Source: Octopus bimaculoides
Lineage: Eukaryota
Assembly: GCF_001194135.2 (NCBI RefSeq)
Contig: NC_068990.1
Span: 53,063,545-53,127,544 of the forward strand
DNA: 64,000 nt
Direction of reading: 5' to 3'
Positions 1-64,000 of this stretch are shown piece by piece. The first letter of the stretch is position 1, and each line of letters opens with the position of its first letter. The translations under genes were made by a program, and so were the position numbers. The notes beneath the pieces were generated by a model. It made no database searches, had not been told where the DNA came from, and was given only the letters and a program-made list of their open reading frames with translations.

Positions 1-300
1 ATTGACATTACACATCCAACGGAGCATACTGGCTTCATTCCTTGCGAGCTTACGTATGTCCTCAGCAGTTACAGCCCATGTTTCACTGCCATGTAGCATG
101 GTTGTTCGTACGCATGCGTCATACAGTCTGCCTTTTACTCTGAGTGAGAGTCCCTTTGTCGCCAGCAGGGGTAAGAGCTCTCTAAACTTTGCCCAGGCTA
201 TTCTTATTCTAGCAGCTACACTTTCAGCGCACCCACCCCCACTACTAACTTGGTCGCCCAGATAGCGGAAGCTATCGACTACCTCTAGTTTTTCACCCTG
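1..300 (-). mobile_element. RTE-clade LINE fragment (region C-terminal to RT)
   Basis: Minus-strand translation gives RIRIAWAKFRELLPLLATKGLSLRVKGRLYDACVRTTMLHGSETWAVTAED..., typical RTE LINE sequence. The same family occurs at 59570-60100. Confidence 0.85.
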
Positions 301-664
301 GAATGAGATAGAAGTTGTTTCCATAGTTTAAATGTACAGAAAACAAAAGACTGAGACAAGCAAATGTTGTGAAAGATATTCAGTACTAATTTTGACTCTA
401 TGTAATGAAATATTTGGTTTGAAGAATTGAATATATTTTCTTTTGATTTCTTTGAAATTCAGTATATTGCAGTAAATTCTCTCTTGTGAATAGTCACTAA
501 CTAACCCCAATAGTCGACCAATATCTATCCATCCATTATGTATTAATTATCTGTTGTTAATGACTGTTTTTCATGGCCACACTTTTCCACTAATCTTACC
601 CTCCACTTATTATTTCTTTCTTACAACTCAACATTGGACTCCAATATTCCAGCGAGAAAATGGC

Positions 665-790
665 ATTGAGTTGGTCAAATCATTAGCATGCTGGGCGAAA
701 TGCTTCGCAGCATTTTGTTCATCTTCATGTTCTGAGTTCAAATTCCCCCAAAATGACTGGCCTTGTACCAAAATTTGAAACTAGTATTTC
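665..790 (+). mobile_element. tRNA-derived SINE, family A (partial)
   Basis: aatcattagcatgctgggcgaaatgctt...ttctgagttcaaattcc head shared with many copies in the window. Confidence 0.7.
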
Positions 791-1689
791 ATAGACCAGA
801 AACAATATTTACAACTGGCCCACTACATTCTTTCAATCAACATTGCTACCTATATAGATATGGTTTACACATTTACCAAAATGAGGAAGCTTCACTGCTT
901 TTCACTCTTTTTTGTCGACTTATTTTTGTTTTTTCTTCTGTTAGGTCAGAGTGACATAAGAATCTATTGTTGTGTTTTCAAGCCACCCTTACAGACAGCT
1001 GCATTATTGTACTTCTAACATAACTGAGAAATATTTCTTCATTATTGTTACAATACTTCAGTTGCAGTAGTAATATTATCATTGAAATTAACGTGGCCAG
1101 CCTCACATAACAAAACACGTTTTTACATTTTTTTCTTTGTTTTATTATTTTATGTCATTCAATATGCTCATTTCCTTTATTTGTCTATATATCTATCTGC
1201 TTCCCCCCTCCCCTTGTAAATGGTTTATAATTTAGCATCTCTTTCATAATACGCAATGCTAACTTACCAAATTCTTGAAGAATTTTATTATCTACCTGAA
1301 TAAACCCATTATTTAAAACAGATAGCTTTTATGACTTCAGGGTTCTTTTTAAGGAAGGAGTTTCCCTTTCTATTATTTCTGATAGCAGCAGCTAATAAAA
1401 TATCTCGGTTCAGTAGTTGATTGGTAGAACCAGAATGGTAGAACCCATCAATTCTACCATCCTGGTTCTGGCTAATATATTTACTTCTCTTTGTCTATTA
1501 CACCTCTATCTATGTTTTTGTCATTAATTCCAAACTCTATAGTTTTGAGTTCAGACACCATCCAAGTTGATCGCACCCCCACCCCACCCGTCCATCAATA
1601 CAATAAGTTTGATTGATTCAACTGGATATCAATCGATGTAGAATTATTGTCACCTGTTTCATTGTTGTTGTCATTATCAGTAATAATAA

Positions 1690-1860
1690 TAGTAATAATG
1701 ATTTCTAATTTAGATGCAAGGCCAGCAGTTTATCAATCCTGGAGAGTGATGTAAGGCAAAGTTGATATTGGAGGGATTTGAACTCCAAATGTAAAGAGTC
1801 AAGAAATATCACAAAGCATTTTGTTTGATGCTCTAATGATTTTGTCACTCAACCACTCTC
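1690..1860 (-). mobile_element. SINE family A (decayed)
   Basis: Reverse complement of the family A body (aaggcaaagttga...atttgaactc) next to an (AAT)n tract. Confidence 0.6.
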
Positions 1861-1940
1861 ACCAGTTTTTATAATGATTTCTGACATTAATACCAGACCA
1901 TGCAAGTTGTATGCACAAAAAAAAATATAAGCAGTAGAAA

Positions 1941-2936
1941 TATCATGTTGAGTAAAAAGTAAGAAACATTTTGCACCATGAAAAATTTGTACGAGATTTT
2001 TGCAGAGTTTTGAATTTTTTTCAACATTTTTGGCAATTGTCTGATAATACAGATATAGAGTTGCCTAAATGCATCAATAAATTAACATTGATATCTTTTT
2101 CACTGTTGTTACAATCATCAGAAATGGAACTTTCAAAGTGCGATATTCGAGCAGTTATGCTATTCAACTTTAAAAAAGGATGTAAAGCAGCTTAAACTGC
2201 TCGTGATATCAGCAAAACATTTGGTGAGGAAATGACCAGTGCGTGGTCAGCTCAAAAATGGTTTAAACAATTTTGCAGTGGAGACCTGAGCCTTGAAGAT
2301 CGCGAGCATATTGGATACCTATTTGTCATTGATGACGGTCAATTAAAGACCGTCATTGAGAAAGATTCACGTAAAACCATTCGAGAACTAGGAAAAGAGC
2401 TTCAAGTTAGCCAGAAAACTGCCTGCAACCATTTGCATTTGATTGGAAAATCAAAGAAGCTCAACAAATGGGTACCACACGATTTGAATGAAAATTAGAA
2501 AGTGCACAGATATGAAATTTGCTCATCACTTCTCCGTAACTAGACTGATCCACTTCTCGACTGTATTGTAACTTTCGATGAAAAGTGGATTCTGTACAAT
2601 AATGAAAAACGTTCTTCACAGTGGTTGGACCGAAAACCTTCCCCAAACCCGAGCTCTTCAAAAAGAAGGTTATGATGACTGTTTGGTGGTGTACTGCTGG
2701 ATTCATCCCCTATAACTTAAAACCCAAACAAAAACATTACTGTAGAAACATATTACCATGAAATTGCCAAATAGGTGCAGAAGTGGGTGTGTGGTAAGTA
2801 GCTTGCTTACCAACCACATGGTTCCGGGTTCAGTCCCACTGCATGGCACCTTGTGCAAGTGTCTTCTACTATATCTTCGGGCCGACCAAAGCCTTGTGAG
2901 TGGATTTGGTAGACGGAAACTGAAAGAAGCCCATTG

Positions 2937-2986
<50 letters not shown>

Positions 2987-3565
2987 GGTGTTTGTCCCCC
3001 CAACATCGCTTGACAACCGATGCTGGTGTGTTTACGTCCCTGTAACTTAGTGGTTTGACAAAAAAGACTGGTAGAATAAGTACTAGGCTTACAGAGAATA
3101 AGTCCTGGGGTCGATTTGCTCGACTAAAGGTGGTGCTCCAGCATGGCCACAGTCAAATGACTGAAACAAGTAAAAGAGTAAAAGAGTAAAAAATGAATGC
3201 AAAACTGCTACTCCATCCCAGACTGGACAACAGAAGTTGAGGGAACTTAACTACGAAGTTCTTCCCTACCCAGCTTATTTCCCAGACCTTTCTCCTACCG
3301 ACTACCACTTTTTCAAGCACCTTGATGGTTTCCTGCGAGAGAAAGAGTTAAAAAATCAAACGAATGCTGAAAGTGCATGCAAAGAGTGCATCAACTCCAG
3401 AACTTCAGATTTTTATGTTACCAGAATAAACAAACTTGTAACTCATTGGCAAAAAATGTGTTGATTGTAACCGTACTTACTTTGATGAATAAAATTACCA
3501 CATTGAAATATATTATGATGAATTTCATGTTCCAAAATGTTACTTACTTTTTACTCTGCCTGATA
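1941..3565 (+). mobile_element. mariner transposon (Hsmar1/cecropia-like), degenerate, interrupted by a SINE
   Basis: TIRs TATCATGTTGAGTAAAAAGTAAGAAACATTTTG (1941-1973) and its near reverse complement (3533-3565). Transposase pieces KWFKQFCSGDLSLED, KWVPHDL, TFDEKWILY and YFPDLSPTDYHFFKHLDGFL are broken by stops and frameshifts. Confidence 0.92.
2773..3195 (+). mobile_element. tRNA-derived SINE, family B, inserted in the mariner
   Basis: tRNA-like head (tggtaagtagcttgc...ggttcagtcc), accttgtgcaagtgtcttct CORE-like segment, internal (TG)n and gagtaaaa tail; splits the mariner ORF. Confidence 0.85.
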
Positions 3566-4292
3566 GTTATCTTGATGCAAATATGTCCATTGTGACACAA
3601 TGTTTTTAACCCTTTTGATCCCACCTGAGACTAGCCATGCTTCATAACACAAGTGATTTGCTTCAAAGTGATTTAAACTAAAGACCTCCCTAAAAATTTC
3701 ACTTCAGTTTATGTTCCAAAAACTAACTTAACAAATGACAGTTATGTTACTAAATTTTTCATTATTTTCAAAATTAATTGAAATAAAGGCAGTGTATTTT
3801 AAAAGGAATATGGTATTTAAAGTGTTAAGATATTGGTGCATCATGATTGTATTGGGAAATATATTCAAATTTTTGGTCTCATATTGTTTTATTGTTTTAA
3901 AACTTTATCATAGTGACGAACGAGTGAGGTTGAACCTAGCACCTATGTCAACAAAAACTTCACTTTGTGTTAATTTATTAAGTTTCTGGTTGATATTGGA
4001 TTAAATGTGTTACCTATTAACCATCAACCAATTGATTAGTTATTGGCTGTCACTTTGTGATGATAATTTGTCATGAATGTTTTGAACTGCCAACCTTTGT
4101 GATATTAAAACTCACTTCTTTTTGCATAAGAAAAACAACAAGCCAGCTGTTGTTGTGTTTCTACTTATTTTCCTAAACTGCCATGTTTAAGGTTGGTAGA
4201 TAATATACAAAGGCATTTAGTCTTAACAAGTTTTACTTTGAATGGTTCTTTTAAAAAGTCACTTCACAGGATCACAATGTTGAGAGAAAAAG

Positions 4293-5187
4293 TAAGAGAT
4301 GATATCAAAAGGTTTCTGGACTAGCTATGTTTAATAAAAAGTAACTTATTTACCCAAGTTTTAACACCTTCTCCAAAATAGTTACCTTGTGCAGCAATAC
4401 ACCAGTCACAGCATTCCTGTCACTTTTGGAATCTGACCTGGAAGTCATTTTCTGTAAGCAAGTCAAGTATCTTTTGTAATTTGCTCTGGATCCTGAAAAC
4501 AGTGTTAAAACATCAACCTTTGTGCTGCATTTTCATCTTGACAAAGAGATGGAAGTTTGCAGGTGTGAAATCTGGTGGAGGTGATACCAAGTTGTTTTTG
4601 GTGAGAAACTCATGAGTGAGGATAGCTTGGTAACATTGTTGTCATGAAGAATTCGATTCTTTGTGCTACACAGTTCCAGTTGCTTTTGCTGAATGTCCTC
4701 CCTAAAATGCTTCAAAATATCACAGTAGAACTCTTGATTGATGGTCTGGTTGTTAAGGATGAATTCTTGATGCACAATACCACATTTCTAGGGGTGATGC
4801 TCATGGCAGGTCTTCCAGATTGCTTGTTGCCTTCTAGGGATGTTCTGCCACTTTTGAAGTGCCTGTGCCACTCGGAACCTTGCATATGACTCATTGCCTC
4901 ATCACCATAAGCTTGCTGAAGCATGCTTAATGTCTCTGTAGCAGACTTTCAAGTTTAATGCAAAATTTCACATTGGTTCTTTGATCCTGTCCATGATGAA
5001 ATCGCAGACTACAGCAAACACATGATCACAAGAGCACCAATTGCATAACTTGCGAAGTAAACACAGCAATATCACTAGGCACGCTGCTTCGTGGTCATTG
5101 TTAGCTCTTTCTGCACATGCAATCATGAGTTGTCATCTATTTGCACACCACAGAACTAGTCTGGGGACTTTTTGATACCATCTCATA
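4293..5187 (-). mobile_element. mariner transposon, internally deleted/degenerate
   Basis: TIR pair (taagagatgatatcaaaaggtttctggactag / ctagtctggggactttttgataccatctcata); minus-strand fragments MLQQAYGDEAMS..WHRHFKSGRTSLE and ILHDNN. Confidence 0.88.
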
Positions 5188-6227
5188 TTACCTTAGATCT
5201 GAAGGCTAGAAGCAAGAATAGAAAAGGGCGAAAGTACTTGATGACATTCTATCATTGTTGCATGGTGTGTATGTGTGTTGATGTACAAAAGCATCTGTAC
5301 TTAGGGTATCAATTGTAGTGCTTGGATCAAATATTATACAGAAAAACCTTTGACGGTAAATGCTAGTTCAGTACTTTTTTATATTATGGTATTCAATTTT
5401 CCATCAGAATTGACTTTTATCCCTTTTATCCTTCTCTGAAGAAATGCTATAAATATCAATGATATATTGCATCCAATAATAAGTTATGATGTCACCCTTG
5501 TTTCCTTTACAAAGGTTTTGTGATTACAAAACAAAAAAAAACAAAAAAATGTCCATATCAAGAGTTTAAGCTGTGGTTTCATTTGAATGTTTTTTTTTCC
5601 TTTTATTTTTGTTTGGTAGATTGCATTTAATAAGAATTGTCTCTTTACAAATAACAATTCCAATAAGCTTGTCAGTTATAAAATTTGATGATTTTAAGGC
5701 TGACCTGATGGATAGGTTGGTGGGGTGCTGCCAAAGTATGGAAAAGCATTTTTATTGCTAATTGAGTAATCTTAGGAGGTTTTTCTTTTTTGTATGTCGA
5801 AAGTGTTAAGACCTATTTCATGATAAGGAATTTGGAGATTTGTCTTGAAAATCTCACCTGCTTGTTTCTATCTCCAAGCCAACAAGGGAAATTTCTTCAA
5901 ACTTTTTTCTCACAATAAGTGTTCAGTGAATTAGAAAAGACTGTCTGCTGAAGAATGATGTCAGAAAGACCATAGGTATTCTATCAATTGTCTACGCTAC
6001 TTTCTTTTAGAGGAGTTAAAAAAGGAGAAAAAGAAGTGAGCCATCGGCAGTAGGTGGTAAATTGTTAATTGCAAATTGTTAACAGAGCAAATTTCAGTGT
6101 TTATTTTGAGTGTACAAGGCTAATTTTGTCCTGCAAAAGTTTACAGCAGATTATATAGACCCCAATGCATTATCGACACATTTTTATTCCCTATGGTAAG
6201 ATTGAAACCTCCTCTGTATAGCTACCA

Positions 6228-6299
6228 CAGGCATATGGCATAGTGGTTAAGAGTGCGGGCTATTAACCCCAAGATTCTGAGTTCTATTCCAGGCAGTGA

Positions 6300-6334
<35 letters not shown>

Positions 6335-6475
6335 TTGAAAAATATGTTAGGAATGAGAACTCAGGTTCAAAATTTCCCCAAGACACCTGATGAAGGCTGG
6401 AGGGTATATCAGCTGAAACGTGTTAACAACAAACAAGATGAGGACAAATATCCGTCAAATGTAAATAATGTAGAT
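6228..6475 (+). mobile_element. tRNA-headed SINE with Penelope-type (hammerhead-bearing) 3' tail, single copy
   Basis: A-box-like tggcatagtggtt, B-box-like gagttctattcc, (AAT)n, then gacac-CTGATGA-a-ggctg..cagct-GAAAC. Same family as both arms of 50108-50607. Confidence 0.8.
6382..6424 (+). ncRNA. degenerate minimal hammerhead ribozyme
   Basis: CTGATGA core, stem II GGCTG/CAGCT and GAAAC are present, but 3 nt are missing around the cleavage triplet relative to the 50477 copy; probably inactive. Confidence 0.55.
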
Positions 6476-6952
6476 TTCTTTTTATTCCTATTTTTCACTC
6501 TATTCTCCATATATTTGTATGGTTTGTCTTGGTTTTCTTTGCAGCTGTTTTCAATAAAATGAACATGTCCAACTTTATCTTATTGCTGAGAGTTATTTGT
6601 AAATAATACTTAGTTTGGGTTTGATGTCTATAAATAATTCCTTTATCAAGAAATGAAAATATCTCTCTATGAGAAAAATCTTAATGTAAAACTCCTTTCA
6701 GATCTTTGTCTGGAATTGTTACTTTCCTTGTAATCCATTCTTCAGGTAATTCCATTTCTTCTCAATGTTCTGCCACAAGTTTTTGTCATTCAGCAGAGAT
6801 TGTTCAGTAACTGAGATTTTTAGTTCTCCAGAGTTTTGCTCTTTGCTTTACTTTTGAGTTTACCCTAGTTTACTCCCCACCCCTCAGTTTTTATATAACC
6901 TCATCTATTTAGCATTTTGTCTCTTTGCCATAAAAACTATTATCTAGTTTCA

Positions 6953-9549
6953 TCTGTATATCTATAAAAGGCAGGATGTGTGTGTGTGTGTGTACGTGAA
7001 TGTAATTTATGCATGTCCACAAATTAGCATGCATGTCATTCCAATTTTAGGAGGACATTCATCACAACCCTAGCTCAGTTATGTCAACTTATTTTTCCCG
7101 AGACTTCCTTGGATAGCGGTAAAAATTGATCTTCATCCATAACTTTTACCAATTTTCACATCGATGAAATCCATTGTTTGCAAACACGAGTTAAGTTCCC
7201 TGCAATGGCGACTATTATATAGAAAAACAACGATAAACTATTTCGTTTTTGGATTTGGTTTGCAAGATTCTTTATGTGAGTTCATGTGGTCTGAAAGAAA
7301 TATATATATAGTTTTAATTATACAGAAAAACAAAGATGAACCGCTCTGTAAGAAATGTATATATATATATAGTATATTTATATATTTAATTTTTCTATAT
7401 ATTTCATTTTAAATGAAATTTTGAATGTTAGATAATTAATGTTTGTTTATTCAATTAGAAAGCAAAAACCTAATGATGATGTAATTAGCAACTAACACAT
7501 TTTGTTTCTTAATTTAATATTTAAATTCTTTATTTGACTGTTATTTTCAGCCACAACATACTTATTTATATCTGTTTATGAAATTCTCTGTACGTACTTT
7601 TGCTTTCTTGGCAGTCAAAGCAAATCGATGACTTCGTGCTATAGTCGTTTTTCTTCCTATGTGATTTAAAGCATTTTTTGATATGTGGCATTTCAACATT
7701 AGAAACGAGTTCCGAACAAGCTATTCAAGTTCGGTGAAACTTATCTCCTGCCACTCAAAACAACAACTCAAATGGGACAAAGAGTACACGCATCACAACA
7801 ACAACACCAAGTGTGTATTTGTATTTGTGTGTGTGTAGACTTACAATATATTCCTATTGTTAAGAAAATTCTACACAATCATTCAATAAAACTCAAATGG
7901 GATAAAGAGTACACAGTTTATCTGCCCAAACAGTGCAACGGGACCTGCTTGGTAGTCAAGTCCCTGATGCCCTACTTTATTGAGGCCACCATTGTTACGG
8001 GGTATGGGAGGGGGGAAAAGTTTTCATTTCAAGGATGCACTTTTATCCCTCGGTGTCAGACATGCTGTTTATCATCTGCAGATCACCATGTCCATCAACA
8101 AATCTCACTTTCAGAGGCGGTCATCCATTTAGAGGAGCCATGCTTTTCACATGGGCAACTTTATGTGGCCTGCTCCTACGTGGGGAGTAGAAATGCTCTT
8201 TTTGTGTATTCTCCACAGGGCAGAACATGCAATGTTGTCAATAGCAAGGTTTTATAGACATAGAAAGAAGAACAAGTCATCACTGCAGCCTATGCGGTTA
8301 TAAACAGGTGATCCGGAAGAATTAGCCGGACATATTCTCAAACCATGGCAACATGACTCATGTACTCTTCCTCTTCTTTATTGGACAATGCTGACTTCTC
8401 TGACAACAATGCTCACTCGGCCAATAGTGCTTGGCCAAGTTGCTCATAGAGTTAGGCTAGAAGGGCCAGGCCCCTTATTTTTTTGTTAAGTGTTTCTAAG
8501 TTACTCCAATCCGGATCCGCAATGCAAACCTTCAAATCAACCTTCTCCAATGCAGATCTCTAATGCAACCTTATCCAATCCAAATCTTTGAGTCAACCTT
8601 CTTCACTACAGATCTTCAATGAAAACCTTTGATGCATCCTTATCTAATGCAAACATTCGATGCAACCTTCTCTAATGAATATTTTCGATGCAGCCTTGAC
8701 TGATAGTACACCTAGGAGGGGTTAAGACTAGATTGGGATTAGTTGCTGCCTTTTAGAGGCCCCCGGGCCCCCCTTTCGCTAGATTAGCTTAGGCTTAGGT
8801 TAAGGCTTAGTTGTGATCCGAACATAATCTCTTCTAACACAGAGGATTGGGAGCGCTTTTGAGCATTCTATTTTCTTTGCCGGAAGGGCTCCCAACCCAT
8901 TGTCCAAGGGAGGGTTAGATAATGGGGGTAGGGTTCAAAAGAGCCGGTATGTGCAACCTGATCACCTCTGCTGGTCAAACCCCCAACACAAGCATTCCCG
9001 TCATGAGAATGAGTCTGCAGAACTGGGTTGGGTATGAAAACCAACTTTAAAGTATAAATATAGATGTTTTGAATCAGCAATGTTGTGTTTGGTTAAGTCC
9101 TATTTGGGGTGAAAAATCAATAAACTGATTCCTTATGGGGTTTTCCATTCAATCAGGATGAAAAATTGATAAACCAATTCCTTATAGGATTTCCCACTAA
9201 AATTGGCCACACCCCATTTTCAACCATAACGTTTACCAGTTTTGTTCAAACTTGATGCCAGCATTACTTAGAACTCACGGGATCTTTGAATGCTTTAAAT
9301 TCTCAAATAAAAAAAAACAAAAAAAAAGAACAACAAAAAAATCCACGAGTGGAAAAAAATCAATAAAACAATCCCTTATGGATTTCCCAAACAAATTGTC
9401 TGCAACCTATTTTCAGTCAAATGTTTACCAATTTCAACAGATTTTGCCCAAATTTGACGTCGCTGTTACTTAGTTTGGTTTGAAGCAAAGCGCTTGATTA
9501 GCTTAATAATCCTAACTTAATCCCGGGCAGCGCCAGGCTATACTGCTAG
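6953..9549 (+). mobile_element. non-autonomous Helitron carrying a PIF1-helicase C-terminal remnant
   Basis: A|TC 5' end at 6953. The 3' end has a GC hairpin-like segment cccgggcagcgccagg and CTAG|T at 9546-9550. ORF 7772-8257 contains CNGT.LVV, IEATIVTG.G.GE and EPCFSHGQLYVACS.V motifs of Helitron RepHel helicase. Confidence 0.88.
8521..8700. repeat. degenerate 28-bp tandem repeat inside the Helitron (~6 units)
   Basis: aatgcaaaccttcaaatcaaccttctcc / aatgcagatctctaatgcaaccttatcc / aatccaaatctttgagtcaaccttcttc ... Confidence 0.7.
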
Positions 9550-10087
9550 TCCTTCTTATAAAGATTATGAAATCACTTTTTAATTTTTCTCTGTCTCCTT
9601 CCATTTTTTTTCAGTGGCAATTTTTTTTGCACCCTCTGCTCAGAAATTATAAATAATTGCCCTTTCCAATGTTCTTGCTTTGTCTTATAAACCTGCAAAC
9701 GAGTGTGTCTATTCATCTATTTACTCACTTACACACACACACACACATGCACATTACTGTGTGATCAATTATCACAACAAATATCATAGTTGCTTCTCAG
9801 AAGTACTGCAGATTGTAGTAACAACAATTACTGCTACACTACAAGTAACAACAACAGATCTGTAGCCTTATTATTGCCAACAGTTTCTTTCTACACTTTT
9901 AGTCTACTCGTATTATTTACACACGTCTTCACACACAGTAAATACTCCTAAAACACACACACACACACACACTGACATGTCAGAAGATCTACATTTAAGT
10001 TATTTTCTGTTTCTATATCCCCCCCACCCACCATATGCAAAACTCATTACTTTATCATTATTCAACCAATAAGCTCAATGAATTTAC

Positions 10088-10473
10088 ATAATCATCATCA
10101 TCATCGTCATCATCGTCGTTTAACATCCGCTTTCCATGCTAGCATGAGTTGGACGATTTAACTGAGGACTGGTGGACCAGGAGGCTGCACCAGGCTCAAT
10201 CTGATTTGGCAGAGTTTCTACAGCTGGATGCCCTTCCTAACGCCAACCACTCCGAGAGTGTAGTGGGTGCTTTTATGTACCACCGGCACGAAGGCGAGTC
10301 AGGCGTTACTGGCAACAGCCGCACTCGAAATAGTGTATTTTACGTGCCACCTGCACAGGAGCCAGTCCATTGGAACTGGCAACGATCTCGCTTGAATATC
10401 TTTTCACGTGCCACTGGCACAAGTGCCAAGAAGGCGACTTTGGTAACGATCACGCTGGTGCTATTTATGTGCC
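10088..10473 (-). mobile_element. RTE 3' end / RTE-derived SINE with (GAT)n tail and start of the ~65-bp repeat array
   Basis: Reverse complement of the 60330-61200 sequence (ctacagctggatgcccttcc, ttttacgtgccac); runs into an N gap. Confidence 0.8.
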
Positions 10474-10573
10474 NNNNNNNNNNNNNNNNNNNNNNNNNNN
10501 NNNNNNNNNNNNNNNNNNNNNNNNNNNNNNNNNNNNNNNNNNNNNNNNNNNNNNNNNNNNNNNNNNNNNNNNN
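10474..10573. other. assembly gap (100 N)
   Basis: N run. Confidence 1.
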
Positions 10574-10669
10574 CTATCATAAATCAAACACAGATTTGTA
10601 TTTTTCATATATTTCTACCAAAATTCTTTATTTATTATCAATACTTTTAGTCTCTATACATATTATAAA

Positions 10670-10870
10670 TCATCATCATTTAGCATCTTTTGTCCATTCT
10701 GGCATGGGTTGAACAGTTTGATCAGAGCTGGAAAGCTGGAGATCTGCACCAGGCTACAGTCTGATTTGGTGTGATTTCTACAGTTGGATGCCCTTTCTAA
10801 TGGCAACCATTTTACAGAGTGTTTTGGGTGTTTTTACGTGGCATGACGTGTGCTTTTATGTGGCACCATA
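10670..10870 (-). mobile_element. second RTE 3'-end fragment
   Basis: catcatcatttagcatc...ctacagttggatgccctttc, same family as 10088-10473. Confidence 0.7.
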
Positions 10871-10939
10871 GTACTTATAATAATAATTATTATTGGTATT
10901 CCCAGAGAAATATAACAGTGATAACAATAATAGTAATAA

Positions 10940-11150
10940 TCATAGTTTCTAATTTAGGCACAAAGCTAGCAATTTTGAGGGGAGGGGATTAGTCAATACC
11001 ATTGACCCCAGTATTTAACTGGTTCTTTATTTTACTGACCTTCAGGGGATGAAAGGCAAAGTTAGCCCTGGTGGGATTTGAACTTGGAATATGAAGAGCT
11101 AGAAGAAATCCCACAAGGCATATTTATGTGAAGTTTTAATAACTCTATCA
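10940..11150 (-). mobile_element. SINE family A
   Basis: Reverse-complement family A body (gatgaaaggcaaagtt...atttgaac) flanked by (AAT)-like tracts. Confidence 0.7.
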
Positions 11151-11508
11151 ATCATTATGTTATTATCATGACTGGGAAGTATATAAATAGTGGAATATTC
11201 CGAATGGAAGAGAGAAAACATTTCTATTTAGTTTTAGAAAATGATTTAGTTTTCTGGTTCTACAATCAGCTTTTTGGTATTGCTGATTTAATTTATCTCT
11301 TCAAAATACAAAAATCTGAAAATGGAACCCTTTCATACTAAGAATTTTGAAGAGGAAGGATAAAAAAAAAAATGCTACATGAAGTAGAATGAAATTTGAG
11401 TGGCTGCCTAGTAGATCTTTAGTCAGATAAAATATAGTATATAGTTTATTTTTAAATTTTGAAATCCCTACATTAGCAAAGAAAAGCGCCAGTTACAAAG
11501 ACAAATAG

Positions 11509-11549
<41 letters not shown>

Positions 11550-11932
11550 TTTAGCTGAATGGATGTTAGAAGTGTGTACTATGAAATTGTTGATGGATCA
11601 GGTAATGACTGATAGAAGTGTGTTTGTATTGTAATCATCATGAATGATGATTGATGGGTAAGATAAATTTGGTGAGATAAATTTGGTAAGATAAATTTGG
11701 CATAATTAAATCAGGTGACATCAGTATGGTATATATTTTATTAACTTTAGAGAAATGAAATTAAGTGAACACTTTGCAGAACTGAAAACGTGGAGAACCA
11801 AAGCAAGATAGTAAAGCACTGCAACATTCCTATAACTCTGCTGAGATTTTGCAAGCAGTTCTTTATATGATAAAACCTGAAAGCCTTGAACTTGTGAGAA
11901 GTTGTTGATTTTATTTTGGCTAAGGTTGCAGT

Positions 11933-11963
<31 letters not shown>

Positions 11964-13844
11964 CCTATCATCTTTGGGTTCATGTTAAATACTCCATTAC
12001 TTCATTTAACAGAGTTCTTTGATTCTTTTATTGGGTCTCTCATTCAGCATATGTGGTGCCTGACTCTTCTCTCATATGCAATGATTAAAACTAGAAGGTT
12101 TTATCTCTGGTGTACACAGCAACACTTTTACATAGAGTGGAGTTTCAGAATTGAAAGGGAGCAAGTGCTAGAAGTGGAGTGGTGTGGAGTAATGTTTGAG
12201 TAGATTGTGTAACCAAGTAACAGAGTGGAGAGGTGACATGAAGAAAATTGGCATCAGCGTGGATCAAGTGTGAAGTAAGTCAAGTTGAGCAGATGTAAGC
12301 AATTTATTGAAGAGGTGTATGTGTGTGTGTGTGTGTGTGTGTTTTGTTTACTGTTACTTCTTCAATCTTCATTCTTCCCCAAGTAGTTGGAAGGAATCCA
12401 GTTAAAGATAGGGAGATGATATTATAGAAGTGGGAGAGAATAGTGAGGTGATGCTGTCTCAAAGGGAATCTAGGCTTATGGTCTTCTTATGCTTTGTTTG
12501 TTATATTTCTTTCAATATTTTGTTTCTATTTTTATCATTTTTGCATTGTTTTTGTTCTCTCTATTTGTGTACTTTGTTTTGGGTTTTGAGGACTGGATTT
12601 AATTACAAGTTCTACTAACCTTTACCCAAAGGGTATCTTATATTGGGGGAGGGATGAAGTAGAAAGATTCTATAGCTATTTGTTTGTTTAAAGTGAGATG
12701 CACTTATTGTTTGTTTGTGTTATACACCTAATATTATTGTTTATTTGTTTATTATATATATCTAGAAATTTTTTGGGTGGTGGAAGAGAAACAAAGTTGA
12801 GGAGGAATACAAATAATGAGGGGTGAAAATAAAAATGGTATATGCAATGGTATATAGAACTGAAAATTGTAAACATTTTACCACCACTGCCAATTTTATC
12901 CCTAAAATAAAGATGTTTTAATGCATTTCCCGAATAAACCCAGTTTGTTGTGGTTTTGCTTTCAGTATCACTGTTTGGTCATCAGTATCTTTAGCAAAGT
13001 TTACTCTGTTGCATACTCTGGGACCATTCACCTGGTTCTCTCTCTGTCTATATTTTTACCACAGCCATCAGTCTGCAGATCTTCAAGCTAGACATCAACC
13101 ACACCAGTTTTACCAGTCTGGAAAGATCTTCTAGGTGTGATGGTCACTGTCTCTCATCCTCTGGCTGATTTATTATAAAACAAAAATTTGTTACCAATTT
13201 TTACCAATTATTTCTGACATGGGTAGAGGGCCTGAATAAAATAACAGAAGGATGCATTACAAAATGTAATACCTGATATACAACAAGATGGATTGCCATG
13301 ACTAGAAGCCTTTCATTGTAATTCTGCTTAAAGATGAAGTAAAGTCCCTCATATCATATGCTCTGCCATCTTAAAAATAGGAGGGATACATTGGACAATG
13401 GTACACTAAATGACAGGATGGTCACAGTTGTAATGCCTTTTATCTATAGATCTGTTTTATCAGTGTTATCTTATCAACAAGAACTAGAATATTCATCATT
13501 ATTATGTAATGTCCAATTTTCCGTGGTTGCACAGGTCAGATGAAATTTACTGAGGCAGATTTTCAACAGCTGAATATGCTTCCTGTCACCAACCCTCACC
13601 TGTTTCCAAGGAAGGTAATGTTTCCCTATGGCCAAACTCAGTGCTGTAGTAGAAGATACTCGGCCAAGGTGCCATGCAATGAGACTGAACTTAAGATCAC
13701 ATTATTAGGAAGGGAGTTTCTTAACCACACACTCATCCTTGCAACTATTATGTTGGTTGTGTTTCTGTGTAGGTGAACATAGAACACCCACCCTACAAAA
13801 TGCTACCTTTAAGATAGTATATTAGTGTGTGTGTGTCTGTGTGA

Positions 13845-13882
<38 letters not shown>

Positions 13883-14574
13883 CAATGAATGGAGGCAGCT
13901 ATGTAACCTTACAGATATAAGAATCCGATATTTTATGCAGAATTTGATAGATGTAAGTGATATTTTGAAATTTAATTATCTAGTCAAATACTGACAATGA
14001 TATGAGGATATTGTTACTGTAAACCCTATTTAAAAATGCATCTGTTTCATCCAAGTGACTTTGGTACTAATGGGAATTGAAAACTACTTTCAATAAAGAA
14101 TGAATGGAACATCCAATAATCACTAGTCACCACAGGGTTCCTTTATTTGGTGTTTTCATTGAATTTCATCATTTAATTGAATTCCATCATTTAACATCAT
14201 CAGTGTTAGTTAATTAACTTTGAAGGATAATGGTATTAAAAAGAACAAAAAAAATCCCCCAAAAAACAACATTAATTTACTGATATAGTTTAAAGGTAGG
14301 TCTCTGCATAATGGTTAGTTTATGAGGGAGAGCTTAATTGTAATAAGAGTAAATAACACTAATTTATGTGTTTGTGACATATTTCCAACTTCTGTTACAA
14401 TTTAGTTTATATTATTTCTAAAAGTTATTGTTATTGAAAACAAATCAACTCACTGAGATATTTCCTACCACCTATTTCAGGTATAATAAACTGTTCTTAT
14501 ATCAGGGATTGCTGTTTATTTAATATTACTTGTGTTATGTATCTTGTTCTAGATGTTCATCATCATCCTCATCA

Positions 14575-14790
14575 TCAAGGTAGCAAACTGGTAGAATCAT
14601 CAGCACACTGGGCAAAATGCTTTGTGGCATTTTGTTCATCCTTACATTCTGAGTTCAAATTCTACTGAGGTCCACTTTGCCTTTCATCCTCTTAGGATAG
14701 ATAAAACAAGTACCAGTCAAACACTAGGGTTGATGTAACTGACTAGCTTCTCCCTCCAGATTTCAGGCCTTGTGCCTATAATAGAAAGTC
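14575..14790 (+). mobile_element. SINE family A
   Basis: ggtagcaaactggtagaatc...ttctgagttcaaattc...actttgcctttcatcc...ggccttgtgcc. Confidence 0.8.
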
Positions 14791-14872
14791 ATCTATGCCC
14801 CTGTGGCTAATTATTATTATTATTATTAGTCAAGACGAAGAGCGCGATTCGATTGAATAGATATTTTATTCA

Positions 14873-14915
14873 TTGAACAATATTTCGACAGGACGTCTGT
14901 CTTTGTCAAGTTCAA
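14873..14915 (-). ncRNA. minimal type I hammerhead ribozyme, U3-A8 core variant
   Basis: Minus strand reads TTGAAC-TTGACAA-A-GACAG(ACGTC)CTGTC-GAAA-TATT-GTTCAA: 6-bp stem I, 5-bp stem II, palindromic AATATT stem III. Confidence 0.72.
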
Positions 14916-15270
14916 AACAAGAGGTGATTAAAAATTCAAAATTTCAGAAATTTAAACGTAAACTATGAATGTATGAATGTATGAGGAGAAATATATTTGC
15001 GGGTTATTAACATCACGCCCTGGAGGAATGAATAAGATGACAGGAGAATATCATCAAATTTATACAAAACTGTTTGATTGAATATTCTTCTTTCTCTCTT
15101 TTTCTTTCTTTTTTTCTTTCGTCTTCCTTTTTCTATTTTTTCTTTCTTTCCGTCTGTTATAAAACTTAAAAACTGATGATGTCATTCCATCAACGTATGG
15201 ACGCTGGTTACTCTCGTTCATAGTTTACGTTTAAATTTCTGATATTTTGAATTTTTAATCACCTCTTGTT

Positions 15271-15313
15271 TTGAACTTGACAAAGACAGACGTACTGTCG
15301 AAATATTGTTCAA
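15271..15313 (+). ncRNA. minimal type I hammerhead ribozyme, U3-A8 core variant
   Basis: TTGAAC-TTGACAA-A-GACAG(ACGTA)CTGTC-GAAA-TATT-GTTCAA; predicted cleavage after AUU at 15307. Confidence 0.72.
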
Positions 15314-15397
15314 CGAATAAAATACCTATTCAATCGAATCGCGCTCTTCGTCTTGACTATTTACCTTCGTGAAGAGTTATGTCAATCCTTTTTAAAA

Positions 15398-15446
<49 letters not shown>

Positions 15447-15660
15447 GTGTTGAGCTGGTAGACTTGTCAGCATGTCAAGCAAAATGCTCTGTTGTATTTT
15501 GTTTGCCTTTATGTTCAGGGTTTAAATTTTGCTGAGGTCCACTTTGTCATTCATTCTTTTGGGGTCAATAAAATAAGTTCCAGTTGGGCACTGGAGTTGA
15601 TGTCATTGACTTGTTCCCTCTCCATAAAATTGCTGACCTTCTGCCCAAATTTGAAACTAT
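15447..15660 (+). mobile_element. SINE family A flanked by (ATT)n
   Basis: Family A body between (TTA)n tracts. Confidence 0.8.
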
Positions 15661-15669
15661 TATTATTAT

Positions 15670-16860
15670 TATTTTCCAGCAGTTTTAGTTTTATTATGTG
15701 CTTTCACTGCACTGACACATGTAGCTCTGTGTTTCTTAGGTACGTGCTGGGGTTTGTTTTAGTGTTGTTATTTCTACCGTATTGAAAGTGTTTTATGTAG
15801 GATGTGTACAGTGCCCCTAGCAGTGCTATTTTCTGTATGTTATATATATTCATAAGTCTTGATGTTTTGGTTATGTATTTGTCTGTATATTTTTAACCAC
15901 ACCTAGTTGCGCCTATTATTGTAGGGATTATTTCTGTCTTCAGACTCCACATTGAGTTTATCTCTACTTCCAGATCTTTGTCTTTCAAGAGTTTTTCCGT
16001 TTCTTTTAGAGATACATTGTCATCTGTTGGGGACTGCTGTGTCAATGAGAAGGCATTGCTTTTCTTGGTAGTCTCTGACAACAATATCTGTCCTATTAGC
16101 CTTGATCACTCTGTGTGTGCTGGCATATCCCAGAGTATGGTTGCTTTGTAATTTCCTGAGGCCTTTTTTGAGCTATGCTTGCACCATTTTTTCTTGTCAT
16201 TCCATAGTGCTGACACAGCTTTGTCATGCCTGTGGCTGTATTTCTTCTTGATCAGGACTGGACAACCAGAAACAGTATGATTTATTGTTTTTTCCCCATC
16301 ACTGCTTTTTCTACAGTTATTGTATTTTTTTTTCATTATATATTTTTGGTGGTTTCTGGCGGGGTGGCTTTGATCATGTGTTGCTATTAAAATTTCTTTC
16401 CTGTTTAATTTATCCTAGGATTTACCATGTAAGGGCTTTTCTTGCAATTGTTTTATCATGATATTTTGTAGTTCCAGTTTTAGCTTTGATTTTAGTTGCT
16501 TTATAGCTTTTGATGTTTCTCCTTTTTCTTCATATTTGTAGGTATTATGAACTTTCCCTTTTATTTTTTGACTTCCTTGAAGGCAGAAAACAGTTTTCTT
16601 GTTTTGCTCATGCTTTGTGGTTATTTGTATCAGCTTTCCTTGGTTCTGAGTTAGATATTTCTGTAGTCCTATGGTGGATATTCTATAATAGTTTTCTAGC
16701 TGTATAAGGCCTTCATTACCTTTAATTTGTTGTTTATATAACCTTTCTGTGTTATATTTTGGGTGGTGTATTGTAAATTCTGTCATTGTTTTTCTTGTTT
16801 TCCAGGCTAGTTTGGTTAGTTCACTTAACATCCAGTTAAGAATATTGTAACTGTAACTTA
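15670..16860 (-). mobile_element. R4/Dong-like LINE 3' portion (REL endonuclease), degenerate
   Basis: HHPKYNTERLY..GLIQLE, KTINHTVSGCPVL (CCHC region), ATILWD and MWSLKTEIIPTIIGA motifs; 3' end abuts (AAT)n on its own strand. Confidence 0.85.
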
Positions 16861-17160
16861 TACCTGGGTCAACTAGTGTATCTTATTTCTCACATTCAGA
16901 TCTGTATTATTTTAAGTATCATTCTAATTTGTCAATTTTTTTCTATATTCATTTCTCACTTTTGTGTGTTGCACTGTATTTATTTCATCAATTATTATTA
17001 TTGTACAACAGATTAAACTATTAAAAAAAAAAAAGAATTCCTAACAGCAGGTTACAACAAGTAACCTTAGATGCCAAGAACCTTTGACAATGTTGCACTT
17101 AACTAGGTTTATGCCTATTTCCTCTATCCATCAGTTTACATCTTAAGGCATATTTCCTAA

Positions 17161-18560
17161 CTAGCAAATCTACCCATCTACGATGAAGGCATAAAATGAG
17201 GGAGGGAAGTCATAACAGCAGTATGTATCGCGAGATATGTAAATGGACTTGATAGATTACTGTGTAGTGTCTTAGAGAAATCACATTATTGTTGGTGATA
17301 CAGCAGTCTATTGTAGCCAAATGATATGTGTTTGCGACTAAGTGATATGTGATGTCGAGTCACTCCCGAACTGAAATAGGCTCCCAGCCTCTGTATCATG
17401 AATTGTTATGTGGACCACTCCTAACAAAAATCAGACTTCCTTTAACCACTACATAAAAAATATTAGGAAAAAATATTATTTAGATATACTTTCAATATGA
17501 TTACAAAACTTCTTTGTGGATGATATTTTCTGTTTGGTTGGCACTAATTTTTAAATTACTGAAGTTTGTTGTTCTATTCATAGCGATGTATAACTGGCTG
17601 TGTGTAAACATTGGTGTGGGTAAAAATACACCTATACGATCTAAAGTCTGGCCCTGTGCCTTGTTTACTGTGTATGTGTGAGCAGAATCTTTAGGGTTGC
17701 AAAAAATCAAGCTAAGACTTACCTCTCACTCTTCTATGTGAATAATGTCTGGATGTTCTGGTATCATGGGTTATTTGGATTGACAAAACTGAGAAGTAAA
17801 CAACAACCACTTCAATTAGCTGTTTTGAATCTGACACTTCAATAACCATTAAATAATCACACACACTATATACTGATGCACACTTTTTCCATTTTATTTT
17901 CGCTATTAACCATCCTCACAAACTCCTTTGTATCTACAATGGGGTCACAAACTGTACAATGAAAATCCAGAGTTACTCTTGGTCGGTGAATTTTTAATAA
18001 AAATGCGAAGGTGGTTTATCAATTCAAAAATCAATATCCACAGAATAATCATGCGTTCTGATTTTTTAATGCCAAAAACCTTCCTAACGACCATCTTTGT
18101 AATCCCCCAAAATATCATAACTATTGGTCCAACCATCTGGCCGTGAGGAGGGAATATGGACAGACAGATGGACATAATGCCCATTGTAGTAAGATAGCAA
18201 ATCTGCTCATCTATGATGGGAAATAAAGGGATAGTATCGCAAATTGAAAGCCTCTAAATTCACGAACTATACGCAGAGAAATCCAGAGTTAATCCTTGTC
18301 GCTGGTATTTTGGAGCCACAAACTGTACAATGAAAATCCAGAATTACTCTTGGTTGACGAATTTTTAATAAAAATGCAAAGGTGGTTTATCAATTCAAAA
18401 ATCAGTATCCATTAAATAATCATACTTTTTCACATTGTTTTCACTAAAAACTTTCCTGATTACCTCTTTTGTAATCCCCCAAAATAGCGTGACCATTGGC
18501 TCAGCTGTTTGACTGTGAAGTGAGAACAGACTGACGAACATAACACCCATTATAGTATGA
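17161..18560 (-). mobile_element. non-autonomous Helitron with helicase remnant and duplicated 5' end
   Basis: CTAG|T 3' end (17161-17164) preceded on the minus strand by a catcgtagatggg hairpin-like segment. Helicase fragment TVNKAQGQTLDRIGVFLPTPMFTHSQLYIAMNR (17501-17710). A|TC 5' termini at 18194 and 18560 on duplicated segments. Confidence 0.82.
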
Positions 18561-18684
18561 TGTACCTATAACTACAGGGATAGTTTTCCATAGCCTCTAT
18601 TACTCAATGGCTAGGTCCTGGTACTTTGCTATTTTCTTTACACCTCTCATATTCACTTTCTCATCATTTGGGATTATTCTTTTA

Positions 18685-19140
18685 TTCTTTTACATGTTTC
18701 AGTCATTTGATTGTGGCCATATTAGAGCACTGCATTAAAAGGTTATAGTCGAAGAAATTGACCCCAGGACTTATTCTTTGTAAGCCTAGTACTTTTCTAT
18801 TTGTCTCTTTGCTGATCTGCTAAGTTTTGGGGACATAAACATTGGTTGTCAAGCGATGGTGGGGTGGGGGACAAACGCAGACAGAAAGACACGTGTACAT
18901 AAATATATATATACATATGTATATACATGACAGGCTTCTTTCAGTTTCCGTCTACCAAATCCACTCTCAAGGCTTTGGTTGGCTAAGGCTATAGTAGAAA
19001 ACAATTGCTCAAGGTGTCACATAGTGAGACTGAACCTAGCGTGACCCCTTGGGCAAGTGTCTTCTACTATAGCCTCAGGCCTACCAAAGCTTTGTGAGTG
19101 GATTTGGTAGACAGAAACTGAAAGAAGCCTGTCGTGTATG
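18685..19140 (-). mobile_element. SINE family B (minus) plus an adjoining partial plus-strand copy
   Basis: tgtttcagtcatttga...cagtttccgtctaccaaatccac...; oppositely oriented partial copy from ~19040. Confidence 0.8.
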
Positions 19141-19152
19141 ATTGTGTAGTTG

Positions 19153-19187
<35 letters not shown>

Positions 19188-19194
19188 CATTATT

Positions 19195-22000
19195 TACTTT
19201 TTATCTACATGTTTCTTACAATCACTAGCTGAGACACACCCAGCATCCTAGGGTGAGTGAAGGATAAGAGATGTTGCAGAATTACTGAAAGCTTGGGGAG
19301 AGGAAATGTCAGGGGCAGTAGCAAAATATCTTCATGTAATACAACATAGACATTTAAATTGATAGGGTTTTTCTAAGGATCGGGCAGTACTTGTCAGCAC
19401 AATCTTTTGGATTTCTCTGAGACATGGTTCTCCTGGGACATTATCTAGATGTTTCTGACATCTATTTCTTATCATACCTAGAGTACCCTCAATAACAGGA
19501 ACAATTCTTGCTTTAAGATGCCACATATTTTGTATTTCAATTTCCAGGTCCTTATGTTTATTTAATTTAATCCTTTACGGATATATTTTTATCAGCAGGA
19601 CCACTTACATCTATTAGTCTACGAGTATATTCTTCCATATCTTTAATGACCATGTCTGGTCGATTAGCCTGGATCGTTCTATTGGTGTTGACTGGAAAAT
19701 CCCAGAGGATAATGACATTTTTACCTTCAACAACTGTTTCAGGATAATGTTCATACCAGTAAGCAGAAGTGCTGATTTTGTAGTGTTTATGTATTTTCCA
19801 GTGTAAATACTGCCCTAACCTATTGTAGCAGCTTTTGTATTCATTTGGTGTCAGCACAGGACATCCTTAGACGAGATGATCTATTGTTTCATCAAATGTA
19901 TCACAGAATCTGTATTTAGGGTCAGAACTGTTTTGAAGAATGTTAGCCTGGTAGTTTTTGGTAAGCAAGCTTTGTCTTGTGCAGCTAATATGAAACCTTC
20001 AGTCTCTACTTTCAGACCTGAGTTTCTCAGCTACTGATTGGTTGTTGCTTGGTCTACATGAGCATTTTGACTTTGAAGTATATACTGTCCATGCAGAGGT
20101 TTCTGGCACCATCACTCCTCAATTTGTTTCTGCCTATTCTTCTTTGAAGTCTGTTTGATCTGTTTTCCTTTTTTTGTGGCAGTGGTTTCGGGTTCTTCAT
20201 CTAATTCAGTGTTAATGCTGAGTTCTCTTGTGAATTTGCAAGCTTTCTTGGCAGTAGAATGTGTTTTGTTGCTGCTTTCATGTTTGCACACAAGCTGCAG
20301 CATCCAGTCCTCTGTACTAGATAGGTACTTGTTCATTGCTATTGTGGAGGACTTACAGCACAGTTCTACCTGCATCATCCCTCTTCTCCCATTACTTCTA
20401 GGTAGGTACAAATGATGAATGTCTGATTTTAGGTGGTACATATTCTTAGATGTTAGAAGTTTTCTCGTCTTTCTATCCAGGTGTTGGAGCTCTGTAAGAT
20501 TCTAGTTAATGATGTTAAAACTGTGTTAGACTACTGGAAGTGCTAGGGTGTTAATGGCTTTGATGCAATTTTTGGAGTTGAGTTCAATTTTTAGTATGAG
20601 TCTTACTCTCCTGTAATACTCCTTTCTTAGTTTGTATATTGTATACCATATCCTTTGTTTATCCCTAGATATTTATAGCTTTCTTGTGGGTCAAGTTCCT
20701 TGGTGGTAGTGTCAGTATCTAATTTAATGGAAGTTGTTTGCTTGAGTTTGCCTCTTACAAAAGTTGCTTTAGCACACTTATCAAGGCCAAGCTTCATCCC
20801 AATGCCATTGCTGAACTCTTTGACATTTGTTAACAGCCCTACTAGCTCTTCGTCATTTTTAGCAAATAGCTTCAGATCATCTGTATAAAGCAGATGGTTT
20901 ACTATAATATTATACACTTTGAACCCATACCGGATGTTACTCAGTTGGTTTGAGAGTGGAATCAATGCCATGCAAAAGAGTAATGGGGAGAGGGAGCCAC
21001 CTTGAAAGATGCCTTGTTTGATGTTGATGTTGTTAGATTGGCTTATCCCATTACTATGGTGTAGAAAGAAACATGTATTCCACTTGGCCATGCTACCTTG
21101 TAAGAATCTGGAGATGACAGGAGAGGTCTTACATATCTCAAGGGCCTTGAGTAGCGAATTATGTGGGACACTATCAAATGCTTTCCTATCGTCTATCCAT
21201 GCCATACTCCGGTTCTACTTTTTGCTCTGGCAATTCTCTACAATCATTTTATTTATGAGTAACTGATCTTTCCATCCATAAGAATTCCTTTTACAAACAC
21301 GTTATTGGTCAGTAGTTCTTTGGATTTTTCGTGTCTTCAGTTTTTGGTAGAAGGTATGTTGTTCCTTTGGTCAGCCAGCTCTAGGTTCTGGATGGCATCA
21401 GTTAGAGATGCAGCAAAATGTTGGTGTACTTCTGTCAAACAATTCAGCCAGACGTTAGGGATCTGGTCCAGTCCTGAGGTTTTCCATTTGGGAGACTTTC
21501 TAAAAACACATCTTAGCTCTTCTATTCCTATTGCCTCCCATTTCTGCTTTTCAACTTCATCCAGTCTCACTTTCTCACATTCTATCAAGTGAGCTTCAGC
21601 ATTATATTCTTTTTTGTTGCTCCATATCTTCTTCCAGAACTCTTCCATTTCCTCAGTCTTGGGTGGCTCCTTTACTTCTATCTCGCTTTTGCCAATTTCC
21701 TTATAAAGTTTTTTTGCATCTATCTTTACCTTGTTTTGTCAATAAAATTTGATTCTTTTGTCATACCCACTGAGCTGTTGGGCTTTCAGTTGTATTCATT
21801 GTTTTACTATTTCCTTGGTTGCAGGGAGGTTTATAAAATCTTTGATTTTATATTTTTGCTTAATTTTTCTGGCTCGTTTCATCTTAATATTTACTCCTCT
21901 AGCAAGTTCATCAAGAACTGATACATCTGTCCACAGACATTTGATCTCTTTTTGTATTGCTGCTTTCTACTTAGGAGGTCTATTGACATGATTGGTCCTT
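19195..22000 (-). mobile_element. R4/Dong-like non-LTR retrotransposon, 5'-truncated, degenerate (RT + CCHC + REL)
   Basis: WIDDRKAFDSVPH, QGIFQGGSLSPLLFC, NHLLYTDDLKLFAK, YKYLG, HLKSDIHHLYLPRSNGRRG, ANRPDMVIKD..LIDVSGPADKNI and MWHLKARIVPVIEGTLG; ends at (TAA)n (19155-19190). Confidence 0.93.
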
Positions 22001-22029
22001 TTCTGTGTCGTCCTGGGGACTGCACCTTG

Positions 22030-23280
22030 CCTTTTTTATCGATAGATTATTTCACACTTCTTGAGTCTGAATTTCCATTCTAATATCAGCACTAAAACAG
22101 TGGACCATGTTCATCAAGAAACTCACTTGTGTCTTATCCTTGCCATACATTTTCAGATTATCCATACAGAGGAGGTGATTGATTGTATGGGATTTTTTTT
22201 TTTTAGCTGATATTCCCAGGTTCATTTTCCTAAGTACCAAGGCCAGAGGATGATGCAGAGAAAAAAAAAAGCAATGGAGATAAGCTATCACCTTGGAAAA
22301 TTCCTCTTATGATGCCCAGGGTGCCCAGGCTTTTTCCATAGGATGTCAGTTCAGTTTTCTACGTCACCATACTTCTCTTCAGAAAACATGTTACATTCCT
22401 TGCAATTCCAAATAGATCTAAGCACTTGATAAACCATGAATGTGGAATCATATCATAAGCTTTTGACAGCCAATCCAGGCCATTCCCAATTTCTTCATGT
22501 ACAATCTTGCATTACCATTTTGTCTATCAATAATTGATCTTTGGTACCTCTGCATCTCCTACAGCTTGTTTGTTCTATTGGTAACAAATCGTTCTCATCA
22601 AGAAATTTGTATAATTCTGCAATTCCTCCTGACAGTGATTTCCACATTAATGAGAAGCAAAAAATTGGCTTGTAATTGTCAGCAGCATTTCCTTTTGATG
22701 CATCCTTCAGACACAACACTGTTTGTCCTTTTGTCAACCAGCCCTGAATTTCTTCTCCATCAATCAATGCATTATATTGCTCTGCTATCAATTTACGGCA
22801 TCTACTGAACTTTTTTTTAATCCAAAATCCCTGTACACCATCAGGTCCTGCTACTTTCCAGTTGCTTGTCTTTTTACTCATATTTCTGATACTGTCTTCT
22901 GTGAAGTGGATAACCTTTTGCTGGGGATAAGAAGTTGTTTGCTTCAGGCTGCAGTGCAATTCAGCTGCAGTATTATGTTGTTCTTGCTTTCTCCATATCT
23001 GTTGACTTTCGTCATCACTAGAAACTAATCTTTCATGTTCTTTATCATCATTAGTCTCTTGATAAAATTTTTTTTGGTTGGTTCTAAACAATTTGTTTTG
23101 CTGGTATTGCTTAATCCATTGTTCAAACCTAGTTAGCTTTGCTTTTTTGGCAAGTATGCACTGCTTCAATTCTTTGATTACAACAGTCAAACCTTTTGTA
23201 TCTATCTACATCATGCTTCTTCCTCATTTTTTTTCAAATTTGTGATTATTCTTCAATACTCCATTTCTTTTCCTGACAAG
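22030..23280 (-). mobile_element. second R4/Dong-like family, 5'-half fragment (pre-RT to RT)
   Basis: NWKVAGPDGVQGFWIKK, ADNYKPI, RGTKDQLLIDK, GIFQGDSLSP and INHLLCMDNLKMYGKD; ends abruptly against the 19195-22000 element. Confidence 0.85.
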
Positions 23281-23414
23281 TATTGACACTGCACTGTTCA
23301 GGGAGTTTATATCTTCTTAAATTCTCACTTTCCACTAAGGTTGTTTATTTCCTCTTCTGTCCGTTGATGTTTTGTTGTCAATTGTTGTTATTGTTTTTTT
23401 TATTATTTTATTTA

Positions 23415-23824
23415 GGCAGTGAGCTGGCAGAATCATTAGCACACTGGGTGAAATGCTTAGCAGTATTTCGTCTGTCTTTACGTTCTGAGTTCAAATTCTG
23501 TCACGGTCAACTTTGCCTTTCATCCTTTCGGGTTAATAAATTAAGCCCCAGTGAATCACTGGGTTTGATATAATTGACTAGTCCCCTCCCCACAAATTTC
23601 AGATCTTGTGCCTTTAGTAGAGAGGACAGTTGTTATTATTATTATTATTATTTGACAAGCTGGCAGAATCATTAGCATACCGGGCAAGATGCTTAGAGAT
23701 ATTTTGTCCGTCTTCACCTTTTGAATTTAAATTCTGTCAAGGTCGACTTTGCTTTTGGGGTTGAGCACAGGGGTCAATGTAATCAACTTACACCCTTCCT
23801 CCAAGTTGCTGGCCTTGTGCTAAA

Positions 23825-23890
<66 letters not shown>

Positions 23891-23990
23891 TAAGGTTACA
23901 AGCTAGCAGAATTGTTAGCATGCATTTTGTCCAGTATGCTATATTTCATATTTCATTCATCTTCACATTCTGAGTTCAAATGTCCATAGA
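23415..23990 (+). mobile_element. cluster of three family A SINEs separated by (ATT)n
   Basis: Three successive heads (ggcagtgagctggcagaatc / gacaagctggcagaatc / caagctagcagaattg). Confidence 0.85.
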
Positions 23991-24599
23991 TTGATTTGAC
24001 TAACCTAATCTCTTACAAAATGTACGCCTTGTCTGCAGGAAATAATTTCTAGTCCTAGAACCCTTATTTTGCTTTAACTGGATCTTGTCTTGGTTTCTTG
24101 TTGTGTATTATGCATTCTGTATGTGTGGAGGCGGCCCTGTTCTAATTTTTATTAATTTATTACATTATATGACAAATTTATTCAATACCAGATTACTACT
24201 GACATTAAGAGGATATAGGTGTGACTAAGAAAGTCACTTCCCAACCTCGTGTTCTTGGATTCTGTCCCACTGTGCAGTACCTTAACCAAATTTCTTCTAT
24301 TATACCCCAGGTCAAGTGGATTTGGTTGATGGAAAGTGAATGGCCGTGTGTGTATATACACATACCTTTGTTTAATTTCATGGTTGTAAATGAGCTGCAC
24401 TCTTGCTCAATGTTGCTTGTTTCCAGTCTTCTGTGAAAAACCTGTCTAGTCATGGGGGAAATATTACCTTATTTCGAAACAGGTGAGGATTGTTAAGAGG
24501 AAGGGTGTCTGACTGTAGAAAGTCTGTCCCTGTAAATTCCATCCAACTCATGCATGCATAGAAAAGTAGACATTAAACGATGTTGAGGAAGATTGAATC

Positions 24600-25480
24600 T
24601 GCCTCCTTTTATCACTTTCTATTTGTAATCTCTTCCTACAAACACTTCTGCAGTATTCCCCTATACACTCTAGGCCAACCCACAACCCACTATTTCAACA
24701 CATTATGGCACTCCATAAACTTTGGTTTATGACATACTCACTTACCACAGGGTGTCCAGGGTATCATACTCCAAGTAACAAGAACAACATCTCATTCCAT
24801 TTTGGAATATCATCTACCATAGGAATGAAGGGACTTTTTTTCCCTTTCATCTTTTCCTAATGCCACCTCACCCTCTTGGTGATTCTACCAGTGTACAGTA
24901 TTCAGAATGCTTTTATAAGAATACTTCAACTTATATTTTATTTCTGTTATTTACAAGGCGTTACTGGGATTAGAGATGGGCTGGTACAAAGGAGAACCAT
25001 GGATGTGGGAGGTGCACTAGAGTAGTTAGCAGTAAGAGCACTCAGGGAATGAACTATTTCAAATGCTCAGAACATTCCCTAAAAGTAGTTAATTGGTGCT
25101 GTTACTCCCAAAAGTACTCAAAAATTAGAATAAGAACAAAGTGAAACAACCTCAGTGTGGGCAATGAAGAAATTCTGTGTGAGTAAATGGAGATTGTATG
25201 ATGGGGTGATTGTTGTGTACAATAACACAGAATGATGATTATGATGGGGCTGTATGTGGAGGATGTGAGAAGGTTGGTAAGGTGAAAAGTTAGTAATGGC
25301 ATAAGTATGGAAGATGGTGACTGTTGGGTAAAGAAGTTGCAAGCAATATAAGTGGTGGATGAACCTGTAGGAGAGGAAGAGCTGGCGAAGGTTGATTTCA
25401 AGAAGCTGAATTCCACAAAAGAGATGGCAAAGAATGATAATAAATGGTGAGGGAGTCATGCAGGGTGACATTCTTCTAAC
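24600..25480 (+). mobile_element. decayed Penelope-like remnant
   Basis: HYFNTLWHS and EQHLIPFWN resemble the end of PLE GIY-YIG ORFs; heavily decayed. Confidence 0.4.
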
Positions 25481-25529
25481 TTATGGAGAGTATACAAAAG
25501 GTATAACAATGATGGAAACTTTATATATA

Positions 25530-25925
25530 GGTGCAAGTGTGGCTGTGTGATAAGAAGCTTGCTTCCCAATCATATAGTTCTGGGTTCAGTCCCACTGCAT
25601 GGCAACTTGGGCAAGTGTCTTCTACTATAGCCTTGGGCCAACCAAAGCTTTGTGAGTAGATTTGGTGAACAGAAACTGAAAGAAACCTGTCATATATATA
25701 TGTATATATTTGTGTGTTTGTCTCCCACACCATCGCTTGACAACTGATGTTGGTGTGTTTATGTCCCTGTAACTTAGTGGTTCGGCAAAGGTGGCCAATA
25801 GAATAAGTACTAGGCTTAGAAAGAATAAGTCCTGGGATTGATTGATTTGTTTGACTAAAATCCCTTAAGGTGGTGCTCCAGCATAGTTATGGTCAAATGA
25901 CGGAAACAAGTAAAAAAGAAAGAAA
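25530..25925 (+). mobile_element. SINE family B
   Basis: Near-full-length match to 2773-3195. Confidence 0.85.
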
Positions 25926-26279
25926 AAAATGTGTGTTTGTGGCATCTAAATTCATAATTTTCTCTCTACAAGAAAACATAAAATAAAAATTAAATTTCTC
26001 TGTCTGGTGACTAAAATTTGAAAACTGTAGATTTGTCTTGTTTTATTAAATTAAGAATCAAAACCAGTAGTAGAAGTGACACTGAATTACAAACATACAC
26101 AAGAAAAATTGAATATATTAATATGATTGTTTGGCTTTTATTAGATTTACTCTATGAGATCTACTAAAATATATGGAATGAAATTTTGAAAATTTTCTGT
26201 TTATTCTAAGAAACAGTAAACTGATATACTTGATGTTTGTATAATTTAATTAGAGACTATTAAGTATTTTTTTAAAACC

Positions 26280-26872
26280 TGTGCTGGAGTTAGTTGATAA
26301 AATCAACTATTCACCTACCTTGCAAATGTATGGCTTTGTGCCAACATTAGAAAGGATTATTACTATTATTATTATTATTATTATTATTCAGGTGGCAAAC
26401 TGGCAGAATTGTTAGCATGCTGGGCAAACTGCTTAGTGGCATTTTGTCCGTCTTTACATTCTGAGTTCAAATTCCGCTAAGGTCATCTTTGCCTTTCATC
26501 CTTTTGAGGTCGATAAAATAAGTACCATGTGAACACTGGGGTTGATGTAATTGATTCATTCCCTCCCACCAAATTGTTGCCCTTGTGGCAAAATCTGAAA
26601 CCATTATCATTATCATCATCATCATCATCATCATTATTATTATTATTATTATTATTGTTGTTGTTATTAAAGCCATAGGCATTAGCATGCTGGGAAAAAT
26701 GCTTAGTGGTATTTTGTCCATCATTACATTCTGAGTTCAAATTCTGCCAAGGTCCACTTTGCCTTTCATCCTGTTGGGGGTTGATAAATTAAATACCAGT
26801 GAAACACTGGGGTTGATGTATTCAACTATCTCCTTCCTCCAAATTTTAGGTCTTGTACCTTTAGTGGAAAAA

Positions 26873-26970
<98 letters not shown>

Positions 26971-28180
26971 CATTATTGTTATTGTTATTGTGGTAAGCTA
27001 GTAGAATTGTTAGTGCATCAGGCAAGATACTTAGCAGCCCTTCTTCCAGCTCATTACATTCTGAGTTCAAATTCCACCCAGGTTGACTTTGCCTTTCATT
27101 CTTTTGGGGTTGATAAAATAAAGTACTAGTCAGCAACTGAGGTTGATGCAATCGATTTGCCCATCACCCTCCAAACTGTGTGCCTTGTACTAAATTGAGA
27201 TAATAATAATCCTTTCTACTGAAGGCACAAAGCCTGAAATTTGTGGAGAAATGACCAGTTGATTAGATCGAACCTAATGCGTAACTGGTATTTAATTTAT
27301 TGACCATGAAAGGGAAAGTTGACTTTGGTGGAATTTAAACTTAAAAAATAAGGATGGATGAAATGCTGCTAAGCATTTTGCCTGGTGTACTAATGATTCC
27401 ACCAGCTCACCACCTACTACTGCTGCTGCTGCTGCTGCTGCTACTACTACTACTAATAATAATAATGATGATCATTGTTATTTATTATTATTATTGGTAG
27501 GTGGTGAACTGGTAAAATTATTAGCATGCTTAGTGGTATTTTGTCTGTTCTTACATTCTGATTTTGAATGCTGCTGAGTTTGTCTTTGTCTTTCATCCAT
27601 TTAGGGTTGATAAAATAGGTACCTATCAAGCACTAAGGTCAATGTAATTGACTTACCCCTCCCTGAAATTACTGGCTATGTGCCTATAATACAAAGGATT
27701 ATTATTACTGTTGGTAGAATTGTTAGAACATCACAAAAATGCTTTGCCATATTTGTTCTGACTCTTTACATTCTGAGTTTAAATTCTGCCCATATCAACT
27801 TTACTTTTCATCCTTCCAGACTTGGGGAAATGACGTACTAGTCAAGTACTAAGGTTGACAGTATTAAATTGTCCCTCCCCTCAAAATTGCTAGACTTGTA
27901 CCTAAATTAGCAACCATTGTCATTGTCATTATTTAGAGCAGTGGATTAACAAAATCATTAGGACATCAACCAAAATGTGTTTCAGCATTTATTCTGGCTC
28001 ATTATATTCTAAGTTAAAATCCCATTAATGTCAACAACTTTGCCTTTTACTCTTCTGTCAGGAGGGTGGGGTGGAGGGGGGAATCAATAAAATAATATAC
28101 TAGTCAAGTATGAGAAGTAGTGTAATCAGTAGCCACCCTTTTCCAAAATTTTGGGCTTTGTGCCTATATGAGAAACAATT
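26280..28180 (+). mobile_element. pile-up of 7-8 family A SINEs (one inverted, ~27210-27415) interleaved with (ATT)n/(ATC)n microsatellites
   Basis: Repeated ~200-bp bodies with ttctgagttcaaatt and ctttgcctttcatcc. Confidence 0.88.
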
Positions 28181-28189
28181 ATTATTATT

Positions 28190-29700
28190 TTTGTTTATGC
28201 TTTTGCTCTGGTAGATGTTATACTGACACCATACCAAAAGAGCAAGCCATATCCAATAGCCAGAAGTCCTTTGGGTCATTCTTTCTCCTTTGACTTTCTA
28301 ACACCCTCCTTGGAATCCTTGCTGTTCATAACATGGCTGTTTTCTGCAACAGTCCTGTCTGGATGATAATTCCTAGCTTCTGAAGCCATGCATCAAACCT
28401 ATTACCATCTACTTTCAGTGTGCCAACCACAGTCGGTACCACTTCCAAGTGTCTGATTCTCCATAGTTTCCTTATTTCTCTCTTCACCTCCTGATATCTA
28501 TAAATTTTCTCACTTTCCTTCTCATATCTTGTGGTTGCACTGTGAAGCGATATTCATATTAATTGCTTCATTCTTTTTCTTTTCTACTACAACGTCATGT
28601 TTTGTAGCCACAATAAGAGGGTCACATTGGATGGTTATGTCCCACAAGATCTTATATTATTTGTTTTTAGTAACCCTTTCTAGTTGGTGCTCATACCATT
28701 TCTTACATCTGCTCATGTCATACTTATAACAGAGCTTCCAGTGAACCAATTTGTCAATGTTGTCTTTCTTTCTCTTGTAGTCTTTCTGTGCAAGCCTCTT
28801 ACATTCACTAATAATATGGTGTATTGTTTCACCTTTCTCACTGCACAACTTACTAAGTGAGAGAAGTCACTAACTTGTTAATATTGAACTTGATATAGTT
28901 TGTTCTCTGTGCCTGTGCTTGGACCATGAAAATAAGGGCTTTAGTTTGAACTTTTGAGTTGCTTTTCCTAGTCCAATCCCAGATCTTATCTTTGTCATCT
29001 GTTTCAGGCATTTCCTGCAAGAATTGACCATATATTTTTTTCTTTCCATCTATTGAAGATGCCATTCTGTCTGTCTTGTTGAAATTCCCCCTTTTCATTT
29101 GCTTCATCACTGCTTAGGACTTTTATATTTCTTACTTCTGCCATCAATCTCTCATTTGAATTCTTTACATACCATACCAGATTTTTTTCCTCAGATTTCA
29201 CACACATTTCACAGTTAATGAGACCTCTTCCACCTCTCTATTATGATAGATCTACATCACTGTCCACATCACTTTTGGGGTGTAGTGGCCCTCGTAGTAT
29301 TATCATTTTCCCGGTTTTTCTATCAAGTCCCTGAAGTTCATCACTTTTCCACACCAGCCCTACACTTTAGAGCTGCAATGGGTCATGTGTTGACGGCTCG
29401 TATCTTAGTTGGAAGTCACAGAGGTATCAGCAAATTTGCTGACATCTGTATGATTTGCAACTACTACATGGACATCTCAAAACCAAATAGACTCCCCTCC
29501 TTATAGTGTTTCATCTGTGTTTGGGAATCTGGATATTTTTGTATTTCAAATCTCATGTTTTCCCAACTGGATGTCCTCACTACTGTGAACTCTTGAAATT
29601 GATGTGAGAGTGATTCTCAGTTTGGTCAATTTGAACCAAATGCTGAGAGTAACTTTCATCACATCAATAATGTAGCAAAGTTTTGGGTTTCCATTTATGG
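28190..29700 (-). mobile_element. R4/Dong-like LINE 3' half, degenerate
   Basis: GPLHPKSDV, YGQFLQEMPET, EKGETIHHIISECKRLAQKDYKR and KKWYEHQ; 3' end abuts (ATT)n at ~28180. Confidence 0.85.
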
Positions 29701-30192
29701 ACTGTGTAATCCACTGACGCCCCTCCCTCCCAGTAACCCTGCACTTATGTAGAGTGGAGGATGTATTAATGGTGCTGGTAGGGTCTTTGTGGGGATTGTA
29801 TCATGTCTTTTTAGTTGTTCTGTTTCCAATATTAGTTCACTAAAGTTATTACATCTAGTTTGATAGTATATCAATTTCAACAGAAAATAAATTTTCTAAA
29901 AAATCTATTAAGTGAAAGATATTAAAATTCAATATTTTTTTCAAGCAACTGACAGCTATTTTCCAGGTCTCCTGGCTTTAGTGCAGCCTGCTGGTGTCGG
30001 TTATGGTAACAGTAGAGTGTCCTATTTACTATTAGGAGTTGTAACATTTTCTGCATCAGTCAATTCTCCATTCTATATCCATTGCTTACCTGGTTTGTTT
30101 ACTCTTTAATTATCTAGATTTCTCTTCAGCTAGTGTCATCTGATGGCAATTGATTTCTTTTTTTATAAAGCCCCTCCTTATTATACACTCAT

Positions 30193-30283
<91 letters not shown>

Positions 30284-31260
30284 ACACAATAATAGCTATC
30301 TAGATAGGTTATTCTTTCAAGTCTATACCATACCTAACTTTTGGTCATTTTACTTTCAACAGAAACAACACACACACACAAAGGGCTGTTGTCTTCATCT
30401 CATTGTCTGCTGTATCACCTTACTTTGTCACTTCAGTACTGAACAACTGTAATGCGATGCAGTGTAGTAGCTGCACTTCCGTACACTACTGATAGATATT
30501 GACTGAAATGTAGTTTCCATTGAATCATTGTTTCTCTGGTACTATCAGCAGCAGCAACAGCAGGAGGAAATACTGTTTATATTATGTAATCAGACATGGC
30601 TGCCATTAACTATTACTGGCAGTTTCCTCTGTCTTCTTACATGTTGTGGCCAATCATGATTTGGATGGGGCACTTACAGTTAGTTCAATCTATTCCTATT
30701 TTCTTAATGATGCACAGTTTGTAATACTTTCCCGACATAGAATTTAATATTTAATCTCTCTTAAAATCAGGATAAACAGCTTGATTTCTTACCGTGTTTT
30801 GGTGAAACAAGTTTGCACTTCTGCTGTGGAAGGCTGTGATATAAACATCTGTTGTGTATCGTTGATGTGGAACTGAACCTACTATAAAAACATCCTATTG
30901 AGTCAGTGGTTCAGACTTGAAGCTTTAAAGATGGTGCCCACTGATTATTTAAAAAAATGTTACCTTTTGAGACCATTCTTGATTTATTTTACCATCTCTT
31001 AAATCTTTGGCACACATCTGGTTATAAAGACCATGAAATGTGTTGTGTCTGATCTTTTAAAATGAATCAAACAATTTCATTTACAAATGAGATTTTTATT
31101 CAGAAAACCCTGTGGTAAGACTCGCCAAGAAGATCCTGGTTATTTTTACTCAAGAGATTGAGCAAAGAATTACTAATTTGAAGTTGCAGTCTTGCCTTTC
31201 AATTGTGGTCTAAATTCCTATGGTTATTGTTCTTGAAACATATTTTAGATTTCACTATAA

Positions 31261-31327
<67 letters not shown>

Positions 31328-31949
31328 CTTTCTAACAGTTTTTAGAAATGTCTTGGAGCTTTTCAGAAATTATTCAATAATAAACAAATTTCATTTTCAA
31401 AGCCAATCAGGTTTTAATTTTATAGTTTCACTGATTACATTCAGAACTGAATACTTTGAAAAATTGTCATCAGAAAATGTAATGAAATTGGTGGGAGCTG
31501 ATTTCTTGTTTTGTTTTGTGTAGTAGTCAGATAATAAGATCTAACTGTTCTAGTTCTAACAACATCTTCGATATTCATCTAAATTTGTAGATATGAACAC
31601 CCAACATGCTCTGAACAAAATATTCTCATACCATACAGATTTTTTGACATAGTTTAAAATAAGCAAACTTTCTGGTCATCCATCTTCTTAATTTTTAGCT
31701 GTTTATATTAATTAATCAGAGCTAATTTATTTCATGCTTAGGTTTTCCAACAACTTTCCTGCGAGGAGATTTTGTTGAAGTGTTTCAAGCGATTAAAATT
31801 GTTTATTTTGTTATACCTCTTTTTTTAAATATTTTGTTTTGATTTCTAGTGTTCTTTGGGTATTCAATAATTTGAAACTTTTAAAAGATAAATATCTTAA
31901 TTGACTTGTTATAATATTTAAAGGCTCTATTTTCATTAAAGAACATATT

Positions 31950-32005
<56 letters not shown>

Positions 32006-32310
32006 NNNNNNNNNNNNNNNNNNNNNNNNNNNNNNNNNNNNNNNNNNNNNNNNNNNNNNNNNNNNNNNNNNNNNNNNNNNNNNNNNNNNNNNNNNNNNNN
32101 NNNNNNNNNNNNNNNNNNNNNNNNNNNNNNNNNNNNNNNNNNNNNNNNNNNNNNNNNNNNNNNNNNNNNNNNNNNNNNNNNNNNNNNNNNNNNNNNNNNN
32201 NNNNNNNNNNNNNNNNNNNNNNNNNNNNNNNNNNNNNNNNNNNNNNNNNNNNNNNNNNNNNNNNNNNNNNNNNNNNNNNNNNNNNNNNNNNNNNNNNNNN
32301 NNNNNNNNNN
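32006..32310. other. assembly gap (305 N)
   Basis: N run between (TG)n and (AT)n. Confidence 1.
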
Positions 32311-32677
32311 ATATATGCGCACACACACCTAGAGGAGACTTAGATGCAATGTGCAATGATGTATTTTTATAAGTTTATTTTCACTTCAATACATTTTCAT
32401 GTAACCAATATATTGCAGTATATCAGCCTAATTTTAAACACGTTAATGTTTTTAATTGATAACCTTCTTTGTTTCAATATTACTTTCTGCTACTTTCAAC
32501 TTTAAAATTTAAAATTTAAGGTTCAAATTCCTTCTTCTCTTCTGTTCACATTTTTTTTTTTTTTTACCTCCATATGTCTATCTTATTTTATGTACTGTCA
32601 CTCTTTTATTCATCCACTGTTTCTTTATTACATTGTTTCTATTTCTATAATTATTTCTTTGATCTCAAATGAATGAT

Positions 32678-32762
32678 TCTAATGTTTCCTTTCTCTTTTC
32701 AGGTAAGTTCATTTGGATATGCTTAACCCTTTATGTGATATTTACTGTAATAATCTGTAAGT
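32678..32762 (+). promoter_or_regulatory. candidate recursive splice site with 54-nt RS-exon
   Basis: TTCTAAT branch point, pyrimidine tract, CAG|GTAAGT at 32700-32708, ~180-nt AG-free zone upstream, second donor GTAAGT at 32757. Confidence 0.55.
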
Positions 32763-32999
32763 AAAATGGACTTTACCCCTCCTCCTTTGCTTGTTAAAGC
32801 AACATTTGTCCCTCCAATTTGTTGTCCAACGGACATGATAAAATGGAAAAGAAAATTCTTCACATACTTTATTAAGGTTTCTTTAATACCAGTTTGCATT
32901 TGTAAAATGTACAAGATCAGTGGATTACAGTATTGGACAATTGACTATTGCTTAATATTGAGCTCCTACTGGTGGAAAAAGCTTCATATTTAATGAAGA

Positions 33000-33660
33000 A
33001 ATTGTAGAATTTTTTTCTGTGGTTGTTAATGATACCTTGCATTGTATCTACTACTACTACTATTACATTCCTTAAGAGTCACTTTGATATTTCACTTCAA
33101 GTTGGTTACATCACTACTTTACACATATCGTTGACTATGTACAAGAGCAGTGATGTACAATATCATGTACTTTGTAAGTTTGCAGAGTTCTTTTTTAAGT
33201 TTATGACTTTCTTCTTCAGCTTTAGAATTACGAAGGGATCCTTCTAGAAATAGAAGTATTTAGCTCTTCATTCCCAACATTCTTGATAGTTCTTGTAATT
33301 CTTTGTAGTTTTTTTAGACTTTCGTAAAGATTCTCACTAAGGTACATAGATATCTTCCAGTTGGCAGATTTATTTTCTGTACATCTATGATAACAAGATC
33401 GGATATGTTAGCCACATCTACATATCTATAATAAAAATATCTGGTTTGTTAACAACATTATTTCTACATGTCCATGACGACAAGATTTGGCCTGTTAGCA
33501 ACCTTATCTCTTCATATCCATGACAACAAGATTGACCTATTTGCAGCCTTATTTCTACATATCTATAACATGATTGATCTATTCGCAACCTTATTTCTAA
33601 ATATCCATGACAGCAAAAAATGGCCTGTTAGCAACATTATTTCTCCTCTAAAAGATAAAA
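33000..33660 (-). mobile_element. decayed R4/Dong-like 3' end with tandemly amplified REL-motif segment
   Basis: Minus strand repeats VANRPNLVVMD/VANISDLVIID-type peptides, followed by ELSRMLGMKS resembling the REL C-terminus. Confidence 0.6.
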
Positions 33661-34560
33661 TTTTGACCTGTTGTTGTAGGAGGAGGACATTGAAAAAAGT
33701 ATTGGGGTGACATTGATAGAGATGGTAGTGCTAGCGTCACCAGTGTGTATGTGTGTGTGTGTGGATGTGTGAATAAAGTATGGAACTGAAGTTCAATTCG
33801 AAGATTTCTTTTAAAAATCATTTCCACTTATATGGTTTTTATTGGCAACATGAAGATGAAATGTAAAAGTATCTTCTTACTAGCCATTCTACTAGCAACC
33901 ATATAATAAAGAATAGGTTTTTCTGTTACAATGATTCTTTATTATTTTGGTTGTTGTTTCAATCCTGGCCTTATTGATATTGTTCTAGCAGATTAATATC
34001 TCTCCTTGTTTTATATTTTATACTTTGGCTGCCACGTGTCTTCATAATATTTTTTATAGCTCAATGTAACTATGATTAATATAATCTAACATTCATAATT
34101 GACAGCTCTGATGATTAAATTTCTAGTATGTTTGCTTTTATATTTAATGTTATTGTGGCTTATATGAACAATCACTGGTATTACTTTTCCTTTAAACAAT
34201 TAATCTGATACATTGATAACCTTCTTGTAATGGATGTGCTAACTAAAGCAATAAGCTTTGATATTGGCACAAGTTCTCTATTACATTTCCATTGATTAAT
34301 ATCTCACTAATGACCATAACTGACGTACACTGATGAATTCATGAAATATATTGTATACACACAACATTGATCACTTTATCATCTTACTCCGATCAGTGGT
34401 GTTTGGTCTACCTGTACAGAGAGAATTAGCAGTGTGTATTGACATGGCATTTGCACTGTATAAATAATACATTACACAGATCTGTTATATAAAGTAATGG
34501 CCATCTAACTTCATTGATATTTACACTTGCCATACCTTTTGATAAATGCAAAGAAACACA

Positions 34561-34613
<53 letters not shown>

Positions 34614-34614
34614 T

Positions 34615-34654
<40 letters not shown>

Positions 34655-34804
34655 CAGAGGCTATAGAAGATCTGCCTCACTGAGTTTAAGCTGAGCCATG
34701 TAAACATGGAAAAGTGAATGTTTAAACAGTGTTTAAACATATGGTGAGTTTAGTGGAACGAAGTAAAATAATTTTGGAGGCTATTTTACTATGTACTGTA
34801 TGGA

Positions 34805-34835
<31 letters not shown>

Positions 34836-34919
34836 CAAAGCATGCCGTGAATATTACTTGCAAAATCAACATATTGTTGAGAAGTGGAAGAAATGCAGGA
34901 ATCATGGGAGGAAATGAGA

Positions 34920-36050
34920 GCCATCCAGTTATAGAATTTAAGGGTTTTCTCCAAGCATCGTAGCTGTATTCTTTTGTCTGAACAGTTGAAGGATAGTTAT
35001 GGATAAATCACTTGGAGGACTTGAAGGTGTGAATTTTTGTTGCATATGGTGTATAGAGGGACTTGCTTGAGAGGTTGGCATCAGTTATTGACATCCCTGT
35101 TTCTTATAGGTCAGGGATGAAGGATATGTGCTGCCAGAGGTAGTTTACATAGAACTGGTTGAAGTGACTGAGCTCTGACTAATGATGTGCTAAAGAATTT
35201 AAGTTGCGATGTGTAGTGTAGTGTGTTGAAATATGATGGGTAATCACAATAAAGCAGTGGTTGGATGACCTACTCGTGGCAGTAATGGTACTGATATGGC
35301 AGAGGTTGAATCTGGAGGTGAGATAGGGTTCAAGGGTGTTCGAAGTGTCTTGGGTTAGTTTGGAATAAGTTCAGAGAATGAAATTATTTGTGGCAAAAGG
35401 TTGAGGATGGCAAAAGATTCAGTAACTGCATGAATGCCAGGAAGATTTGTGAAAAATGAAGTCATTGAAGATGATTCCTCAGAGAGAGGTGAAAGGTGAT
35501 AGTTGTTTTTGGTCTATGGATCAAAGACCTAGTGGCAAATGAAAGAGGGAGACTTTGGTCCACACTTACTCAAAATCTGTGTTGCTGATGTCCAGGTGAT
35601 TAGTAGGGTGAGTGGACTCTGTGTATACACAGTTTAAGTGAAGAATGTAGCTTGGATGATATAGGGGGACTATTGTTAAAGGTTGAAAGATTTGTGTTTT
35701 AATGAAGAATAAGGTGTCAGAGGCGCAAGTGGATTGGAGTTCATAGATGTTAGAAAAAATGAAAGGAGATTGTCCAGTGGGTTTAAGATTTTGGTAAATT
35801 TTAGGTTTAGGGAGGTGTAGAGTGTCTCAATGCCTCATAAGGCAAGACCTTATTGAGAACCTGGTCTGACTGCTTGTTATGTAGGAATTCTGCTAAAAGC
35901 ATCAGTGGATCAGAGATGATGTTTATATTAGCTGCATTATGTGACTATCATTCAAACCAAAAGAAGAGGTGCAGGTTCTAAACCATATACAAGAGTAAAT
36001 TAGCTAAAATGGTAAATGGTAACCCAGAAACAAACATGAATACACAGACA
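34920..36050 (-). mobile_element. possible decayed Penelope-like remnant
   Basis: Purine-rich, non-microsatellite sequence with faint PLE-like peptide traces; no intact motif. Confidence 0.25.
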
Positions 36051-36319
36051 ACTGCTACAACAGACTTTCTTTTAGAAATAATTTCTCGTGTATGTGGTGA
36101 AAACGGCAATAATAATAAAAATTTAAAAAAAAGGCATCTGTAGGAAGCGTCCTGCAAGTAGTGTTGAAGAGAAGGGAGAAAGAAGCCAGCAGTAATAGTG
36201 AGGGACTGCCAAGTCTATCAAGTAATCTATATAGATTCTCTAGCAGTAAAAAAAAACACACACACACACACAGCTATTCATGTATATTTGAGATTTTTAA
36301 AGATATATGTATATATATA

Positions 36320-37170
36320 TACGAGGTGGTATTAAAAAATTCCTGGACTAGTTCTCTAGTGCACCAACAGATGGCAGCACACAGTTGTGAGCACAGTGAA
36401 AGCTAGCAGTGACCTTCATGTGGCAGTGTGCCAAGTGACATCGTTTTGTGAAATTTCTGTTTTTGTGTTAACATGTATCATGTAGTCTGCAATTTTGTTA
36501 GGGACAAGAACAAAGAGCCAATGTGAAATTTTGAGTTAAACTTGGGAAGTCTTCTATAGAGACATAGAGCATGCTTTGGTAAGCTTATGGCAATAGGTTG
36601 TGCGCAGTGTTTTGAGTGACACGGGTGCCTCAAAAGTGGGAAAATGTCCCTGGAAGACTTACCATGAGTGTTGCTCCCGGAAATGTGGTAGTGTGCATCG
36701 AGGGCCAGGCTGTCAATTGAGAGTTCTGTGATGTTTTGAAGTGTTTGAGAGAGGATACTTGGCAAAAATGACCAGATCTGTGTAGTGTGAAGAATTGAAT
36801 TCTTTACGACAATAATGCACCCTATCACAGAGCACTCCTCACTTGTGAGTTTCTTGCCAAAAACAGCATGGTATTGCTTCTGCACATGCCCTATTCTCCA
36901 GATTTAGTACCTGCAGACTTCCTCAAGATGAAAATGCAGTTCAAAGTTTGTCTTTTTGATACCATTGTCAAGATACAGAGAGAATTGCAGAAGGTCCTCA
37001 ACTCAAGGAAAATGATTTCCAGGCCGGATTCCAAAAGTGGCAGGAATGCTGGGATTGGTGTATTTCTGTGCAAGGTGACTATTTTGAAGGAGATGATGTT
37101 AAAACTTAGGTAAATAAGTTACTTTTTATTAAACATAACTAGCCCAGGAACCTTTTGATGCCACCTCACA
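36320..37170 (+). mobile_element. mariner, same family as 4293-5187
   Basis: TIRs tacgaggtggtattaaaaaattcctggactag / ctagcccaggaaccttttgatgccacctcac; fragments HMPYSPDLVPADF and ILYDNNAP. Confidence 0.88.
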
Positions 37171-37358
37171 CATGTATATATAAATAATAGACATCCATCA
37201 TCATACTGTCTGATGATGGCTTAGCAGGCTGAAATTTTGCAATCACTGTCAGTAGTATTGTCATATTTCTTTTACTATTGTCCACCTCAACTGTTATTCA
37301 TCACTCCGCTCCAATAATTCTCATACTCTTCATTCACTTATTCTGGTTCTTCTTTGAT

Positions 37359-37395
<37 letters not shown>

Positions 37396-37750
37396 TACTC
37401 ATATGACTTTGATTGAACTAATATTAATACATCTTAGAGCAGTGGGGACTGACGACTCATAGAGTACAAGGTTACCCGACCTCTCTTGCTGAGACCATGA
37501 TAAACTATAGCAGGGTGACATTTGAGTGGAAAAAATGAAGGGTGAAGTGGATCTATTTGTCTTGTTTTGTTGAGGACATGATAGCCTCTCTAATGTTGAT
37601 GTCACAGATTAAATACACTCAAAACACTCTGTAAAGGAATTGGTGGTTGGAGGGGCACCTAATTGTAAAAGCCAATCTCCTCACCAACAAAACTGTAACA
37701 TGAGAAGTGGAATAAAAGGATAATGATATTGATGGTCACATACACATGTA

Positions 37751-38105
37751 TACGAGGTCTGATTAAAAAATATCAGGACTGGTGCTATAGAAAAGAAAAT
37801 TACTGCACGTCAATTTGAAGTAGTCTCCTACTGAAGTCACACAGTTTATTCAGCATTGTTTCCATTGATAGAAGCATTCCTGGTACTCTGTCTTTGGGAT
37901 AGTGAGCAGCTACTTTGTTATATTCTCTTGGAGTTCCTTGAAATCTCGAAATCTTCCACTGTGAAAACTGAGCTTTGGCTTTAGGGTCATAGCCATAGAT
38001 TCACAATTTGTTACCTGTTTGACCATTTTCAAAGAGTTTTCATCTTCCTCAACACCGTCAAGGAGATCCTGTGCAGTTGAAACCCAATCTTCTTTTTGAG
38101 ACAAT
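37751..38105 (-). mobile_element. mariner 3' fragment
   Basis: TIR-like tacgaggtctgattaaaaaatatcaggactgg; VSTAQDLLDGVEEDENSLK and C-terminal GDYF-type sequence on the minus strand. Confidence 0.7.
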
Positions 38106-38785
38106 CACACTCTACACACTTTACTTTCAAGCACTGCTATAAACAATAGAAGTGAGCAAGAATATTATAACTTGGTGTGTATGTGCATGACAGAGTTCAA
38201 AGTCAATCTGTGCCCAGCAACTTCACTCTCTATACTTTAGGTTTGTTACCATAGCAACAATCCCCATACTTTTTGATCAGACCTCATATGTATATTTGTA
38301 TGTATGTGTGTATACATGTGCACACATGCCAGCATGGAAAGTGGACATAAAATAACAATGATAAAGCGTGTGCGTATGGGGAGAGAGAGAGAGAGTGTGT
38401 GTGTCTACCTCTTCCTTTATCATAGATAGACAGAAAATACCATTTGCTAACTTTTGCTGAATGTCCATGTTGTGTGTGTGTGAAATGGTTATGGAGAAAC
38501 ACTTGTCAATGGATGTTTATCTGATTATATAAAGGACAGCTGTGTTTGTGTTTTTACTAGTTTTATGTCTGTACACATGTTTGTAAATTTAATTATCAAT
38601 TTCTATAGTGTTTTATTTTATCTTTTTTTCTTAAAGTTCGTTGATTTATATATCGATAGAGAATTTAAAAAAAAAACATTTGTTTAGAATTATTCTCTTG
38701 CCTGGGTCCTTATGAAGTAGTGCCTATTAAAGTACTGAACTGCTTGAATTAGTTGAGGAAACTGAAAACTTAGAATCAATTTGAC

Positions 38786-38873
38786 GACTATATAACAGAT
38801 TTATAATGACTATATAACAAGTGTATACTGACTATATAACCAGTGTGTAAGGACTATATAAGAGGTGTATAAT
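38786..38873. repeat. 22-bp minisatellite, 4 units
   Basis: gactatataa recurs at 38786, 38808, 38830 and 38852. Confidence 0.8.
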
Positions 38874-39579
38874 AGTTACTGTATTCAAGTACTGGGGTCA
38901 GTGTAATTGACTTGTCCTTCCCCTCAAAATTTCTGCCCTTGAGCCGAAATTTGAAACTATTATTTTATCATTATTGACAGCAGTGTGGTGTGTTAGAATT
39001 GGTAGAGTACATACCAAACTGCTTTTAAGCAACTACTTTGGTCTCCTAAGTGGCCATCCATCCCAGTGTAAACTAGGCTTCACATCTAGTAGATATACTG
39101 ACGGAGTCCTTATCTTAGATATAATGACCTGTTCTATCTTCCAGTTGATCAGTAAAATTATAAAAGGATTTCCTGCATGATACACTGGTGCTGCAAGTGG
39201 GCCCTTTAGGGTGGGGTAATAAATTTTGTATTGGTAATGGGTACAAAGGGAGCAGGGGTGTGAGCAACAGGTAGAAAATCTGTACAGCTTTTTAGCCTGT
39301 CTCCTATTTAGCTATTTCTAAAAAAATCTAAATATATTATGATAAACTGCTTGTTTGCCACTATCATAATGACAGTAACAGTAATGACAGCATCAACTTT
39401 AATATTCAACTTCTAAATGTGAATGAACGAACAAAACTAAACATATGCTGCCTATGCAGGTAAATTATAAACAATAAAGACTATTGTATAATTTAAAAGA
39501 CACTGTCAAACTTGAAGCTGTTTCCATGCATGCAATAAAACCAACCACTACACTTGTAGTATTAAGTAGCATCTTCACT

Positions 39580-39610
<31 letters not shown>

Positions 39611-40889
39611 TCATATGTATATGAGGTGTAGTTAATTTTGCTGATTTGTAGCAAGGGAGCATTGAAAAAGTATTAATAAAAGGGGAAGAATCACTTGTTA
39701 AAAACTGTTTGAGAAGCTTTGCTCTGCCAGTAATTTTGGATCCAAATTTTTGATTTGTTTATTTGGAACTTAATTTCAGTTGCTAACTTTACTTCTCTCT
39801 TAACCCTCTGATCACTAACTTCCCCTTTAATATAATAGGCTTTTAATATTTATTTTTGTTTTATTGATTTTATACAAAAGAAGGATCTGTTATCCCTAAA
39901 GATCCTGTTCTCAGATTACTAGGTTCTGTGTTTTACTAGAGCAGTTGAAAGATGATGGCTGCAAAGAAAACCTAGACACAGTGGGAATTCATGGGAATTC
40001 AAGAAGTAGCTTCATACTAATCAGTCAGATGATTTAAAAAAAATTTTATTATTCTATATATTTTTATTATTAGTTGTTCCTAATGGAAAAAAAGTATTTT
40101 TTACTAATCTAAATTCCTGTTTATGTAATTAAATATTTGTCTCACCTATTAGTGCTCAAAAAATCTAATTACTATTGTTATTATATGAAAGTTCACCTGT
40201 TTATAATCATTTTCTCGTTAGAGATCCTAATGTTTATATATCTTATCTTGTTTTTTTCAGCTCCAACCCATTTAAAGTACTGCCAGATATTGATTTTTGT
40301 GTCTTATATTCTGTTGATTTTATCATTGTTGTAAGAGGCCATGGCTTTTCTCTCCAGTCAGAATGTCATGAACTTAAAAGTTCCACCTGAATGCGCGCGC
40401 ACACACACACACTTTTTCTAACTTAAGAAAAAACACATTTTCTGGAGAGAGGATGTTTATTTAACTACATCCACACCACACCCCAACCTCGTGTTTTATA
40501 AGTTACACTAAATTGAAGTCAACTAGGATTAAAATTCAAGATTGGTATGATATCAAACTAGAACTTTAAGTGTTGTCTGTGTTACTTTAAACTAGAACTG
40601 CCTGTATAACAAGGGAGGTAACTCTCACAACGTCACAAAAAACCGGAAGTTTTACTTCTTAATATGAGCGATATTCTAGCCATTTTACCTTTATTTTGCT
40701 TCTTTTTATTAATATATATTTACTTTTCCACCAGCCAATATTATTATTATTATTATTATTATTAGTCCCCTCCTTGTACCTTTAGTAGAAAAGTTTAGTA
40801 TTATTATTATAAAAATATGCTTTTGCAAAGTTTATGTGACCGAGAAGGAAATCGTCAGTCATGCAGTTATCCTATATTTCTAATTGTGT

Positions 40890-40939
<50 letters not shown>

Positions 40940-42086
40940 GCATAAATACTCACAAATACACATGGCCAGTCTTGCACAGCTTTCAACGTAAAATAAAGAT
41001 TTAGAAAGTGTTCTCAGTGCTTTTGCTGTTGTACTACTTTGGTTTAGTCAGTTTATAATCCAGTTACGATCTCCACATTAAACTGTTCTACTTGCTTCAC
41101 TCGTATCCTTTGGCAATGTATGAATGCCACAACCTCTGGTTTTTCTTCCTAAATAAATTATATCTGTTTTTATCTCTTATGCTGTGATGAGTCATATTAA
41201 TTTAACATTTCTAAATATTGTACATAGCTCATATTATATTTATACTACAGTCATATGTCAGTTATTCTGTATTCTACTCTTGCTACACTATGTTGCCCTC
41301 TACCCCTGCTACACTCTATTCATGTTGTTGTATACTGTACTTTATTTCTGCTATAATATACTGTACCCTACTCATGCTGTAAGTCTTTCTTGGAAGTTAA
41401 TGTTTTCCTTTTATTATTATATTTGTTGTAAATAAGGATTTTGGATTGTTGGGTGGTGTGTGACTGAACAATGATAGAACTGTAGAGAAACAATATGAAA
41501 TAGTATGAAAAATAATATGAACAACGATAGAATTATAGAGAAACAATATGAAATAATGTATGAAGTCAAGTGTATCTGTTTAGGTTGATGGAAAATGGTT
41601 TTGGAATTTGTAATTAATCTTGCAGTATTCTTGTTATTTTCTCTCCTTGAAGTTTTAGCTACTTCTTTTTTGTCAGTGATAAATTGATTGTCTCTCACTA
41701 TCCTCCTTCACTATCCTCCTTCACTTTTGTTTCATTTCTTTCTCTTCTTAATTCTTCAGGGCATATTTGTGTGTGTGTTGCAGTGAGTCTTTGTTATGTT
41801 ACCCTCAGCTAACACAATCTCTCTACTTCCCCTCCTTCCTTCTCACTCCTCTTACGTCACCCATCCACAATATATCGATGTTACATGTTTCCATTGTCTT
41901 AGAGAAAACAGCAAAAGAGGAGAGAGAGAGAGAGAGACTTATTTCAAGTATTTTTCTACTTTCAACAAGTTTTAAAATGTGATGTTTAGGATCATTACAA
42001 TGCTTAATAAGCACAGCAATTAGTTGTAGTAGTAATAATAGTAGCAGTATGCATTTTTATTATGAAATCAACAATTGTAATGGTCA

Positions 42087-42139
<53 letters not shown>

Positions 42140-42142
42140 CTC

Positions 42143-42235
<93 letters not shown>

Positions 42236-42240
42236 CTCTG

Positions 42241-42295
<55 letters not shown>

Positions 42296-43289
42296 CTATC
42301 TATCTCTTTCTCTCTCTCTCTCTCCTTTAGTAAACTAGAGATCAGTTCGGTATGGAAAGTAAATATTTCATTATTACATAAAACACAATATAATACTGAT
42401 ATTTATTTCAACCCCAGGTGAGAAGAATCGATCAACACTAGGGGAATTTCTATAATTTCTGCCAAGTCTGGGCCATTTGTCAAACACTAATAATAATGCT
42501 ACTTATACTACTATGTTACTATTAATACTTCTATATTATTACTACACACAGTAATAATAATGCTTCTAATATTACTATATTATTACTGGTACTGCTATAT
42601 TATTAGTACCCAAAGTAATAATGTTATTTCTATGGTTCTTGGTGGCTAGAATTAACTTTGAAATTCTTAAGAAGTTGTGGTATTTATATTTTTATTCTAA
42701 TGTGTAAAGTAAATGAAATAGATGTTCATGTCTGGATACTTACTAGGTCTTTACAAAAATATGGTCCTCATTAGATGACTGCTTACATATCTTGGACAGT
42801 GCTGCTGCTCTCTGTGCTGCCATGCATCCACACACCTTTTAGATAAAGGCCATCCAGTTGATTGCCAAAGATTCTCCAATAATCTAAATGACTATAGTTG
42901 ATATATTATTTTGGTTTATCTCTAGAGTTCTTCTGTTTCTACCAACACCTCTTCCATCTCCTCCAATAAAGCCCATTCAATGTACCAGTCTTTCTCCTTG
43001 CCTTGTTATCCTCACTTTGCCCTTATCTCCTCCTTCCTAAAACCTATACATTAAATAGTTTTCAATCATTCCTCCTGCCTGAAATTCCACTCTCTGGCTA
43101 CTGGCATCAAACTACAAAGCTTAACCTAAAGTTCATTCACATTGATCTCATCAACTAGAGAAAATCTTAAAAGTTCATCTGTACTCTTCTTCCCCCTTAT
43201 CCAGTAAAATTATAATTAAAACTTGCAAAAAAAAAAAAAAATTGTTGTGAATTTTGTTCAGTGAAAATCCTATCATTCTGTTATATAAG

Positions 43290-44260
43290 AGGGTAAGTTT
43301 TGTTTCTGTAATTTATTAAAACAAAGCAAGGATTGAACATTATCATTTTTTGACATAGTTTCACTGCTTTTTGATGAACTTCTTACAGCAGTCTATGAGC
43401 TTCCCTTCTCCATCAAAGAAGAAGGTCACTTGCTAGTCATGCAGCCATTTATGTACCGCTTCCTGCACTTTTTTACTTGTAACAAATCGATGACGTTGTA
43501 AAGGATGTCTGAATGGTTCAAAGAGGTGATAGTCTGAAGGCTGTATGCAAAATGTTCCAGCAACTTGAAACCCAAGTTTTCAATGATTTCAATTGTGTGG
43601 GCAACTGTATGTGGGCATGTACACATTTTTGTGCAACAGTAACACATGCTTTCACAAAAGAGCTCAGCATTTGGTGCAAATTGCTGGTTTCCATTTGTTG
43701 GCAGATATTTCACTAGTGACTGTAGACCCTTTTCCAGGTAAAACCAGTGTATACCCTTTTGCATCCCAAATAAGGGTTAGCATCACTTTTTCTACAGAAG
43801 GCTGAATCTTCGATTTTGTTTTTTGCTGGTAATTCTAGGTGATTCTACTCCACACTCTGACTTTTGGGGTCTGACTCAGTGATGGACCCAAGTCTTATCA
43901 CCAGCGACTATCCTCCCCAAAAAATTTCCACTTTCTTTGTTATAGTGGTCAAGTAATGCACTTTAGTAAGCTCTCTTTGCAGCCCCTCTTTCACAGACTT
44001 TACGGAAGCTTTATAAAGTTTGCCATGGATGATTTTTTTTTCCAGAACCTTGACTGATTTGCAGAGAACATGCTGTCTTATTGACAGTCTCTTGTCAATT
44101 TGCCAAAACCATCTCTTGAGTTTGCTCACTCTTCACATCAGTGGTGGAAGTTGATAGGTGTCCTGCTCCCACTTTGTGCTTCACATTTATCTGGCCATTT
44201 TAAAACTTCTTGATCCTCTCATACACACTTATATGTGATAGAACGCTGCCCCTGTATTGC
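43290..44260 (-). mobile_element. mariner transposase remnant
   Basis: CPHTVAHTIEIIENLGFKLLEHFAYS resembles the mariner HDNARPHTA..LGFE.L.HP.YSPDL region. Confidence 0.7.
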
Positions 44261-44919
44261 ACTGAAAGCCTGCAATAAATTCCAGTGCCTGGCATACTTT
44301 CAGACCAGAGACATCAGACAGAGACACTGCCAGAAAGAAAACTGGAGCAATCAAGGTCAAACCTCGGTCATGTAACTACAAGAGTACCACCTATTAGTAC
44401 ATGAGTGGTGAAAGTGTGGATAATTTTTGATTTCCTCTTGTTGTATTGCTGCTGCTGCTGCTAATAATAATAATCATAACAATTTCTTTTTCCTGTACAT
44501 ACACACACCCTGTTCTGTTAGTAAACCAAGTTGATTTGTCTCTTATATGACTGGAGTAATTAGCACAGGCAATATGGAACCCTAAACGGAGTTTAATTTC
44601 TAACGTTGTTACTGTTGCCTTTGTTACCTAACACTGACACAAACAATATTCAATCTTTGGAATGGTCAGCTCACTTCTATTTAAACAAATATAAGACAGT
44701 TGATTTTTCTTTCAGAATGAAACAAAAATACATTTTCTTTGTGTTGAAATTGAGATTTTTTGTTTTTTTGATAGTGAAATTGATAGAAAAATAATCTTAA
44801 ACTTAAAAAAAAAAAGCTGTCAAACCTTCTGGTATAATAGTGATTAATAAAGTAGATTTATGTCATACGGGATTAAGGAAATGATAGAAATGTTGAAGGA
44901 TAAGAAATATTTATGTTAA

Positions 44920-44958
<39 letters not shown>

Positions 44959-47059
44959 ATAGTAACTTTTTCTTATCTCAAGGGTTTGAATCTCACTTGA
45001 AATTTCATATCATATTGGTAATGGAAAATGTTTATTTTTCTACCATGGCATTGGTTATACAACACTAAAGTCTTTGAATATGATTCAGCTCTGTTATTTC
45101 CTAATTTTGGAGGTTACTTTTATAAGAGGTGTCTTCCTCTATCAACTCAAGTTTCTTATCTAGCATTTATTGTTTATTCACAACATATCAGACCACCAGA
45201 GTTCTCCTTTCTGGCAACACAAACTATTATCTTCTTACACTCAGTTTTTCTTCTACTTTAATCTTGTACATCCAACAGATTATGTTTTAGACATTCCACT
45301 CCCATCATTGTAGACCTGGGACATTCAATGCTGCCATTTTTTTTTTTTTTTTCTTAAATAAAAAGATGTAATAGTGTGTGAGTGTATAGGAGTTTGTGGC
45401 ATTTTTATGGTCATGGTTCTGTATTAAAAACAAAACAATAAACTGCTTTGCATATTTAACAATACAATTTTAAACACACACGCACACATGTGCACGTGTG
45501 CGTGCGTATGTGTATAGCTGAAGTTATTTTATTTCCTATTGCTTCAGATATTATCTTCTTTTATTCTGAAAGTCCAGACTACATCTGTTGGTGTATTTCT
45601 TAAAAGTATTTCTTTTATCCTCTTATATTATTCTCTCTTTTTTCCCTTCTTTGTTTCTATTTTAAAGCATTTTTAACAACCTTACATATTTGATGCCAGC
45701 TGTTTCTGTTTTTGTGTTTTTATTGAAATTCTTGAAGCTAGAATGGAAATAGAATTAAGTTGTAATCATTGAACCAATCCATTTCAGTTTTAGTTGAGGA
45801 TGACTGACTCGTCATTCCTGGATTTGATTCATTTCAAAATAAAAGGAATTTTGTCCAGTTGTTCTAGAAAATAATAGAAACTTGCTTAATAAATACTTGA
45901 GTTCTTTGTTACAAAACCAGCTGACCTACCTATAAATTTTAATTTAATTTTATTTTGTGAAACAAAAAAAACTGATCCTCTTCTTTTTATCTTATTAACA
46001 ATCTCTTAGTTTATTTTTTTGTCTCTGTGATTTATTGTGGAATGACTGGAGAAAACATGGAGCCAAAAAGAGTCTAGAAATGAAACTTCTCTGAAATTAC
46101 TTTCTTGAAATGAATGTGCTTTTGTTGTTGTTGAGAGATGAATATTGAGATTTCCAAAGAAAAGACAAATCCTTGTTGTGTAAAATGAGAAGATTGATTT
46201 CTTTGTATTACTTTTTTATTTGGTTCTTACTTAAAAGAAAATTACCAATCTAGGGGTATGGATAACTAGAACTGTAAAAATCTGGAACCAAATACCTTGT
46301 GGTGTTTATTCTGCTTCTTTGCATTTTGAGTTCAAATTCCATCTATTTAACACCAGGTAAGGTTTCCAATTTAAGGATACCTCCCTCCCACCAATCTCGG
46401 AGGTCCTGTAAAAGGGTCTTGGGCATGGTCGTCTCTCCTGATTAAAAGATAAAAAGGTACTGTGTGTTATGGTGTGTTGCTATATTTGCAATCAGCTGAG
46501 TCTTACTTCACCTTTCCAACTGTCACCTGAAACCACTCCACTTAATCACTAATGTTCATGGGGAAGATGATGAATGTCACTCTTGTTCACTCTGCATTAA
46601 AATCACTATTTTCTTGAATCAAATGTATAGTTTTTATCATAATTATATTGAAAAGTCTCTGAGAAGTATAAAGATGATGAATAAAAAATTGAAGCCTCAT
46701 GTAACAAGTGCTGAAATTGATAGTTATTGACAAGATGTTGAAAAAATGTTGGATTAAATATGATTAATTAATTGCTAAACCTTAAATCTCTTGAGAGATC
46801 AGTAAAATAAGTAGATCAAATGAAAACTAAAAGCAGCTTGAGTATCATTTAGTGGATAAGATATTTTTGCAGCAGAAAACTGACTGGATCCTTCCACTTG
46901 AGTTCTTTCACAACAGTTTCTAATACTAAAAAGTTAGGATAAGCTTTTTTTTTGTTTGTTTTATTTTGAAAATTATATAAAATAATAAGGAAAACAAGCC
47001 AAAGCAGTTAGCTATTGTATTGGATGGAAGGATTTTAGTACAAATGCATTGCATATTAT

Positions 47060-47485
47060 TATTATGTTTTATCTTTAATTTGTTTCAGTATTGGACTGTG
47101 GCTATGCCTTGAAGGGTTTAGTTGATGAAATATCTCCGGTACTTATTTTTAAGTTTGGTACTTATTCTTTTTGTCCCTTTTGCCAAACTGTTACAGGGTT
47201 GTAAACAAACCAACACTGGTTGTCAAGCAGTGTATGTGTGTATGTATGTATGTGTGTGCACGTGTGCATGCATGTGTGCATGGATGTGTGCATGCATGTG
47301 TGCATGGATGTGTGCATGCATATGTGTAAAAGCTTTCCATACAGTTTCCATCTACCAAATTTGTTCGCAAGGTATTGGTCAGCTCAGGGTTTTATAGTAG
47401 AAGATACTTGCTCAGGGTGCTATGCAGTGGGACTGAACTTGAAGCTATTTAATTTCAAAGTGAGCTTTTTAACCACACAGCCCTG
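47060..47485 (-). mobile_element. SINE family B with internal (ATGTGTGCATGC/G) 12-bp repeat
   Basis: Reverse complement of the family B head and tail. Confidence 0.75.
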
Positions 47486-48596
47486 CCTGCTAGTATTATT
47501 TTATTCATAAATATATTTTGCTGTTTGTAGATGTTTGCAGTTTGCATTTGTAATTTCATTGTAATTACTAATGTATAAGTTGTTTGTTTTGCCTTATATT
47601 TATTGCAGTCAGTCTTACAATCTGAAATAGAGGAGGAAAAGTAGGAGTATCCTGAAGGACTGTCCATGGTTGGTCTTTGGTTATTTAACTCTCATCTGAT
47701 TCTCTGAAATACTCTACAAGTGTTTTGTCATGTTTTTGGGCAGTGCACAAATGTTCATTACAGTTAGTAAATATCAAAAAAAAAAGAAAGTGTCCTGATG
47801 TAGAGATTTATTCTCCTTTTCTTTAATTCCATCAGAATTTGCTTTTGTAAGTAATGGTTGTTTGGATTTATTTGTGACTAAAATCCAGAGGAAACTAGCA
47901 TTGATGGTTTATATCAACAAAAATGAATGATCAAAGTTTAGAGAAGTTTGTGTGTTGACAGAATTCTAACATTTTAGACAGGACCTTCTTGAGAGTGGAA
48001 AAATGAGCGCCCTTTCTCTATGTTAAATATTACCAAACTTGGCCCTTTGCTGCCACAATTTCAGATATTTTGGATTGGCCTTATCTATTTTAATTCAGAA
48101 ATTGATATTTGAGCAATGAGTTCTTGAAAATCCTGTTTAGATCCACTTACACCACTCAATTTGATGACTAGTTTCTATTGTGGGAAGAGCATTGAAACAA
48201 AATGATTTATTGAGAAGTGAATTTGGCAATTCCATTTGCAAAGCAACACTTATTGAACTTATGTTTTAGATGATGTAAAAGACAAGTGATCTTGCATGAC
48301 TGAGGAGTGGTGTAGGATACAATGAAAACCAACTTGCCATGTGGAACTCATAAACATTGTGTGATTAATTGTAAATTTGTTTGCAGATCTTGTTGTGTGA
48401 TCCACTGTTCAGTTAGTATCAATCTGTTTAAATGCATGTTCACTCCTGCACATGATAGCTAGATGTATATATGCATATGTACATACTTGCATTTAACACT
48501 CTATATTTTGTGTGAATGGATGAGAATGTGTCTATAATGGAAGGAAAGTTTTTATGATACTTTTGGGGGTGTCTTCTTCTTCCATTATAATTATTC

Positions 48597-48987
48597 TGTT
48601 GATTCAAGGAGCTGGAAATATGAAGAATGAAGTTCTCAGACAGAGTAAATTCAACAACCGTTTATTCACAGGTGCTTCGTACAAGGGGTTCACTTTCAGT
48701 AACCATCTTCACAGCAGTGCGTAGTTAGCCTTCTCTCCCATACACGTGAGGTTCAATAACCTCTGGAGACAATGCATGTGGTATCATAGCGGGACAAATG
48801 TCTGCTGTGAGCTCCTGGCTTCGAAGTCTTGCTTGGCGTCAGTGTGAGAAGAATGAGAGGGAAAATGTTGTTTTTTCTTTAAATAATGGTTGCAGGCAAG
48901 ATCACGTTTTTGTCTCACATATGGCAATGGTTGCAGGTGAGATCTCGCTGTTTCAAAATGGTGCTGGCTTCTTTGTGCCTCGTTACA
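48597..48987 (-). mobile_element. candidate solo LTR (391 bp)
   Basis: TGT...ACA termini, AATAAA on the minus strand at 48661-48666, CpG-richer than the flanks; no matching TSD seen. Confidence 0.4.
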
Positions 48988-50153
48988 TGTCTATACTCAC
49001 AAATAAACATTCACATGCATATATGTGTGTGAATGTATACACATTTCTACATATGTGTGTGTGTTTGTGCCATTTCATTCAGATTCTCTACGTAAATATA
49101 CAGCACTATATATCATGTAATTAGAGCCTTCTTTTTTTTGGTTCTGATCTTTCATTGTTGACTCCAGTGCCTGTGTAACAAGTTCAGTTTTGACAAATGA
49201 ATTTGTTTCTAACTGCCAAAAACCATTTCCCCTTCTCACCATGTCAGTCAGAATCCTTCAACTATGAGAGGATACACAAAAGTAACTAGAAGTGTTCTCC
49301 AAGCCCATTGTAGTTTGGGCTTCAGCCACTAGAAACAACTTGATGCAACCCTCAGGCATCAGTCTGTTGACTGGCATTATTGAGTAAGCTTGTGCTGCCA
49401 CGTGGTGTGTCTTTTGTAGTGCTTCTCCCCTTTTTGTTGATTTTTGCAATGGCTGAAATGAAGGAACAGCATGCTTCCATGTAATTCTGTTTTCTACTGG
49501 GGAAAACCACAGCCAAAACAGTTGTCATGCTTCAAACAGCTTACAAGGATAGTGTCATGAGGAAAATACAAGTTTATGAGTAATTTCCATGCTTTAGGAA
49601 TGGTCATGTGTTGCTTGAAGACCACTCTCATTCAGAGCTACTGTTGACCCCAGAACAAATGAAAACATCATGAAAGTCCATAAACTGATCTTGGAGGACT
49701 CTCATTGAACAACTGATGAACTTGTTGATATGATTGGTTTGTCCTGGAGCTCCTGCCAATGAATTTTGAGTGACAAATTGCGAATGAAAAGAGTTGCAGC
49801 AAAATTTGTGCCTCACTTGCTCATGGAAGATCAAAAGCAGTCATGGCGGAATGCGTGTCGTGAACTGAAAGAACAGCTGGAAGTTGATCTGGACCTTTTT
49901 TCGAAGGTCATCACTGGTGATGAAAGCTGGTGATATGGAATTTGCAGATGTGGAAGAGGTGAAGAAAAAATGATGGAGGTGTTAAAAGGCATCACTTCAC
50001 AAGAGTTCCAGCACTGCTTCCAACAGTGGATAATGCATCTGGACCGATGCATTGCTTCAAATGGAGAATACTTTGAAGACAACAAAAGTGTAAACATGTA
50101 AAACTAACATAATTTACATTTGTCGGATATTTGTCCTCATCTTGTTTGTTGTT

Positions 50154-50199
50154 AACACAATGTTTCGGCTGATATACCCTCCAGCCTTCATCAGGTATT
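50154..50199 (-). ncRNA. minimal hammerhead ribozyme, slightly mutated
   Basis: AATAC-CTGATGA-A-GGCTG(GAGGGTATAT)CAGCC-GAAA-CATT-GTGTT; the stem III palindrome is broken by G>A. Confidence 0.6.
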
Positions 50200-50476
50200 T
50201 TGGAGAAATTTCAAACCAGGGTTCTCATCCTTAAAGTATTTTTTGATGTTGTTTTTATTATTATTATCATTCAGGTCACTGCCTGGAATCGAACTCGGAA
50301 TCTTGGGGTTAGTAGCCCGTGCTCTTAACGGACATATGGTGTAGTGGTTAAGAGTGCGGGCTACTATCCCCAAGATTCTGATTTCGATTCCAGGCAGTGA
50401 CCTGAATAATAATGATAATAATAACAATATCGAAAAATACCTTAGGAATGAGAACCTAGGTTCGAAATTTCCCCAA

Positions 50477-50522
50477 GACACCTGATGAAGGCTGGAGAGT
50501 ATATCAGCCGAAACGTTGTGTT
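50477..50522 (+). ncRNA. minimal type I hammerhead ribozyme, intact core
   Basis: GACAC-CTGATGA-A-GGCTG(GAGAGTATAT)CAGCC-GAAA-CGTT-GTGTT: canonical CUGAUGA/GAAA core, palindromic AACGTT stem III, GUU triplet (cleavage after 50517). Confidence 0.78.
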
Positions 50523-52264
50523 AACAACAAACAAGATGAGGACAAATATCCGTCAATTGTAAATAATATAAATAATGTACATAATTCCTCATCTCTTAAA
50601 TATAGAAATGTAAAACTAAGTGAATAAATAGACATTGCAAAATTCCAGTTTGTTTTGGGTGCCTCCTCGTATTACCATATAATGAGCAACTGTAACTTGT
50701 CAAGCTGCTCAGTACTTGATTACATGTTTTGCCATAGAAATGATGGACAAAGTATAGTGCTGGTGGATGTCAGAATCAGTAGAGTACTTAACATAGTGCC
50801 TTGCTCTATTGCATTATATCCCATTAAATACTCTGGGATCCCAATTACTTGTATTTTTTTAATTATGAAATGAAATCAATAGACAATAGCTGCCTGTTTC
50901 ATCCCTCAGTGTATGTTGAATCACATGCACACACACACGAGCACATGTGTGCACACAATCTCAACATCATTGTCAGTTAACATACACTTTTTGATGCATG
51001 CACAGGTTAGACAGTCTTCCCAATACATTCTGTGTGTTAGAACATCACTGAGACAAGTGAAAAAGTTTAAGTACCCTGGGGTCAAATTCATGAAGGGAAA
51101 CGAGATGCTAGGATTGCAGGTGCTGGCACAATAAAGTGCCAGGTCCCAGCATTTGAACTTTAGAAGAGGAGAGATTAGTAAAAAAGCCAAATTCATTATT
51201 TTCAATTGAGTTTTCATGTTTATCCTCGCCTTATGATCATGAATGTTGGGTAGTGATTGAAGGAGTGAATACAAATAAAAGCAGCCTAATGGGGTCCCTC
51301 TGAAGGGTCTCTGGAGTAACACCATACACCTGTTCAGGCAGTGTTGATTTGATAGAGGGAGTGAGCTAATGTACTGCACATATGTTTTGGTCCCTATAAA
51401 TAAATCATTTGGGAGGTCGTTTAGTTAAAGCTGAACACTCGTACATCATCTTCAATGGGAAAGTCTATCATGTTAAAAATACTGACAGGTCACTAACTTT
51501 CATGGAGTTGTTGAACATTTCTGTCATTTTGCAGCTTTTTAAAAATTACATGTTTTCAAAGTTGTTTGATTGGTTGGTTTAATCTGAGATTATGAAAGAC
51601 TGTGAGTTAAATGTGATGAAATGAGAAAAGTGTACCCTGACACTATGATACCTGGTGGATATTAATCAACTGGACTAAGATACTTTTAGAAGAAAGTTCT
51701 GTCTCTTTATTGTAGTTGTTGTTAATATTCACTCAGTGATTTAGAGGAAAGTCTTTACTGACATAAACTTGTACATGGTTAACTGATGTCTGGTTAATAA
51801 CGAATCTTGATTACAATTGACCAGTCTCATTAGAGAAGACATTTAGTTTAGGGAGTCAAATGTTAAGGTAATTTCTTCCAGAATCATGTCTAAGCTACAC
51901 TATGTGTATGGGTGTGTGCATGTTACGAACCCTTTTTAAATTAAAGAAAAAATACACTATGAATTAATGTAAGGTTGTCAAAAAGTTCAGGTATCCAGTG
52001 TGCTTTGTTCAACAAATCACATATAGAATTACTATTACAGTAATACTACTGTAAAAGTTATAGTAGGAGAGACAAGGGCAATGCTGTGTCAGTATTTAAG
52101 TGGTCCCCTCATGGAAATTCCAGTCATAAGTCACTGGGTTGGCTTGAATAAATTACTACACTCTGTTTGAACTGAATTATGTTGGTTAACAGTGTGTGTG
52201 TGTATTTCATATATGTATGTGTGCTGTATGTGTATATATGTATGTTTGTTTGTTTGTCTGTCTG

Positions 52265-53760
52265 TTTGTAATAAATGATGACACCCATGTTGCCAAACAC
52301 TGCTCCAGTTCCTGGCTGTACACCTCATCCCCATAGGGAGCTACCTGCATCACTTGTGTCATCACCAAAAAGCAGAAGAGAGGCAGGAGCCATTGAGAGT
52401 GTGGTTGTTTCCATCATCTCTCTTGTGTTTGGCTTGACACAACAGGCCTTGAATGCACTCTCAGGATGGAGATACAGCAGCTACCTACCCTTCTCAGCTG
52501 CACAGTAATGTCCATTCACCACATCTTCAGATGAAACAGCTAGCCTGTCTGATGCCCAACCCTCTGCTGGTCAACATAGTCTGACTTGGAAGGTTTTGGA
52601 AGATTCCTCTGTTACAGTCTCTGATCAGTGGTTCCTGCTCTGGAGAGGGTCGGACTCGAGATGAACTCATCCAAGTCAGAGGTTGTGAATGTCAATCATG
52701 AGGAAGAGAGCTTCATGGCTTTCATGTTGGATGTGCAATCATTACTTTACCAGGTGCAGGTGACTTTGAAAAAAGATGTCCTTATCTTTGGTTTACTGAG
52801 CCCTCCCAACTGCCATTTGCTCCACCCTGAGGTCTCTGCTTTGCCAGCTTAAAACTTTGATAAATGGATTGAATGTGATTGATGCCATCCAACATTATAT
52901 ATCCTCTGCAGTGCTCCTTGCAACAGCCACGCATCTCTCCTCACAAATCCTGATGCCTGTGTCCAACGGTACTGAAGAGATATGCAATGTTTGGTTTGAC
53001 GACTATGGATGGTAAACAGACCACCTTATCCATCAGATATGGCAACCTTGGTCTCTGGTCTTACTGGCCCTGCTGGAACTTGCTTCGTGCCATGTCCTCA
53101 TCAACAGAGTTCTCCACAACACAACCGAACCTACTGTGATTAGGGAGTGCAAGGCAACCTACATGACATGGAGCCATTGTAGAAGCTCCATTCTAGATCC
53201 ACTGGATTCTTTCTCCTTCCATCCATTGTCATGCCATTATAGTGCTGGCTGCCTTCCATGTCATTCTACTCTCAATGAGATTGTAGAGCATGGCCTAGAT
53301 GCTGCAGGCTTCTCTTCTCAACTCAAGCCACTGGGACTAGACTGAGAGGAAGGTAAAAGGCCTGATAGTATATCAGTCTTCCCCATTCCATGGTGATAGG
53401 CCCCTCATCTGGGATGCCACATGCTGTGATGCCTTCTCCAGTGGCAACTTGGTGTGTTTAGCTATTGACCCAGGCTCTGCTGCTTGACAGGCCAAGAAAG
53501 GCAAACTGTCAAAGTATTAGTCACTCTCTGACAGATTTGTGGTTGAATCTGTGACAGTGGAGACCTCCAGCATTCTTGGCCACTGCACCACATCCCTGTT
53601 CACTACTATTGAGGTGGAAATGGCTGGCCACAAGAGTGTGTCCTGTGAGTCAGAGTGGCTGTTTCTGTGCATCTTGCTTGTTATCCTCCAGGGCAAAGCC
53701 TTATCCATTTTGTCTGCTGGGACCATGAGGCAGACTGACAAACTTTTTTTTTTTAATTAC
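52265..53760 (+). mobile_element. CRE-clade non-LTR retrotransposon, degenerate (RT end, zinc knuckle, REL endonuclease)
   Basis: PALERVGLEMNSSKSE; HPLSCHYSAGCLPCHSTLNEIV..LKPLGLD.EEGKRPD..LIWDATC..VTVETSS..ILQGKALSIL, matching the CRE pattern H.LSC..SAGR..RH..LN / DGKRPDG / WD.T / IQRGNA. Confidence 0.82.
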
Positions 53761-54033
53761 TTGTTACTTTCAGTTGATATATGACATCATTGTTTTCTTA
53801 TACATTTTTATTTTGTTTAGTTTTGTGTAGTTAATGGACTAAACCAATATATATTTCATTACTCTCTGTCTGCTGGAAACATAATAGGTACTGTTGACCA
53901 TAACAGGATTTGATCCCAAACATAAAATTACTTTCCTGTTTCTCTACTGTTTTAGTTGTTTATGGTTTCAGGAGAAGAGGGGTGACAGTGACTTTGAAGT
54001 TTTGGCTTCAGAGCCTTTGTCAGACTTTCTCTT

Positions 54034-54075
<42 letters not shown>

Positions 54076-54202
54076 CCCCGTTCTCTCTCTCTTTCGTTCT
54101 CTCTCTCTCCCCTGTTCTCTCTCTCTCTCTCCCCTGTTCTCTCTCTCTCTCTCCCCTGTTCTCTCTCTCTCTCTCCCCTGTTCTCTCTCTCTCTCTCCCC
54201 CC

Positions 54203-54236
<34 letters not shown>

Positions 54237-54253
54237 ATAACAAAAACCAGATT

Positions 54254-54690
54254 AGGATGAGTATCTCAAGTCATTTAGAGTATTTAATTAGAGTATTCAC
54301 AGAAGTATGGACCAACCTCCATACCCCCTGGAAGATGAGCTGTGAACTTAATTCTCCTGTCAATATTCTTCTATCTTCTGTTTTACTCTTTATTCCTCTA
54401 TCTACTATTTTATTCCTTTATAAACTGAATTCCCTGTTTAGAACTTTCATACATACCTGTCTTGTCTTTGATGACAGAATACCCAGTGTATAGAGATGTT
54501 AACCTATCACTTGAGATATCTCAGATACAGCTGTAAGACATCCAATAATTAATTAATTGATTAACTACTACATATTCACCTCACTCTAATTAAATACTCT
54601 AAATGACTTGAGATACTCATCCTGCCTTAGCTTTTGTTGTCCTTTTTCCTCAAATATATACCAGTGATCTAAACCCCTCATATTCTATAT
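54254..54690 (+). mobile_element. Penelope-like terminus with perfect 41-bp inverted repeat and degenerate hammerhead
   Basis: 54254-54294 is the exact reverse complement of 54583-54623; TGTCT-TTGATGA...GATA-CAGCTG-TA-AGACA at 54463-54540. Confidence 0.6.
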
Positions 54691-54710
54691 ATATATATAT
54701 ATATATATAT

Positions 54711-55145
54711 NNNNNNNNNNNNNNNNNNNNNNNNNNNNNNNNNNNNNNNNNNNNNNNNNNNNNNNNNNNNNNNNNNNNNNNNNNNNNNNNNNNNNNNNNN
54801 NNNNNNNNNNNNNNNNNNNNNNNNNNNNNNNNNNNNNNNNNNNNNNNNNNNNNNNNNNNNNNNNNNNNNNNNNNNNNNNNNNNNNNNNNNNNNNNNNNNN
54901 NNNNNNNNNNNNNNNNNNNNNNNNNNNNNNNNNNNNNNNNNNNNNNNNNNNNNNNNNNNNNNNNNNNNNNNNNNNNNNNNNNNNNNNNNNNNNNNNNNNN
55001 NNNNNNNNNNNNNNNNNNNNNNNNNNNNNNNNNNNNNNNNNNNNNNNNNNNNNNNNNNNNNNNNNNNNNNNNNNNNNNNNNNNNNNNNNNNNNNNNNNNN
55101 NNNNNNNNNNNNNNNNNNNNNNNNNNNNNNNNNNNNNNNNNNNNN
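54711..55145. other. assembly gap (435 N)
   Basis: N run. Confidence 1.
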
Positions 55146-56089
55146 CCCGTCTGTATAAAAGAAACCTTTCTGCACAATATCAAATATGAAGCATTTAAAA
55201 GGACACCCCATCCCCCCATCTGCCCAAAATTAATCTTATACTAAGTTGATAAGATATTGTAAATAGAAACTTATGTCTTTCTGTCTCTCTTACTGTCTCA
55301 CCTTGACTAATGTTGCTGTCTATCATCTCTGTCTGTCTCTGTTGATGCATGTCTGTCTGTCTATCTTCTCTTTCTCTCTCCTATATAATATAATAATAAC
55401 TGCTTGTTTTGTTCACTGCTCTGGAATTCTGTAGGTGTAAGATCTCTACTAGTAATGATGATGATGATGTTGTAAGCTTTCACTCTGCATGTTTATAACA
55501 TCAAGCTGAGACCTGCTACTTTACACCTTCGATTAGCTTTATTAGTTTCATGTTGTTATTACTTAACAGAGCAGCAGGAAGAGGAGAGGGGGGATATCTT
55601 TTTGTTCCTTTCTGTCATGTTATTTCTTTTTTGTTTTTGTTTCAATCAAATCTGACAGTTTCTTCCCCCACACTAAGATAGAAAGAGATATAAAATGACA
55701 AAGCAAAATGCCACACACACACACACACACACACACACCCATACAATATGTGATATATCAGTAACTTTTGGTCACATGTTTTTGAAGTCTTTTCCTTGCA
55801 ATCCCTTGCTATTATATTGTTACATTTTTAATGTTCATATGTGTTAGAGTATGTATGCACATGTACATGTGTATGTATGTAAATACTTGAGTGTGTGTGT
55901 ACATTAGTTAGATAAAATAATGGAAATACCACTTTATATTTGACATCTTTCTGTGTGAAATGGAACTGACAAAACTCAAAACTATTCTGGTCTGTATATA
56001 GGTGTACACATGCATTATGTGTGACTTGTATTTTATGATATAGCTCTCTGTAATTTTGTTTTTGCAGATATATTTAAATAAGTTAAATC

Positions 56090-57277
56090 TGCATGGCCTG
56101 TCTGATTTCCAATGAGTACAAATTGTTGGGGTGCAGATGGCTAGAGCTTCAGTCACTAAAACTTAGAGGGATTGCAGAATAGTGAAATGTATTGTCTAAA
56201 AGCCATTAAACTATGGCAGTAAAAGTGACTGCAGAGCTCAACCATCAACCTGCCAACCCAGTTTCAACCAAAACTCTTCATTGTGAGCTCCATAAAGCTG
56301 GATACTATGGGAGGGCTGTAATTGCTTAACCTCTCTTTTCCCCTTTCATCGTTGATGATCAGAGAAATATGATGTTTAGATTATCAGAACTGGTTAATGT
56401 CCTAATGAAAAAGTGTCATCTCTGATGAGTCATCATCCACTCTTTACTCCCATTTCAGAGTTTGTTTTGACACAACCCAAAGAGGCCTTCGATCCTGATT
56501 GTTTGGCGCCTATCATGAAGCATGAATGTGGCTCTATGGGGATTTGGGTCACCATCATGGAGTTCTTTTAATCCCTTTACTTGTTTTACATGGCAAAGGT
56601 AATGTCATGGATTATCTGAGTACTTTGGCTGATTATGTACTTCCTGAGGTACAAAAAATTGTTCCCAGATGGTGATGAAATTTTCCAGGATGATAATCTA
56701 CTGATTCACAAGGCTTATGTTATTCAAAATTGTTAAGAAGAAAACAAAAGTGAAGTAAACCATCTTGATTAGTCACCTTCAATCACTGGATTTTGATGTA
56801 ATTTTTTCTACTCTAGGCACAAGGCCTGAAATTTTAGGGGTGGGGCCTAGTCAATTGCATTGACCCTAGCTTTTGACTAGTCCTTATTTTATTGACCATG
56901 AACAGATAAAAGACTAAGTTGACCTCAGAAGAATTCAAATTCAGAATGTAAAGCTGGAAGAAATGTGGCTAAGCATTTTATCCAGCATCCTAATGATTCT
57001 GCTAGTTTGCTGCCTTAAGGGACTCAATACAGTGAAACAATTGTGGTACATTTTGGAGTAACAAGTAAGGAGCTCCTTCACTCTGCCATTGTTGCCAAAA
57101 GAATTAAAGCGACATTTACTTGAAGAAGGGTTCAGAATTCCCCTAACAGCTGTTTGGAACCTGTACAAGTCAATTCCTTGCTGTATTAAAGCTGTGACTC
57201 ATGCCAAAGGTAGACCAATTCTGTATTCAATAATAACACTTTCATTTAACAGTGTGTTTCCATTATATTGTCCAACT

Positions 57278-57281
<4 letters not shown>
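56090..57281 (+). mobile_element. Tc1-like transposon remnant, interrupted by a family A SINE (~56790-57010, minus)
   Basis: KVTAELNHQPANPVSTK, ELHKAGYYGRA, KVxSDES and FQDDN motifs; right TIR-like gtttccattatattgtccaactcctgt. Confidence 0.78.
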
Positions 57282-57345
<64 letters not shown>

Positions 57346-57979
57346 TGCGCATGCATGTGTATGTGTTTGTACACAGAAATGAATATGTGCATCTTCTAAA
57401 TGTGTGTATTTGTATATTTATATCTATGTCAGTGAGTATGAATGTGTGTATGTGATATGCACATGTATGTATATACTTTTTATGTGATGTAGGTGTGATA
57501 TGTGTAAGATGTGTTTTATGTGATATGTGTAAGATGTATTTTTGATGTGACTTGTAAGTGTGTACGTGCTCTAGTTCTTCATTCTCACTATATAGGTAAG
57601 AGTGTGTGTGTGTGTGTGTGTGTGTGTGCATATACATGTGTGTGTGTGGAAACATATCTGTATATATATATGTATACATGTGTGTGTGTATATGTATGCA
57701 TATGCTCACATTTTTGCAGTTGCTTGTATGCATGAGTGTACTCGTGCCATGCAGCTTGCCCGAGGGCGTTTATACATCCGTATCTGTTAACAGTTATTTT
57801 CAATACTTTTCTTGCTGGATCTTGTGTTCATTTCTCTTTTTGTTATCTCCAATTTTATTTTTGATCTTCTATATAAATGAGGGTATTTCCTTTGTCTGGC
57901 TGTTTTTCTCTCTACAAAACAGAAAGTTACATTGCGAAACAGTCATTTCAGTGAGTAGTATTTATTAATCACCCAATGA

Positions 57980-58915
57980 GACACATCTGCACCATCGGAT
58001 GCTCCTGAACCAGTTGTTGAGTGTCCCTTTGGAAATATGCTGTGCATGAGAGGACCCGGCAAACCAAGTGAGACCAAAATCCAAGGCCTCTGCCATGGAT
58101 GTAGCCAGCCCACTTATGTGTACCATTACTTCTGCTTGCGAAGACCTGTTGAGGTAAGTGAAATCGAAATCAAAATCGAACTAAATTCGACGACTGGCCC
58201 CCATGCCAACGTCTCCTTCATTAGACACTAAACTCGGCTTGCAAAGACCTGTTGGGGCAAGCGAAAGCGAAATCATGATGGCACCTGTACCAGTGGAGTG
58301 CTAAGAGCACCGTTCGAGCGTGATCGTTACCAGCGTCTCCTTCCTGGCATGTGAAAAGTCGATCGAGCGAGATCGTTGCCAGTGCTGCTGGACTGTGCAG
58401 GTGGCACGTAAAATACACCATTTTGAGTGTGGCCGTTGCCANNNNNNNNNNNNNNNNNNNNNNNNNNNNNNNNNNNNNNNNNNNNNNNNNNNNNNNNNNN
58501 NNNNNNNNNNNNNNNNNNNNNNNNNNNNNNNNNNNNNNNNNNNNNNNNNNNNNNNNNNNNNNNNNNNNNNNNNNNNNNNNNNNNNNNNNNNNNNNNNNNN
58601 NNNNNNNNNNNNNNNNNNNNNNNNNNNNNNNNNNNNNNNNNNNNNNNNNNNNNNNNNNNNNNNNNNNNNNNNNNNNNNNNNNNNNNNNNNNNNNNNNNNN
58701 NNNNNNNNNNNNNNNNNNNNNNNNNNNNNNNNNNNNNNNNNNNNNNNNNNNNNNNNNNNNNNNNNNNNNNNNNNNNNNNNNNNNNNNNNNNNNNNNNNNN
58801 NNNNNNNNNNNNNNNNNNNNNNNNNNNNNNNNNNNNNNNNNNNNNNNNNNNNNNNNNNNNNNNNNNNNNNNNNNNNNNNNNNNNNNNNNNNNGCTTTTAC
58901 GTGCCACCAGCACAG
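57980..58915. mobile_element. RTE 3'-UTR-type repeat region spanning a gap
   Basis: gaagacctgttgagg, gtggcacgtaaaa units as in 60330-61035. Confidence 0.65.
58442..58892. other. assembly gap (451 N)
   Basis: N run. Confidence 1.
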
Positions 58916-59169
58916 ACATTGTATATATATATTATATAGATATATAATATAGATATGTATATATATTATTCATACATATATTATATATATATATGTATAT
59001 ATTATATATCTATATATTATATATAAATATATATTATATATAAATATATATTACATATATATTATATATATATGTATATTATCTATATATATAAAGATGA
59101 GAATGTGTCTGTGAGTCTGTCTGTGTGAATCCCTAAAACTTGAAAACTAATATATATATGCTTTATATA

Positions 59170-59565
59170 TATATATATATATATATGCTTACAAACACAT
59201 TCCCAACTTATAAGTCACTTCAAAAAGTGCTCGATTCAATAACACCGTTTACAAACTCTATGCTTGGAATGAGCAATTTTAAATACTTTTGGAACTTTCA
59301 CACAAGGTACAGGTATCTTATATGTATACCATTCTGCCTAAATTTTGGAACTGCAGATACAATATCCCTGCATATCTCACGTCTGTTTTCATTACTCCAT
59401 GTCGCTCTCTATTTCACATCTTATCTAGAGTAACTATTACTTAACCATTTCCTCACATCGTCTCCGATGTAGGGATATATAAAATATCCCGGAAACAGCT
59501 GTAAGACCTTCTCTTTATAAATGTTCTGAAATCTTTCACAGCCTTGGATTTTTATCTCATTAGTT
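59170..59565 (+). mobile_element. Penelope-like 3' end / pseudo-LTR
   Basis: Contains a hammerhead-shaped motif typical of PLE termini; no intact ORF. Confidence 0.5.
59460..59507 (+). ncRNA. variant/degenerate minimal hammerhead
   Basis: GTCT-CCGATGT-A-GGGATAT(ATAAA)ATATCCC-G-GAAA-CAGCTG-TA-AGAC: stems I and II, palindromic ACAGCTGT stem III and GUA triplet; the core deviates at U4 and A9. Confidence 0.55.
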
Positions 59566-59569
59566 TTTG

Positions 59570-61200
59570 TGTGTGGCAGATGCACAGGGGTAGTAAACAC
59601 TGAAGATGAACAGAAAACAGATTCCCTCTCATGCCAGGGAGTAAAACTAGAAGTAGTTAATAGCTTCTACTACCTAGGCGACGAAGTCTTTAGTGGGGGT
59701 TGTTTCTCTGAGAGTGTAGAGGCTAGAATAAGAATAGCCTGGGCAAAGTTCAGGGTGCTCTTACCTCTGCTGGCAACTAAGGGCCTCTTGCTCAGGATGA
59801 AATGTAGGCTGTATGATTCTTGTGCAGAAACTGCCATGCTACACGGCAGTGAAACATGGGCCATGACTGTTGAGGACATGCGTAGGCTTGAAAGAAATGA
59901 AGCAAGTATGATCCGCCGGATGTGTAATGTCAGTGTGCATGCATGACAGAGTGTAATTGCCCTGAGAGAAAAGTTGGACATAAGAAGCATCAAATATGGT
60001 ATGCAAGAGAGATGACTGCGCTGCTATGGTCATGTGTTATGCATGGATGAGGACAGCTGTGTGAGGAAGTGCCAGTCCCTAACTGTGGAAGGAACCCAGG
60101 AAGAGATGGTGAAGTATGACCTTCGAACATTCGGCTTCACAGAGGCAATGACAGGAGACAGAGACCTTTGGAGATATACTGTGAGAAGACCCAGCAATTA
60201 AAATGCAATCGCAGCCATGGCCGATGCCAGTGTTGCATATCCGGCCCATTTAAGAGTACCCTTGATGTGTTGGGTGATATGATATGCTTGAGAAGACCTG
60301 TTAAGTCAAGTAAAACCCAAATTGGAGCTGTGGCCAGTGTCCCCTGACTGGCTCCCATTCTGGTGGCACGTAAAATGCATCATCTGAATGTAATCAATGC
60401 CAGTGTTCCCTGACTGGCTCCTGTGTCGGTGGCACATAAAAAACACCGTCCAAATGTAGTCAATGCCAGGTCTGCCTGACTGGCATCCGTGCCAGCAGCA
60501 CGTAAAAAACACACCTGAACTTAGCCAATGCTAGTACCCCCTGACTGGCTTCCGTGCCGGTGGCATGTAAAAGTCACTTTCCAAACATGATCAATGCCAG
60601 GATCTACTGACTGGCCCAGTGCCGGTGGCACGTAAAAAGCAACATCCGGACATCACCAATATCATTCCTCCCTGACTGGCCCCCATGCCGGTGGCACGTG
60701 AAAAGCCGTAGCGAAATGTGATCGATGCTAGTCTCGCTTGACTGGCATCCGTGCCAGCAGCACGTAAAAAACACCACCTGAACTTAGCCAATGCTAGTAC
60801 CCCCTGACTGGCTTCCGTGCCGGTGGCATGTAAAAGTCACTTTCCAAACGTGATCAATGCCAGGATCTACTGACTGGCCCAGTGCCGGTAGCACATAAAA
60901 AGCACCATCCGAACATCACCAATATCATTCCTCTCTGACTGGCTCCCATGCCGGTGGCACGTGAAAAGCCGTAGCGAAATGTGATCGATGCCAGTCTCGC
61001 TTGACTGGCTCCTGTGCCAGTAGTACGTAAAAAGCACCCACTACACTCTTGGAGAGGTTGGAATTAGGAAGGGCATCCAGCTGTAGAAACATTGCAAGAT
61101 CAGATTGGAGCCTGGTGCATCTGCTAGCTCTCCAGACCTCAGTCAAACTGTCCAACCCGTGCCAGCATGGAAAACGGACATTAAACAATGATGATGATAT
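59570..61200 (+). mobile_element. RTE-clade LINE 3' portion with repeat-array 3' region and (GAT)n tail
   Basis: ORF 59569-59946 (EVVNSFYYLGD..ARIRIAWAKFRVLLPLL..MLHGSETWAM..MIRRMCNV), then the 65-66 bp array and the gaagggcatccagctgtagaaa...gatgatgat end. Confidence 0.9.
60335..61035 (+). repeat. 11-unit 65-66 bp tandem array with 4-unit higher-order duplication
   Basis: TGACTGG at 60345, 60411, 60477, 60542, 60608, 60673, 60739, 60805, 60871, 60936 and 61002; units 3-6 match units 7-10. Confidence 0.92.
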
Positions 61201-61201
61201 G

Positions 61202-61234
<33 letters not shown>

Positions 61235-61502
61235 ATGTACGTATATGTGTGTATATGTGTGTATGCATATATATATATATATTATTTATATTAGTATTTA
61301 ATTGAATGCTGCGCATCCATTTCCAAGTAAGTTTATATATATATATATATATATATATTGTTGGGGTAGGTGAACATGTTGTAAATTGTTCCTCAACTAG
61401 CAGAAGTAATGCTACTCGTTGTAACTTAAGCACAAGTTAGATATGTTCTGAGAGTAATTTACTGTGTGAATGTGTGCATGTTTGTACATGTCCCACTCTT
61501 TC

Positions 61503-61534
<32 letters not shown>

Positions 61535-61713
61535 ACTCTGATAGACACATGCACTCACCCACACAGCTACACTTTATCCCAACCCCTCTCTCTTCCTTCA
61601 CTCCTTCATGCTGCAGGTTTACTGGCTTGAAACATCTAGGCCACATTTGACGTCATATTTATTGATGTAACACATGCAGAAAACTTTCAACAAGAGAGAA
61701 ACCCTGCACATGC

Positions 61714-61744
<31 letters not shown>

Positions 61745-61748
61745 AAAA

Positions 61749-61866
<118 letters not shown>

Positions 61867-62199
61867 CTGTATCTTTTCTTTTTTGTTTATCATCTTTGTT
61901 CTGATTTATTTTCATAAACTGGCAGATTTTATGTCTTGATCTGTGTGTATTTCAAAGTGGTGTCACATTATTACTGCCATCCAATTCATGAAATCAGTAA
62001 AAGTGTGTGTGTGTATCCTCACACACACATATAGAAAGATTGGGAGAGAGAGAGAGAGAGAAATAGAGGTAGATATTTCCTTTCCATTCAAAAAGTGGTC
62101 TTCTAGTATATTTTTCTTGTCCAACTATCTGCTCTATGCCAGCCACCATGGATAGCAAATAGCAAATATGAAAATGATGATGATGTATCATCCTGGTTG

Positions 62200-62700
62200 T
62201 GTAGGGATGTTATTGGGGCTGATCAACCCTCTCTCCTCTCTAACACTCACTCGCTTTCCTCCTCTAACTTTGCCATATCACCTCTCTTATGAGGGCCATG
62301 GTACTACTATCTGTACTTAATGCACCAACATTCAGCCTTCTATACTGCCTCACCACCACCACCACCACCACTGTTGTTGTCATCCTCCCCCCTCCCCCTT
62401 ACATCCATTACCCTTATTCTTTTTTTTACCATCACTTATTGCTTCCACTCTGCTCCTCATTATCATTCTGTGTGCTATTCACTCTCTTTGTTATGTTGAG
62501 TGAATGGACAGCGTTTATAAGTATGGAAGCCAACTTCGCCATAAAATGCACTTAATGTACTGTGTAAAGGGGTCAGTGATTGACCCTTGTCAGTAAGAGG
62601 GTTGACTGGAGCCATGACAGTGTTGTCAACAATATGATAACCTCTCTAGTGTGTCACAATATAATCTATTCAGTAGGAGACTCTGAAAAGTGTTTGGTTT
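62200..62700 (+). mobile_element. possible decayed Penelope-like 3' end
   Basis: Pyrimidine-rich pLTR-like stretch; weak support only. Confidence 0.25.
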
Positions 62701-63858
62701 TAGGAAGGGTATCTAGTAGTAGAAAGCATGTCAGAAATGAAACATGAATGGGGAGGGGTCCATCAGCCAGTCTAGGAGGATTTTGTCTCTGAATAAGAAC
62801 TGTCTGGTGTTTTAGTATGCATATGTGTGTTTTTGATTTTTGCTGGTGTATTCGTGCGTATGTATGTGTGTAGATAGAATGGTATATATTCCTGTAGTAT
62901 GTATTTGCTTTGCAAAATTCTTGTGTGAAATAGTGTGTTGAAACAAATGGTTTTCATCTTGGGAGGGTCATAGTGCCAATAAAAGTGTATGCACTGGTTA
63001 TGTTTCACTTCTTATTAATACTCAACTAGTTATCTAAGTCATCCGATTAACTAATTATCTAATTGATTGCTTAACTAACCTTTTGATCAACCCATAAGTT
63101 TATCAAAGACCTTCTGTCACCATCTACAGCATCATTACTAATGTATATCAGATTTGGATACAGCTTTTGTCATAATCTATCCCAACTGGATATGCCATAT
63201 TTTGTTTCTATTCTTATATTTTTTGGTGTGTGTGTGTGAGTGAGTGAGTGAGTATTTTTGTTGTGGAGGATACATATGTGTGATTTGTTTGTGTCAGATT
63301 TTTCGTGTTACTTGGTTAGTGTCTCTGTGTAGATTGTGTGGGTGTGTGTGTGGGTTTGTGAGTATGTATGTGCACCAGTGCATCTGCATGTTATTTATTC
63401 CTGGTGTATTTAGGTATGTCATAGTTTGGTGCTAGTAAGGTGTGCTTCCATTCTTTTCTCTCTCAGGCACCTATACTTATAACAGGGATGCACCTAATAT
63501 GTCTACACACACACATACACAATCTTTCTCTCCCTCACTCACTCACTCACTCACCCCTGCTTATTCTTAAAAGTAGGAATACCAAAACTAAACCCTGCCA
63601 TTCTCATTTAGATACATCATGGCAGACCTAGAGTAATAAGGGTGTCATTAAGTAGTGAAAGGGGACCAAATTAATCTGATAAACTAAATGATATATTGAT
63701 CAAATGTTTGGTCAGGTAATCACTTAGTCAATTGGTTAATTAATCAGCTAGGTAACTGATACTAATTTTAAAGAACTAAAATGGATAAACTAATATGTTG
63801 ATAATTCTGTTTACTATTAGTGGTAGTGTTAATATTAACAAATGTCACACAGTTATAA

Positions 63859-64000
63859 TCTCTCTCTATATATAAAATTCTTTGTCTGTCTGTCTCTCCC
63901 CTATGCATTCTCAAATGGCTTGACCAAATCAAATCAAATTTTATAAGGCAATAGTTTTAGACCCTGTGAGTGTCAGCATGTAGTTTTTATTTTCATTTGG
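63859..64000 (+). mobile_element. possible Helitron 5' end running off the window
   Basis: A|TCTCTCTCTATATATAAAA followed by tgtctgtctgt, resembling the 6953 terminus. Confidence 0.4.

Follow-up and report, generated by a model that had tools for sequence, protein, structure and literature searches.

A 64-kb stretch of octopus DNA (the whole stretch that was analyzed, hereafter the window) carries on its plus strand a tandem splice acceptor and donor, CAG|GTAAGT, with its junction at position 32703, and this core motif exceeds chance and is statistically notable. We tentatively read the element, with a confidence somewhat short of even, as a candidate Drosophila-type intronic ratchet point accompanied by a cryptic, normally excluded RS-exon of 54 nt. 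Recursive splicing is the best available, albeit unproven, interpretation of the constellation of motifs found there. Chance is its main rival, itself less than probable and by no means remote, while a transmembrane (membrane-anchor) reading of the 54-nt segment is not supported and is unlikely beside either a recursive site or chance.

Anatomy of the candidate site and the proposed splicing route

The candidate site lies at positions 32520 to 32762 of the window and consists of the following features, given with the assembly gap that precedes them.

32006..32310, unstranded: assembly gap of 305 N, flanked by a (GT)n microsatellite, ~390 nt upstream of the site, restricting how far upstream it can be read
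32521..32700, plus strand: AG-free pyrimidine-rich tract, ~182 nt (T 55%, C 20%, A 19%, G 7%)
32679..32683, plus strand: candidate branch site CTAAT, with A 32682 lying 21 nt before the junction
32685..32699, plus strand: polypyrimidine tract, 15 pyrimidines with no break, T at -4 to -7
32700..32702, plus strand: CAG, candidate acceptor (3' splice site), the first AG past the branch site
32703..32708, plus strand: GTAAGT, candidate ratchet-point 5' splice site, a candidate donor that would be remade once an upstream exon joins at 32703
32703..32756, plus strand: putative cryptic RS-exon, 54 nt (T 44%, G+C 28%)
32757..32762, plus strand: second GTAAGT, candidate RS-exon donor, exon side TCT, with a weaker full 9-nt score (rank 324 of 4085)

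Consecutive AGs of the plus strand stand at 32519-20 and 32701-2, with 180 AG-free nt between them that include a T15 run (32551-32565), and the upstream one, at 32519, is preceded by A/T-rich rather than pyrimidine-rich sequence. The heptamer TTCTAAT occupies 32677-32683, and its core, CTAAT, is the sole CTRAY in the last 100 nt before the junction. All three reading frames are closed near the 3' end of the AG-free tract, so that no long coding exon ends there; a short ORF starting at ATG 32669 crosses the junction. The elements on which the first-pass annotation had built its proposal of a textbook recursive splice site, namely, the 180-nt AG-free run, TTCTAAT, the pyrimidine tract, CAG|GTAAGT, and a second GTAAGT 54 nt further on, were all found at the positions given above, and the AG-free tract that it had pointed out elsewhere in the window is likewise present (1099-1234). 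Translation bore out its description of the 54-nt segment as well, in that frames 1 and 2 contain stops while frame 3 is open and reads KFIWICLTLYVIFTVII.

These observations comprise a tandem acceptor|donor, a pyrimidine tract with TT at -5/-6, and an RS-exon of ~50 nt with a donor of its own, i.e., the features by which ratchet points are recognized at the sequence level, together with a CTAAT whose A lies at -21 and which matches a branch site in sequence. The likeness to recursive (ratchet) sites that had been claimed for this element is accurate, as all sequence-level hallmarks of the Drosophila sites are present and are rare under a null of local composition. The two donors have identical intronic halves (GTAAGT); the exon side of the RS-exon donor is poor (TCT), and that of the ratchet donor would be set by the upstream exon.

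We infer transcription of the plus strand, a location within a long intron, use of the site by the spliceosome, and exclusion of the 54 nt, and on these premises the following route may be proposed. The plus strand would be transcribed as part of a long intron, in which A 32682 as the branch point, the 15 pyrimidines that follow, and the CAG at 32700-02 would act as an acceptor, the recognition of which could be aided by exon definition across the 54-nt cryptic RS-exon up to the donor at 32757. Ligation of the upstream exon to 32703 would then recreate a strong donor (exon|GUAAGU), which would be expected to outcompete the downstream TCT|GUAAGU donor, and a second step would remove the 54 nt along with the remainder of the intron, leaving an mRNA without a trace of the event.

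Rarity of the motif and rival explanations

Within the window, AGGTAAGT has two plus-strand occurrences and a single minus-strand one, and GTAAGT occurs 12 and 17 times, respectively; the second plus-strand AGGTAAGT, at 58152, has no pyrimidine tract. Splice sites were scored with a crude, generic metazoan position weight matrix that was not trained on octopus sequences, by which the donor at 32703 ranks 2nd among 4085 plus-strand GTs and the acceptor at 32700-02 ranks 4th among 3418 plus-strand AGs. The combined score of 18.3 is the best of the 409 AG|GT junctions on both strands, with the runner-up at 12.5 (a gap of ~6 bits), and, among the top-scoring junctions listed, solely the one at 32703 combines a match to the branch site with a GTRAGT further downstream. 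An apparent periodicity of ~12 to 14 kb among near-consensus AG|GT sites (6744, 20400, 32701, 46355, and 58152) was also considered and discarded, since it vanishes when all comparably scored sites are included.

Of 600 resampled windows, each keeping the local composition per 200 nt, one contained a junction of equal strength, corresponding to 0.0017 per 64-kb window on both strands (~0.2%). At looser thresholds there were 0.018 junctions per resampled window, and none of the 600 windows yielded one with the downstream donor too. An analytic estimate agrees with the resampling, with ~5 strong acceptors multiplied by a GTAAGT frequency of 2.3e-4 giving ~1e-3. Moreover, among 7665 AG sites, CTRAY at -45 to -12 was found in 9.9%, GTRAGT at +25 to +150 in 5.3%, and both in 0.39%, so that under this null, and with independence assumed, the full constellation is expected at ~1e-5 per window, or about once or less per few-Gb genome. 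These values are to be read with the caveat that the features were picked post hoc and that a Markov null built block by block may underestimate the frequency of such motifs in real T-rich or repeat DNA.

Not every feature of the site adds to this rarity. The length of the AG-free run is explained by the 7% G content of the tract, in which ~2.4 AGs are expected and the probability of none is ~0.09, and nine plus-strand AG-free gaps of 150 nt or more occur in the window. One or more open frames per 54 nt are expected 67 to 73% of the time, and the mean Kyte-Doolittle hydropathy of the frame 3 peptide (2.3, which places it in the highest 2.8% of the open 17-codon windows of this T-rich strand) is only mildly unusual and is largely explained by T-rich codons (44% T). 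The AG-free length, the open frame, and the hydropathy thus provide no independent support for the site. The longest AG-free stretches of the window are (CT)n-type microsatellites on the plus strand (42046-42329 and 54022-54249), the former of which generates a spurious high-scoring acceptor at 42329 and a pseudo-exon at 42331-42417, illustrating that simple repeats can mimic pyrimidine tracts.

The strongest competitor of the recursive-splicing interpretation, which we regard as possible at appreciably less than an even chance, is that a T-rich, G-poor tract, in DNA that is intergenic or not the sense strand, runs by coincidence into CAG and GTAAGT and is never used by the spliceosome. The recurrence of T-rich AG-free tracts in the window speaks for such a coincidence, as does the outcome of the searches at and around the site, which brought up neither a gene or exon nor a match to an RNA family or a protein. 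Extrapolation from 0.0017 per 64 kb would give tens of equally strong core junctions in a few-Gb genome, and a look-elsewhere effect has to be allowed for, given that the first-pass annotation was screening for anything striking. However, the core is expected only ~0.002 times per window, its combination with a second donor did not recur upon resampling, and the value for the core plus both auxiliary features remains far below that of the core even at a tenfold post hoc penalty; the junction is an outlier by ~6 bits in its own window, it carries TT at -5/-6, and its candidate branch site stands at the ideal distance of 21 nt. Where the balance falls hinges on the abundance of fly-type ratchet points in octopus: hundreds of them would clearly favor a true site, and with only a handful, as for the fully suppressed mammalian ones, chance and truth become comparable.

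CAG|GTAAGT is the perfect U1-complementary donor consensus, and the junction might on that account belong to an ordinary, unannotated exon (UTR or long noncoding RNA), either as the start of an expressed 54-nt cassette exon or as the donor of a short noncoding exon. Mammals have hundreds of expressed exons with a donor-like start, 54 is a multiple of three, one frame of the segment is open, and the ORF from ATG 32669 runs across the junction. Nevertheless, we consider an ordinary exon or donor unlikely, in view of the intron-like composition of both the 54-nt segment and the tract upstream of it, the closure of all upstream frames near the junction, the lack of a good upstream acceptor (the AG at 32519 follows an A/T-rich stretch), and the absence of the peptide from the protein collection searched; a coincidental GTAAGT start would itself be a ~2e-4 event. 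Very unlikely, in our estimation, is a by-product of a decayed retroposon, in which T15 (32551-65) would be the antisense poly(A) of a minus-strand element and the motif a feature of its family. The T15 run lies ~140 nt upstream of the motif, a minus-strand AATAAA is found ~40 nt before the corresponding A15, and the window is dense in retroelements. In contrast, positions 32311 to 33400 have no second copy in the window, where the local SINE has 12, and neither a target-site duplication, a terminal structure, nor a tRNA or Rfam match was detected for them.

The first-pass annotation had further suggested that the 54 nt could encode a membrane-anchor exon, and this part of its proposal fared poorly. 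As an optional 18-codon exon furnishing a host protein with a membrane anchor, the segment could draw on its open frame, its hydropathy, a length divisible by three, and the precedent of the 51-nt Ubx microexons mI and mII, which are expressed RS microexons. The composition of the segment is intron-like (T 44%, G+C 28%), however, its open frame is at chance level, and the hydrophobic residues stem from the T content, so that the coding character expected of an expressed RS microexon or membrane-anchor exon was not found. A search of 5.8 billion proteins, including O. bimaculoides UniRef entries, with a 450-amino-acid pseudo-protein made of all ORFs around the site, the RS-exon peptide among them, returned no homologue at an E value of ≤10, with a sensitivity that is borderline for the 17 residues of the peptide. 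In addition, 17 residues are short for a membrane span, the frame is compatible solely with a phase 1 intron, and cryptic RS-exons are typically noncoding and excluded. A membrane anchor is accordingly the least probable of the explanations weighed here, and only marginally more credible, and still highly improbable, would be a regulated recursive microexon like Ubx mI and mII whose hydrophobic insert of 17 to 18 residues switches the host protein between a soluble and a membrane-tethered state.

Host gene, strand, and repeats in the window

The window has a G+C content of ~35% and consists mostly of repeats, among them many microsatellites. The 64 kb yielded neither a gene nor an exon on the plus strand, and a screen of ORFs by amino acid composition revealed no convincing host exon within ~30 kb on either side of the site, the ORFs being those of transposons and microsatellites only; this absence fits a very long intron and intergenic DNA equally. 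Ten ORFs of the window had no exact match in a collection of 15 billion proteins, whole-window scans yielded neither Rfam families nor tRNAs, and a 26-mer spanning the junction had no match in a scan of metagenome DNA. Likewise, self-BLAST and repeat searches of the 1.1 kb surrounding the site detected no second copy in the window, no transposon termini, and no target-site duplication. One apparent host gene, P0122 (an O. bimaculoides UniRef entry annotated as a "myosin motor domain-containing protein"), was rejected, as it shares just a transposon-derived piece with the window; that piece makes up residues 101 to 199 of P0122, and the gene model resembles a myosin-III-like/transposon chimera.

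A T excess is typical of the sense strand in invertebrate introns. On the plus strand of the window, T exceeds A in 53 of the 63 1-kb bins (mean skew, +0.10), with a G/C skew of zero, an indirect hint that the plus strand may be transcribed as the sense strand of a U-rich intron; the skew is partly fed by antisense LINE copies. The counts of AATAAA (59 on the plus strand versus 108 on the minus strand) were dismissed as strand evidence, because T/A composition predicts a ratio of ~2.2 and the signal adds nothing beyond the skew.

Among the transposable elements of the window, a long, frameshifted LINE with an RVT_1 domain lies on the minus strand (19335-23205), with 3' fragments of the same family at 15896-16882 and 28279-29366, also on the minus strand. 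The best database relatives of its broken ORFs are just 40 to 50% identical, and none of them is encoded by the window. A second LINE family is represented at 1-327 (minus strand) and 59530-60200 (plus strand), its transposon fragments showing 87 to 92% protein identity to Octopus bimaculoides UniRef entries, P0122 among them, which supports the octopus-like, cephalopod origin that the first-pass annotation had assumed. Mos1/mariner fragments and PIF1/Helitron pieces are present as well. A SINE-like unit of ~200 to 270 bp with an (ATT/ATC)n tail occurs in 10 plus-strand and 2 minus-strand copies, located at the following positions.

683-746, 14602-14742, 15479-15669, 23436-23884, 26412-26939, 27051-27188, and 27527-27815, plus strand: SINE-like copies
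10934-11097 and 56851-56993, minus strand: SINE-like copies

Several of these copies stand head to tail at 26.4 to 27.8 kb, and their orientation bias may partly reflect local duplication. Tandem repeats include a G+C-richer array at 60333-61038 whose periods of 66, 131, and 263 bp are nested within one another (91% matches for 263 bp), related sequence to which occurs at ~57.95 to 58.4 kb and contains the AGGTAAGT at 58152, and a 46-bp repeat at 33447-33644 (4.4 copies, 76% matches), ~700 nt downstream of the candidate site. The assembly has four gaps in the window (10474-10573, 32006-32310, 54711-55145, and 58442-58892), with microsatellites bordering the one that starts at 32006.

Comparison with known recursive splicing

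In the literature searched, recursive splicing is described in flies, mouse, and human, with candidates in lungfish. It is not described there in any mollusc, and no paper joins it in its text with octopus or cephalopods, the one co-occurrence of "cephalopod" being in a reference list. If confirmed, the element would be the first recursive splice site described in a mollusc, in a lineage whose genome is large and rich in repeats and whose neuronal genes are long, and, alongside its fly and vertebrate counterparts, it would allow exon-definition-based recursive splicing to be argued as ancestral to bilaterians and open a motif-first route to further cephalopod sites. It would nonetheless be a new taxonomic instance of a known mechanism that is already well understood, of moderate interest if true, and a single motif-only candidate changes little by itself.

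In vertebrates (Sibley 2015; Blazquez 2018), definition of the RS-exon through its acceptor and a downstream donor comes first, and its inclusion would usually be deleterious or make it a poison exon; the octopus segment has stops in two of its three frames. The hosts of the vertebrate sites are introns of tens to hundreds of kilobases in neuronal genes, and many of the sites correspond to annotated, expressed exons under repression by the exon junction complex. Compared with the Ubx mI and mII microexons, the octopus segment shares a size of ~50 nt, a start with a donor sequence, and a length divisible by three, whereas mI and mII are coding, conserved, and found in mRNA isoforms, and the octopus 54 nt are intron-like and lack a protein match. 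A further comparison is with the exonization of Alu-type antisense retroposons and other pseudoexons, where an antisense poly(A) tail (T15 at the octopus locus) and the T-rich sequence of the element can pass for a pyrimidine tract and acceptor with donors close by, but the octopus locus is single copy within the 64-kb window.

The closest counterparts are the ratchet points of Drosophila (Hatton 1998; Burnette 2005; Duff 2015; Joseph 2018, 2021; Pai 2018). Joseph et al. describe a ratchet point as a tandem acceptor|donor in front of a cryptic RS-exon of ~50 nt with its own donor, more than 500 of which are known in flies, while in mammals nine fully suppressed ones have been noted definitively. 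Of the fly ratchet points, 196 of 197 have TT at -5/-6, and they reside in introns of 11 to 133 kb, with a conservation that clearly exceeds that of other AG|GT sequences. The octopus site belongs to a different phylum (an octopus-like mollusc) and is a candidate recognized by its sequence motif; the ratchet donor is usually stronger than the RS-exon donor, and between the two octopus donors any such difference would come solely from the exon-side bases. It has in common with the Drosophila sites the same (Y)n-CAG|GTAAGT, TT at -5/-6 within a prominent pyrimidine tract, a candidate branch site of the CTAAT type ~20 nt upstream, and a short putative cryptic exon, noncoding in appearance and equipped with its own donor, that measures 54 nt here and ~50 nt in flies.
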